DNA from: Macrostomum hystrix
Taxonomy: Eukaryota; Animalia; Platyhelminthes
DNA length: 64,000 bases
Direction: 5' to 3'
Assembly (NCBI GenBank): GCA_950097015.1
Contig: CATNEN010000015.1
Span: 496,001-560,000 of the forward strand
Numbering within the stretch: the first letter of the stretch is position 1; the number at the start of each line of letters is the position of its first letter. Positions 1 to 64,000 of this stretch are shown here, in pieces. The position numbers and the translations under genes are program-made. The notes under the pieces were generated by a model. The model ran no database searches. It worked only from the letters and a program-made list of their open reading frames with translations, and had not been told where the DNA came from.

Positions 1-347
1 ATTTCGGAGTTGTCTGTATGCTGCCGGGCTCTTGTGATGCAGTTGGATGGAACTGCATCATCACGTCACGTCATCCGGAGACCACCGAGACCAGCGACCT
101 GCGTAAAGTTTGCCACTGGACTCGACTAACAAGTAGTCGATCCGCAACAACGCTTCTGAAAGGCTGCTACTTCATTCTTGTATACTTTGACAATTGGCTC
201 TGCAGTTGCTTGATAGTTATATTCTGACTATAAGCTTTCTTCCGAAGTATAGTGATTACTCTATCTTAAAGTGCTGTATTATCTGTGTACTAAATAGCTT
301 TTATTGAAATTTTTGCAATTTCTTCCAAATTCGCTTCTAAATTTGAT

Positions 348-1022
348 TTGAAAATGGACTCTGGAACAGGCTCCGACTCAGACGAATCGTCAAGCAACTA
401 TTCTACCGCAGAAGAGGTCATTGATGAGTCTGAGGATGAAGAGATTGCCATGCCAGAGGGGCACGAGCAAGCAGGTGGATGGCACATGGTGTCCGTCAAT
501 CAAGATCATCGACCCTCGGATCTATCCGAGTTTCTATGTACAGCGGGGTTCCGGCCTGACTGGCACCTTCACCAACTGCTGATGGAAACGAAATTCAGAA
601 ATTTTTTCTGACTGATCAGCTTTTCGAAGACCTCAGCAGATGGACAAATTCGAAAGCTTGGCAGACCTTTCAAGAAGCCGAGACATTGGATGCCGTTCCA
701 AAGCAAGTGCTGGCAAAACTGCACTTTGGATGAAGCTCGAATGCTAGTATTATTTTGCTGATGTGCATCGACAAGAAGCCAGAAGTCGCGCATTGCTGGT
801 CAAACGACCGGCCTTTTATTTCCCCCTTCTGAGTCTCTGACCAAACCTCCCTCTCTCTCTCGACCGCTTTAAGCAGATTCTGGCCTGCCTACGATTTTAC
901 GACTGCTCGGAGGCTTTGGGTGCCGTTCGTGGGATGCAAATTTTAAATCTGGGATGCAAAAATTGTCTCGAACAGCTGTCAAATGCCGTTGCTGTGAAGT
1001 GGCGCTTAAAAGCGTCGAATAA
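348..1022 (+). pseudogene. Degenerate, internally deleted piggyBac (PGBD4-like) transposase relic
   Basis: Acidic N-terminus, then frameshifted piggyBac motifs FLTDQLFEDLSRWTN, MCIDKKPEVAHCWSND and LSLDRFKQILACLRFYD, joined almost directly to a C-terminal Cys-rich remnant TAVKCRCCEVAL (ends 1022). The DDD core is missing. Confidence 0.65.
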
Positions 1023-1870
1023 AAGTGCGTCCCGACTGTTAGAGATGGGCAGCGGCTGACGAAAATTGTCAGGCTGGAGTTTCGCTGCCACTAATTTAAA
1101 TCATAATTTGTTCGCCACATTTTTTCGCAGCAATGAGCTCTGGGTGCTGTGAGCAGGGCAATAAACTGGACCCGTTGCTACAACAGAGGGGATAGGCTAA
1201 AATAGCTCGAGAAATTAGCTGCTGGAACTCGCCGCGCCAATGCTTTACTGGAGTAGGCGATGAAAAATTTATTTCGCAAGTCGTTTGTCATCCATATCTG
1301 TGGCCCGGCCCAACCCCACTCCAGCTCGCTAAAAAATCGGCACCCGCTGTGACAGGACAAACAACAGCCCCTCTCGAAGGGTTTTGACCGGAGTCGAGTG
1401 ACCAGAGAGGGCTTTGTCGCGAGTTTTACACCTTTGAGTCCCCGCTCCGGCGCAACACCTTTTACGAACTGCCCCTCCTCATCTCCACGCAGCGGTGTTG
1501 CGGTGTTGAAGATGCTTCAAAACCTGTATTAGCTGACACAATGGCCTGATCCACAGGTGAGCACTCTCAGCTAAATTAATTACACTGTCAGCGGCCACTC
1601 TTCATTAGAAGACGCGCTGTGACACAATGAGGAGTGGGGCGAGTGAGGGCGTCAGTTTTTTGCATGGAAATAGCTAACTTTGGCCGAAGGCCGCTTTGTT
1701 AGCAGTCCCCCGGCTCACTCTTCTCAATTTAATTTCAATTCACTTCTGACGTCTTGGCGCGGCCGGGGCCGGATAAAAAAGGCTTTAAAAAGGCAACAGC
1801 AGGTGGGGCTAACTGTATCATAGGTCAAGACGCTCTCGTTCACTCTAAGCGCCACCTCAACCAGCAGTCT

Positions 1871-4800
1871 ATGGCAAACTTCACATTCTACATTGCGGCT
1901 ACGCTGTGCACTGTCCTCCTATGCTCAGGCGGTGCTCAAGCCGCTTGCAACCCGTCGGGATCCACGAGCAGCTCGCTGGTCAAGTTGGACACCGGACACT
2001 CGGGCACGGCTGGCACCAACTGCTTCTTCCCCTTTCTCTACAGCGGAACCACATACAATGACTGCGTCGGAGACACAGCCGCGTCCAACCCAATGACTAC
2101 GCCCTACTGCGACGGCACTGGCTACTGCAACTTCTGGTGCGCCACCACCTGCAACTACGGCACTGACAGCCAGTGGAACTACTGCAAGTTCAAGCTCAGC
2201 GACCTGTCCAGGACCAACTGCAGCAGCCTGGGCAGTGCGGCCACGTCAGCTGAGCCGCTGCTCTACGGTGGCAGCGGCAGCGGCACTGCCTGCTACTTCC
2301 CGTTCCTCTACAACGGGGTGTGCTACTACGACTGTCTCATCACCTCCTCGGAGCCGTGGTGCGCCACAACCGACGTAGCCCAGCTGGTCAGCACGAACTT
2401 CAAGTACTGCCGGTACACTCTGGCCGGGAAGAACGACGCGAGCTGCGCCTCGCTCAGCTCGAGCACGTCCTACTACATCCCGCCCCAGATTGGCAACTAC
2501 TCCATCTCCGGCGCCCTGCAGACCGATCAGTACGGTAACTGTACGTTTCCGTTCTACTACAAGCAAAAGTGCTACGACGATTGCACGACAGTTGACGCGT
2601 TTCGTTGGTACCTACCATGGTGCTCCACTGAGCAGTACTATCAACCCAACAGGAAGGCGAGAATCTGCCCGCACTACAGGAAGTACCGCACCTACACCGG
2701 CCTGGCCCTGAGCTGGGGCTTCTATCGCATCTATTTTAACGATGGCTGCGGCAGCGGAGGTACATTCTGCAACATGGCGCTCGCCCAGGCTGGTTCTGGC
2801 GTTCCTCTCGGCAACTTCAACTCGCCTCGCATGGTGCTGAGCTCGACCTCCTCCACCGTGTTCGAGGTGATGCCACAGGGCAACGGCTACTTCATTCTGC
2901 GCATTCCTCTGCCCTGCGCCACGAACTACATCGTCGTCACGACTGACGCCAGTGATGTCGTCTACGATCACATTTCAGTGGAGCGCGAGTTCTGGGACAT
3001 TAAGTCAACAGCGACGAGTGGAGTGTACACGATTCAAGCTTCATGGAATACTTCAAGTGGCTATTATATGACGAGGGGCACTTCAGGCGGCTTCGATGTG
3101 GCGAAGATCGTCAGCAGCCCGGTTTCGACTTGGCGCATTGAACAGCTGTCGAACACGGAGCTGGCCAGCCTATCCCTTCCCTGCGAAGACCCGATCACCA
3201 ACCTGAACGGGCAATGGTGCCCTTGGTCTAATTACACCTACAGCGGCACCGCCGCTACCCGAACTCGCACCTGCAACTGCCCAGCACCTGTGGGAACTGG
3301 CTCAACATGCCCTGGCAACAGCACCGAATCCGGCTCCACAGTGAACGGTACCTGGTGCTCGTGGAGCAGCTACTATGTGAGCGGTTCCTACGGTACGCGA
3401 ACCCGAGATTGCAACTGCAGTGCCCCAGCTTTTGGCGGCCTCGACTGCTCGGGCAGCGGAAACGACACAGGACTGGTGGCAAATGCGACCTGGTGCTCAT
3501 GGAGCAGCTTCACCATAATTGGCAGCTACGCCACCAGGACGCGCAATTGTTCCTGCCCAGAGGCAGCTTACGGTGGGACCACTACGTGCTCCGGATCAGC
3601 AAACGACACCGGCCTGACGGTGAATGGCACATGGTGCACCTGGAGCAGCTACACCGTCAGCGGTGCTTACGGAACCCGAACCAGGAGTTGCAACTGCAGC
3701 GCTCCTGCCTACGCAGGCCTCGACTGTCAGGGGAGCAGCAACGACACGGGATTGACTGCGAACGCTACTTGGTGCGCCTGGAGCAGCTACACTGTCTCTG
3801 GTGCCTACGCCACCAGACTGCGGACTTGCACCTGCCCTGCGGCCGATTACGGCGGCTCGAGTAGCTGTCCCGGCTCCGCAAACGACACGGGCCCGATTGT
3901 CAACGGCAGCTGGTGCGCCTGGAGCAGCTACACAGTTAATGGGGCCTACGGCACGAGAACTAGAGCCTGCAACTGCAGCGCACCGGCCTACACTGGCTTG
4001 GACTGTCCTGGCACAGGCAATGATACGGGACTGGTAGTAAACGGCACGTGGTGCTCCTGGAGCAGCTTCACAGTCACATCCGGCTTCGCCACCAGACTGC
4101 GCACATGCGCCTGCTCAACTGAGGCCTATGGGGGCGTCACTTGCCAGGGCTCCTCAAACGACACGGGCGCGGTAGTTGACGGCGTCTGGTGCGCTTGGAG
4201 CGCCTACACGGTGACAGCGGGCGTCGGCACCAGGTCGCGCAACTGCAGCTGCCCGAGCCCGGCCTACGCTGGCGCCAGCTGCTCTGGCAGCGCCACGGAC
4301 AGCTTGGCTCAGGTGAACGGCAGCTGGTGCGCCTGGACCAGCCTGACTAGCGGCTACGGCGTGCTCACAAGGTTGGTTTACCTGCCCTGCTTACTGTTGA
4401 ATGCTCAATCTGTCAAGCGTTCTCTTGAAATATAAAATTTTTATTTCCCCGCTACCCTTGACTAGAACTCGCGATTGCAACTGCCCGGCCTCGAACGTCG
4501 TGGGCTACAACTGCACGGGCGTCTCCAGCGAGGACTACCCGTGCAACGTGACGTCGTGCCAAACCACCACACCGTCCAAGGTGGACGGCGGCTGGTGCAG
4601 CTGGGGCAGCTGGGTGGCCGGCCTCGCTAACAGCGGCGTTATGTCGCGAAGCCGGTCCTGCGGCTGTCCCTCAGCTTCTGGCAGCGGCTCCGCCTGCTCG
4701 GGCTCGACCAGCGAGTACGCGACCTGCACGCTGACCGGCTGCAAGGTGTTCTACGCGGTGCCCGCCAGCGCCGGCACGACTGGCACCAGCTTCCTGACTT

Positions 4801-4919
4801 CGGACAACTTCAACCGGCTGATCATCTGGTGCTCCGTGGTGTCGGGCTGCATGCTCATCTCCTCCATTGTGGGTCTAGGGCTCATGTTCCGAGCGATCGC
4901 CAGGGCTGGTGGCGCCTGA
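1871..4919 (+). CDS. Type I membrane glycoprotein: signal peptide, 3 fibronectin type II domains, probable beta-trefoil, 10 TSP1-like repeats, C-terminal TM; exons 1871-4371, 4466-4919
   Basis: ATG 1871 with a hydrophobic leader (MANFTFYIAATLCTVLLCSGGAQA). Three CxFPFxY...WCxT...C motifs. Repeated WCxWS...TRxRxCxC units. The phase-2 GT(4372)-AG(4465) intron restores LTRTRDCNC. Hydrophobic LIIWCSVVSGCMLISSIVGLGLMF before TGA 4919. Confidence 0.85.
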
Positions 4920-5769
4920 CGGAAATTCGGGCTTTGGGAGACGGAAGTTTGACATGAAAAAGCGAACTTTAACATGCTGAATACGCGTGACTCAATTTTC
5001 TATCAAGTTTTTTGCGCTCTGCTGCCCTCCAGCTGCTATTTCAGCTATCGGCGGCGCTGTTTTCGTACTCAAAATGCACCAAAACTGTCTCCCTAATCAT
5101 CTTCGATCTTTCCGCAGGACCTCATTTTGAGCTTCTATTTTTTATCAGAGCAGCCTTTTCTGAGGCATATTTTTCAGTTTTTTTTTATTGTAAATTCCAT
5201 GCCTGCTTTTTTCTCGCTCGTTTAAACTTTTAAAACAAAAATTACTTGTACATCAAACAGAAAGTTGAACAACAGAGAGAAACATCTGACAGAATTTCTT
5301 ACTCACAATGTACAACATAATACCGGTAATTTCCAGTAAAAAACTTGCATTAAAATTATCGCAACTCTCCGTTTCGAGACGCCGTGGGTGACGGAACAAT
5401 TTTTATGTAGAAATCCGGTAAAAGTGCAGAACGCCTGTCTTGACTCAGAGCTATAAAATATATTAGCAGTCTAGTAAGGCGATGGGAGGAGACATTATTA
5501 TCCAACTTTTTGTGACAGATTCGCAACCGATTTAGGGGGCGCAGAGCCAATTCAATTCTGGATTGGGTCTCACAGTATACGGTTCTAAATAATTACTTAA
5601 AATACTTTCAGACTGCAATATAAACTTTTAACAATGCGCAGTAGATTTGGTCTCCATAAATATTGAGCATACGAGCTACTTGGCATCTGAGATGAGCGCT
5701 AAATGACAATCGCGGACACTTAATGCCACCCGGCTGATCTCCGCGACACTCGCCCGCCAGCTCCAGCTT

Positions 5770-6486
5770 ACACGCCTCGGCTGCTTCATGGATTTCGTGA
5801 GTAACGAGAGGGACCTCACCGGACTGAAGGACTTCGGCTTTACCTGGCTGGGCGAAGCGAGACTGCAGCAGGGGACAGACGAGAGCTCACGGGGAGTTTA
5901 TGGCTCTGCAGGCCACGCAGGGGCTCTTCTGCGACAGCTCCTACGGCAGGCAGGGCAGCGCTTCGGACGCCGACTGTCAGCCAGGCTGCGGCGGAAATCC
6001 CAGCCAGAAGTGTGGTGGAAGCTTTCGAAACAGCGTGCTGAAGCTGAGCTACGCCTTCAATGACAGTGAGCTGTGAACCGATTGGTTTCAATCGGGACCT
6101 TCAGGCTCATTGCAGCGAGAGTGCCAGACTGAGCCTGTGCGTATCAGGGAAAACACAGAATCAAAGGGAAAATTTATTGAAAGCCGATGACAGAAGTCGT
6201 GTCGAATGTACGTTTGTAGTTCAACGGGCTTCAATTAGTAGCGATTGCTCCAAAGTTACGAGGGTATTTTTGCCTCGTAAATGTCCACCTACAAAGTTTG
6301 TCCTCGGCAACCGCACCCTGGTCGGGATCAACAAGCCGGATGCGCCGGCCTTCCAGAGTGTCAAAGCTCATAAAGTTGACACTGAGTGCGCCTACCTGTG
6401 AGTAGGGCCTGTGTCACCTGCTGGAGTTCGCCGCCGTGGTGCCGACTGCTCTCGTCAGTGCCAGCAGCGGCGACTTCTTTGACTGA
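5770..6486 (+). pseudogene. Frameshifted WSC-domain (and possible PAN-domain) coding remnant
   Basis: One frame gives RLGCFMDFVSNERDLTG. A second frame gives FCDSSYGRQGSASDADCQPGCGGNPSQKCGGSFRNSV (WSC Cys pattern). Further frame changes lead into ECAYL../GLCHLL. No clean splice path found. Confidence 0.5.
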
Positions 6487-6653
6487 AACTCAATTGCGGA
6501 GCATCTGACAACTGAAAACTTTTATGAAATCCGGGTAGTTAGAGCAGATAGATTCTTTAATCTAACATTTTTAAACAGCTTTTTACAGAAAACTAGCCAT
6601 AAGCAGAAGTCTATCCTGACGACAGACTGAATGACGCCTTTGCTAACAACAGT

Positions 6654-6952
6654 TATATTTTTTCGATGCCAAATAATGAAGCTTGTCCAGTCCTGATAAT
6701 CTGAGCACTATTTTATATTTTTCGATGCCAAATAATGAAGCTTGTCCAGTCCTGATAATCTGAGCACTATTTTACATTTTTCGATGCCAAATAATGAAGC
6801 TTGTCCAGTCCTGATAATCTGAGCACTATTTTATATTTTTCGATGCCAAATAATGAAGCTTGTCCAGTCCTGATAATCTGAGCACTATTTTATATTTTTC
6901 GATGCCAAATAATGAAGCTTGTCCAGTCCTGATAATCTGAGCACTATTTTAT
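6654..6952. repeat. Minisatellite, 59-bp unit x ~5
   Basis: Unit TATATTTTTCGATGCCAAATAATGAAGCTTGTCCAGTCCTGATAATCTGAGCACTATTT repeated near-identically. Confidence 0.95.
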
Positions 6953-6969
6953 GTTTTAGTACACAAGGA

Positions 6970-7285
6970 GGTTGTAGCCTAGTGGTTAGAGCGTCCGGCT
7001 CACGACGTGAAGGTTGGGGGTTCGATTCCTAAGTCCGCTGGAAGAATTTGTGACCTTTGGCAAGATACTTAACTCTGAACTGCTTCAGTTCACCCTGCTT
7101 TAAATTCGAGAGCAGCATCAGCTAGGGTAATCGAGGGTGGGGCGTCCTCTCAGTCCATTGACTGAACAGCCGTACGCAGCCTTCAGATGCACCGCGCAAT
7201 CGCTGCGGCTGTGCTGTCGGCTGCACATCTGGCTCAATCGGGGCAGGTGCAATCAACTATCGTTATTGTTGTTAATAATGTAAAT
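6970..7285 (+). mobile_element. tRNA-derived SINE family 1 (CORE-like body), copy A
   Basis: Pol III box A TAGCCTAGTGG and box B GGTTCGATTCC, followed by TGTGACCTTTGGCAAGATACTTAAC (resembles the MIR/CORE domain). Homologous copies lie on the minus strand at ~30920-31217 and ~44735-45135. Confidence 0.75.
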
Positions 7286-8027
7286 TATGTACACTAATGA
7301 TGGATTGACGCATTATAGGAACCCGATAGCTTTTTCTTAAATTTTGACCATAGACATGTACGATTATTTACCTCACGCTTTTAGCTAATCTTGACATACA
7401 AGCTACGATTGTGCCATAGACTATTGTCGTTTGCGCCTTTTGCTGCAAGGTTATTCTGTACTGCAAGAGCCCGACCCATTTTTGTACTCCGCAGCTTACT
7501 GGCCGGCTCTCCTGCTCTCCCACTCTTCTCTCATTCCTGTGTGGCTTAGCTCCAACCCCTTTTTTTGTACCAATCGGCTCACACCTAGCCTTGCGTGCTG
7601 CCAGCCAGTCCTACCCCGTCCTGCGCACGGATTGGCTAGTGAGTTCTGCTGTCTGTCTCTCTCTTTCTTACCCCAAGCTCTCGCCCCGCCTGAACTGGAT
7701 TGTGTCTGAATTCCGGAAGATCAAACAAATTGGGACCCGCTAGCCCTAAAATACGGCCTGTTGCTGATTCTACGTACTATTTATTGCATTGGCGAGACTC
7801 GGAGAATAAAATTAGCTTCATCGAAGTACATAAAACGATGTACTTTATACTGGATATTGCTCGATAAGCAATGACAGGTGCAAGACACTTAACAGAAGCT
7901 TCATTTGAAATATCTGAAAAATGAGCGCAAGTATTCATGGTTACATTGGATTGATTAATGAGGATATTTGTCAAGATTATTGAATCACTCAGCAGGTATT
8001 TTACGAGCATTGAACTTTTAATTTCTG

Positions 8028-11000
8028 TTAGGTTATTAGAGGCGCCATCGAGTCTTTGTCAGCGCTGCCAGCGCCACCGCCGCTGCCTCCGCGGCGCAAC
8101 GATCCCGAGCGCTTCGCCGTCTCGCTGATCTCCATCATCTGGGGCAGCCGGCCCGACGAGCCTTCGGTCGAAGTTGGCGACGATGCCTGGTGCTGCAGCT
8201 GGTGCTGCTGATGCTGCTGGTGGCTGATGGTGGGGAACTGAAATGGCGCCGGGGGCAGCTCCGCTGTGCCCAGAGGTCCCGGACTGTTCGGCTGGCTCTG
8301 GCGTCGGTCCAGCTTGGAGTTACGGCGCAAGCCTGCGAGTGGGCATCGAGAGTGACAGACTTCTAGAGTGACAGGCATCAAGAGTGACAGGCATCAAGGG
8401 TGATAGACACCGAGAGTGACAGACATTTAGAGTGACAGGCATCAAGAGTGACAGAAATTGTAAGTGACAGACACCTAGAGTGACAGACATTGTAAGTGAC
8501 AGACATCTAGAGTGACAGACATTGTAAGTGTCAGACATCTAGAGTGACAGACATTGTAAGTGTCAGACATCTAGAGTGACAGACATTGTAATTGACAGAC
8601 ATTTAGAGTGACAGGCATCAAGAGTGACAGAAATTGTAAGTGTCAGACACCTAGAGTGACAGACATTGTAAGTGACAGACATCTAGAGTGAAAGGCATTT
8701 AGAGTGACAGACATTGCGAGTGACAGACACCGATAGTGAGAGACATCTAGAGTGATAGACATCTAGAGTGACAGGCATCTAGAGTGACAGGCACCGAGAG
8801 TGACAGACATTGACAGTATCAACAATTGCGGTCTAATTGAACGCGCAGCACAAATGGCCCCACCGATTCCGTGGCTGCTGCTGGTGCTGCCAATCGCTGA
8901 ATCGTTGCCAACCTTCGGCAAAGATTTCTGCCTGGACGCCCCCTTAGGCTTCGGACTGCTCGGCTCGCGTTCCAAGGTGCGAGTTGACGAGCCCAAGTTC
9001 GAGCCGCCGTCAACCTCATCACCTGGAGGAGTGGCGCTCTCTGGAATCTCGGGCAGCACTGTGACGTGCTGCTCCGGTGGCACCGTGAGGTTCGCGGTGG
9101 AGCCCAGCCATTCCTTCCTGGCGAACTTCCGAGTGGACTGCGTGTAGCCCAGCGTCGGGTCGTCGTTCTCCCACCAGGTGTCCTTGACCAGCGGCGGCTC
9201 CATGCGCTGCAGGCGGTCAACAGCGAACAGGCCGACCTTCAGGTTGCGGTCGATGATGAAGTTGCACTCGAAATCATCGTCATCCTCGCCAAGCGGGTTC
9301 ATCATTTGCTCCGCCACCTGAGGCGGGTTGGTTCGAAGTTCTCAGAAGCTTAAAAGTCCCGCTGCCGGTGTTGACAAAGCTGAGATTAGCCATAGCTGAA
9401 AATCAAAACTCACCTTGAGCCATCCCAGGTAGAAGAACAACTGCAGTAAAGTGTCGATTGGTACGTAGAGATCGATGGAGTGTTTGGCGGACACCTCCGG
9501 TCCAAAGTCTTCTCGCACGCTGGTGTCATTCAGATACTGCCGGGACACGACAGAGTTAAAGTACATGCCATAGACAGCAATCGTGGCAACCTGCGTGCAT
9601 TGGTGTTGGCGAAATGGTATTCCTAATTCTGGAAATGTCCCATTAAATTTGGCAACCTACCTGAGTGTAAACCAACGGCAGACTGATCCAGTCATAGAAG
9701 AAAATGGTGTACAGGCACGTCTTGTAGTTGCTGAGCTCCTGAAGCGATGGTTAGTAGAAAACGTCACATCTGCATCACTCTACTGATAGTAGGAAGTAGC
9801 AAATATCAGCTCACATTCAGCAGTACGGTCAGGGTGAAGTTGTCCTTGATTTTCTTTTCTCTGCGAGCCCGGCCGAACAGCATGGCGCACCACTCGGCTG
9901 GGATCCAGAACTTCGTGGACAGCTTGGGCACCTCGTCTGCGCAGTACAGTTCCATCTCCTTCTGGGTCATGAGGCCTGCGGCGGTTTTGGCAAGAGAATG
10001 GCTATTATTACACTGACACAAGATGAAATTCTGGGATCATCTAAAGGCTGCGCACCTTCGTCAACGAGGCACTCGACGGTGGGAAATCGCTTCTTGATCG
10101 GAGCGCTGACGGTCATGAGCAGCAGGACCTCGCACAGCAGCAGGTAGCGCACAATGGTCCTGCGCAACATCAAAGTCGCCTCGTCGACGCCTGGGATCAG
10201 AGTGCTGATGTAGGACATGAAACTGCGGGCAGAAATGTTCAAGCCAAGCATTTCGATTTCTGTTACAGTTACTGCTATTCATGAAAATTGTGGCTACTGT
10301 TGGACAGCTATGTGCAACTCTTGTTAGACAGGTGTGCCAAGTGTTAGACAGGTGTGCCAAGTGTTAGACAGGTGTGCCAAGTGTTAGACAGGTGTGCCAA
10401 GTGTTAGACAGGTGTGCCAAGTGTTAGACAGGTGTGCCAAGTGTTAGACAGGTGTGCCAAGTGTTAGACAGGTGTGCCAAGTGTTAGACAGGTGTGCCAA
10501 GTGTTAGACAGGTGTGCCAAGTGTTAGACAGGTGTGCCAAGTGCTAGACAGGTGTGCCAAGTGTTAGACAGGTGTGCCAAGTGTTAGACAGGTGTGCCAA
10601 GTGCTAGACAGGTGTGCCAAGTGTTAGACAGGTGTGCCAAGTGTTAGACAGGTGTGCCAAGTGTTAGACAGGTGTGCCAAGTGCTAGACAGGTGTGCCAA
10701 GTGTTAGACAGGTGTGCCAAGTGTTAGACAGGTGTGCCAAGTGTTAGACAGGTGTGCCAAGTGTTAGACAGGTGTGCCAAGTGTTAGACAGGTGTGCCAA
10801 GTGTTAGACAGGTGTGCCAAGTGTTAGACAGGTGTGCCAAGTGTTAGACAGGTGTGCCAAGTGTTAGATAGGTGTGCCAAGTGCTAGACAGGTGTGCCAA
10901 GTGTTAGACAGGTGTGCCAAGTGTTAGACAGGTGTGCCAAGTGCTAGACAGGTGTGCCAAGTGTTAGACAGGTGTGCCAAGTGTTAGACAGGTGTGCCAA

Positions 11001-12112
11001 GTGTTAGACAGGTGTGCCAAGTGTTAGACAGGTGTGCCAAGTGTTAGACAGGTGTGCCAAGTGTTAGACAGGTGTGCCAAGTGTTAGACAGGTGTGCCAA
11101 GTGCTAGACAGGTGTGCCAAGTGTTAGACAGGTGTGCCAAGTGTTAGACAGGTGTGCCAAGTGTTAGACAGGTGTGCCAAGTGTTAGACAGGTGTGCCAA
11201 GTGTTAGACAGGTGTGCCAAGTGCTAGACAGGTGTGCCAAGTGTTAGACAGGTGTGCCAAGTGTTAGACAGGTGTGCCAAGTGTTAGACAGGTGTGCCAA
11301 GTGTTAGACAGGTGTGCCACTCACCGGTCTGGCCACGGGATGTGCATAAACTGGGACCACCAACGCTGCACAACCACGCTGACGTAAAAGCCAAGCACGA
11401 AGGTGACAGGCAGGATGCTGTCGAAGGTGCTGCAGTAGACCACGACACTTTCAAACCATCTAAAAAAGGGTTGAGTGGCAGGGCGTTTGCCTCTCGCACC
11501 AAGGTCCCTGAGCTCGATTCCGCGGCGAGGCAACATTCATTTGGACGCAGCCGCGGAGAGAAGGCGTGGGGGCTTGTCGTGCAATTTTCGCCGTTGAGGG
11601 CCAACTTCTAAGGAACAGGGAGAGTGTACACTGCCTGACGATGAGAAAGTCAGGGCAGATGTACACACCTGTGTGAGCGTGTGCCTGCGTACGATATCGG
11701 TGTGTGTGTGCTTATGAGTCAGCGAAATGGGCAGAATTGCCTCTCGCTGGCTGCGGGTCTAGTGTCACCAAGTGATGTGTCATTGCCCGCAGCCGTCCAG
11801 CAGTTATCATTGTTGCTATATTATATTATATTATATTATATTGTTATATTAACCATCTAAAACCGGTGAATACGTTTGACAATCGTTGAAAGCTGAGTTA
11901 ATGAAAGCTGCAATCGGCAATCAGAGCTCTCACTTCTTCTGCTTGGTTTTCAAGGCGAACCGGTAGATGAGGCTGAGTGCGGCGTACAGCACACAGAACA
12001 GTGCCAGCTCCTTCACCACCAGCTTGTACACGGAGGCCTTCCAGATTTTCAACAGTCGCAGCAGGCCAAACAGCTTGACGCTGGTGACCCGATTGGAGTA
12101 AGTGTAAGTCAT
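8028..12112 (-). CDS. best: Bestrophin Ca2+-activated chloride channel, ~551 aa; exons 12112-11934, 11459-11325, 10222-10056, 9975-9815, 9738-9661, 9590-9414, 9317-8864, 8332-8028
   Basis: MTYTYS start, FVLGFYVSVVVQRWW, the RFP motif (KKRFPT), [35 protein letters not shown]. All 7 introns are GT-AG and in phase (1656 nt total). The last junction is the least certain. Confidence 0.93.
8345..8812. repeat. Degenerate 15-17-bp minisatellite in the last bestrophin intron
   Basis: Repeated AGAGTGACAG(A/G)CAT and GTAAGTGACAGACA units. Confidence 0.9.
10322..11320. repeat. Minisatellite, 20-bp unit x ~50 (bestrophin intron 2)
   Basis: GTGTTAGACAGGTGTGCCAA, almost perfect, with an occasional GTGCTAGAC variant. 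Confidence 0.98.
11475..11850 (+). mobile_element. tRNA-derived SINE family 2, copy in bestrophin intron 1
   Basis: Head with box B-like GCTCGATTCC, a body shared with copies at ~14965-15172, ~31950-32275 (minus) and 33585-33751/40007-40210, and an (ATATT)n tail. Confidence 0.75.
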
Positions 12113-13012
12113 GCCAGTCAGTCAGGTGATGACCTTCAAAATCTAAAACGAGCTTTGTAAATACGGCCCGCGCTTTCATAGTGCCCGGTCACCTCTGCAA
12201 GACTCACTTGAGAAAGCAAACCAGTATCAGCCGTGTGCCGCCTGCCCCACCCCCTGCTGCTCACTCGGGGCAGCTGGCTAGAGGGTCTGCAGCTTGCTCA
12301 ACCTCAGAGCAGTGAGTGAATCAACACAATACCCAGTCTAGCACTGCCCGCAGCGAGTCAGAACTGGTATTGTTACATGCTCCGACCAGACAATCGGACC
12401 AGATATTGTGGGCGTTGTGCGTTTGCTCAATTCTTGAGGAAAATTTACTAGTAAGTTTTAAGAGATAAACACACTTCTCTGAAAGCTCCGAATATAGAAT
12501 CTGGAGAGACAACTCCACCGCTAAACCAACATTTTCCGGATTAAATTGGAGCCGATTAATCGAGCTAGATTTTGACCGGAAAAGTGTGTTTTTGGAAAAC
12601 TGCCTTAAGATCTGTGGCAGACATTGTCTTACTAAAATCAAGAATTAATAATGACCATGAAAGTTCTTGTTGCTTCTGACCAATTATTGAGCAAGAAAAT
12701 GAATTCCCTGTGCTTCAGTTCAGCCAGTTGTAAAATGGGTTCCAGAATAAGCTGGGTTAGGAATTGGAGTGCCATTCCCAGTGCACAGACTGAACAGTCG
12801 CAGAGCAATAGCTGACTGTCCCAACTGGCTGCACATGACAAATGTCACTTTAATTTTTCTTCTTACATAAAGCTGCTGGTCTGAGATTCATCAGGACAGC
12901 ACGGAGCAACTGTTTCTGGTTAGAAGGGTGAAGATGACTCGGTGATTCTGAGTACTAGCCACAAATGTCTATGGTCGATCGTAGGTCAGGTGATTCTCGC
13001 CATCAGCAGAGC

Positions 13013-13212
13013 ACACATACACACACATCCACACTCACATACACACACATCCACACACACATCCACACACATCCACACTCACATACACACACGTACACAC
13101 ACACACACATACACTCACATACACACACACACACATACACACACACATACACACACACACACACACACATACACACACACACACACATACACACACACAC
13201 ACACATACACAC
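13013..13212. repeat. (CA)n/(CACATA)n microsatellite
   Basis: About 200 bp of CA-rich simple repeat. Confidence 0.97.
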
Positions 13213-13761
13213 AGATTTGTCTGCAAGAAAAAGCCGTTTCAAATTAGTCGCAGCTTTAGCATAACTCCACCTTGAACTGAGGTTATAGAATTGTAAAACT
13301 AAACGTGGGCATAGTAAATTAAGCGAGCTACATTATATGCACAGTGCCAGGTATATACATCTAACTTTTTTTAAATGCATAAAAGCAAGGAATTAATTTT
13401 TTCTGCCCCAGTTTGCCACTTTAATTTTCATTGTTTCTCAGCAGTGCAGTTTAAGCTAGGTTAGCCGAACAAGAAATTATGTTTTAAGGACAATGAGGTC
13501 GGACTCACACCATGGCCTATCCTACCCGAAGCACCTTCAACAGCTCAACGGGCCAACAGACAGTTTGTTCCGAGTAGCTAACGTTGTACGCTAACAGCTC
13601 TGGCCAGCATATACCGACACTACAATATAGACTATGCGTGAAAATGAGCAACTAATATGATTTGAAACTGAACACAAAAGCTGCTACCACACTACTTTCA
13701 GTAGGAGCTTGACATACTAGCAATTTTCCAAACGACTTTTTTAAGTTATTTCAATCATATT

Positions 13762-14960
13762 CTGACACAATACCCGCACCTGTCAGTTAAAGTCAATTGT
13801 GACAGTTCTGAGACTGACACAATACCCGCTCCTGTCAGTTAAAGTCAACAGTGACAGTTCTGAGACTGACACAATACCCGCACCTGTCAGTTAAAGTCAA
13901 TTGTGACAGTTCTGAGACTGACACAATACCCGCTCCTGTCAGTTAAAGTCAACAGTGACAGTTCTGAGACTGACACAATACCCGCTCCTGTCAGTTAAAG
14001 TCAATTGTGACAGTTCTGAGACTGACACAATACCCGCTCCTGTCAGTTAAAGTCAACAGTGACAGTTCTGAGACTGACACAATACCCGCTCCTGTCAGTT
14101 AAAGTCAACAGTGACAGTTCTGAGACTGACACAATACCCGCACCTGTCAGTTAAAGTCAATTGTGACAGTTCTGAGACTGACACAATACCCGCTCCTGTC
14201 AGTTAAAGTCAACAGTGACAGTTCTGAGACTGACACAATACCCGCTCCTGTCAGTTAAAGTCAATTGTGACAGTTCTGAGACTGACACAATACCCGCTCC
14301 TGTCAGTTAAAGTCAACAGTGACAGTTCTGAGACTGACACAATACCCGCTCCTGTCAGTTAAAGTCAACAGTGACAGTTCTGAGACTGACACAATACCCG
14401 CACCTGTCAGTTAAAGTCAATTGTGACAGTTCTGAGACTGACACAATACCCGCACCTGTCAGTTAAAGTCAATTGTGACAGTTCTGAGACTGACACAATA
14501 CCCGCTCCTGTCAGTTAAAGTCAACAGTGACAGTTCTGAGACTGACACAATACCCACACCTGTCAGTTAAAGTCAACAGTGACAGTTCTGAGACTGACAC
14601 AATACCCGCACCTGTCAGTTAAAGTCAATTGTGACAGTTCTGAGACTGACACAATACCCGCACCTGTCAGTTAAAGTCAATTGTGACAGTTCTGAGACTG
14701 ACACAATACCCGCTCCTGTCAGTTAAAGTCAACAGTGACAGTTCTGAGACTGACACAATACCCGCACCTGTCAGTTAAAGTCAACAGTGACAGTTCTGAG
14801 ACTGACACAATACCCGCACCTATCAGTTAAAGTCAATTGTGACAGTTCTGAGACTGACACAATACCCGCTCCTGTCAGTTAAAGTCAATTGTGACAGTTC
14901 TGAGACTGACACAATACCCGCACCTGTCAGTTAAAGTCAATTGTGACAGTTCTGAGACTG
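13762..14960. repeat. Minisatellite, 52-bp unit x ~23
   Basis: CTGACACAATACCCGC(T/A)CCTGTCAGTTAAAGTCAA(CA/TT)GTGACAGTTCTGAGA, with two biallelic positions. Confidence 0.97.
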
Positions 14961-14964
14961 ATGG

Positions 14965-15172
14965 GATGTGTGCAATTGACGCCCTTGAGGAACAACCTCC
15001 AAGGTACAGTGAGAGTGTACACTGCCTGACGATGAGTGAGCGAGCAATATCTGTGTGCGTGTGTGCTCAGGAGTCAGTGGAATGAGCAGAATTGCCTCCT
15101 CGCTGTCTGCGGGTCTAGTGTCACCAAATGATGTGCCGCTGTCTGCAGCCCTCCAGCAATTATTATTATTTA
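14965..15172 (+). mobile_element. SINE family 2, 5'-truncated copy
   Basis: Matches the body and 3' end of the 11475 copy (GTGTACACTGCCTGACGATGAG...GCGGGTCTAGTGTCACC) and has an (ATT)n tail. Confidence 0.7.
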
Positions 15173-15376
15173 CAATACCTGTGACTGCAGATATAATAAT
15201 TCAAGCCGAAGCAACGCAAAAAAGGTTGAGATTCAGAGTTTCTTAGAAAAGCTTGTACAATGAATTGACGCATAATGACTGAAATGCTTATACATTTTTA
15301 CACTTCTCCAATAACAAACGCAAACAGAATGATTGCAACAGATTGAACAAAATCAATACAATTTCCTGGAAACTGG

Positions 15377-17169
15377 CTAGTCCACGTCATCAGCAGCCAC
15401 GTCATCAGCAGCCACGTCATCAGCGAGGTCGGCCTGGCCGAAGTACCTGGCTACCAGGCAGACGATGAGACTCAGCGGTGCAGCGGCCGGATGCCGGCGA
15501 CCGCCAGGCAGCCGCAGCCGCTCGCGTCGACAGGCGCGCGCCAGCCGCCGCAGCCGGTCGGCCTCCTCGGAGGTCAAGGGAGTCCGAAGGACGGCCAGCA
15601 GGGCGAACAGCCACTGGCCGAGACGGTCGGTGAAGGGCAGCGGCTCCGGACCCGTGAGCCACAGGGCGTGGTGGCTGAGCAGGGCGAGCAGGCAGCTGCG
15701 GGGAAGCCGACTCACCAGACTCACCTGCGGTAAAGGAAGAGGCGACTGGCTGAGATGCAGGGACCTGATGCTTGGAGATGCAGGGACCTGATGCTTGGAG
15801 ATGCAGGGACCTGATGCTTGGAGATGCAGGGACCTGATGCTTGGAGATGCAGGGACCTGATGCTTGGAGATGCAGGGACCTGATGCTTGGAGATGCAGGG
15901 ACCTGATGCTTGGAGATGCAGGGACCTGATGCTTGGAGATGCAGGAACCTGATGCTTGGAGATGCAGGGACCTGATGCTTGGAGATGCAGGGACCTGATG
16001 CTTGGAGATGCAGGGACCTGATGCTTGGAGAGTTTATAAGTTGCCAGGAAGCACCAAGGCACTCACCAACGGCAGATGACCATCAACCTCAGCATCTGGC
16101 TCAGCCTCATCTTTCTTTTTCTTCTCTCCGTCTCCAGAATCCTCCACTGAGCCATCCTCATCTGCGGACTCGCCCTCGTCGCTATCCTCGTCCTCCTCCT
16201 CCTCGGTCTTCCAGTCGCCGGCGGCGGTGCCCCCGGTGGTGCCGTAGCAGAAACGCCGCCAGCCGGGCGCGTCAGCGGGCTTCGGTAGGCTCGGCGGCGG
16301 GGCAGCGGCGCGGGCGGACAGGCGGCAGTCCGCTAGACGTTCGCGCAGCTCAGCGAATGCGGCCACCTGCTCCAGCTGCCACTCAGCTGAGTGCGCCCAG
16401 TCCGGAGTGGCTGGGATGCCGCCCCCGCCAGCTGCGTTGGAGCCGCTGGCTGCATTCGCCGAGGAAAGCACCGAGGACACCTGCATGCCGCGACACTTGG
16501 AGTCCGGCCAAACCAATGCCGGCTGCGCCGCTTTCAGCTTGGCCTGCTGCTGACCTGGCGAGGGGACGGGTTGCTTAGCAACCACAACCTTGGGACAGCG
16601 GCGAGCCTCCACCATCACGCTGCGAAGGTATTCCTGGATGGTGCGATAGCGGCGGGAGTGTTGACTAATCGAATCACAGGCGGATGGGGTGGGTGATGAC
16701 CAATCAAATCACAGGTGGATGGGGTGGGTGATGGCCAATCAAATCACAGGCGGATGGGGTGGGTGATGGCCAATCAAATCACAGGCGGATGGGGTGGGTG
16801 ATGGCCAATCAAATCACAGGCGGATGGGGTGGGCGATGGCCAATCAAATCACAGGCGGATGGGGTGGGTGATGGCCAATCAAATCACAGGCGGATGGGGT
16901 GGGTAATCATGGGCAATACCAGGTGGGCAATGAACACTAGACAGTCCAGAAGCCATCATGCAGTTTACCTGGGCACTGCAGGGCTGTTGTGAACCAGACG
17001 CCCCGGAGCCGCCTTCAAGGTCAACGCCGTCGCCAAATCCGAGCACGGGTCGCTGAACATCTTCATAGTCTCCATCGTCGTCATCGTCATCATTGTCGTC
17101 ATCGTAATCGTCAGGCTCTTCGAATTTCTCGGCATTTTCATTCGATGCCGCCTTGGTTAGCGACTGCAT
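15377..17169 (-). CDS. gemin2: Gemin2 (SMN-interacting protein 1), ~371 aa; exons 17169-16969, 16633-16067, 15724-15377
   Basis: Spliced SAQEYLRSVMVEARRCPKVVVA, EWQLEQVAAFAELR, LPKPADAPGWRRFC, GQWLFALLAVLRTPL, LRRLARAC, and C-terminal LIVCLVARYFGQADLAD. Both introns are phase 0 GT-AG. Confidence 0.88.
15752..16030. repeat. Minisatellite, 23-bp unit x ~12 (Gemin2 intron 2)
   Basis: GAGATGCAGGGACCTGATGCTTG in tandem. Confidence 0.97.
16668..16905. repeat. Minisatellite, 35-bp unit x ~7 (Gemin2 intron 1)
   Basis: AATCAAATCACAGGCGGATGGGGTGGGTGATGGCC in tandem. Confidence 0.95.
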
Positions 17170-17310
17170 TGCGGCGGATCCGGCTGGCTGAAATTTTTTA
17201 TGTTTTTGTAACACTGATTATACCACTTACTTAGCAGCGTAATCAGTTTGAATGTTTTTAATCTTTGAATCGTTTTTAACCCCATTCTTTATTGAGGATG
17301 AAAAATAATG

Positions 17311-17575
17311 GAGGTGGAATAGAATGGATTGCTAGTCTATTCTCAATGGATGGTGGAATAGAATGGATTGCTAGTCTATTCTCAATGGATGGTGGAATAG
17401 AATGGATTGCTAGTCTATTCTCAATGGATGGTGGAATAGAATGGATTGCTAGTCTATTCTCAATGGATGGTGGAATAGAATGGATTGCTAGTCTATTCTC
17501 AATGGATGGTGGAATAGAATGGATTGCTAGTCTATTCTCAATGGATGGTGGAATAGAATAGATTGCTAGTATATT
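17311..17575. repeat. Minisatellite, 39-bp unit x ~6.5
   Basis: GGTGGAATAGAATGGATTGCTAGTCTATTCTCAATGGAT in tandem. Confidence 0.96.
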
Positions 17576-18364
17576 CTCTATACAGATTGCATAGAAGAAA
17601 AACGCGGAAACGTCCATAATATTTAGGATTATTAAACGCAAAAACTGCTTTATGGCGGAATAGAATTGTCCCATTAGAATTCTCATACTCGTACTTTACT
17701 AAGTTTACTTAAGTTAAGAGTAAAATATAATTGATTAGCAAAACAGAAAAAGAAGTTTAGCAGACTTCCTGGGCAAAACACGGATTCAAAAAAGGTAGAA
17801 TAGCAAAAAGATAGATTAAAAAGGTGGATGAGAACACAAACGTTAACCAATGAATAGCAGCGATGCGACAATTTAGGGAGGCTCGTGAGTTTAAATAAAC
17901 TATTGTATTTCTAAGCAGACTCGGCTGACAGAACAAGCATACAGTAAATTCCTGGGCTGTGGGCTGATGGTGGATAAACACAATAATAACAATTAGCTGG
18001 CAGAGGATAAAAACTTATAGAAAAAATGTAAGGAAAAAAATGAATTTACCTGATAGATTCGAGAATCAAGGACTGAGAAATTGTCAAACATAATTAACTT
18101 TGCGATTAAAAAAATTCATTACCTGATTACTGAACAGATTAGCGCAAACTGCGACCTAAGCAGAACCTTCTGCCACCTGCGCTCTACAAACTCGCGTCCT
18201 AGGCAACGCTAATTACGACAAAAGTGAGCAAGCGTCAAGCAATTCAAAAAGTAACATGGGCGCATTGAGTACATTTGATAACAATGAGGTATTGTTCGCT
18301 TCGTTTACATTCAAAAGTTTAACTGACTCAGGTAGGCGCGACTCGCTGTCAAATATCGATTACA

Positions 18365-19180
18365 TTGGCTGGAAGTCTGTGTACACTGAATGGTAGGAAA
18401 GCAGGGATTGGCTGGAGCCTGTGTACACTGAATGGTAGGAAAGCAGGCATTGGCTGGGAGCCTGTGTACACTGGGTGGTAGGAAAGCAGGCATTGGCTGG
18501 GAGCCTGTGTACACTGGGTGGTAGGAAAGCAGGCATTGGCTGGGAGCCTGTGTACACTGAATGGTAGGAAAGCAGGCATTGGCTGGGAGCCTGTGTACAC
18601 TGGGTGGTAGGAAAGCAGGGATTGGCTGGGAGCCTGTGTACACTGAATGGTAGGAAAGCAGGCATTGGCTGGGAGCCTGTGTACACTGGGTGGTAGGAAA
18701 GCAGGGATTGGCTGGGAGCCTGTGTACACTGAATGGTAGGAAAGCAGGGATTGGCTGGAGCCTGTGTACACTGAATGGCAGGAAAGCAGGCATTGGCTGG
18801 GAGCCTGTGTACACTGGGTGGTAGGAAAGCAGGGATTGGCTGGGAGCCTGTGTACACTGAATGGTAGGAAAGCAGGGATTGGCTGGAGCCTGTGTACACT
18901 GAATGGCAGGAAAGCAGGCATTGGCTGGGAGCCTGTGTACACTGAATGGCAGGAAAGCAGGCATTGGCTGGGAGCCTGTGTACACTGGGTGGTAGGAAAG
19001 CAGGGATTGGCTGGGAGCCTGTGTACACTGAATGGTAGGAAAGCAGGGATTGGCTGGAGCCTGTGTACACTGAATGGCAGGAAAGCAGGCATTGGCTGGG
19101 AGCCTGTGTACACTGAATGGTAGGAAAGCAGGCATTGGCTGGGAGCCTGTGTACTCTGGGTAGAAGGAAATCAGGGATTG
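18365..19180. repeat. Minisatellite, 42/43-bp unit x ~19
   Basis: GCCTGTGTACACTG(AA/GG)TGGTAGGAAAGCAGG(C/G)ATTGGCTGG(G)A in tandem. Confidence 0.96.
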
Positions 19181-19631
19181 GATGTCGCCTGAGGTTGTAA
19201 AACCAGTTTGTGTGAATTGTTGCGTAAGCACATAAGCAAGGAATTATTCGATAGAAATAATAAGACTCTGAGGAAAATTAGCAAACCAGGAAAGTGCAGT
19301 TAGAAACGATCACATTCACTGATAGCCCTAATAGTTTGCATTGAACGCGCTTTAATTAACAAAAATAAAATAAGGACACAATGACTTTGCATTATTTGCT
19401 TAATAATCCACATTAAAGTACATTGAGTTAGAAGTACAGTTATCTAACAAGACAATGAGGTGGGAAACTATAACGACTGCTTCAAAAAATACAATCGAGA
19501 CATCAAACAGATGGGGGGACTTGAATGAAGGGGCTGCATCGATTCTGGATAAATATCAGCTGGGCTAATGTGACATATGTGGCTAAACTGAGATTTAACT
19601 GGAGATAATTGACCAGCTTGTACTCATAGGG

Positions 19632-19895
19632 GACTGCTAGCTAATCTGCAGCATGGACTGCTAGCTAATCTGCAGCATGGACTGCTAGCTAATCTGCAGC
19701 ATGGACTGCTAGCTAATCTGCAGCATAGACTGCTAGCTAATCTGCAGCATAGACTGTTAGCTAATCTGCAGCATAGACTGTTAGCTAATCTGCAGCATAG
19801 ACTGCTAGCTAACCTGCAGCATTGACTGTTAGCTAATCTGCAGCATTGACTGTTAGCTAATCTGCAGCATAGACTGCTAGCTAATCTGCAGCATT
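19632..19895. repeat. Minisatellite, 24-bp unit x ~11
   Basis: GACTG(C/T)TAGCTAATCTGCAGCAT(G/A/T) in tandem. Confidence 0.95.
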
Positions 19896-20769
19896 CTATA
19901 AATTCGTATCGCTATCTAGCTTAGCTGTTTGAACCCACCCAGCAATCAGCAATGGCTGTCACACCAGACACAAAGTAACACAGGAGCAACAATAAGCTTG
20001 AGACAATGGAAATAATTTAAAAGAAAATAAAATAGGAAAAAGTAGCTCAGTATCGTCTTTTTCAGGGCAGGCTTTAGCATATATTGGCTATTAGCTATCG
20101 AATTATAACTATAATAATGTTTATTAACTAAGCTGGTAATAAGCTCAATAGACAGGAGAATATATAGAACTGAAAACTATATATGCATATAAAACTTCAT
20201 TCACAATGACAAAAAAATAGTTACAAAAAACTATTAAAACAAAGTACATCCACAACAGGGGTTAGCAATAGTTCAGCAAAGCATATTGTACTTATGTAAT
20301 ACAGGGCCGCTTACTCTCGTGTACAATGCTATATACACGCAAACACTAGAACTGCTCAAACTCACATCTGCTCACATATTTAATCTCGAATTAGTTTCAA
20401 ACAGACAAACTTATCAGACTATGTACAGGCGATGACTGTGTCTGGCGCTCATTAGACTGATGAATGACCAAAAAAATAGATGAATAAAGAATTCACATTG
20501 ATAGCATGATCAACAGCTTGATTATCAATGCTAATTAGCAGTATCTGCAGCTCCAGTTGTACACACCATCAAGCAATGACGAACACCAAATGGACTCCCG
20601 GAGGCCGGGATTCCATTGAAATCAGCGAGACACAAAATTAACCAGAGCTGGCGCGATTCCATGTGGAGCAACTTCTGCAAACTGTTAATTATTGAGATTG
20701 CTGTCTACTCTCAGTAGTACAACAGCAGCTACTTTCAGACATTCTCATTAGATTTTATTTTACTTTACT

Positions 20770-21135
20770 AAACATACCCTGAATGGGATTCTTTCATAAA
20801 CATACCCTAAATGATATACTTTCTTAACAATCCCCTAAATCGGATTCTTTCCTAAACATCCCCTAAATAGGATTCTTTCTTATACATCCCCTAAATGGGA
20901 TACTTTCTTAACAATCCCCTAAATGGGATTCTTTCCTAAACATCCCCTAAATAGGATACTTTCTTAAGGCAAGAATCCCATTTAGGGAATGTTTAGGAAA
21001 TAATCCTATTTAGGGGATGTTTAGGAAATAATCTCATTTCTTGGTGTTAGGAAAGAATCCCCTGAATGGGATTCTTTCTTAAAGATCCCCTAAATGGGAT
21101 TATTTTCCGAACACCCCTAAATGGGATACTTCTAA
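20770..21135. repeat. Diverged ~39-bp tandem repeat with an internal inverted block
   Basis: AAACATCCCCTAAATGGGATTCTTTC-type units. The block at ~20968-21055 is the reverse complement (AAGAATCCCATTTAGGGAATGTTT). Confidence 0.75.
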
Positions 21136-21383
21136 AAGCATCACTTATACGCTACCGAAGGTTCACCACATATTCCCATTTTATAGATTTTTCCCAAAAT
21201 ATATAACTTTTAAGTGTTCCCTAAATTAGTTGTATTCTTCCTTAAACATCCCAAACTCCCTAGATCCCTAAATCCCTAGATCTCCCTAGTACGCAAGTAT
21301 TAATTCAAAGCTGACCAACTCACAGTCCCAGGCGCTACTGAGCACAGTACATCTGAGATGCCAACGCAGGATACTCGGGCAGT

Positions 21384-23404
<2,021 letters not shown>

Positions 23405-23929
23405 GATATTGTCCTGCAATCTTAGAATCCCGTTTTGCTGTTTTGAAAATATTTAAATCATGTATGATAAATATAAACATAAACATGCATGAGTATGTCA
23501 GCAATGTCAGGCTGTCAGTCATGAGAGAATGTGTGCGATGTGAGGGAAGTTGAAATTCATCAGCTAATAAAATTTATTAATTAAAAACAATAATTACTTT
23601 TTCTAATATATTTAATTAATTAATTTCAAATTAATTTAAATATGAAAAGCTTTTAGTAGTTATTAAAAAGTAGCACACAAAAAGATTAGCTATTTCATTT
23701 TGTTCACTTTTTTCACATTTTTTATTAAAATTTTATTATCAGACAGTAAGGTTTTTAAAGTGTAAAAATCACAATTAAAATTTTTTTTTTGAAAAAAAAA
23801 CCTTTATTATCCTAAACTACAACTTATTAGAAAGTTTTGACAAGACAAACAAATATAACATTTAAATGTGAACAAATAAACATATTTTGTTGTAAATACA
23901 AAATGTTTTGTCACCAGCATGGATTATGT

Positions 23930-24690
23930 GAAGCTGAGTGCATGCTGGATTCCACGCCTTCTGACACCAGACCTGAAAGAGCAGCGGCAGCAAGTGTGCC
24001 AGGAGAATCTGGAGCTTGTCAGGCAACATGGTGGATAGGAAACGTTTCGGCAAATTGTTGTTACTGGTGACAAGAAGTGGGTGCCTCACTTCAATCCCCC
24101 CACCAAACAGGAGTCCAAGGTTTGGACAATCAGGGGTTCAGACCCCCCTGTTAAGGCACGTCGAGAGTCTCACTGCAAAAAGGTGCTTCTAACAGTTCTT
24201 TGTTCTTTGTTCTTCGACAGAAATGGACCACTTACAATCGAATTTCTTGAGCCAGGGAATTGCTTCCCTTGAAAAATTGAAGTTTGAAATCTGGAACAAG
24301 TGTTGGGTTGGAATCAAGCCCTTTCTTCTCCACCACAACAAGGCCAGACCCCATACTGCTCAGAAGACCTCTGAGGCTGTCAGCAGACTCAAGTTTAATA
24401 TTTTGCCTGATCTACCGTATTTGCCTGATCTGGCACTAGCACATTTCGCCTTATTTCCACTAATGAAGTCGCATCTCTGAGGTAAAGTTCATGAGAACCG
24501 TGACACCCTCGAACAGGCAGTGCGGAATGTCCTGCTCAACAAAATTCCATGCAAGAGTTATGCCAACACTATTGACAGTTTGTTCAGTCGGTGGCAAAAA
24601 TGCCTTCAGCTCAGCGGTGACTACGTTGAGAAGTCAAGCATTCCCACCGAGTGAAGAGGAGTATTTCAATTGATACAAGTAAATTCTGCA
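23930..24690 (+). pseudogene. Mariner (DD34D) transposase relic
   Basis: VTGDKKWVPHFNPPTKQESKVW, HHNKARPH, PYLPDLA..FALF, RWQKC...GDYVEK, with frameshifts and stop codons. Confidence 0.8.
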
Positions 24691-27379
24691 TATTTGCAAC
24701 CAGTCAACTGTTGGTCATTTTTCTTGCTTGTTGATTTACTGTAAATCTATGGCTAATGTCCCATTAGTTTTTCATTGATAACTTCTCTTTCCTTAGTCTG
24801 TTAGAAAAAAGATTTTAATTATTATAAAGAAGAGACCTGCCTCTATAAGACTGTAAAATCACATTATTTGAACCATTGTTCTAATTAGAACCATTAGAAC
24901 AAAATATATAATCAAAAGTAACACTACTTTTGGGACAGCCCTTGTAATTTATTGTATAATATTTTGTTATAAGCCCTATTTGGAGCCAATAGGGTTTTTT
25001 GTGGACAGCGTCCCGCGCGCTTGTGAAAAATTGCCTGCGAGGCTGCGCAGAAAGAAATTCCTGTCTGGGCAGCCACGCCTTGTGTGTGTAAAGTTGTCGT
25101 AAGTATGTAGATGTATAACAAACAGTGCAACCTTGCTCCGCAGAGCCCGAGTGCGTAAAGACAACCTTAGCTGTTTTTTTGCAAAATTTTGCAAAATCAC
25201 CACATACCTGTTCCATTTTTAGAAATACACTACAGAGATAAAAAAAGGTCTTTTGACATTTTTCGTGAAATCAATTACTACATTGAGTCAGACTGAAGAT
25301 ATATAGCAATTGCGGATTTGTGATTTTTTTCTTGAAACCAACTGCGCACCTGCGCGCCTAGCAGGAGTGTCCGCAGCTTTTTTAAATTTGCTCCATTAGG
25401 GGTTATAAGTTAAAATTTCCTTGGTCATAATATAAAAGTCGCTACCAATTTGAAATCAATATACCACAATTAAAAGTTAGAAGCTCATATTTGTGCCAAA
25501 AAAGAAGAATAAGCAGACTAAATTTATTAAGAAACTGACCATGATAAGGTAAGATATATATATATAAAAGAGCCCTATGACACTATTTTTAAGTTCAGTA
25601 TAAAAAGGCACATTTAAATAAGTTGATTAATAGAGATACTAAAGAGTTTTTGCGTAATTCCTATGTTGTTACACATATATAGCCTGCAAAAGCCTGCTGT
25701 TTTTGGTGCCTGCCAAGTGCCTTACTGTTTTTGGCACCTGTCCGGTGCCCTTCTGTTTTCGGCGCCTGCCTGGTGCCTAACTGTTTCTACTTTATTTTAA
25801 CTTATAAGATTAAACAACAAAGAGACTTTGACAAAAAAATTTCTTCACCAAAAAATAAAACAATACTTAAGCTTCTAACCTTCTTGTACTCTCTGAACAC
25901 TTAATTTCACATCTATTACTTTTTTTAATCTATTTGTCTTTCAAAAACTATTAATTGACACTAAAATAACCTGAAGTTGTGTTTGTGTATGATTTTTGCA
26001 ACTGAAATCTGAGCTATTTCATGTGGTCAAAATGTGTTTTGTGCTTGTTTTAATTTGAACCAAAGATTTTTTAAATATTGATTTAAGATTGATGAATTGA
26101 CAACATGAAACATTTAAAAATTTGGGTGAAGAAAGCAACAAACAGTAGTAAAATTTATATTATATTCATGACACCTAATAAATTTGTTTTGGTCTTACTT
26201 GCTGCTGTAGGCCTACTAGTCAGTTTTTTTAAAGGAAGTGCTCATTCCCACAGTCCTGTGCAGATAATTTTAAATTTTATTCACATGGATCTGTGCGGAT
26301 AATTCTCTGCCTATCCACATGGCAGCTTGTTGTGCCAATAACTTTAAGAACTTAAACTTTAAGCACACATTTTACAGGAACTGTGTAGTAATTTTCATGT
26401 ACTATATAAAACTGGTCATACATGTTTTCCAGAACCTGCAGTACCTGTAGTAGTGCCTCTTTTAATGACAAGCAATGCACACATTAAATTTCGAATAATT
26501 GTTAATTTTGAATATGTAACGTTGCTAACATCTAGCCGGCATCAGAAACAGCAAAAGATTTAGTAAGTATTTATTACAATAATTAAAAAGGATAACATTA
26601 ATGTTCGTTAATGAATGTTTAGGTCGAAATGTATAACACTGTTGTAACACACTGGCAACTTTGTCGATCTATTGCCTATTGGCTCGAGAGTTCAACAAAA
26701 CATTCAAACCTGAAAGGGCCTTGTTTCAGGCCTAGGCCTAGGATATATAGGATTCATACAAGCTGCCGTGTGGGTAAGCAGAAAATTATCGGCACGGATC
26801 CGTGGGAATAAGCTCTGCCTTTTTAAAAAGCCTAAAAAAGCAGGGCGGGCTAAGCCGCTAAGGCTAAGCAAAACACGTGTTAGTAGAAGTAAAAACTGTA
26901 TTACAAAAGCTGGAAAATGGCAATATTGGTTAAAAATAAAAATTTGGCGTTTAATTGTTTAGATTCTAACGACTAAAAACATGTTAATGACTTAATAGTG
27001 GCTAAATTTCAAGACACGACACGAGTCCTAATTAACTCCAATAGCGATTCTAAGTAAAACAGCAAATTATGACGATTTTTAACATTTCAAAAGTTTAATA
27101 TTAAGCTTTTAAATGGCTTAAACAAATTACTATTACTTTTAAATATAAAATAGAAGTTAAAATACAGAAAAAAGTTAAATGCGCTACATTTATCAAAAAA
27201 TAAATGTCTATAACAAGTACAAGCAGGACATTTTAGCTAAGTAAATTAAATCCCGGTCACGCGGTTAATTGCTTAAATTTGGCTAGGCCTATCCTAGTAT
27301 AGATAGTTTTACATGTTGAAACAATATTATAATCGTAACCTTCCACCAAATAACTTATTTATTAACAATTTTCTTAAAG

Positions 27380-27900
27380 TTCAAAATTACAGTGGGTAAT
27401 AGTGTGACACCTAGTACAGGAAGTTCTTGTAGGTATTGTTCAATAATGAGGTGCCACCATAGTTTGGCTATTGCCAGGACTTCCCAGCTCCAGGAGCTCC
27501 TCCACTCTTCTGGTGCAGTGCACAGTTGCATTGTTTTGGTGAAAAATCACGCCTCTTTCCAGCAAACCAGGCCGCTTTTTCCTGATGGCTGGTCTCAATT
27601 TTTCTTGCAGTAGGCCTACCTGTCAGGCTGTCACTCTGTCAGTAGTAGGCCTATTCTGCATTCACCTTGGTGCCAATTGGCATTGGCCAATCCACCAGGA
27701 CCCCATGGATGTCAAAGAAGACTATGTGCATCACCTTCAAGGAGCTCTGATTCCATTGAACCTTCTAAGGACTCGCTGATTCTCTGTGCTGACAGGCAAG
27801 AAGGAACTGCTGACAGGTGCTTAAGCTCAGGATCCCGCTCATAGACCCATGTCTCATCTCCTGTCAAAATCATACATGCGCAACCTCCCAAATCTTAGCC
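27380..27900 (-). pseudogene. Second mariner transposase relic
   Basis: Minus strand gives ILTGDETWVYERDPE, MHIVFFDIHGVLVDW and RPGLLERGVIFHQNNA; disrupted. Confidence 0.75.
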
Positions 27901-28258
27901 GGCCGTGCGACTTAGTTTTTGCTCTCATTTGCAACTTAGTTCATTTCATTGCTCTATTTACGACTTAGTTTGCTCTCATTTGCTCTCTTTTTCTCTCCCC
28001 TTTTTCCTTTTCTTCACGCCTTCCTTTTTTGTCCCTTGGTCCCCCTTTGATTTTTTGCGCTTGGTCTATTGGTTTTTTCGACTTACCTTGCTTGGCCTTC
28101 GTTTCACCCAGCTGGTTCAGCCGGTTCGGCCGGGTGTTGCGCATGTATGGTCAAAATTATTTTAAGAAAGAAGTTGCTTACCTCTTGATTAATCCATCAA
28201 AGGTGCAAAGTTGCTACCTGAAATATGAATCAAAAAGCATATTATAAGTATAGTCATA

Positions 28259-28901
28259 GGGTAATATATCATCAACCAAACAAGAATATGTATTTTTTAC
28301 TTCAAACCTAAGCTACAGATTTTCTATTTAAGATATGATGATAAATCAAAAGCCAAGTTATAGAAAACAGTTACATCTTTCTAAAAATAGCAATCTGCTT
28401 TTGCTATTTTATCAAATAGAAAAATGATATTCCTGCTTTTTATCTAAAACCGAACAATGATTTTCATGTATCTTCAAACCAAACAGAGAATTTGATGTTT
28501 GGTTTTACAATTTGAGTGAGTGGTTTAATCTTATTTTAAGGAGTGAACTATCATGAACTATGTAATTTGAAAGAATTTTTCATGCTCTATAAATAACTAC
28601 GTTTATGGTCATTTAATTGGCAAGCAACCACATACAATCTTTGTCTAAAGTATATACTAAGAAAATGTTGTTAAAAAGTATGCTTTTGCAATAAATATTT
28701 TTACTGAAACATCAATATCTTTCTTTTCTCTTAATGCTTCATTGCACATCATGCCTCAGCTTGTAGATAATTTCTTCAACTTTCAAATTAGTTGTTCTGT
28801 GAAAAATAATAGCTTGTTTCTGTCTTGCACAAGACCAAGGAAGAAGTCAAAATTTTTGTTCGGTTTTGAAGATGCACTGTTCGGTTGATGATATATTGCC
28901 C
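28259..28901. mobile_element. MITE-like element, ~643 bp, ~24-bp TIRs, flanked by TA
   Basis: GGGTAATATATCATCAACCAAACA at the left end; TGTTCGGTTGATGATATATTGCCC at the right end; TA on both sides. Confidence 0.65.
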
Positions 28902-29581
28902 TAGAGATGTTCTAATTTTCTTTTAGCTAGCCTAGCTTTCAGCACATTGCTAAGAAACAATTTGAGCAGGCAAGAAAACTCATTTTATTTAGCAGATTTT
29001 AGGTAAGCACACAAAACCATGGGGATGCACACTATTCTGGTGACATGAGTTGGCAAAAGGTGAGATGAGATTCTCTAGCCTTTTTAAAGAGAGAAATATT
29101 TGTTCTGATAGATATTGTTAGCATTAGGCCTAAAGAATTTTTTATTTTTATAAAGCAGAAAAAATCATTATGTTAAAAAAGTTAAGTCTTAGAATCTTAA
29201 AAATATATAAAAAGAAAATATAGATAGATTGTTTTTAACTTTAAATGTTTTAGAAAAAAATTATTTATTAAATGAAAATTTAATTTTATAAAAAAATAAA
29301 AATACATTTTTTGCTAAAGCTGACACTTTCTACACAATGTATTCTCAAATTTGCCATTACTTACCAACTCTAGTTCACTAAATATAGCATTGTATATTAA
29401 TTCATAGGACATTGTGCTATTTATATAGATTTTAAATTCGCACTAGAGTCATAACAACATGACAAAATTGTTTTTAAAAAGCTTTGAGTTAACAAAATTG
29501 CTTTAATTGATTATTATTAAGATTATTAAGCATGACTTTCAAACTTCAGAGTCCCTGAGGTACAATTGGTCATCAGAAGTC

Positions 29582-30864
29582 ATGCAGCTGCTATGGCGCC
29601 ACCTGTGCAGGTGTCGCACTAAGCAGCGCTGTCTAGCTGGCACAATTGTCCTATTGCTGATCTGGGCTGCAATCTGCTGGCTGGACATTCTGACTGAGGA
29701 GGGCGACGGATTTCCTCATGCAGAGTTCGCCGCCCACTGGAACTCATCGCCACACTGCACTGGGTGGTCGGCCAGAGCTACACGGCGCATCCACCTAATG
29801 TACCAATCTGAGCACATTCCAGCAGTCTTTGCCGCCTATGTCAGGTCGTGGGTCCGCGATTATCCACACTTTCAGCTGCACTTCTGGACAGACGCTGGCA
29901 TCGATAGATTTCTGTTGGACCAGTTTGGACCTCACATGCTCGATTTCTTTCGGAATCGATTGGCTCACGGAGTTGAGCGCTCTGATGTTGCCCGACTGCT
30001 CATACTCAACCACTTTGGCGGCCTGTATGTGGACTTGGACGTCATGTCGCTGCGATCTGCCGAGATGATTTTCGAGAAATATGGATTAGTGTTCACTGAG
30101 GAGCCTCGGGTGAGGGACCTGTAGCTTCAGCTGCAATACCTGTGTCTGATAGTGAAGCTGTGTGACCTGTGTCTGATAGTGAAGCTGTGTGACCTGTGTC
30201 TGATAGTGAAGCTGTGTGACCTGTGTCTGCTCCGCTACGATTAGGAAACTTTTGTCTGCTTACTCATCCAATCCTGAGCTACTCAAGCCATAGATTTCTT
30301 TAAGTTCAGCCTTCGCCGTCACTCCCACAGCCGCACGCCATCTTTCTGTACAACCAGCCCAGTCTGATCAGCAATGCAGTGGTGTACTCGAGTCCGTGTC
30401 ACATTTTCTGGCTCTACTACTTTCGCCAGTTTCCAGTCCGGCTGCAGACCGGCTTCGGTGGCGCGCTGAGCCGCTCGCGCCGCAACTGGCAGCGCCACCT
30501 GGCGGTGTTTGCCACGGGCCCCATTGCGCTGGACTCTATCGCCAAGTCTTTCCTAGCCATCGCTGGTCCATCGCTGGCTTCCAGCATCCTGGTGGCTCCG
30601 CCGGAGCTGTTCCAGCCCGTGTTCGACGCCAAGTCGCCTGGACTGTCCGGCCTGCGCTGGAGTTGCCGCCTGCCGCTTCTGCTGAGCGGCCTGCAGATGG
30701 GACATTGCGTCCAGTTCCTGCAGCGACCGCACAGCTTTGCCAATACTTCTCAGGCTGAAGTGGCCTTCGCCAAGCACGACTTTCTGCACCTGGGCTATCA
30801 CAAGGCCAGGGCTGTGACTGTGATGGTGAAGGAAATTGCTCCCGAAGCCAGGCTGCACAGCTGA
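29582..30864 (+). CDS. DxD glycosyltransferase, GT32 (OCH1/SUR1/A4GALT-like), type II membrane, ~353 aa; exons 29582-30109, 30331-30864
   Basis: N-terminal TM (LAGTIVLLLIWAAICWL), IHLMY, FWTD, RSDVARLLILNHFGGLYVDLD. A phase-0 intron joins EEPR|PHAIFLYNQPSLISNAVVYS. Confidence 0.85.
30138..30228. repeat. Minisatellite, 27-bp unit x ~3 (GT32 intron)
   Basis: CCTGTGTCTGATAGTGAAGCTGTGTGA in tandem. Confidence 0.9.
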
Positions 30865-30919
30865 CCTCGCGAAAGCATTTTTTGCTGTCTTTTAGTTCAG
30901 CTTGTCTACTGTAGGAACT

Positions 30920-31217
30920 ATAATAATTGATTACACCTGCCCCAATTGGGCCAGATGTGCAGCCGACAGCACAGCCGCAGCTGTTGCCCGGCGCATCTGA
31001 AGACTGCGTATGGTTGTTCAGTCCATGGACTGGGGGGACGCCACACCCACCCTCAATTACCCCAGCTGATGCTGGTACCCATTTCACAGCTGGGTGAACT
31101 AAAGCAATTCAGAGTTAAGTGTCTTGCAAATGAACACAAATTCGTCCAGTGGAGTCGGGAATCGAACCCCAGACCTTCACGTCGTGAGTCCGACGCACTT
31201 GCCACAAGGCTACAACC
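30920..31217 (-). mobile_element. SINE family 1, copy B
   Basis: Reverse complement reads GGTTGTAGCCTTGTGG...GGTTCGATTCCCG...CAAGACACTTAACTCTGAA and is colinear with the copy at 6970. Confidence 0.78.
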
Positions 31218-31949
31218 TTTTGGATATGCATGTATATATAGTCCCAATTAGCCTAAGGTTCTGTGTATTTTTACGTGTTACACAAGTAGACGAACGTCCT
31301 ATATCAGGGACGATTTGAGTAATAAAATAGGCTAGTACATGTAAATACGTATTTTAATATGTGATTCCGTGATTCCGTTGTAGATATATTTATCTTAACC
31401 TGCTGGAACCCCAAGTTCGATAAACAAATGGCGTCCATACAGTTTACGATTTGTTAGTATTGAATCTCTTCTTCTGCTGCTGCTTTGCTGTGCTCAGTTC
31501 ATGCTTTAGTGAATAAATACATATCTGCTTTGCTGTGATGAATTTAGTGATATCGATCGATAATCTCGTAGATCTACTTGATAAGCGACTTGATCAAGTA
31601 TCTGAGTTGTCAGAGTCACGAGCTGGAAATCAACACCTAGAAGACACCTAGGCTTCTGGCATGTTAGCTTAGGTTACCCTTATAACCCATTGCCAAGGGT
31701 TCAAATCGATTACTTCTACAGTGACAACTTTCACACGAAAACAAATGGAACCGCAGATACTCACGCCATAGAAGCATTGATTGTCTATGGTCGAAACAGG
31801 CAGGAAAGCCAATAAGCCGGGCATTAATCATATGTCATTACCATAAAGTGGCATTTCGATCAATGCTGTTTTGTGCAACCGTCATAGGAAAAAATGTTCT
31901 CAGTGGTTCTGAGGAGCTCTTTTAATCTGGGACCCTGGGATCGAAGCTT

Positions 31950-32275
31950 TTATGAAAATAATAATTGCAGGAGGGCTGCGGGCAATGCCGCATCATTTGG
32001 TGACACTAAACCCGCAGCCAGCGAGGAGGCAATTCTGCCCATTTCGCTGACTCCTGAGCCCACACGCACACAGATACCGTACTCAGGCACACGCTCACAC
32101 AGGTGTGTACATCTGCCCTGACTTTCTCATCGTCAGCAGTGTATACTTCACTGTGCATTGGAGGTTGGCCCTCAAGGGCGTAAATTGCTCGACAAGCCCC
32201 CAAGCCTTCTCTCCGCGGCTGCGCCCCGAATGAATGTGGCCTCGCCGTGGAATCGAACTTAGGGTCCGTGGTGCG
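31950..32275 (-). mobile_element. SINE family 2, copy
   Basis: Reverse complement has a perfect box B (GTTCGATTCC), the shared body and an ATT tail. Confidence 0.75.
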
Positions 32276-32837
32276 AGTTGATAAGAACTGGCCCCTGATC
32301 TTAATTATGCTAGTGACTGGCTATTTAAAATTCCTAAGCACTAACTCGTGTTGAATAATTTTAAATAGACTTGAAGCGAAGGCATTTACTGGCCTTATGT
32401 TGATGCGGTAGCCGCTGGCCAAAGAACTTTATAGCGGCCTCTATAAGAAAGATTGAGCCAGAGAATTGTGCCGTGCTGCAATCTAACTGTATCCAAGTGT
32501 GCTAAGAAATATTCTAGTAGGGGCCTGTCCTCTCTGCCCGCCATTCTTCTGGCCTTAATTTTCTGAGACTGACTAGTTCAAAGGGCCGGGCAGATACGGT
32601 CCCAAATGATGCGCAGCCATTCGCTCGAAGCTGACTAAAACGGACGGCGGGCAGTTTTTTATACCGTGTAAGGAATCCGGGAGTCAAGTCTTGTGTGCTT
32701 CGCGTACTGCTCCGAATTGTACTCGTCCGAATAAAAAAACCTAAAAGGCATTTTTATCTTTTGGCTGTGCAGTCAATTATATGGTCTGCTCCTGCACACA
32801 GTCTTAAACAACTCAGCCAAAGAGCAGATTCGAGACA

Positions 32838-35800
32838 ATGTCTGCCTTTGAGGCGCTAGAGTACTACCGTCGCTACAAACTGGAAGATGACGAGATCGAG
32901 CTAGACTCTTACCTGCTGGACGAGGAGAACCTGGCTGAGAAGATCGGCTCGGGATTCTACCCGAGTCCCGCAGTGCTAGCAGGTCTGCAGCGCTGCCAGG
33001 GTCAGGCGCCGAGAGACCCGGACGCCAAGGATGTGAGGCCGTTTCCGTCGCGCAGGCTCAAGAGGGAGATATTTGACCAAGCCAAGTACACCGAGAAGGA
33101 CTTGTATGTGAAGTCGTTGCTGCCGCAGCCGGCCGAGTCGGGCGCGGACTTTGCGGCGAGGCTCTATCAGCAGTGCAACTCGAATCTGGACTTCGTCAGG
33201 GCAACCTTCTGCTTCGTGTGCAGCGTGCCGGCGCACGAGCTGGCCGAGGTGCCGGGCGAGTCCGAGTTCTACACCCAGGTCAGAAACATGCACCGGAATA
33301 GCGACGAGGCCAGCGTTTTCGACTGCCTCATCGGGTAAGAGGAGCATCTTTCTTGCAGGTGCTAAATCAGAAATTACCGTGAAAGTCAAGTATTTACTTG
33401 AAACTGTTGCCTACTATTACCTGGTATTACTATTGATCCTATTCTATGCGCAATACAGGCTAACCGTAGCGCATACAGCGTGTTAAGCATTCCTTTGTCA
33501 ATCTTTTATATTAGGTACCAGTAGGCTTCTTCTTCTACCTTTAACGTGTCTTAAAAAACGTTATCTTTCAAAGAAAATGACAGGGGGTCGTGTGGGCAGA
33601 GCGGCTAACGCGTTTGCCTTTCGCACCAATGTCCCTAAGCTCGATTCCGCGGCGAGGCCACATTTATTTGGGGCGCAGAGAAGGCTTGGGGTCTTGTCGT
33701 GCAATTTACGCCCTTTAGGGCTAACTTCCCTCTCGATGAGAAAGTCAGGGCTTGACTTACTTTGACTTAGCTGCAGGGGGGTCCATGGACGCAGCGGGGA
33801 GGCGAGGGTCGCCCATACCGCTAACCCCTGTAGGCCCGCAGACAGGCAAGGGCGCGGGGCCGGTCAGGGTGGTCTGCCGGTCCGTCCTGCAGCGTTGTCT
33901 TCCGTGGGGAAGAAAGTGGCTCGTCTTGTTGCACGAAGGAACTGGACGAGCCGTGGAATGCTGTCGGGCTGGCAGATCTCGTCCATGGACGGGTTGGGCC
34001 CGAGGTAGCGAAGCCGGTCTCTGTTAAAGAAAGGGCAGTGACACACAAAGTGCTCAGCATCTTCGGTGTCATACTCACAGAATGGGCAGAGTTCACTCTC
34101 AAGGTCACCCCGGAGGAAACAGTGCCTAGCGAGGTAGCCGTGGCCCGTGAGGGTCATGGCGAGGGCGCGGATATCCTTCCGGTTTTGGTTCAAAAGGATG
34201 CTCCTGAGCCTGCGAGACGGGCGCGGAACTGCGGCACGGGATTGCCGACAGTTCTGGGTGCCCGCCCATCTGTCCCTGTGCAGGGATTCAGCCCAGTCAT
34301 CAATAAGGCGATTGATGACCGTGATGGGGATCGGGACCAGGGGAGCAGGTCCCAGGAGAGAGCCTGAGCCACCTTGCTTGGCAAGGGTATCCGCAAGCTC
34401 GTTCCCTGGGAAGCCCGCATGCCCTGGGATCCAGCTCAGCTTGACCGTGTTGTTACTGGCCAGGAGGTTGAGTTGCCGGGCACAGTCAGCGACTGTCCGG
34501 GAGCACGTGGTGGTGCTGCAAAGGGCTTGTAAGGCCGCTTGGCTGTCAGAGTGGATGATGATGGTCTCTCCTCTCGTATTCCTGGCATTCAGCTCTGCGG
34601 CACAAGAGCTGATGGCAAGGATCTCATTCTGGAAGACCGTGGAGAGTCTCCCAGTATGTTGGGCATGCGTGGCGACGACGCGGCCGTTGATCAGGATGCA
34701 GACCCCAAAGCCGGCAAGGCCGTCTTTTAGGGATCCGTCCGTGTAGCAGTGGACCTCCTGGTGGTTCCAGTGGTCGTTAGCGTCATCCCTCGAGGGAATG
34801 ATGATTTTGTAGCGCTGGGTGAGATTGAGAGTGCGTGGTTCGCCGTCAGATAAGACGTGGAGTCCGCCGCCATCTTTCAAGTCACGAAGGCACAGATCGG
34901 TGTGAGGCAGAAGTTTGCGTTTTGCCATTGCTCTTTGCGGCGTGAAGCGGACGCCGGCGTCAATGAGCCGACGCGCTGTTTTGGCGGCTTCCCTGCGGAC
35001 AAAAATGTCCAGCGGGGTAGCGTCGAGGAAGGCATTGAGGCCGTCGTAAGGAGCAGACGGTGGGGCACTCATGGTCATGCGACAAGCGCGCCCTTGCGTT
35101 TTCCTAAGTGCCTCCAGGCAGGTCTTCATCTGCAGGGCACTGGCCCAGATCAAGCTGCCGTACGAGACAGCTGGCCTGACCATTGCAGTATAGATCCACC
35201 AGAGGCGCTTGGGGGTGAGCCCCCAGGTGGTGCCAACGGCCCTCCGCAGCTGCGCGAGGATCGCGAGGGCCCTCTTGGTTTTGGTTTGAACATGGGGAGA
35301 CCAGTTCAGCCTATGGTCCAAGGTGATCCCTAGGCATTTGGTTTGCTTACAGAAGGAAATTTCCTTACCGTAAAGCCTAAGCGGCTGTATCTGCCACTTG
35401 TTTCTGCTGGTGAACATGATCACTGCAGTCTTGGTCTCGGAGAGCTTCAGACCACAGCGACCCGCCCATTGTTCAGCAGAGTGGATGAATTTCTGAAGGA
35501 GGTCCCTGAGAGTGTCAGGGGATGGGCCAGACGCCACAGCAGTGACATCGTCCGCATACCCCACCTTCAGGATTGGGTCAGGACGGTCGTCACGGAGGAG
35601 CTCGTCAATGACCATGTTCCAGAGAATAGGAGAGAGGACCCCTCCCTGCGGGCTCCCTTTGCGGACGGGGACCGTCCGTTGGTGGCCCAGCAGGTTGGCA
35701 GTGACCGTGCGATGACTGATCATATACATGATCCATCTGGTGAGGGACGAGTGAGTGTGCCTCTCGTAAAGGGCTTTGCGGAACGCTTCGAAGAGGACGT

Positions 35801-38800
35801 TGTCAAAGGCACCATCAATGTCTAGGAAGACGCTTAAGGCGAAGCCGGTGCCAAGCACAGCTTTCTCCAATTTGTCGACCAGAACGTGCAGCGCGCTTTC
35901 GGTGGAGCGACCCGCCCGAAAAGCATGCTGGTTGTCGCTGAGCGGCGCGTTCTTCAGTTCCACTGAGAGAAGGCGCCACAGCACTAGTCTCTCCATCAGC
36001 TTGACCAGGAAGGTGGTTAGGCTGATTGGTCTGAAGGATTTTATAGACTGGTAGTCCGGGCGGCCTGGCTTCGGGATAAAAATCACCTTCGCCTCGGTCC
36101 ATGCCTGCGGGACGTACCCGAGCGTGATGCAGGCTCGATAGAGGTTGCAAAGAGAGCGCAGGAAACCTGGGCATTTAACCGCCTCTCTAAGAAAGGCAGG
36201 TACGATGCCATCAGGCCCTGGAGCCTTGAAAGGCTTGAAGGAGGTGGCCGCTTTAGCGATACGGTCCTCCGTGATGATAGAGGCAGCCAGCATCTGGCCT
36301 CCCTCAGTGTGGTCTGAGGTGGTCAGGTTGGTTGGTTCGTTGGGGAAGAAGGCAGAGAGCATGACCTCAAGCGTTTCTCCTGGGTTGTCAGTTGACGTGC
36401 CGTCGGTTCGCTTAACCGAGGAGAGCTTGGACATTTTGTCTAGCGTAAGTGCTTTGACAATTCTGGAGGTGGGGCGTGAGCCCTCTAGCTCCTCGCAGTA
36501 TTGGCGCCACTTCTGGGCCTTGGCAGTCCTGATCTCCCTCTTGAACTCATGGATGGCTTCAAGGTAGGCGGTCTGGTCTGCAGGGCTCCTGGTTTTGTTC
36601 GCTCTGCGGTGTAATCTCTTCGCTCTGCGACGGAGGTCGCCGAGCTGAGGATTCCACCACGGCGCAGATGTCTTCCCTTTGTAGGCTTTTAGGGGACAGG
36701 CAGCCTCGAAGGCGGCGGTTAGCGTTTCTGTTAAAACAGTCGCGCACTCGTCCGCCTCTCGGCACGTCGAAATAGTGGGTGGTTGGCCCGAAGACCGATG
36801 GGTCGTCTCCAAGGCATGCCTGAAGGCTTCCCAATCAGTATTTCTGGCGTTCCGTCTCCACGTGATGTGGTTTAGGCTGCGAGCGCTCGCCACACGAAAG
36901 TGAATGAACTTATGGTCAGAGAGGGACGGCACCGGGAGCACGCGCCACACCCCAATACTCTGAAAGAGCTTGGGTGAAGCGAGCGTGGCGTCAATCACCT
37001 CTGACCAGCGTCCATTGTCGAAAGTAGGCGTAGACCCAGAGTTACAGAACTCCAGGGTCGTAGAGGTAACATAGGACAGGAGGTCTTCGCCTCTCTGGTT
37101 TATCCCTGTGCTGCCCCAGTGGGTATGGTGGGCGTTGATGTCGCCGGCGACCATCAGCTCATAATTCCTGGCAGAGCAGAGTTCGACCAGGGTGGTGAGC
37201 GTCCGGGGGACGACCGCTACGTCACCTGGTAGGTAAACCGAGGCAACGAGGGTGGTTCTCCCAGGCAGCAGATCCTCAGATTGAATGACGCAGATATCCC
37301 CGTTAGACAGGTCGGGTCTGAGCCAAGCACCGAGGGTTTTGGCCCCGAAGATACAGGCTCTAGGTGGCCGGTTCGCCTCGCGGGGGCTAACGCAGAAGCA
37401 GTTGTACCCAGAGGGCACGTTTTGGGGCTTACCTTTGGAGGTCCACGGCTCCTGGACTAGGATGAGACCCGGCTTGTCGAGCTCGGCTTGACGCATCAGG
37501 TTAGCCGAAGCTGCGACGCTGTGTTGCAGATTAATCTGCAGGCAGCTAATTCCTGGACTGCTGATCATGGCCGCGCAGTCGGGGAGTCGCGTAGCAATTC
37601 CTCCTCTTCCTTTTCGGAGATGGAAGGCTCGCAAAGCTCCATGGGAATCTCGGCGTCCCCGGCGGTCAGGGTGGCTGAGGAGCCCTCAGCGGGCATTTGC
37701 CCAGCAAGAGTGTCTCCCTCGCCGTCCCTTTGCGTCGTGACGCCGATACTGCCCAGGCTCGCCTCGTCGGTCAGGTCAACGTGGATGGCGCGATCCGCCT
37801 GGTGAGTGCTAGCCTCAAACCAGTCAGTCGGCGCCTCTCCTCGTCGCTCCTGCCCCACTGGCTGCTTCGGTGGAGCGTTCGATGTGTGGGCCCGCTCAAG
37901 GTGCGCCCTGAGAGTCCTGGCTTGTTCCAGCGCACGCTGGACCAGCCCAGATCTCCGGGTGGACCTGGCAGGCCTGCGGTCGCGAGGTCCGGATTCGGCA
38001 GCGCGGGCTGCTTTACCGGGGTGGGGATCCACCGTTTGCCTCTGCTTCTTCGCCGGAGGAGCTTGCGCCCCGGATCCGGACTCAGGAGCTTTGGCTTTTT
38101 TGGCTTCGCCAGCTTTCCTCTCCTCGCAGCGGAGGATGGTCAGCTGAGTTAGACCAAGGTGAATGATGGACTTTGGCGGCAAGCGCTTCGTCCACGCATC
38201 CGAGAGCCCCAGGATCACCGTGAACCCCGTCTCCTTGCGGGAGGAGGCATGGTGGAGGAGCCCGTTGGCCTCAAGGTCGGGGTGCAGCTTCAGCAGAATC
38301 TGCCTAAGCTGATCCCCAGATTTGATGGCACTGCCATTCGGAATCCAAACGCGGAAGCGTTCGGTTTTAATGCGTTGGCCTTCGCTGGCGAAGGTGAGTT
38401 TGCCGAGCTTCTTGGGCCATTTTAGCTGTGGCAGAAGCTCGCGTAGAGCTCGGCTGCTTTCCTCGGAGTTGCACCAGATGAAGATGCAGCCGTCCGTTTT
38501 GGCCGATTTGACCACGCTCACCGGGCGGCCTGCCAGGAGCTGGTCAATGAGCGCAGCGTCGATGATGCGCCATACACTGTCGAGCTGCTCGGCCGTGAGG
38601 TCTTGCTCTTCCCCAAAAACGATGACCGCGGGTTGGAGCATGGCACTGGCCTTGGAGGCGTAGGACTCCTTGGCCTTGGTAGATGGTTGGCTGGCCGGGG
38701 CCTCGCTCGCCATCGTTGCATGTGTGGCGGCTCCAGATGGCCCAGCCACGTTGCCGGTGTTTGAGTTGCTGGTGGGCTCAGCGGGTGGTGACCCCGCGGA

Positions 38801-40168
38801 GGCGGTTTCCCGAGGGGCTGAGGTGGCGGTGGCTCCTTTCGGCCCAACCGCTCCTACGCCCACTTGAGGCACCACCTCCGCGGATTGCCGAACCGCGGCC
38901 TCCCTCTCTCGCTGTCGCCGACGCCGTTCGTTGCGGCGTTGGTTGCGGCCTTGACGGGCTTCCTTGGACCGGATGCCTGGGGGTCCGGGGACAGGTCCAC
39001 CGTCAGGCAGGGCGGAAGCGGGTCCGGTAGCCTCCGGTGGGGCGACGTTGGCGCTGTTGGAAGCGGCCGGAGCAACTGGGGGGTTTCCAGTTTCACTATC
39101 TTTAAAAGATTGAGCAGAAGAAGCCATTGCTGAAAGCGGGAGGAGGGTGAGAGGTGACTCACAAGAAAAGAGAAGAGAATAAAAAGAAACCGCTAAAGAC
39201 CGGACTACTCCCCGGCCAAGCGCCCTTCGGCACGGCGAGACCTTGGGCCTTAGAGGGCGGCAGAAAGCAGCGCCAGACCCGCAGTTAACCTGCGTACCCT
39301 GTTAAGGTCGAAGGGTGACACCTTTCCCTCAGAGCCGTAGCCAGAGGTACCTGATCACGCACAGGTGCACGAACGCTGCGGACTGGCCGCATACCCTGTT
39401 AAGGTCGAAGGGTGACACCTTTCCCTCAGAGCCGTAGCCAGAGGTACCTGATCACGCACAGGTGCACGAACGCTGCGGACTGGCCGCATACCCTGTTAAG
39501 GTCGAAGGGTGACACCTTTCCCTCAGAGCCGTAGCCAGAGGTACCTGATCACGCACAGGTGCACGAACGCTGCGGACTGGCCGCATACCCTGTTAAGGTC
39601 GAAGGGTGACACCTTTCCCTCAGAGCCGTAGCCAGAGGTACCTGATCACGCACAGGTGCACGAACGCTGCGGACTGGCCGCATACCCTGTTAAGGTCGAA
39701 GGGTGACACCTTTCCCTCCAGCCGGGGCTAGAGGTACCCAGTTTGGCCAGAGGCCCTGGATGGGTCATCCAGTGCTGTTGCCCATTCTGTCCGGCAGCCC
39801 TAGGGTCAGCCTTGAACACTCGCGGGACGTGTACCCATGGGTCAGCTGACGGGACAGCGTGGAGGGATTCCTGCACCCGAAGGCACAGGGCTCCCTCCTG
39901 CCAGGCCTGCTCAAAAAGCGACTGCAGGTGTGAGGCATCGCAGACCTTAGCCCGTGGGCCTGGTCTGACTCATACCTCACAGGCGCTGTGTCCCGCCGGT
40001 GCGAGCGAAAGTCAGGGCAGATGTACACACATGTGTGAGCGTGTGCCTGCGTACGGTATCTGAGTGCGTGTGTGCTCAGGAGTCAGCGAGATGGGCAAAA
40101 TTGCCTCCTCGCTGGCTGCGGGTCTAGTGTCACTAAATGATGTGCCATTGCCCGCAGATCCAATTATT

Positions 40169-40209
<41 letters not shown>

Positions 40210-43200
40210 GGAAATGACAATGCCACTTCTGAAACTTCAGCCTGACTAGTGTGCCGTCGCGGAAGATCACGGGCTACAAGAAGGGCGCCTTCTACGAGAG
40301 CGGCATGAAGGCCAAGGTGTCAGGCGGCAACTGGACCGCTTGCTACGTAGAGGGCGAGTGGCGGCTCGTGGACCCGATGTGGGGCGTGCAGAGCCTCTGC
40401 GGCGTCGACACCGGCAACTATGCGACACTCGACGCGGAAGGAAACGTAGAGACTGCGCAGAAGTCCGAAGGTCAATTGGTCTACGGTTGCAACGAGTTCT
40501 TCTTCCTCACCGATCCTGAGAACCTCATTCTGACTCACTTCCCCATCGAGGAATTGAGCCAGTGGCAGCTGCTTGCCAGGCCGCTAACGCTGGCGGAGTT
40601 TCAGAGAATGCCCAAGTTTTTCTCGGGTGGACAGGACGAAATGCTTTTCTATAGCATCATTCCCGCAAGCCATCCGCTGAATGTCATTCCGGCCCGACCT
40701 GGCAATATAAAAATTTACCTGAAGGAGGCCGCAGGTGAGATGTACGAGTATGATGCCAAAGTCAGCATCCACAAGAGCAGCATCAACGATGGCAGCAGAG
40801 CAGCCATAAAAGAGCACACGAGTGTCAACGGCTATCTATCGAAAATGACACGGATGAGTGCAGACACTGTGCAGTTCAAGTTTGTGCCACCGTGCACTGG
40901 AAAATTCATGCTGACGATTTTCCTCAAGCGATCGGTTGAGTATCCTGAAGAGTCCATTGTGAGGGTGACCACCATCGAATACGTTTCTTACGTCATTCAC
41001 TGTCCTCAGGCGGACAAAGGTGCAGCAATGCTGCCCCAGGGATCTTCTGAGCTGAGTCACTTCGGTGCCGGGGCGCGGCTTGCTGCCGCCGGCCTGAGAA
41101 CTGATGAGCCCGGCGAGATCTCGGTGATTGATGGCGAGCGATTGATTAAGCTGGACTCAGTTAATACAAACCGTCAGCTGGAGTGCCAGCTGCTTGGAGC
41201 AGGAAACGAGAGTCTGCCAGCCACCAACCTGCTTACTTGGCTTCGCGGTCCACTGCTGAACATCCAGTTCCTGTCTCCTGACGCGGGTTCATTCGCTCTG
41301 GTGATCCGGGACAGAGGCGTCCCGGTGTGCCAGTTCATGCTGGACTCTTCCTCTGAATTTCGCGACTGTCGGGACTTTCCACTGCCCGATATTGAGAGCC
41401 ATGGTGGTCTGAGCGTGGCACACGATGACCTGAGCAAAATAATTTCTGCTCTGAGCCATCCAGATCCGTATGTTATTTGTGAGGAGCCAAGCCTTGAGCT
41501 CAAATTTAGGTCAGCCACACGATTGGAGATCAGAGCGGAACTGTTCCACACCAAAGCCGATGGTCGAACTGAAGAGCTCACTGGATATACTTTCATCAGC
41601 AGTGACAGCGAAGGCTTCGTTGTGGATGTGCGATTTAAGATCGCTGGTCACTACGTCGTTAAACTGTTTGCTAGAAAGGATAGTTCAGAGCCTTGGCGCC
41701 GCTACCTGAACTACTTTATCCGTTGCGTAGGTCTTCTGAGCGGTTGTGCGGAACAGTTTCCGGATGTCATGCCCGCTTGGAAGAGCGACAACTTGCTGAT
41801 TCAGCCGAAACAGAAGCTGCTGCCGCTGAATAAGCCTGTGTCCATATGCATGCAGATCAGAGACCCAGAGTTCAAAGTGGCCTACTTGCTGAACGAGTCG
41901 AAAAATGAGCGAACAACGATGCACGAAGAAAACGACAGAATTTGGCAGGGCAGAATCGAGGGATTCAGCGACTCTGCGGGCTCATCAGTCAAGGTTTTCG
42001 GTGGGCCAAGTTTGAACCAGTGCGACGAGCTGCTGCACTACCAGTTCGAGTCGGCCGAGGACCACACAATTCGAAACATGGATATTCGATCTGCTGCCAA
42101 GCTCAACTTGAGCCGCCTGAGCAGCGAGCGGCAGCGCAAACGAAAGCAGGAGAACCACGAGCGCAAAGCGAATGCGCTGGAGCCTCTGCCGGAGGTTCCT
42201 CAGGATGGGGAGTGGGCTGGCTCGCAGATGGAAAAGGAGCTCAAGGATTTGCTTCTGGAGGAGAAGCCGACGTTAGTAGGCGCCCCTGAGACTGAAACTC
42301 TCACCGAGTTGAATGCTAACGCTCCGAGCACTGCAGATTGTGGAGAGGCTGCCCACCAATGCGATACAGCTACAGCGCTGACCGAAGATGTCAGTGAAGA
42401 AGCCGAGGAGCATCAGGCTTCAGACGAGCAAGTGGCTCTCACTGACTGGCTAAACAAGAATCTGAGCTCGGACCCAAACTGCGGAAAGTACTTGCCCATC
42501 GAAGACATCTGGTCTGAAGTTGAGGAAAAGTTTGGCGACGGTGTGCTTCTGTGGTAATATTTTTATTTCATTGTCGTCATTATTTAATAAGCAACACCGA
42601 ATTAACTTTTTGTTCCTCCCTTGCAGCAGTGTGATCAACGCAGTCTCAGAAGATACGATCGACATGCGGGCTCTGAGAAACGGAAACAAGCCTTCTAAGT
42701 CGGACTGCTTAGAGAACATTACTTTGGCGGTTAACTCTGCTCAAAGTCTTGGAATCCCGATTATGGCCGATGCGGCCGAAGTTGCAAATAGCTCCCAGCT
42801 GATGCTCGACCTGCTGTGGCAGCTGATCTGGCTAGGCCTGTCGGAGGCTGTAAAGCAAGCCACTACAGCCGACTCGGAAACACTTCGCGTCCTGTTTCCT
42901 GACACCGAAGACAGGGTGGAGATTCGCGGCACAACACCGGATCAGATGCTCATCAAGTGGGTGAACTACCATCTTGGGATGGCGGGAAGTCGGCGAGTGA
43001 TTGAAAACTTCGGCCAGGATATCAGCGACAGTGAGGTTTATGCTCATTTGCTAATGCAGATCGCTCCACCCGAGATTAAAGACTGCCTGCATTCAGTTCG
43101 AGTGAGTAACACACAGTGTGAACTGCTTAATTTCAGAGCCACAATGCGCAGTTTAAAACCTTCCGAAATTTTCAGGACATTCTGGCTCAAAAAGATCTAC

Positions 43201-44507
43201 TAGTTCGAGCGCAGTTGGTTCTGCAGAACGCGGACCTCCTGAACGTCCGTGACTTCCTTCAGCCATCCGGCATTGTTGGCGCCAATTCCAAGCTGAACAT
43301 GGCCTTCGTTGCCAACCTGTTCAATCGGTACCCGAGTCTGCCGGAGCTCCAACAGCCTGAGGGCGGTACCGAACCCAGCAAAAAATCTGAGAAGAAGCCC
43401 GAGGTCGTTCGCGAGGAAAAAACATACACAAACTGGGTGAACTCTGTGGGCGTGGAGCCACGCGTCAACTGTTTGTACACGGACATGCGCTCCGGGTTGC
43501 AGTATCTGCAACTGCTGGACCAGATCCGACCGGGCCTTGTGCGCTGGTCCAGAGTTCACAGAGTCTTTCATGAGAAGCGGGAGAAGTTTCAGCATCTGGA
43601 GAACTGTAATTATGCGGTGGAGTTGGCCAGGCATTTGGGCTTCAGTTTGGTGGGTATCGGCGGAGAGGACCTGCTGAATGGCAACGAGAACCTGACGCTC
43701 GCCACTCTGCGGCAGCTGGTCACCGCTCTGGCCCCAGCGACGCTCGCCAAGTTGGGCGCCGATGCTGACAGTCGATCGGAGAAGTCCAAAAGGCTCATTG
43801 ACGAGCGCGCCATCATCGAGTGGACGAACCAGCAGCTGCAACGCAACGCCAAGGAGTCGCGGCTATACTCATTCCAAGATACTTCGATCGGAGACTCCCG
43901 CTGCCTATTGGACCTCATTGACTGCCTGCGTCCGGGCTCTGTCGACTACAACCTCGTGCTACCCGGGACCACTGAGAAAGTAAGTGTTTTAAAAGTAGAA
44001 CCACTGTGCTTGCAAGAGTTTTTTGCCTACGCGCTATTCGGGGAAATATCGTTGCCGGCTATTGATTAATTAGGAGGTGTAATTTTTTGAGCCAGAAGTT
44101 CGCTCTCTGATCTCTACCCCTGCGTGGACTTCTGGCCACTGCGTGGCTGGGGGAGAAGTATAATTTATTGTTGCTCGGAGCTGATGATCGGCTGGTGAAA
44201 TGTCGTCGAGTCCTTAGTTCATTTTTACTAAGCTGCTGTTTTATCCTAGCATTCGCACACAGGAAAGGGCATTGTGCACACTCGAGGGCTGGCCAACAAT
44301 CATCAAAGCGTGTTTCGCCCGCAGGAGCGGCTGCAGAACGCACGTCTGGCCATCAGCTTGAGCTGGCGCGCCGGAGCGAAGGTGTTCGCCAGCCCGGCCG
44401 ACCTTGTTCAGGCCCGGCCGCAGCTGGTGATGTCTGTGTTCGCCGCGCTAATGCAGCTGCACTATCAACGGGAGGCCTCTGTCCGCAGCAGTCACCGGGT
44501 TGACTGA
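32838..44507 (+). CDS. KY/hillarin/CYK3-like transglutaminase-fold protein fused to a plastin/fimbrin four-CH actin-binding core, ~1423 aa; exons 32838-33334, 40241-42553, 42627-43101, 43176-43979, 44325-44507
   Basis: TG-like motifs: ITGYKKG, WTACYVEGEWRLVDPMWG, NEFFFLTDPENLILTHFP. CH1-4 plastin motifs: DWLNKNLSSDP..GDGVLLCSVIN, DLLWQLI, LIKWVNYHL, NMAFVANLFN, REEKTYTNWVNS, LENCNYAVEL, IIEWTN, NARLAIS. All four GT-AG introns are in phase (4272 nt). Confidence 0.85.
33585..33751 (+). mobile_element. SINE family 2, 5' half of the copy split by the LINE
   Basis: tRNA-like head (TGGGCAGAGCGG, GCTCGATTCC), ending in GAAAGTCAGGGC. Confidence 0.75.
33864..37568 (-). CDS. pol: Retrotransposon ORF2: AP endonuclease, reverse transcriptase, RNase H, C-terminal Zn finger (1234 aa)
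   Basis: APE: LQINL, QEP, GDINAHH, SDH. RT: PQGGVLSP, YADD. RNase H: YTDGS, SDS, GNELAD. Zn finger: CPFC...H..C. No stops. Confidence 0.95.
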   Translation of the reverse strand: MISSPGISCLQINLQHSVAASANLMRQAELDKPGLILVQEPWTSKGKPQNVPSGYNCFCVSPREANRPPRACIFGAKTLGAWLRPDLSNGDICVIQSEDLLPGRTTLVASVYLPGDVAVVPRTLTTLVELCSARNYELMVAGDINAHHTHWGSTGINQRGEDLLSYVTSTTLEFCNSGSTPTFDNGRWSEVIDATLASPKLFQSIGVWRVLPVPSLSDHKFIHFRVASARSLNHITWRRNARNTDWEAFRHALETTHRSSGQPPTISTCREADECATVLTETLTAAFEAACPLKAYKGKTSAPWWNPQLGDLRRRAKRLHRRANKTRSPADQTAYLEAIHEFKREIRTAKAQKWRQYCEELEGSRPTSRIVKALTLDKMSKLSSVKRTDGTSTDNPGETLEVMLSAFFPNEPTNLTTSDHTEGGQMLAASIITEDRIAKAATSFKPFKAPGPDGIVPAFLREAVKCPGFLRSLCNLYRACITLGYVPQAWTEAKVIFIPKPGRPDYQSIKSFRPISLTTFLVKLMERLVLWRLLSVELKNAPLSDNQHAFRAGRSTESALHVLVDKLEKAVLGTGFALSVFLDIDGAFDNVLFEAFRKALYERHTHSSLTRWIMYMISHRTVTANLLGHQRTVPVRKGSPQGGVLSPILWNMVIDELLRDDRPDPILKVGYADDVTAVASGPSPDTLRDLLQKFIHSAEQWAGRCGLKLSETKTAVIMFTSRNKWQIQPLRLYGKEISFCKQTKCLGITLDHRLNWSPHVQTKTKRALAILAQLRRAVGTTWGLTPKRLWWIYTAMVRPAVSYGSLIWASALQMKTCLEALRKTQGRACRMTMSAPPSAPYDGLNAFLDATPLDIFVRREAAKTARRLIDAGVRFTPQRAMAKRKLLPHTDLCLRDLKDGGGLHVLSDGEPRTLNLTQRYKIIIPSRDDANDHWNHQEVHCYTDGSLKDGLAGFGVCILINGRVVATHAQHTGRLSTVFQNEILAISSCAAELNARNTRGETIIIHSDSQAALQALCSTTTCSRTVADCARQLNLLASNNTVKLSWIPGHAGFPGNELADTLAKQGGSGSLLGPAPLVPIPITVINRLIDDWAESLHRDRWAGTQNCRQSRAAVPRPSRRLRSILLNQNRKDIRALAMTLTGHGYLARHCFLRGDLESELCPFCEYDTEDAEHFVCHCPFFNRDRLRYLGPNPSMDEICQPDSIPRLVQFLRATRRATFFPTEDNAAGRTGRPP
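37565..39127 (-). CDS. Retrotransposon ORF1 (gag-like, 520 aa)
   Basis: Uninterrupted ORF directly upstream of ORF2, with a low-complexity/Arg-rich N-terminus and a globular central region. Its TGA overlaps the ORF2 ATG. Confidence 0.85.
   Translation of the reverse strand: MASSAQSFKDSETGNPPVAPAASNSANVAPPEATGPASALPDGGPVPGPPGIRSKEARQGRNQRRNERRRRQREREAAVRQSAEVVPQVGVGAVGPKGATATSAPRETASAGSPPAEPTSNSNTGNVAGPSGAATHATMASEAPASQPSTKAKESYASKASAMLQPAVIVFGEEQDLTAEQLDSVWRIIDAALIDQLLAGRPVSVVKSAKTDGCIFIWCNSEESSRALRELLPQLKWPKKLGKLTFASEGQRIKTERFRVWIPNGSAIKSGDQLRQILLKLHPDLEANGLLHHASSRKETGFTVILGLSDAWTKRLPPKSIIHLGLTQLTILRCEERKAGEAKKAKAPESGSGAQAPPAKKQRQTVDPHPGKAARAAESGPRDRRPARSTRRSGLVQRALEQARTLRAHLERAHTSNAPPKQPVGQERRGEAPTDWFEASTHQADRAIHVDLTDEASLGSIGVTTQRDGEGDTLAGQMPAEGSSATLTAGDAEIPMELCEPSISEKEEEELLRDSPTARP
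39297..39720. repeat. 97-bp tandem unit x ~4.4 in the LINE 5' UTR
   Basis: Units start at 39297, 39394, 39491, 39588 and 39685 (partial) and are essentially identical. Confidence 0.97.
40007..40210 (+). mobile_element. SINE family 2, 3' half of the split copy, with (ATT)n tail
   Basis: Resumes at GAAAGTCAGGGCAGATGTACAC and is colinear with the intact copy at 11475. Confidence 0.8.
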
Positions 44508-44734
44508 TGGTCACTGACCGTGTAAACCTGCAGGATATTCAAGACTTCCCATCCGAACAACTGGCATTAACTTTTTACTCTTTGATTCTTTAAAATCTAG
44601 AAAACCAAAAAAGCCTGCGAACTTAGGGTAGTTGAGATTCTATTTATAATTCATGGCATGCATAAAAGCGTTTGGGCCCAAAAGTTTCATAAAGCGTTTG
44701 CAAGTCTAAGCTAGAATGGATACAAATTAGATAT

Positions 44735-45135
44735 AAATTGCACCTTACCCAGGTGGGCCAGATGTACAGCTGGCAGCAAAGTCGCAGCTACTATGCGGTG
44801 CTTCCAAGGTTGCGTACAGCTGTTCAGTCCATGGACTGGGGAGGCCGCCACACCCAGAGGCGTAGCCAGGGGAGGGAGCAAGGGGGGCCGCGGCCATCCC
44901 CCTATTCGGCTGACGAAGCTATATGGCGTCCCGTTGTACGAGTAGTCGCGCCCCGTGGTAGTGACCCCTCTAGAAATAACTTCTGGCTACACCACTGGCC
45001 CCATCAACTCAAATTTCTTACCCAGCTGATGCTGGCACTCATTTTACAGCTGGGTGAACTAAAGCACTAAAGTGTCTTACTTAAGGGACACAATTTGTCT
45101 CCCTTGGGTTGAGATTCGAACTGCCGACCTCTTTG
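44735..45135 (-). mobile_element. SINE family 1, diverged copy C (interrupted by a MITE)
   Basis: Shares GTTCAGTCCATGGACTGGGG and CCCAGCTGATGCTGG..CAGCTGGGTGAACTAAAGC with copy B. Confidence 0.65.
44855..44997. mobile_element. 143-bp MITE with 15-bp TIRs, possibly hAT-type
   Basis: Ends CAGAGGCGTAGCCAG and CTGGCTACACCACTG. Flanks GCCACACC and GCCCCATC are a 6/8 match to an 8-bp TSD. The sequence is absent from the other SINE copies. Confidence 0.55.
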
Positions 45136-46281
45136 TTACAAGCTCCCACGTATGTTACAATGATGAAAGTGCTACTCGTAGACTCATTAATGACCACCAT
45201 ACGAGCATTGGGATAATGGAGTAGTTGTCAGACTAGAACGATTCAGTAAATTAAATGAGTAGGAAGATTAGTTTTCCATAGTGATTGAAATCTAGCCAGT
45301 GACCGATCATCCATAGAATTATGTAATTATTACCCTGTCATTATACTAATATACTAGTTTGTTTCCACCCCTTGTCTTAACTCCATCTAATGAACTCAAG
45401 TACGTTTTTTCTTACACTTCAGCACTTGACAGCATATTTGACACAGTTTAGACTCTGCAGGTCGCCATTAAGGAACTGCAGGAAGTTTCACTTTGTTTAA
45501 CTCGGAATTCCCAGGAAATAAAACAAAAACTCGCTTCTTTAACAAAGTCTCTTTTAGGAAGTGAATCAGTGTTACCTCTAAAATGTAACGAAATTCTATG
45601 AACAATTACAAAGACTTGATAATTTGTGGATGCAAATTAAATTGCGTCGGCACCGAATGCTCGAAATTTACACGATACATTAATGTTTAAAAAAGTAGTG
45701 ATTTTAAAAGTAATGCCCAAAAGTTTTTTAAATAAAAATTCTTAGGGGACCTCGACCAGTGCAGTTTTGGGCAAACGTGTGATTGGCAACATCGCGTGTC
45801 CCTGGGCTCCATAATACGGATTTAAAATGACTTAAAGCTAGCTCTAATATATTCATTCCAATTTAAATTCAATGTACTCATAAAATTTGGGATGCTCATA
45901 CAGTTCTGTCTTTAATAGCTCGTACAATCTCAAGTTCACATTTTCAATCAAGCCTGGAGTTTGCGGATGTTTTTTATCGGAGTATAAAAGTAGCCGGGTG
46001 CTCAAATCTTCCACATAAACAGGCAGGCACTGAGCAGCCAGGAAACAGCCACTATGAACTTGCAGCCCAGCAGTGGCGCAGTGACTGAGGCAGGCTCCAT
46101 CCTGGCTTGAGCAGAGAACAGGCAAATGTTGATTTCTGAATCCGAAGCCTGTGGGTCTACAACGGCAGCACTGCCGCTCAGCCTGCAGGTCATTGTGATC
46201 GCGTTGCAGACGACTTGCTGGTTACCGCACGATGTCTGGTGGACCAGGACGTCGATTTTATTCGTCGTTTTCCACGTCGCT

Positions 46282-46825
46282 GCAGTTATCCTGACCTGGG
46301 AGTGTTGGATGGTTCAGCTAGAGTCTGATGGAAATGGGCAGTTATCCTGACCTGGGAGTGTTGGATGGTTCAGCTAGAGTCTGATGGAAATGGGCAGTTA
46401 TCCTGACATGGGAGTGTTGGATGGTTCAGCTAGAATCTGATGGAAATGGGCAGTTATCCTGACATGGGAGTGTTGGATGGTTCAGCTAGAATCTGATGGA
46501 AATGGGCAGTTATCCTGACATGGGAGTGTTAGATGGTTCAGCTAGAGCCAGATGGAAATGGGCAGTTATCCTGACCTGGGAGTGTTGGATGGTTCAGCTA
46601 GAATCTGATGGAAATGGGCAGTTATCCTGACCTGGGAGTGTTGGATGGTTCAGCTAGAATCTGATGGAAATGGGCAGTTATCCTGACCTGGGAGTGTTGG
46701 ATGGTTCAGCTAGAGCCTGGTGGAAATGGGCAGTTATCCTGACATGGGAGTGTTGGATGGTTCAGCTAGAGCCAGGTGGAAATGGGCAGTTATCCTGACC
46801 TGGGAGGGTTGGATGGTCTGATGGA
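46282..46825. repeat. Minisatellite, 56-bp unit x ~9.5, spanning a splice acceptor
   Basis: GCAGTTATCCTGAC(C/A)TGGGAGTGTTGGATGGTTCAGCTAGAGTCTGATGGAAATGG in tandem. Confidence 0.96.
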
Positions 46826-48267
46826 AATAAGAAATATATCTAAGAAATGTATCTTAGGGAGGAACATATTCACATGAACATCGTCATAACAATAACTGAC
46901 AAGTGCATGCCTTCGCTCTCGGGCGTACCTGCAGAGGTGCAAATTTTTTGGCTGTATCGTAGAGCCATTTGTGCTGGCTTGTCAGATCGCACATGACAAT
47001 GTCACCGCTGGTGAAAGTTGCTGGGACAGTAGTCTTGTGGCTGGAGTCGAGCAGAAGTTGGCACATGCAATCTTCGGATTTCAGAATCGGCTTCACCATG
47101 AGAAAAATCGCAGAGCAGTTGTCAGACGGGTAGAAAACGTCTTTCTGCAGCAAAATAATTTCAGGTGAAATCTCATCTATCTTTGAGATCTCGAACTCGC
47201 AGCTTGCGCCATAGAATCCGACATCACAGCTGCACTCTCCGCTGATGCAAACGCCCCGGTCTGAACAGTTTGCTGGACAAATATTCTCGAGAAGCATCTC
47301 AATTTGAGTGAAGTTACTCAGAACAACTGTTGCGTTGTATGTCATGTCGGTGTAGCACATGCCGAGTATCGAGTTGAAGACAGATTGAGAAAACTCATAA
47401 GTCCCAAGAGTGATCGCGTATGAAACGCAGAGACTCCTAAACTGACTGATGTAGTCCGACTCGCCTATCGGTCCATTTGTTTCGGAGCAGATTTGGCTAC
47501 TCAATGACTTGGTCAACTGGATCTGGACAAATTTAGTGCACATCACTTCAGCCTCGTGAGGGTGAATTACAGTTTTCGGATATTTTGATTCCGCAGCCCT
47601 CCTTGGTGGCAGTTGTGGTTGTCGGAGTTTTTCGGAATGTACATGAAGACGCGGATTATTTATGGAGACGTCGCACTTGCTTGTTAACGCTCCTTTAGAA
47701 TCTTCCTCGCACCCGCAAATGTTCAGAACTTCAGTTGGCTGTATTTGACTGTTGATTGCCTGAATAGGTTTCATTTTATAATTATCATCGAGAATGGCCT
47801 CTCTTAAATCTTTGATTGGTTGCGGAGCCCCGTTAAAATACAGCATTCCTTCCGTGAGCACTTTGGTGTCGTAGAACCCGGGCATCAGCATTAAATCAAG
47901 TTGTAATTTATGCGGAGCCAGGTTTGGCCGGTGAATTTGTCCATTGCACGGTTGTGTAACCATGATTGCGTTGCTCATGACAAACCTATTCGGACAGCTA
48001 TTTAAACCTACATTCGTCCGAAAGCCCCAAACGTACAGAACAGTTCCATATAGATCAAAACGCACTTTGATCACTTGGGCCGTCGCTGTGAGAGTAACTC
48101 CCATCGGTAGACCGTCTGGTTTCTTTCTCAGCGGGTTTTTCTCCCCGGGTGGCAGATCCTTGGGAAGGATTCGATACGAAAGCGTGTTAGTTGCGCTGCT
48201 ACCTGTGATGTGAATGACGTCATACACATATCGAATTGTGACGTCTATTAGTGCGTCGCCTATTATT

Positions 48268-49058
48268 TGTGATGATGGGGCTCGAGGGCTCAATCCCCAG
48301 GGGCGCCCCACGGACCCGGGCTCGCGTACTGACCCTGGCTATGGTCGTCCCCACCGACCCGCGTACGACACAGAGTCGGTTGGGCTAGGCAGATCGAGCG
48401 TACGACGCACGACGGCCTCCAGCGAGCGTACGACGCACACTGGTTGAGGTGGGGATCGGCGTACGACGCTCCACTTCCTCTAAGGTGCCTAAAGCTAGCC
48501 CGCAAATGACAAACGCGGAGTCGAAGGCTTACCAACCAGAAGTTCGCACAGTCGCGCGGCGCAGGCAGGGCCGGATGACTGGAAGTCAAACCCGTATATT
48601 GTTAGTCAGTCGCGTAGTGTGACTCAGACAGGGCAGCGTTCCCGTAGAGGGGGGGGCCAGGCAGTCGTGATTTTAGGTGTCGTACGTAGTTGTCTTGAGG
48701 GGGGCCGGCGGTCGCAGATGCCAGGGTCCAGCGCTCCACAATAAATAGCACCGCGGTGGGGGGGAGAGCCCGGGGCTAAAGCCCCACCCCCGAGGGGCCA
48801 GGGCAGACCCTAGACCCCCAAAAAACACGGCCCGCCAATCAGCGCAGCGCACGGCATAAATAACTAGGGGGGAGGGAGGGTACATCAACCGGTGTAAGCC
48901 GGCCGAGTGAACAACAACAGGGGGAGAGGCGCAGGATCGAAATGGCCCAGCCAATCAGCGCGGCGCAGGCCAAGATAAAGAATAAACAACCAAGTGCGGG
49001 GGGTGCAGCGCACTCACGCAAGGTGCACTGGGCACTTTCATTCAGCCCAGTCACCACA
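48268..49058. mobile_element. Solo LTR, 791 bp, 4-bp TSD TATT (Ty3/gypsy-like)
   Basis: TG...CA termini with inverted ends TGTGATGA/TCACCACA; TATT on both sides (48264-67, 49059-62); GC-rich with CCAATCAGCG boxes and AATAAA near the right end on the + strand. Confidence 0.85.
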
Positions 49059-51598
49059 TATTGTTCCCTGAATCTCGTAAGGAAGTATCTTGTGTTTGAC
49101 CATCATGAAGTGTTGCGTTGTAGTCGTAAAAATATAAAGGCTATGGGTGTAGTCTCTATCTTCAGGCTTAACGAACGGATCCATATATACGTGAAGATAT
49201 GTAGTCGCTTCCTTCTGCAGACGCGTCAGATCAACTTTCATCTCTATATCGTGAATTTTATGTCTAATCATAGGCATGTTTGGAGGCGAAGTAGACAGAC
49301 CGTTGGCACTTGACTCAAAGTAGATATTGACCTTGATGACACTCAGCTGTTGCGCCTTTGCTAATTCAACTGGAACAGAGTCAGAGTCGTAATTAATCAA
49401 CATCATGTCTATACAGATTTGCCTATTGTCCAGTCGATTGTTCAGCATTCTGAATGCGCAGCTCTCATTCGAACCGCGTCTGACGACTGACACGTTAATT
49501 TTGTCGTTCGGAATGATTTTTCTTCGGCCCACAGAAACGAAAAAGGTTACAATGTCATTGACTGGGATGTTCCTGGACGAAATGCAAAGAGTAACAGACT
49601 TATTGAGTGCGATAACATCGGTCTGATTTTCAAACCAATGCGTAAAATAAAATCCGTGGCCGTTAGATGGGACAATTGCAGAGTTGTAGTCGTTTCCAGG
49701 GCCGTCACACCTCGCTTGCACACGACAAACCAACGACCCACCGTAAACATTGACGTGCTGAGTGAGGATGTCTTCCGACTCGCAATAAAAGCTGCGATTT
49801 TTCCCATTGTCGATGATGACATCATAATTATTGCATTCTGAAATGGGCCAAGTCGACCCGTTCCTGAGCGCCAACAAGAAGTCTACCTTATATCGAACTC
49901 TGGCGATGTCAGTCCAGTTGGGCTTGAAGATTGAGAATACATCGCAGTAGAATGTTGCTGTGTACAGATTTCTGCCATTGCGTGGTGTTTCATACTCCAG
50001 ACGGAGTTTTGGTGCCACTGGATTGTTCACAAGCTGAGGCGAGCAATGAGTGGTACAAGGCTCGAACCCGCTTCCGTCAATCGATGTTGTTCCAGGTTGG
50101 CATCGTTTTTTGCTTCCAATGCAGTAATGAGTTCTCCTAGGCAGTGGCGAAAGGTAGTACAGAGTGTCGTAGGGTGAGCACCGCAGAATCCGAATGGGGT
50201 AGCTCGCGTCAGACGAAATCGAACAGCCAGAGGATAGTCCTGACCGGTAGCGACGTGCCCTGGCTCTGGACAGCTTGATATTGATATTGTCCTCTGGCAC
50301 TTCATCGCTCAAATAATATGGCGTCTGGCTGCCACAGTCGACCGTCATTTTTGGGCACTCGTTAACCAGGTAGTGGCCGGCAGGCGACTGAACGCGAAAC
50401 CAGCCCGAACGGACGGTACTAAAGTCGATGCACGGCTGGTTTGGTGCGCTCCCGCACACTAGATTGTTGCCAAGCCTGTGCACGGCGAAGCGATCGAGAA
50501 TCGCCGACACGTTGGACCAACGGCACGGATTCGAGGTCGAGAACGAAAGCTCACAAAGAGGTCCATGGAAGTGCGCGCTGCATAGACACTCATTTAGTCC
50601 TCGGTCATAGGTGCCTCCATTCTGACAGAGTAGAATTCCATAAGCCACTGGAAATGCAATGGCTATTATGAGCAGCCACACACAAACGGCTCTGACGATC
50701 ATTTGGTACTTTAATATAGTTTCAAAGGGCTCTGACTTGCTTTTCTACTCCTGGGGTCCAACAGGCGGCCTCGCCGATGCTCATATATGCGAGAAATATT
50801 TTTTCTGTTATCGGATATCCTTGTGTTATCGGCATAAGCGCCATGACCACTTTATTATTCTGTGGACATGACTCTTCGCTTTCACTTTGCAGAGAAGTTT
50901 GCGTTAGACGGACACTTGTCACCTTCTTATCTGATTGCTGTTGTTTTCGAATTCTGCAGGGCTGCAGGCAAGAATAATCAGGAGCCCTGCTTATCTTTTT
51001 TCGGGTGGATAAGCACGAGGGACTCAAAAAACTAAGATATGAAAGATATGATAGAGTTCTCATTTCATAAACAGAACCCTGTGGTCAAAAACTGAAAACA
51101 AGCAGCTTTAGATCGTATGAACATGAAAATGTTGCAAGAAAAAAGTACTTCACTAACACTAATGACTGAAGGACTCAACAGCCAACTCGCAATCCTGGGC
51201 AGTCAAAATATCTCATTTGTCATAAATACCTGGGCAGTCTATATTTGGATCGCGAGCGATAAGATAAAAGCCAGGCATTACTCGTTAGAAAAATACCCAG
51301 ACAGCTTGACTATACGGCAGTTATGACCGCAGTCCGTAACACGGCCCTGAAACTCAGAAAATTTACCTCGAGCAAAAAATTTACAGTATAGAAAGTAAAG
51401 TGTGATGACATAGACTTCAAATGTGAATGAAGTATTTTGCTTATTGAAATGTAAGAAATAAGAAGAAACAAGTAACAGTTTGCGCGAAAGTATTTTTTTC
51501 AGCTTATTGACACGCGCGCATGCTTATTTTCGAAAAAGTTGTTTAAGTCACAGATCTGTTTGCCTCCTGCTGCAAAACATTTTGCTCGTCATTCTTGC

Positions 51599-52776
51599 CT
51601 AAAGTTGCAGCATCATGCTAATGGAGCGAACTACCGTGTAGTTATTGTCCACACACTTCCAGTAGGCGTACCTTGAGTTCACAATGTCCCCACTGGTGGC
51701 ATACCAGCCGTTCGGGTTGCACAAGAGGCAGTAGTTGAACCAGAAGCCTGCATTCCCGTAGGCTGTTGAGCAAACTCCCGGGGCCGCATCGTTGTCTTGG
51801 TCCTTGGAGGAGAACTTCATGCCGTTGTGAACGTTCAGACAGTCAGACGCCAGATTGGACTGGGCAGTGAGAAACGAAGTGTATCTCATTGTGTACTTCG
51901 TGCTGGCGTTGCCCACGGTGAAGCCGCTGTACTCATTGTAGTACTCCGAGTTGTTGTACAGGAGAAAGCGAACCCGGAGTGTCCTTGGCGTGGCTCCTGT
52001 GAGTTCATGGATGCGCTGGAGGCCTGTAGTCGAGAAAAGTGAGATTGATTCAGCCAGGACTGTTGGATAGATCGACTAATTAATGTGGCTATATTCTTCT
52101 GCTGTCTCAATTGCGAGTGACTCTGGTACTCAGCAATCTAAAGCCAGTTAGCTCACCGATCCAGAAGTTGCTGCCGTCTCCAAAGCCGGCCTCGTACTCA
52201 GTCCAGACTCGCTCGAAGCTCACTGAGGCGCTGTTGCGCTCCTGGAAGATGCAGAATGTCCTGACGCCGAGGGTTGCAATGTACGGACAGCTTGAGTCTG
52301 CAGAAGGGGTAGTTCAACCAGGAAATGGAGCGAGACAATCGGAACAACCTTCATCTTGATGATTACCTTGCATGGACACTTGAACACACGTGTATTCTTT
52401 TCTTTACTAAAAGGTGACAAATGGATTGTGGGCAGAATGCTAGCTAGCTTGACTCTTCTAATGGTGCTGCTGATAATGGTCAAAGTCAGGAAAACGAATT
52501 TTCATATATTGGAGCCTCACAGATGGCATCGTAAGCAGATACTCTCGAGCTGACACCGCTGGCGCTTCCGTAAATGGCACAGGTGAAGCTTCTCTCAGAG
52601 AATTGGTAGTGCTTGCACTCGAGTCGAGAGGCGCACATCCCGGCGCACTCGATGTCGCTGCGGGCTGAACTCGTGGAGTCTGGCGCCGTCGCTGTGACTG
52701 TCGCGGAGTTCGCAGATGCGAAGTAGCGGCTGGCTGGAGAATTGAGAAACAGTACTAATGCCCAGATCCTCCACAT
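51599..52776 (-). CDS. Secreted PAN/apple + fibrinogen-related (FReD) protein, ~273 aa; exons 52776-52521, 52297-52157, 52023-51599
   Basis: Signal peptide; PAN pattern ECAGMCASRLECKHYQF..TC; FReD motifs IFQER..SVSFERVWTEYEAGFG..FWIG, HNGMKFSSKDQDND, FWFNYC...NPNG. Introns are in phase; the first donor is less certain. Confidence 0.85.
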
Positions 52777-54085
52777 TTAACAAACTTGAATACGAAGACC
52801 AGGGTTGTTGAACCATGGCACAACAGAAGTGCCGATTCTAGAACACGTCACCTCTCTACAACGTCGAGACGTTCAGAGATTCTGACAGAATGTCACCTTA
52901 ACCCTCAAAAGCTATAGGTCCATTAGGAGCAAATTGCATTCAGTACGTCAATCAGCAATGGGCCTAAGTACCGATTGTTGATCTCATGTGTCTACTTGAT
53001 CTCAGCCTTCAGGTCTACTTGCCATCATCTAGGCGGGGCTTCTGGACGTTTCACGGTAGAAAGACAACGGGGTATTTCAAATATCTACTCGTACATTTTC
53101 TTTTTCTCTGTATCTCCCGAAATAATCAACCAATCGCGACGACAATCTAGAATGCAGTTTCTCATTCGGTTTGGCAGCTATCTTGAAGTAGACGCGATAG
53201 ACTGTGGGTACTTAGAAGAGTCATTTACAGTCTGACTAAAATCAGGGTTTATTAAAAAACGGAGAAATGGTATGGCATATGCCTATGCCAGCAAGGGCAT
53301 TTTCGATGAAGCATTTCAGATTTTCCGATAAGCAGGTGTTATTTGCGTGTTTTTGGAAACATGAAACGTCAGGATAAACTCACCCACTGTTCCTGAACCT
53401 CCAGGATCTGTGACTGAATCAGCCCGCCTGATAAAGCAGCAACATAGCACCAGCAGGCACCAGAATAGCCATCTCATCTCTCCGCTTGCGAGCCTGTGCC
53501 ACAATCAGAGCGCAAAAATACCACATTTTTGTCAATTGACCGCCCATTTTGTAGCAATACCTTTGTTCCATTACGGATCCCGCAACTTACCATTGGATGC
53601 CGTCTCTCTCGCAGCACTGACGAATGACAGTTTTGCGTGAAGTCTTCCTAATTTCTGAATCCTTTCTCCTTAACTGTCTTCTTGAGCTAATTCAGCGGTT
53701 AGTGAAATGACCGCTACCATGGCAACTAGACCAAAAGAAGGATGCCACGCAGGCTCTCAAAGGCGCCATTTGCATTGCCATTGAATAATTGATTTCATTA
53801 AAACTGCCTGTGGGAATAAACAGCAGCAACAGAAGTCCGTTTTCTTCAGAGTAGCAAGAAACTAGCAATTCTGGGTGCATTCAGCTGCTGTGATGCTTCC
53901 ATAAAACTTTTTCTCCTACCAAGTCATTTCACTCGGCGCTTATGGTGCATACCATGCATTGGTCTGGTTGTACTGTGTTTCCTGACAGGAAAGAAGCTAA
54001 TTTTCTTTGTTATTTAATTTCCTTTAATTGAGTAACTCTACAGCCTGAAATTAGACTGACACCATACAAACACTCAACACTTGCC

Positions 54086-54365
54086 GGACAAACTTAGTGG
54101 ACAGACACTGGACAGGCACTGGACAGGCACTGGACAGGCACTGGACAGGCACTGGACAAACTTAGTGGACAGACACTGGACAGGCACTGGACAGGCACTG
54201 GACAAACTTAGTGGACAGACACTGGACAGGCACTGGACAGGCACTGGACAAACTTAGTGGACAGACACTGGACAGACACTGGACAGGCACTGGACAAACT
54301 TAGTGGAGAGAAACTGGACAGACACTGGACAGGCACTGGTCAGGCACTGGACAGGCACTGGACTG
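54086..54365. repeat. Composite 10-bp (GGCACTGGAC-type) tandem repeat
   Basis: CACTGGACAG units interspersed with AAACTTAGTGGACAG. Confidence 0.92.
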
Positions 54366-54446
54366 ACTGGTAGGGTTTTAGAGTCGGGTATAGATTTGAA
54401 TTTCTCTACTGGATAAACTTTCTTAAAGTTTTTCTTTTCTGTCTTT

Positions 54447-54508
54447 CGTATGACATTCCGTATGACATTCCGTATGACATTCCGTATGACATTCCGTATG
54501 ACATTCCG
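54447..54508. repeat. 12-bp unit x 5
   Basis: CGTATGACATTC in tandem. Confidence 0.92.
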
Positions 54509-55001
54509 AACTTCTTTGCTGCTGTCAATATTTTCTGCCAGTTATATTGTCTTCTATTGAAAATGGCTAGAAAACAGCATCAACTTGAATTCTGTTTGTC
54601 ATCCTGTGAGAGCTTTAACACTGGGACTTGTGCCCGAAGAAATACACTGTACATTTAACATCGCAGGCGTTTGTTAGATTTGGCAAAAATGGCATCCGAC
54701 AAACTTCAAAGTGCAAAATATTGTAGACAGAAATAAAATAATATTAATCTACGAGTACATTGTCAAGGACAAAAGGTATTACTAAACACTAGGTTACTTT
54801 GTTCAGGTGCAGAAGAAGTGGTAATTATTCATTAATCAATGAAATCTCAGAAGTTTGCAATAACTTTGCAGGTAACAAAATTCATTATGCTCTTGAACAA
54901 CTGTAACATCGTTTTAAGCCGCATTTTACCCGTACCACAGCCGTAAAGAGCTAACCCAGGGTAAATCCGTTGCTATGCCGTTGCTAAGCAAAGCCGGTTG
55001 A

Positions 55002-58000
55002 TCAACTACCGATTCGCTGAATCTTCTCCCTGATGTCAGTCAGCATCTGGAGGCTTCGTGGCCGCGCCTGACTCAGCCACTGGAGGGCCCACCGCAGCTG
55101 GTCCGGCTGGCGGCTGTGCTCAGCGAACACGGCCACCTCCAGCCAATCGGGATCGCCAGTCTGCAGCTCCCTGAACCAGTCCGCAGTCTCGGCGGAGTCC
55201 AGTAGGTCCGGGGCGAGTTGACTGCACAGCAGACGGGCGAGGGCCTCGAAGTTGACGTAGAAGAAGTTCTCGTAGCTGGCCATGATGCAGGGGAATCTAA
55301 CATAGCTGCTGGGCCTTGGCAGAAGGTAATCGAAGCTGGGTCCGGGCAGAGATTCGTAGTAGAAGCAGAATCGCCAGGCGGAGTCCGTCGTCTCCAGAAT
55401 CCGCCGGATGTTGCCTCGGCCACCGTCGCTCTGGTCGGTTGCCAGGCCAAGTGGCAGGTAGCGGAGCAGCGGCTGCTGGTGTCGCCGTTCAAAGCCGAGG
55501 CTCAGTCGTAGCTGCTGAGCCGCCTCTACGGGACGCGACATCCGCAGCAGGGTAAGTGTCATGAGGCAGGTGCGAGCGGTGAGTGCGCAGACCGGTAGTC
55601 GCTGCGCCAAGTCCCGAATGCCCTGCAGCTCCGCCTGTGTTCGCGGCGTTGATTTTGCTCCAAGGTCTAGCACGAGTTTGTGAATCACGGCGTACAGATG
55701 ATGATACTGCAGACTTCCGCTGGCAGGCCACGGAAGAGTTAGGTAAATTGGTAGCAGGGTGAACGGGTGCAGGCGGAAGCTGGAGAGCACGTCTGTCAGC
55801 GGCTGCAGCTGGGAAGCTAGTGAGCTCAAATGTGTGAGCAGACTGTCCCGCACTCGTGAGACAGCGTCGATAACCTCCTCTTTAGCCGAGCTACCACGAC
55901 GCAAGTAGAGTGGGGCGTCCTGCATGAAGAAGTGCGGCATGCACTCGCCCGGTGGAGCGGTGGTCAGGCAATGACTCAGGTCGACGAGGGCCGCGAAAAC
56001 CAGCTCTGTCAGGTTCTCTGGTCGCCACAGTCGAGGCTCCGTAAAGGCCACCATGCGGAACGTAAGGGTCTTCGCATGGTAGGACTTCAGTCCGCGCACG
56101 TCAAGCTTCTTGCTTATGATGCGCTTGATGAGGTACTTCAACGCCAGGAACAGCTGGCCCTGCAGTGCCGTGAGGCTTCGCATGAACCGCTTCTCCAAGA
56201 ATGTGGTGCTCACGCGCATTTGCTTCGCTTCCATGCCCGGCGCTGATGCGCGAATCAGGTGGCAGGATCGCGGCCGCGACAATTCCGATCGTAGGTCAGC
56301 CAGCAAGGTTGCAGACAGGTGCGTGGTCTGGTTGAGAACAGCGATCTCCGGGTAGCAGCAGCAGGCAAACGCCGCTACAAGGTCCATGGCCGGCCTCAGA
56401 TCCGAGCCTTTGTCAGGCAGCGATGGGTTTGAACCTGCGGGTTTTCAAGCAAGCAAACAATGGCTTCCATTGCTTTATTTGCAGCTACATTTTGGGGTCT
56501 TTGAAAATAATATAATGCATAAGTCTATGTTTTAGCAAACTGTTGAATCTCACTTGCTCCCTCGTAGATCACGTGACCGCTGTCGTAGTCCAAGACGTCC
56601 TCCTCCTGGGCCTCCAGGCAGCTGCATCTGCCTCTAATGTGGAACAGCCTGCGGTAGGAGTACTCAGTAACATCTAGGTCTGAGTCCGGATCCGTGCGAC
56701 CATTCAACGATACCAGACTGTTGCCCCAGCCCTCGCTGTAGCTGCCGACTAGATGCACATCCCGAGTGTTCCTGTGGTTGCGAATCACTTCCTCGAGAAC
56801 GTCAGCAATGGCGCACTGGAAGCCTGCCCGAATGCTAGTGAATCCCGCAGTGTTGAAGGCCTCGTGCAGGTTACTCATATTAGCTGCTCTTACTGGGGCG
56901 GGTTCCGACTGTCGATCATTGCTGCAAAAGCAAATTAGATTAATCGTAATTACAAATTGATTTAATACGTCAAAAAGCGCAATTAGATAACAATTTTGTT
57001 GTGCTCAATTTAATAGAAATAATCAACCTATGCTCAAAGTGCTCGATTTCGAATGGCTGGTGCTGCTGGCATGGGGAACTCCAGAAATTCTCCAACAAGT
57101 TGCTGATTGCAGATAGACCCCGACGTCTAGCCAGCCGAGTGCAGTCCAGGGCATCCCGACGGAACGCCTCGTCGCAGCTGTTGTAGCGCCGTCCTTTAGC
57201 AGCTGCATCTTCTAGCAGGACTCGAACCACAGCTTGTCGTTCGAGTTCTACAGCCGCATGCAGTGGCGTCTGCGGCGGATTTGCATTGCCGCCCGCCAGG
57301 TTCGGGTCGGCGCCAAGTCGCAGCAAAAGAGCCACCATCGCAGCATCACCAAGCTGAGATGCGGCTAGAAGAGGAGTCACCCCGTGCTTGGCCGACCTGT
57401 TCACACTGGCCCCGGCTGCCGCCAGGTGCTCAACAACAACCGAGTGACCTCGAACTGCTCCCCGGAAGAGCGCAGTCGTCTCGTCATCGGATCTGGCTGT
57501 GTCAAGGGCTGCACCAGCGGCAATCAGTCGGTCAACTACATTCAAGTAGCCGCTCCATGTGGCTGTGTAAAGTGGAGTCTGGTTGTGGTAGTCAGTGAGC
57601 TCAGTGTCGGCTCCAGCAGTGAGCAGCATTTCGACCATGTCCAGGTTGCCGTTTTCAGCGGCGATAAACAACGGAGTCGATTTAGTTTCCAGGCGGCGGG
57701 GATCGATCTCACATCCGGACTGAATGAGTCGCTCAGCCGCTTCCAGGTGCCCATTCTGAGCGGCGATCCACAGAGGCGCGGTGCCATCTGTTTCCGCTTG
57801 GTCAGGGGCGGCGCCCGCCGCCAGCAGTCGTTTAATAAGGCCGGCGTTTCCGTACTGACTGACAATGTACAGCGGAGTCGTGCCTTTACAGTTGGCGCGA
57901 TTCACATCGGCTCCGGCCTGCAGCAGCCGCCTGACCATGCCCGAGTGGCCCTGCTGAGCGGCGATCAGCAGCGGTGTGCCGCCGTTGGGCTGGGCCAGGT

Positions 58001-58955
58001 CCACGTCCGCCTGAGCTCGCAGCAGGTGCTCCGCAGCGGCGCAGTGGTCATTCTGGGCAGCCAGGTAGAGCGGCCCGAAACCCTCCGCCTCTTTGCGGTC
58101 AACGTCGGCTCCGATTCGAGTGAGAAGGTCGACTAAACTCGCGTGTCCTTCTCTGCGAGAACGGTTTTTCGATCTTTCGTTTCAAGATGGATGTAGAAGT
58201 AGAAGCCCAACCTAATTCTGAGGTCAGACTTAGAGCCAAAGCGGATAACCCAGCCGATGCTGATACCCACTTCCCTGTTGGCCCAACTGACCGGGTTTTT
58301 CGTCAGATCTGCCATTCGGCGCCATAGGTCCAAATCTGCAGGGGTGCCAAATTGTCAAAGTCAGAGTGCCCAACATTGGTATAACATAACAGAACAAACA
58401 CCGAGTGTAGCTTGATATTCAGTACACCCACCCATTGTGCCAATTAAGTCAATGACTAGTGTCACTGGACTCAATTGTCTTGTCAATGGACAATGCTGTT
58501 AATGACTTATTCGTGTACCTGCAATGTACCATGTTTGTGAATTATGATGCGATCTCATTCACGGAAAATAGATGATAAAATAGAAAATGAATTATTTTGA
58601 TCCACTATCTTTATCTTCGTGATTGTGACGTGACGTGACTTAATTGAAAATGTCATGATTAAGCCTTTGACCATTTGGCTCACCTGAGATGAATTTGAGC
58701 ATCAGTGAGTGAGTGAATTTGGGTCATAAAAAGTAAATATTTATCTAACAAACGGAAGGGAATAATAAGTTAAGCTTTCAAATTAAGTCCATCACACTAT
58801 CATGCATACCTGGCTGCCACATACACGGGGGCCTCGAGTGTTTCAGGGTCGCAGCATTCGGGCGATGCACCGCCCCGTAGTAGCCGAGTTGCAGCTTGCA
58901 AATCGCCAGTCTCACACGCTGACAGCAGCTTCAGGCTGGTGATGTCCAGACTCAT
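55002..58955 (-). CDS. Ankyrin-repeat + Mab-21/cGAS-like nucleotidyltransferase (cGLR-like), ~1023 aa; exons 58955-58810, 58152-57028, 56921-56554, 56434-55002
   Basis: About 11 TPLxxAAxxGH-type repeats; NTase motif GSYSEG...DSDLD and a third Asp in MDLVAAF; Mab-21 motifs LKY, KSYHAKT, PHFF. Three GT-AG introns in phase (3072 nt); the first junction rebuilds VAAR|EGH. Confidence 0.85.
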
Positions 58956-61900
58956 GTCCGACTGATTCAAATTGAAGCTAGATCAGAAAGGAAAAGGCTT
59001 TGGCTGAGCTATTTATATTCATTTGTATTTTAGTACCTTGTAGCATATGCACTCTCATGACCATGACTGCGTACACCAATTGTTCACTGGAAACACTGCA
59101 GAAAAGCTTGCGCACTTACACATAATTTCAGTTTCTCAATGACGCGAGTCTACGTTGTACAGGGCGTCGTGGGCGAGGGTGGGTTTAAATTATTTTATGT
59201 ACCAAAGCACGATTTCCGATTTACTCCTAATCCGGTCGTAAAAGACAACTATACTTGTTAAAATATTCTGCAGTGCAGATTCAAGAAAACGCACGACTGT
59301 TCCTGTAACCTTCTATTTCTTTAGGTTTTTCAGCGATGGCACAACTGGCTGCGTGACACTTGTTGATTCAGGGGGATCGTCAGGAAGAGCAAATGAAATA
59401 CCACACGGAGTGAGATTGCAAGCAAGCTGCGGTGCCATCAGGGCTCAAATGTTTGCCTAAACACCTGCTGATCATGAACAGCCCGGATCAGATGACAGAA
59501 GAAGCTGCTAGAAAACTGGTCACGTGATTGCTTTTCACGTGAAGGAGGCAAAAAACTGAGTAAAATGCAATATTTGAGACTAAAAATTGACTGAGTCGTG
59601 TGAAGTCCCCGTGTCGTTAAGTTGGCATGATAATTTTGGAGGGTAATTGTGTAGTCTGTGAAGAGCTTCAAAAGTCCTAACTGCATGTCCAGAGGCTCTC
59701 GGGCATTGTTGGTGAGCTGCTCCCAACGCATTCATCAACACCAATGGCTATTAGAGGTTCAAGGATTCCTTTGAGATGGCGGTTCGAAATGATCCATTTT
59801 GTACATTCCACCGACCCATGCACTGCTTCCACGCATGGATTTATATTACGCGGGCACACCCTGGTGTGCACATCTGCGATGACTTAATTTTGTCATGCAG
59901 TGTTGCATAATCTACTTTGTCATTGGGGCTGGCCCTCATTGTCGTAAGGTGCACATCAGACCCCAAGCCTTTTGCCCCAAAATAGCATGGAGTCGCAAAG
60001 GATTTAAGCTCGTCAAGGACCTGGTGCGAGAGCTGGACAATTAGACGATGGTTCAGTGGCTCAGTACGTGGTCCCACCAATACGCTCGTAAAATAAGACG
60101 TCCAGCTAGGCCCAAAAAATTCTTAAAAGTTCATGATATTTTTTTCTGTCATTTTTATAACAACCAATATTACTATACTGCATGTTTCATAAAGGTCGAA
60201 AGTTGAAAAAAAGTTCTTTGTAGGATCACAACTATAAATTTATGACATGCTTATAATCAATATAACATGGATTTTACTATGCCTGATCTTCATTTATTAT
60301 AGGAATGTCGCTTTTAATAGTATAAGAATTTCGAAAGAAAAATTAAAGCGAAAACGAAATAAACGCAGATGGCGGTAATTCGTGAACTTAAATGACGAGA
60401 GAAATTCCAGGGACATTAAATCAGAGCGCGATTAATTTTTCAGTTAAAGAGCCTTTCCCACAGTAATTTAACGACGGACTCTTTTTTGTCCTGTGCATTT
60501 CTTAATTGTATTGCATTTTAACTTTTTTAAATCGTATCGTAACCGGCTTTAAACGTTCAAATTTAGGAAAACTATACAAATATAAAATATAGTTATCTAT
60601 AGCTGTCTGTTTCTCACTTTTTAATTTTTTTATAGAAAATCACAGATTTTTTTTGACCACTCCTTAGCTGTATAATTTTTGTCGGTGTTTTGTTCGAATG
60701 AAACTAACCGCGGACGAAAATGCAAGCAAATATTTAAAATTAGAAAACTGCAAGGACTAAATGGGTCATTCTCAAATTAATGCTCGGAAATAGTGTGTTG
60801 TAAAAAAAGTTTTTGACAATTGCAAAAAACTTTATTTATTCTAATCTGTGTCTCTAGTAGAGTGCAAAATAGAAACCAGAACCACAAAATAACATTAATA
60901 TGGACCAGCATTTACATTTGTTTATTGCCTTCAAAAACACCGTAAATTATTTTGCTTTCTGACGTACATTTTGCTATTAGATAAGGTCATACAAAAAGTG
61001 CATATTTTTTTTAGTTTTCGTATATTAAAAATAGTTGTCTTATTTTAGAAAAATCTTTTATTATTGTTTTTTGTTATATCTAATAAAATTAACATAGTTA
61101 ATGTACATTTTTTCTGAAAAAATTCAAAATTTTCCAAGGTCCAGAAGCTTCGAACAATTGGAATGTATACATATAGCACAATTTTTATTTAATTGGCCGT
61201 CAAGGAAATTCTTGTAATAAAATGAAGCAATGATGATATGAAATTCAGAGGTGCGTGTCTTGTCAATAAAAATTCACATTTTTACACTATTTTGGCATTT
61301 CTTATGTCATGAAATCTCCTTTCCAGACACAAAAAATGTTACAATAAGCAAATTATGGTGTATCTTTCATTTTCTATAATAATTAGAAATATTCAAAACA
61401 CGTAGATTTATTCCTTAGGAAGGTGGCATCATATCTGTAATATTTCCATGTATTAAGGTACCAGTATATGCGAGAAATCTTTTTTCTTGACAGTGTTGTT
61501 GTGCATAAGCATTCGAGTCGATTTTTATATTTTTTATGTTTGCTGTTTTTAAATACAATTAGTATATTGCTAATAATTACGAATTAATTCAGATACAGTA
61601 TCGTGATATAAATATTTATAAGAGAATGCGAATTGCTTCTGTCTTTTTATTTTATTCGCTTTCAAAAATGGAGCTTCAATACCTCACAGAATTTATTTAC
61701 CTTTTAGTTTTCAAATGAAATACTTCGAAAAAAGCTGAGTCACAGCACTTAGTGGCATAAATTTAATAGTCATTTTAGCTTAGATTACTTTTAAATTCAT
61801 TAGATGGGAGTAGTACTTAATATTTTATCATAATTAAGCTTGCAGTCGTGAACTTTTATGGCAAATGCGCATGCGCGGAAAATTTAAAACTTCGCAAAAA

Positions 61901-63681
61901 ATTTATTTGTGATTTTAAACAACGTAAGAATGCAGTAAAAACGCTATTTTTTCATTTTTTCAAATGTTTAGAAAACTTTCAAAAGTATTGAATCCTCGCA
62001 GCACACTTTAAAACGATAAAAATAGTGAAAAAAATATTTTTTTTGTTAATGCCTTCTCGGTACATAATTTTGAGAATGACCCAAATATTTGAATTATTTT
62101 TTTAGTTTCTACAATTTTATGTCCTTCTCGTAATTGTTTCTTATAAATTTTTGTGTACTTGTACTACGTCATAGTAATAAAAAACTTGCAATATAAAACT
62201 GTAAAGGTGTATATATGACAAGTGATAATTGATGTTCTATCTAGGGTGCATTAAAATATAGAGACTTAAGTAAGTATATCGAAAGTATATAGTTTTAGTT
62301 TTAGTTTTAGTATATTGTTTTCTTTCTTAAAGAATTATTTAATTTTAAATTGACTTATAGGATGTAGTTTCATTTACAGTTACCATAGTTTTTCTATTCC
62401 AACATCTTAAACTGGCTTAAATATGTTTCATTTATATTATCAGTTTTCCTTATAAGTTTACTTTTCAGTTTGTCTAGCAATTTTACCTTTACTTCACATC
62501 CATTTCTAGGGGTTTCAAAAGTAATTATTAGATTTTTATCAATAAAAAGATCAATAATAAAATTATATGTATATTTTATATATCAATTGTATATATATAT
62601 TAAAGCAATAGCAAGTAAGCAACAACACATTAAATCAAATATACTTTTAATAAACTTTATGCTACAATGTTCACAAACATGTTGGCCTATTATGTTTTGG
62701 CCAAAGTTAATAAAAACCACTTTCTTCCATCTACAACCACTTTCTATGGAATTGCTTTCGTATCACACGATGACCAAACTTTGTGGCATAGGGAATTACG
62801 AATTTTTGAAGAAAATGTTTGTTAGTTGTTTTTGGTGGGAGAATGGCAAATAAATAGGATTAAACTTCAATGGAGTCAATGGTACCTATTGAATATTACT
62901 CATATTTATAATTATATGGCCTTTAGCCTAAAGGCTTTTGTAGGGACCCAAATATATACAAATACCACACTAAGTGGGAAATGGTGACTGATGGGTTTTG
63001 GTTCAGGTAAATTCAGTGTGAATAATAAATATGCTTTTACTTCAACAGAGGCATAGGGACCTATTGAATATAAAAACTATTTCTTATAGGGTGAGCCTAA
63101 CTGCCTAAGTACTTTTTGTGGGCATCCTCATATATCTGAATCAGTCACCATGATAACAATGAAAAATGACAGCAACAAGTTGTATTCTTGCAATAAAGCT
63201 CTTTTTTTCATCAAATAAGGTAAATCAAGCTAGTTTTTACTTTCTTTTTCATACAAACTATGAGCAAACTTGCAATGGTTACTTAACATTTGCACTTTTA
63301 AAGTTCTAGCTTACAGGCAAGCAACAAACTTATAAAAAACAATCAGTCAACAACCCAGGTGACAATAGGTGAAGTTTCAAAATGATTATAAAATCTAGAG
63401 TATTTCCAATCTAAATTTGAATAAATAATTCCAAATATATCTAAATGGTTATTATCCGATTTTGAAACACTCAATCTAAAAAATATATTTTACTAGATCT
63501 GCCACTACACTAAAAAGCAGATGATTTTTTAGCACAAACTATCTTTGACCGTAGCTCCAGTAGATGCTATTTTTGTTTCTAAAAAAGTCATGGCTAATAA
63601 AATATGTTTAAGTGATTAATGTAATTTGTACTTCATTTAATTTTATTAACAAATAATAAAAAGGCTTCCTGAATTCATCAG

Positions 63682-64000
63682 GTGCAAGTCAAACATGTCT
63701 AGCAGTCACCAATTGGTGCAGCCAGACCCAGTCTATAATCAAATAATTGACTATGTCACCAAGGGTGCTGGATCTGGCCTGGCCTATTTAAATCTGGCCA
63801 ATTTTGTGGATCGCTTCGGCTCCAGGCTGGTAGGCACGCCGAGGCTGGAGGCAGCCATAGATCAGATTGTATCCGAGCTGCAGGCATTGGGAGGCCTCAA
63901 GGTATTGCATATGGTTGCTGTTTTATGCACCTAGTTTCTAGTTCAGCAAATCAGTCAATGGTTGCATCATCACCCTCCAGGTGCACACTGAGTCCTTCAG
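63682..64000 (+). CDS. cpq: Carboxypeptidase Q (plasma glutamate carboxypeptidase, M28), partial; exons 63682-63901 and 63981 to window end
   Basis: IIDYVTKG..AYLNLANFVDRFGSRLVGTPRLEAAI, spliced in phase 0 to VHTE, which matches the CPQ N-terminus. The first exon was not identified. Confidence 0.8.

What the first reader, a model, noticed from the sequence alone, without database searches (positions are those of the whole stretch)
32838..44507. Fusion of a KY/hillarin-type transglutaminase-fold module with the complete four-CH plastin/fimbrin actin-bundling core
Seen: one open exon (40241-42553) carries the TG-like domain, a long beta-rich region, an acidic linker and the start of plastin CH1 (LTDWLNKNLSSDP..GDGVLL), so the fusion does not depend on how I joined exons. 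Three more in-phase exons complete CH1-CH4, and no EF-hands are visible. The TG catalytic Cys and His appear lost (GNWTAC in place of HAWNAV; Asp kept in LVDPMWG). Established: plastins normally have an EF-hand head plus 4 CH domains and bundle F-actin, while KY, hillarin and CYK3 are TG-fold scaffolds in muscle or cytokinesis. Inference: a Ca-independent actin bundler carrying its own cytoskeletal scaffold. I do not recognise this architecture.
Basis: partly seen in the sequence, partly recalled or inferred. Interest (0 to 1): 0.78.

Follow-up and report, generated by a model that had tools for sequence, protein, structure and literature searches.

The report
Flatworm plastin with KY-type head
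This flatworm has a real five-exon gene in which an inactive KY/hillarin-type scaffold replaces the calcium-sensing head of the actin bundler plastin; Macrostomum lignano has the same fusion, which sits unnamed in UniProt and which I found described in no paper.

Summary
Five exons with canonical GT-AG sites (32838-33334, 40241-42553, 42627-43101, 43176-43979, 44325-44507) add up to 4272 nt, an in-frame model of 1423 codons plus stop.

Exon 2 is one 2.3-kb open frame. It holds the second half of a KY-type transglutaminase-like core, four Ig-like domains (Pfam Ig-like_KY), a conserved basic helix, a disordered acidic linker and the first 42 residues of plastin CH1. The fusion therefore does not depend on splicing.

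- **No EF-hand:** none is found anywhere in the window.
- **Catalytic residues:** the TG Cys column is lost, His is replaced by Asn, and Asp is kept.
- **Orthologues:** M. lignano proteins A0A1I8HW62 and A0A1I8III7 are collinear at 60-66% identity. This rules out an assembly chimera.
- **Origin:** the plastin half shares all three intron positions with this genome's canonical EF-hand plastin and is its sister in a tree. It is a lineage-specific DNA duplication joined to the tail of a KY-like paralogue.
- **Distribution:** I found no other taxon with this architecture and no paper describing it.

Calcium-independent, scaffold-targeted actin bundling is inferred, not shown. No transcript data were available.

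The parts
32838..33334 (+). Exon 1: start codon, N-terminal region and the first (helical) half of the KY-type TG-like core, including the lost catalytic-Cys position ('RNSDEASVFDCLIG')
   Evidence: ORF and donor GTAAGA. 61% identical to the N-terminus of M. lignano P0152, whose Met aligns with this ATG. Three paralogues pair the same exon 1 with exon 2 across short introns. TG-core alignment.
33335..40240 (+). Intron 1 (6.9 kb), enlarged by an antisense retrotransposon; (ATT)n microsatellite at about 40165-40210, just before the acceptor
   Evidence: The same intron is about 0.4-1 kb in the paralogues (coordinates).
33864..39127 (-). Non-LTR retrotransposon with two intact ORFs (ORF1 520 aa; ORF2 1256 aa with APE endonuclease, RT and RNase H) inside intron 1; not part of the gene product
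   Evidence: ORFs; Pfam Exo_endo_phos_2, RVT_1, RNase_H.
40241..40631 (+). Exon 2, part a: second half of the TG-like core (His to Asn in 'GGNWTAC'; Asp kept in 'LVDPMW')
   Evidence: AF2 model pLDDT 80-90. Superposes on the FAP246 papain-like plus Ig region, Z 12.4. Profile hit to FAP246, 1.2e-20.
40656..42047 (+). Exon 2, part b: four Ig-like beta-sandwich domains (roughly aa 139-254, 273-369, 401-495 and 518-602 of the exon translation)
   Evidence: Pfam PF23265 Ig-like_KY, 2e-17. AF2 model pLDDT mostly above 90. Single domains superpose on filamin C Ig domains, Z about 8.5, rmsd 2.5.
42054..42170 (+). Exon 2, part c: long basic helix ('...SERQRKRKQENHERK...'), the conserved C-terminal tail of the KY-like paralogues
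   Evidence: Helix 605-643 in the model. Conserved in paralogues L002-L004, P0002 and M. lignano P0152; the paralogues stop shortly after it.
42204..42425 (+). Exon 2, part d: acidic, disordered linker (19 D+E against 3 K+R in 73 aa) at the fusion junction
   Evidence: pLDDT 31-50. Poorly conserved and of different length in M. lignano. Frame 0 has no stop; the other two frames have 4 each.
42426..42553 (+). Exon 2, part e: start of plastin CH1 ('EQVALTDWLNKNL...GDGVLL')
   Evidence: 58% identical to the matching part of the canonical plastin exon in this genome; homology begins exactly here. Same exon end and phase as that gene.
42627..43101 (+). Exon 3: rest of CH1 and most of CH2 (ABD1)
   Evidence: Pfam CH, 9.8e-17. 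Collinear with P0152 at 60%. 38 of 50 plastin-invariant positions kept.
43176..43979 (+). Exon 4: end of CH2, CH3 and first part of CH4 (ABD2)
   Evidence: Pfam CH, 3.9e-33. Plastin-3 7r94, 3e-59. 68 of 84 invariant positions kept. Tree.
44325..44507 (+). Exon 5: end of CH4 and stop codon
   Evidence: Pfam CH, 2.8e-05. Aligns with the C-termini of canonical plastins, 14 of 20 invariant positions kept.

Best explanation
This is a genuine, selectively maintained protein-coding gene of a Macrostomum flatworm, with five exons and 1423 codons. Its product joins two modules. The first is a KY/hillarin-type head: a transglutaminase-like core that has lost its catalytic Cys and His, four Ig-like domains and a basic helix. 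An acidic disordered linker of about 70 residues connects it to the second module, a complete plastin/fimbrin actin-crosslinking core (CH1-CH4, that is ABD1 plus ABD2) that has lost the EF-hand and switch-helix head.

Origin (shown): the canonical plastin gene was duplicated at the DNA level, because all three introns are kept. The copy was joined, inside the exon that formerly held EF-hands plus the CH1 start, to the C-terminal tail of a KY-like paralogue. This happened before this species and M. lignano split.

Mechanism (inferred): the plastin core still binds and crosslinks F-actin, but without the calmodulin-like calcium switch. The non-enzymatic KY head acts as a protein-binding scaffold that places or tethers the bundler at a particular cytoskeletal structure.
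For: - **Single ORF across the junction:**. The linker frame is open while both other frames hold 4 stops each.
- **Gene model:** canonical, in-phase splice sites, and total exon length divisible by 3.
- **Domains:** Pfam Ig-like_KY plus CH; plastin-3 hit at 3e-59.
- **Orthologous fusion in M. lignano:** E = 2e-275 and 63% identity for P0001, with Pfam CH x4 plus Ig-like_KY. P0152 (1450 aa) is collinear across exons 1-4, including all three junctions it spans.
- **Origin of the plastin half:** the canonical plastin at G000:C3 has EF-hands and the CH1 start in one exon ending at the same codon and phase, and shares the two other introns. In the tree, the window and M. lignano fused copies group at 100/99 and are sister to the canonical Macrostomum plastin at 97/96.
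- **Origin of the KY half:** the KY paralogues end just after the basic tail that precedes the linker here.
- **Constraint:** dN/dS 0.15-0.24 for both modules against their paralogues; 38/50, 68/84 and 14/20 plastin-invariant positions retained.
- **Structure:** AF2 model of exon 2 with pLDDT 83 and pTM 0.79, disordered only in the linker. The TG plus Ig region superposes on Chlamydomonas FAP246, Z 12.4, and the profile hits it at 1.2e-20.
Against:
- Pfam Transglut_core does not reach threshold.
- The fused plastin clade has a long stem branch (0.5 against 0.14 for the canonical copy), and 19-30% of plastin-invariant positions have changed. Actin binding could therefore be altered or weakened.
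- dS is saturated, so the dN/dS values are rough.
- An in-frame Met in the linker ('SQMEKEL') leaves room for a separate plastin-only product.
- The M. lignano models appear to read into the intron where the window has its last exon, so CH4 completeness rests on the window alone.
Confidence: 0.8

Rival explanations
1. The locus makes two products. The long ORF exists, but the plastin core is mainly expressed by itself, from an internal promoter, an SL trans-splice acceptor or an internal ATG in the linker. The KY-like part would then be made separately or terminated early, so the 'fusion' is a minor or incidental isoform.
For: The linker is poorly conserved and holds an in-frame Met. No transcript data were available. 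From general knowledge, Macrostomum uses spliced-leader trans-splicing; I did not test this here.
Against: No stop separates the modules in either species, although the linkers differ in length and sequence. In the window linker frame 0 is open and the two other frames are closed. The KY paralogues carry their own stop soon after the basic tail, and this gene has lost it. CH1 begins only 42 codons before the exon's donor site, so there is no separate 5' exon for a plastin-only gene.
Confidence: 0.12
2. It is a decaying or non-functional chimeric gene: a recent accidental junction of a KY-like duplicate and a plastin duplicate that is not maintained by selection.
For: Both parent families are multi-copy in this genome: at least 28 KY-like matches and 4 plastin-like loci. 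The fused clade has a long stem branch. An intact LINE sits in intron 1. One M. lignano locus (L028) is a truncated, frameshifted copy.
Against: All five exons are open with canonical splice sites. The orthologue in M. lignano is conserved at 60-66% in the domains, and only the linker drifts. dN/dS is about 0.15-0.24. 70-81% of plastin-invariant positions are kept.
Confidence: 0.05
3. The junction is an assembly chimera or annotation artefact.
For: None found. This is the default worry for an unusual architecture.
Against: The junction lies inside one uninterrupted ORF on a 2.09-Mb contig. The same junction is present in independently produced M. lignano protein models.
Confidence: 0.02

Closest known systems
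Plastin/fimbrin family (PLS1-3, Sac6/Fim1, AtFIM1; solved structures 7r94, 1rt8, 1pxy)
   Same: It has four CH domains forming two tandem actin-binding domains. It is collinear with plastin-3 residues from about 120 to the C-terminus. It nests phylogenetically beside the canonical Macrostomum plastin and shares that gene's three intron positions.
   Different: It has no EF-hand headpiece and no switch helix. Instead it carries a KY-like head and linker of about 890 residues ahead of CH1. It evolves faster than the canonical copy (stem branch 0.5 against 0.14).
KY (kyphoscoliosis peptidase) / hillarin / LTD-1 / Cyk3 family of transglutaminase-like scaffold proteins
   Same: It has a TG-like (papain-like) core followed by Ig-like_KY domains. 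It has lost the catalytic Cys, as do most animal relatives in the alignment. The family is reported as cytoskeleton-associated, for example KY with filamin C in muscle (abstract of PMC6078408) and Cyk3 in cytokinesis (PMC3718969).
   Different: It carries a plastin core at the C-terminus. None of the other 149 best-scoring KY-like cluster representatives has CH domains. Pfam Transglut_core is below threshold, and His is also lost.
M. lignano UniProt entries A0A1I8HW62 (P0152), A0A1I8III7 (P0001) and fragment P0161
   Same: They are orthologues with the same architecture and the same junction, 60-66% identical.
   Different: They are automatic, unreviewed models named only 'TGc/CH domain-containing protein'. 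After '...LPGATE' their C-terminus no longer aligns with the window's exon 5 and apparently runs on into the intron, so the end of CH4 is missing.
Chlamydomonas FAP246 (ciliary central-apparatus C1b protein; 7n6g/7sqc)
   Same: It is the only solved structure with sequence-detectable homology to the head (profile E 1.2e-20). The TG-like core plus the first Ig-like domains superpose at Z 12.4 over 292 residues, rmsd 4.8. It too is a structural cytoskeletal component, described as having LRR, papain-like and EF-hand domains (10.1101/2021.06.16.448709).
   Different: Its partner domains differ and it has no CH domains. It sits in a microtubule-based rather than an actin-based structure. Identity is only 16%.
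Filamins (CH-CH actin-binding domain plus Ig-repeat rod)
   Same: They combine CH-type actin-binding domains with a run of Ig-like domains in one chain. Single Ig-like domains of this model superpose on filamin C Ig domains (Z about 8.5, rmsd 2.5).
   Different: The domain order is reversed (Ig first, CH last). There are two ABDs per chain instead of one. The resemblance is analogous, not homologous, and Z 8.5 for a single Ig domain is generic.

Membership tests
Plastin/fimbrin | Two tandem actin-binding domains, each made of two CH domains (four CH) | tested here: met
   Pfam CH in exons 3, 4 and 5 plus the CH1 start in exon 2. Four CH stretches in orthologues P0001 and P0152. Collinear with plastin-3, fimbrin and LCP1 structures.
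Plastin/fimbrin | N-terminal calmodulin-like headpiece with two EF-hands | tested here: not met
   No EF-hand Pfam hit in exon 2. The canonical paralogue's exon does give EF-hand hits, but its EF-hand part has no match anywhere in the window.
Plastin/fimbrin | Descent from a plastin gene (phylogeny and gene structure) | tested here: met
   Sister to the canonical Macrostomum plastin at 97/96 support. Three shared intron positions and phases.
Plastin/fimbrin | F-actin binding and bundling | not testable with these tools
   Only indirect: 38/50, 68/84 and 14/20 invariant positions kept; dN/dS 0.15-0.21.
KY/hillarin-type transglutaminase-like proteins | Ig-like_KY domain(s) (PF23265) after the TG-like core | tested here: met
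   64 bits against a cut-off of 27. Four beta-sandwich domains in the AF2 model.
KY/hillarin-type transglutaminase-like proteins | Transglutaminase-like (papain-like) core domain | tested here: inconclusive
   Pfam PF01841 is not significant for the window exons or for P0152. The region does align to the PF01841-bearing parts of relatives P0013 and P0014 and superposes on the FAP246 papain-like region. The core is split between exons 1 and 2, and I did not fold it as one piece.
KY/hillarin-type transglutaminase-like proteins | Cys-His-Asp catalytic triad (active members only) | tested here: not met
   The Cys column is lost, His is Asn and Asp is kept. The protein is therefore a pseudoenzyme, like most animal relatives in that alignment.

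The most novel reading that the evidence does not exclude
The KY-type head has taken over the regulatory role of the EF-hand headpiece. It may dock on or release the ABD1/ABD2 core, or dimerise through the conserved basic helix. Either way, actin bundling would be switched by a protein partner or by location rather than by calcium. If so, this fusion would be a natural experiment showing what KY/hillarin-type pseudo-transglutaminases bind: an F-actin-based structure. It would also be a new mode of plastin regulation, specific to macrostomid flatworms.
Probability: 0.2. Interest if true: 0.65.

Novelty: new variant of a known kind. Interest (0 to 1): 0.45.

Why it matters
The plastin architecture, an EF-hand head plus four CH domains, is described as highly conserved across eukaryotes (abstracts of PMC10533516 and PMC3259490). 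This gene is a clean, datable case in which the calcium-sensing head was swapped for a large non-enzymatic KY-type scaffold and then kept under selection in at least two species.

[quoted passage not shown] A natural fusion to an actin bundler hints that their scaffold acts on actin-based structures.

M. lignano is a laboratory flatworm (my own knowledge: RNAi and in situ hybridisation are established for it), so the orthologue A0A1I8HW62 could be tested directly. The case is lineage-restricted and built from known parts, so it is a useful example of domain shuffling rather than a new kind of system.

Tried and rejected
- **Single-sequence AlphaFold of P0003** (M. lignano fragment covering the whole TG core) failed, with pLDDT 35. 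I have no one-piece model of the TG-like core.
- **M. lignano genomic locus L028** (NIVC01002974) holds only a truncated, frameshifted N-terminal copy up to residue 354. It gave no independent genomic view of the junction.
- **Exact look-up of P0152** found no contig on record.
- **Search for transcript-derived fragments spanning the junction** returned only the M. lignano fragment P0161, so no RNA evidence was obtained.
- **Foldseek on the whole 770-residue model** gave generic tandem-Ig hits with very low TM-scores. Only the VIA re-alignment singled out FAP246.
- **Literature searches** for KY/hillarin with plastin or CH, for Macrostomum with plastin, and for the UniProt accessions found no description.
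- **The plastin allostery preprint** had no passage on head-less constructs under the terms I tried. The statement that a head-less core still bundles actin rests on my background knowledge, not on a paper read here.
- **Retroposition as the origin of the plastin half** is rejected, because all three introns are retained.
- **Joined protein:** Every search used single exons by reference or database proteins.
- **Human origin:** the contig is not human. It is a Macrostomum flatworm.
Full report
**Where the window comes from.** The window is G000:C15:496001-560000 of a 220-Mb, 42-contig assembly. Earlier notes of this scan call the genome a Macrostomum flatworm. I confirmed this indirectly: the closest database proteins to the gene are all from Macrostomum lignano, at 60-69% identity. 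The contig is not human.

**Gene model.** I read the splice sites directly from the sequence and checked them against the ORF list.
- Exon 1 is 32838-33334. It starts at ATG and has donor GTAAGA.
- Exon 2 is 40241-42553, with acceptor ttcAG and donor GTAATA.
- Exon 3 is 42627-43101, with acceptor ttgcAG and donor GTGAGT.
- Exon 4 is 43176-43979, with acceptor tttcAG and donor GTAAGT.
- Exon 5 is 44325-44507, with acceptor ccgcAG and stop TGA.

The junction phases are 2, 2, 0 and 0. The lengths sum to 4272 nt, or 1424 codons including the stop. All searches used single exons by reference. The M. lignano database protein P0152 served as the full-length stand-in.

**What the exons encode.** Pfam gives Ig-like_KY (PF23265, 2e-17) for exon 2 and CH domains for exons 3, 4 and 5. 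Exon 4 alone matches plastin-3 (7r94) at 3e-59, then S. pombe fimbrin and LCP1.

The last 42 codons of exon 2 ('EQVALTDWLNKNL...GDGVLL') are the start of CH1. They are 58% identical to the matching part of this genome's canonical plastin, and homology begins exactly at 42426.

**The head.** An AlphaFold model of exon 2, built on a 56-sequence alignment (A2), is confident: pLDDT 83 and pTM 0.79. In exon-translation numbering it shows:
- a compact N-terminal part, aa 1-130;
- four beta-sandwich domains, at about 139-254, 273-369, 401-495 and 518-602;
- a long helix, aa 605-643;
- a stretch with pLDDT under 50 at aa 677-726, inside a wider low-confidence region of about 655-728;
- the first CH1 helices.

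The only solved structure with detectable sequence homology is Chlamydomonas FAP246 (profile E 1.2e-20). It superposes on model residues 1-372 with Z 12.4 and rmsd 4.8 over 292 residues. FAP246 is a central-apparatus C1b protein described as having LRR, papain-like and EF-hand domains (10.1101/2021.06.16.448709).

Pfam Transglut_core is not significant for this protein or its orthologue. The region does align with the Transglut_core-bearing parts of molluscan relatives.

In an alignment of 48 KY-like cores, active-looking members show '..C.GY..', 'H.WNAV' and 'D..W'. The window and M. lignano proteins have no Cys at the first site, Asn for His ('GGNWTAC'), and keep the Asp ('LVDPMW'). Most animal relatives in that alignment also lack the Cys, so the head is a pseudoenzyme, as is common in this family.

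**No EF-hand.** The canonical plastin of this genome (G000:C3, locus L027) has EF-hands and the CH1 start in one exon (Pfam EF-hand_7; sequence). Only residues 97-139 of that exon's translation match the window, and nothing matches its EF-hand part.

**Conservation in a second species.** A full HMMER search of 1.84 billion cluster representatives with exon 2 gave one near-full-length hit that runs on into CH1. It is P0001, 1384 aa, 63% identical, E = 2e-275. It is UniRef A0A1I8III7, a 'TGc domain-containing protein' of M. lignano, with four CH stretches plus Ig-like_KY.

A plastin-core query restricted to proteins of 761-2422 aa added P0152 (A0A1I8HW62, 1450 aa) and the fragment P0161. P0152 is collinear with window exons 1-4 at 61%, 66%, 60% and 66% identity. 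The alignment crosses each predicted junction cleanly: '...LIG|LT..', '...LL|C|S..' and '...|..AQ.DLL.RAQLVLQNADL'. The domains are conserved, while the acidic linker differs in sequence and length.

This excludes an assembly chimera and argues for selection. After '...LPGATE' the M. lignano models no longer align with the window's exon 5 and seem to run on into the intron, so they lack the end of CH4.

**Taxonomic spread.** Three searches bear on this.
- Of the 150 best KY-like representatives, only P0001 has CH domains.
- Of the long plastin-core proteins, only the three M. lignano entries have Ig-like_KY.
- A junction-centred search found only P0161.

On these data the fusion is restricted to Macrostomum. 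One search scored only the 8000 candidates sharing most words with the query, so absence elsewhere is not proven.

**Origin.** The genome holds a large KY-like family, with at least 28 matches. The three closest paralogues (C15:181701-184621 and two on C2) have the same exon 1 plus exon 2 layout with short introns. They end shortly after the conserved basic tail '..RKRKQEN..R...LLPE'. In the fused gene, that tail runs on through the acidic linker into CH1.

The plastin half shares all three intron positions and phases with the canonical plastin on C3. It therefore arose by DNA duplication, not retroposition.

In a maximum-likelihood tree of the exon-4 region, the window and M. lignano fused copies group at 100/99. 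They are sister to the canonical Macrostomum plastin at 97/96, apart from insect and neodermatan plastins. The fused stem is long, 0.5 against 0.14.

The junction lies inside what was the EF-hand-plus-CH1 exon. This was not exon shuffling at an intron. The KY-like gene lost its stop and the plastin copy lost its 5' part.

**Constraint.**
- dN/dS (NG86, with saturated dS, so approximate) is 0.21 for exon 4 and 0.15 for exon 3 against the canonical plastin. It is 0.24 for the KY part against its closest paralogue.
- The window copy keeps 38/50, 68/84 and 14/20 of the positions invariant across ten canonical plastins for exons 3, 4 and 5. The M. lignano copy keeps 38/50 and 66/84 for exons 3 and 4.
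- The linker's reading frame is open, while the two other frames have four stops each.

**How it most likely works.**
- Shown: a single maintained ORF encodes a non-catalytic KY-type head, a flexible acidic linker and an EF-less four-CH plastin core.
- Inferred from the family's known behaviour: plastin cores crosslink F-actin and the EF-hand head confers Ca2+ sensitivity (abstracts of PMC10533516 and PMC2116281). My background knowledge adds that head-less cores and naturally EF-less fimbrins still bundle actin. The product is then an actin crosslinker that is not switched by Ca2+.
- Also inferred: the head binds a partner that localises or regulates it. KY is linked to filamin C in muscle (abstract of PMC6078408), Cyk3 acts in cytokinesis (PMC3718969), and FAP246 is a structural axonemal protein.
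- Speculative: the conserved basic helix (aa 605-643) might mediate self-association.

**Rivals.** A separate plastin-only product from an internal start cannot be excluded without transcripts (about 0.12). A decaying chimera (about 0.05) and an assembly artefact (about 0.02) are disfavoured by the conservation data.

**Novelty.** The architecture already exists as unreviewed, automatically named UniProt entries. I found no paper that mentions it. It is built from two known modules and is lineage-restricted. I rate it a new variant of a known kind, with moderate interest.

Noticed in passing
window:33864-39127 (minus strand, inside intron 1): Apparently intact non-LTR retrotransposon. ORF1 is 520 aa with no Pfam hit. 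It overlaps ORF2 (1256 aa) carrying APE endonuclease, RT and RNase H. It inflates intron 1 to 6.9 kb, against about 0.4-1 kb in the paralogues.
   Followed up: partly
window:40165-40210: (ATT)n microsatellite of about 15 units lying 30 bp upstream of the exon 2 acceptor.
   Followed up: no
G000:C25:5249165-5250664 (L025:6165-7664) and G000:C25:8196900-8201500 (L026): Two further, very divergent plastin-like genes that are sisters on a 0.96 branch. The first is a single 499-aa open frame covering CH1 to mid-CH4. No EF-hand was detected in the 6 kb upstream. EF-less plastin cores may therefore have arisen more than once in this genome.
   Followed up: partly
G000 genome-wide; tandem pairs at C2:9288341-9296961 and C34:3463738-3477698: The KY-like pseudo-transglutaminase family is strongly expanded, with at least 28 matching places. 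Several are tandem duplicates.
   Followed up: partly
P0152 / P0001 (M. lignano UniProt models), C-terminus: After '...LPGATE' both models continue with sequence that does not align with the window's exon 5, apparently read from the intron. They therefore lack the C-terminal part of CH4. The window's exon 5 (44325-44507) shows the expected ending.
   Followed up: partly
P0106 (Synchiropus splendidus, 1066 aa) and P0006 (Branchiostoma lanceolatum, 1861 aa): Other KY-like modules are fused to different partners: FERM_N/M/C plus Transglut_core plus Ig-like_KY in a fish, and TG plus 8 Ig-like_KY stretches plus CARD in amphioxus. The KY module seems to be a promiscuous fusion partner.
   Followed up: no
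L028 (M. lignano NIVC01002974.1:11889-33216): Truncated, frameshifted copy of the N-terminal 354 residues of the fused gene's orthologue. Two long ORFs of 1272 and 572 aa lie just upstream and look like a transposable element, though I did not scan them.
   Followed up: partly
P0154-P0162 (neodermatan flatworm plastins, 870-991 aa): Plastins of parasitic flatworms are 250-350 aa longer than the usual size of about 630 aa. Their precomputed Pfam lists show CH only and no EF-hand family. The extra length appears to be C-terminal.
   Followed up: no
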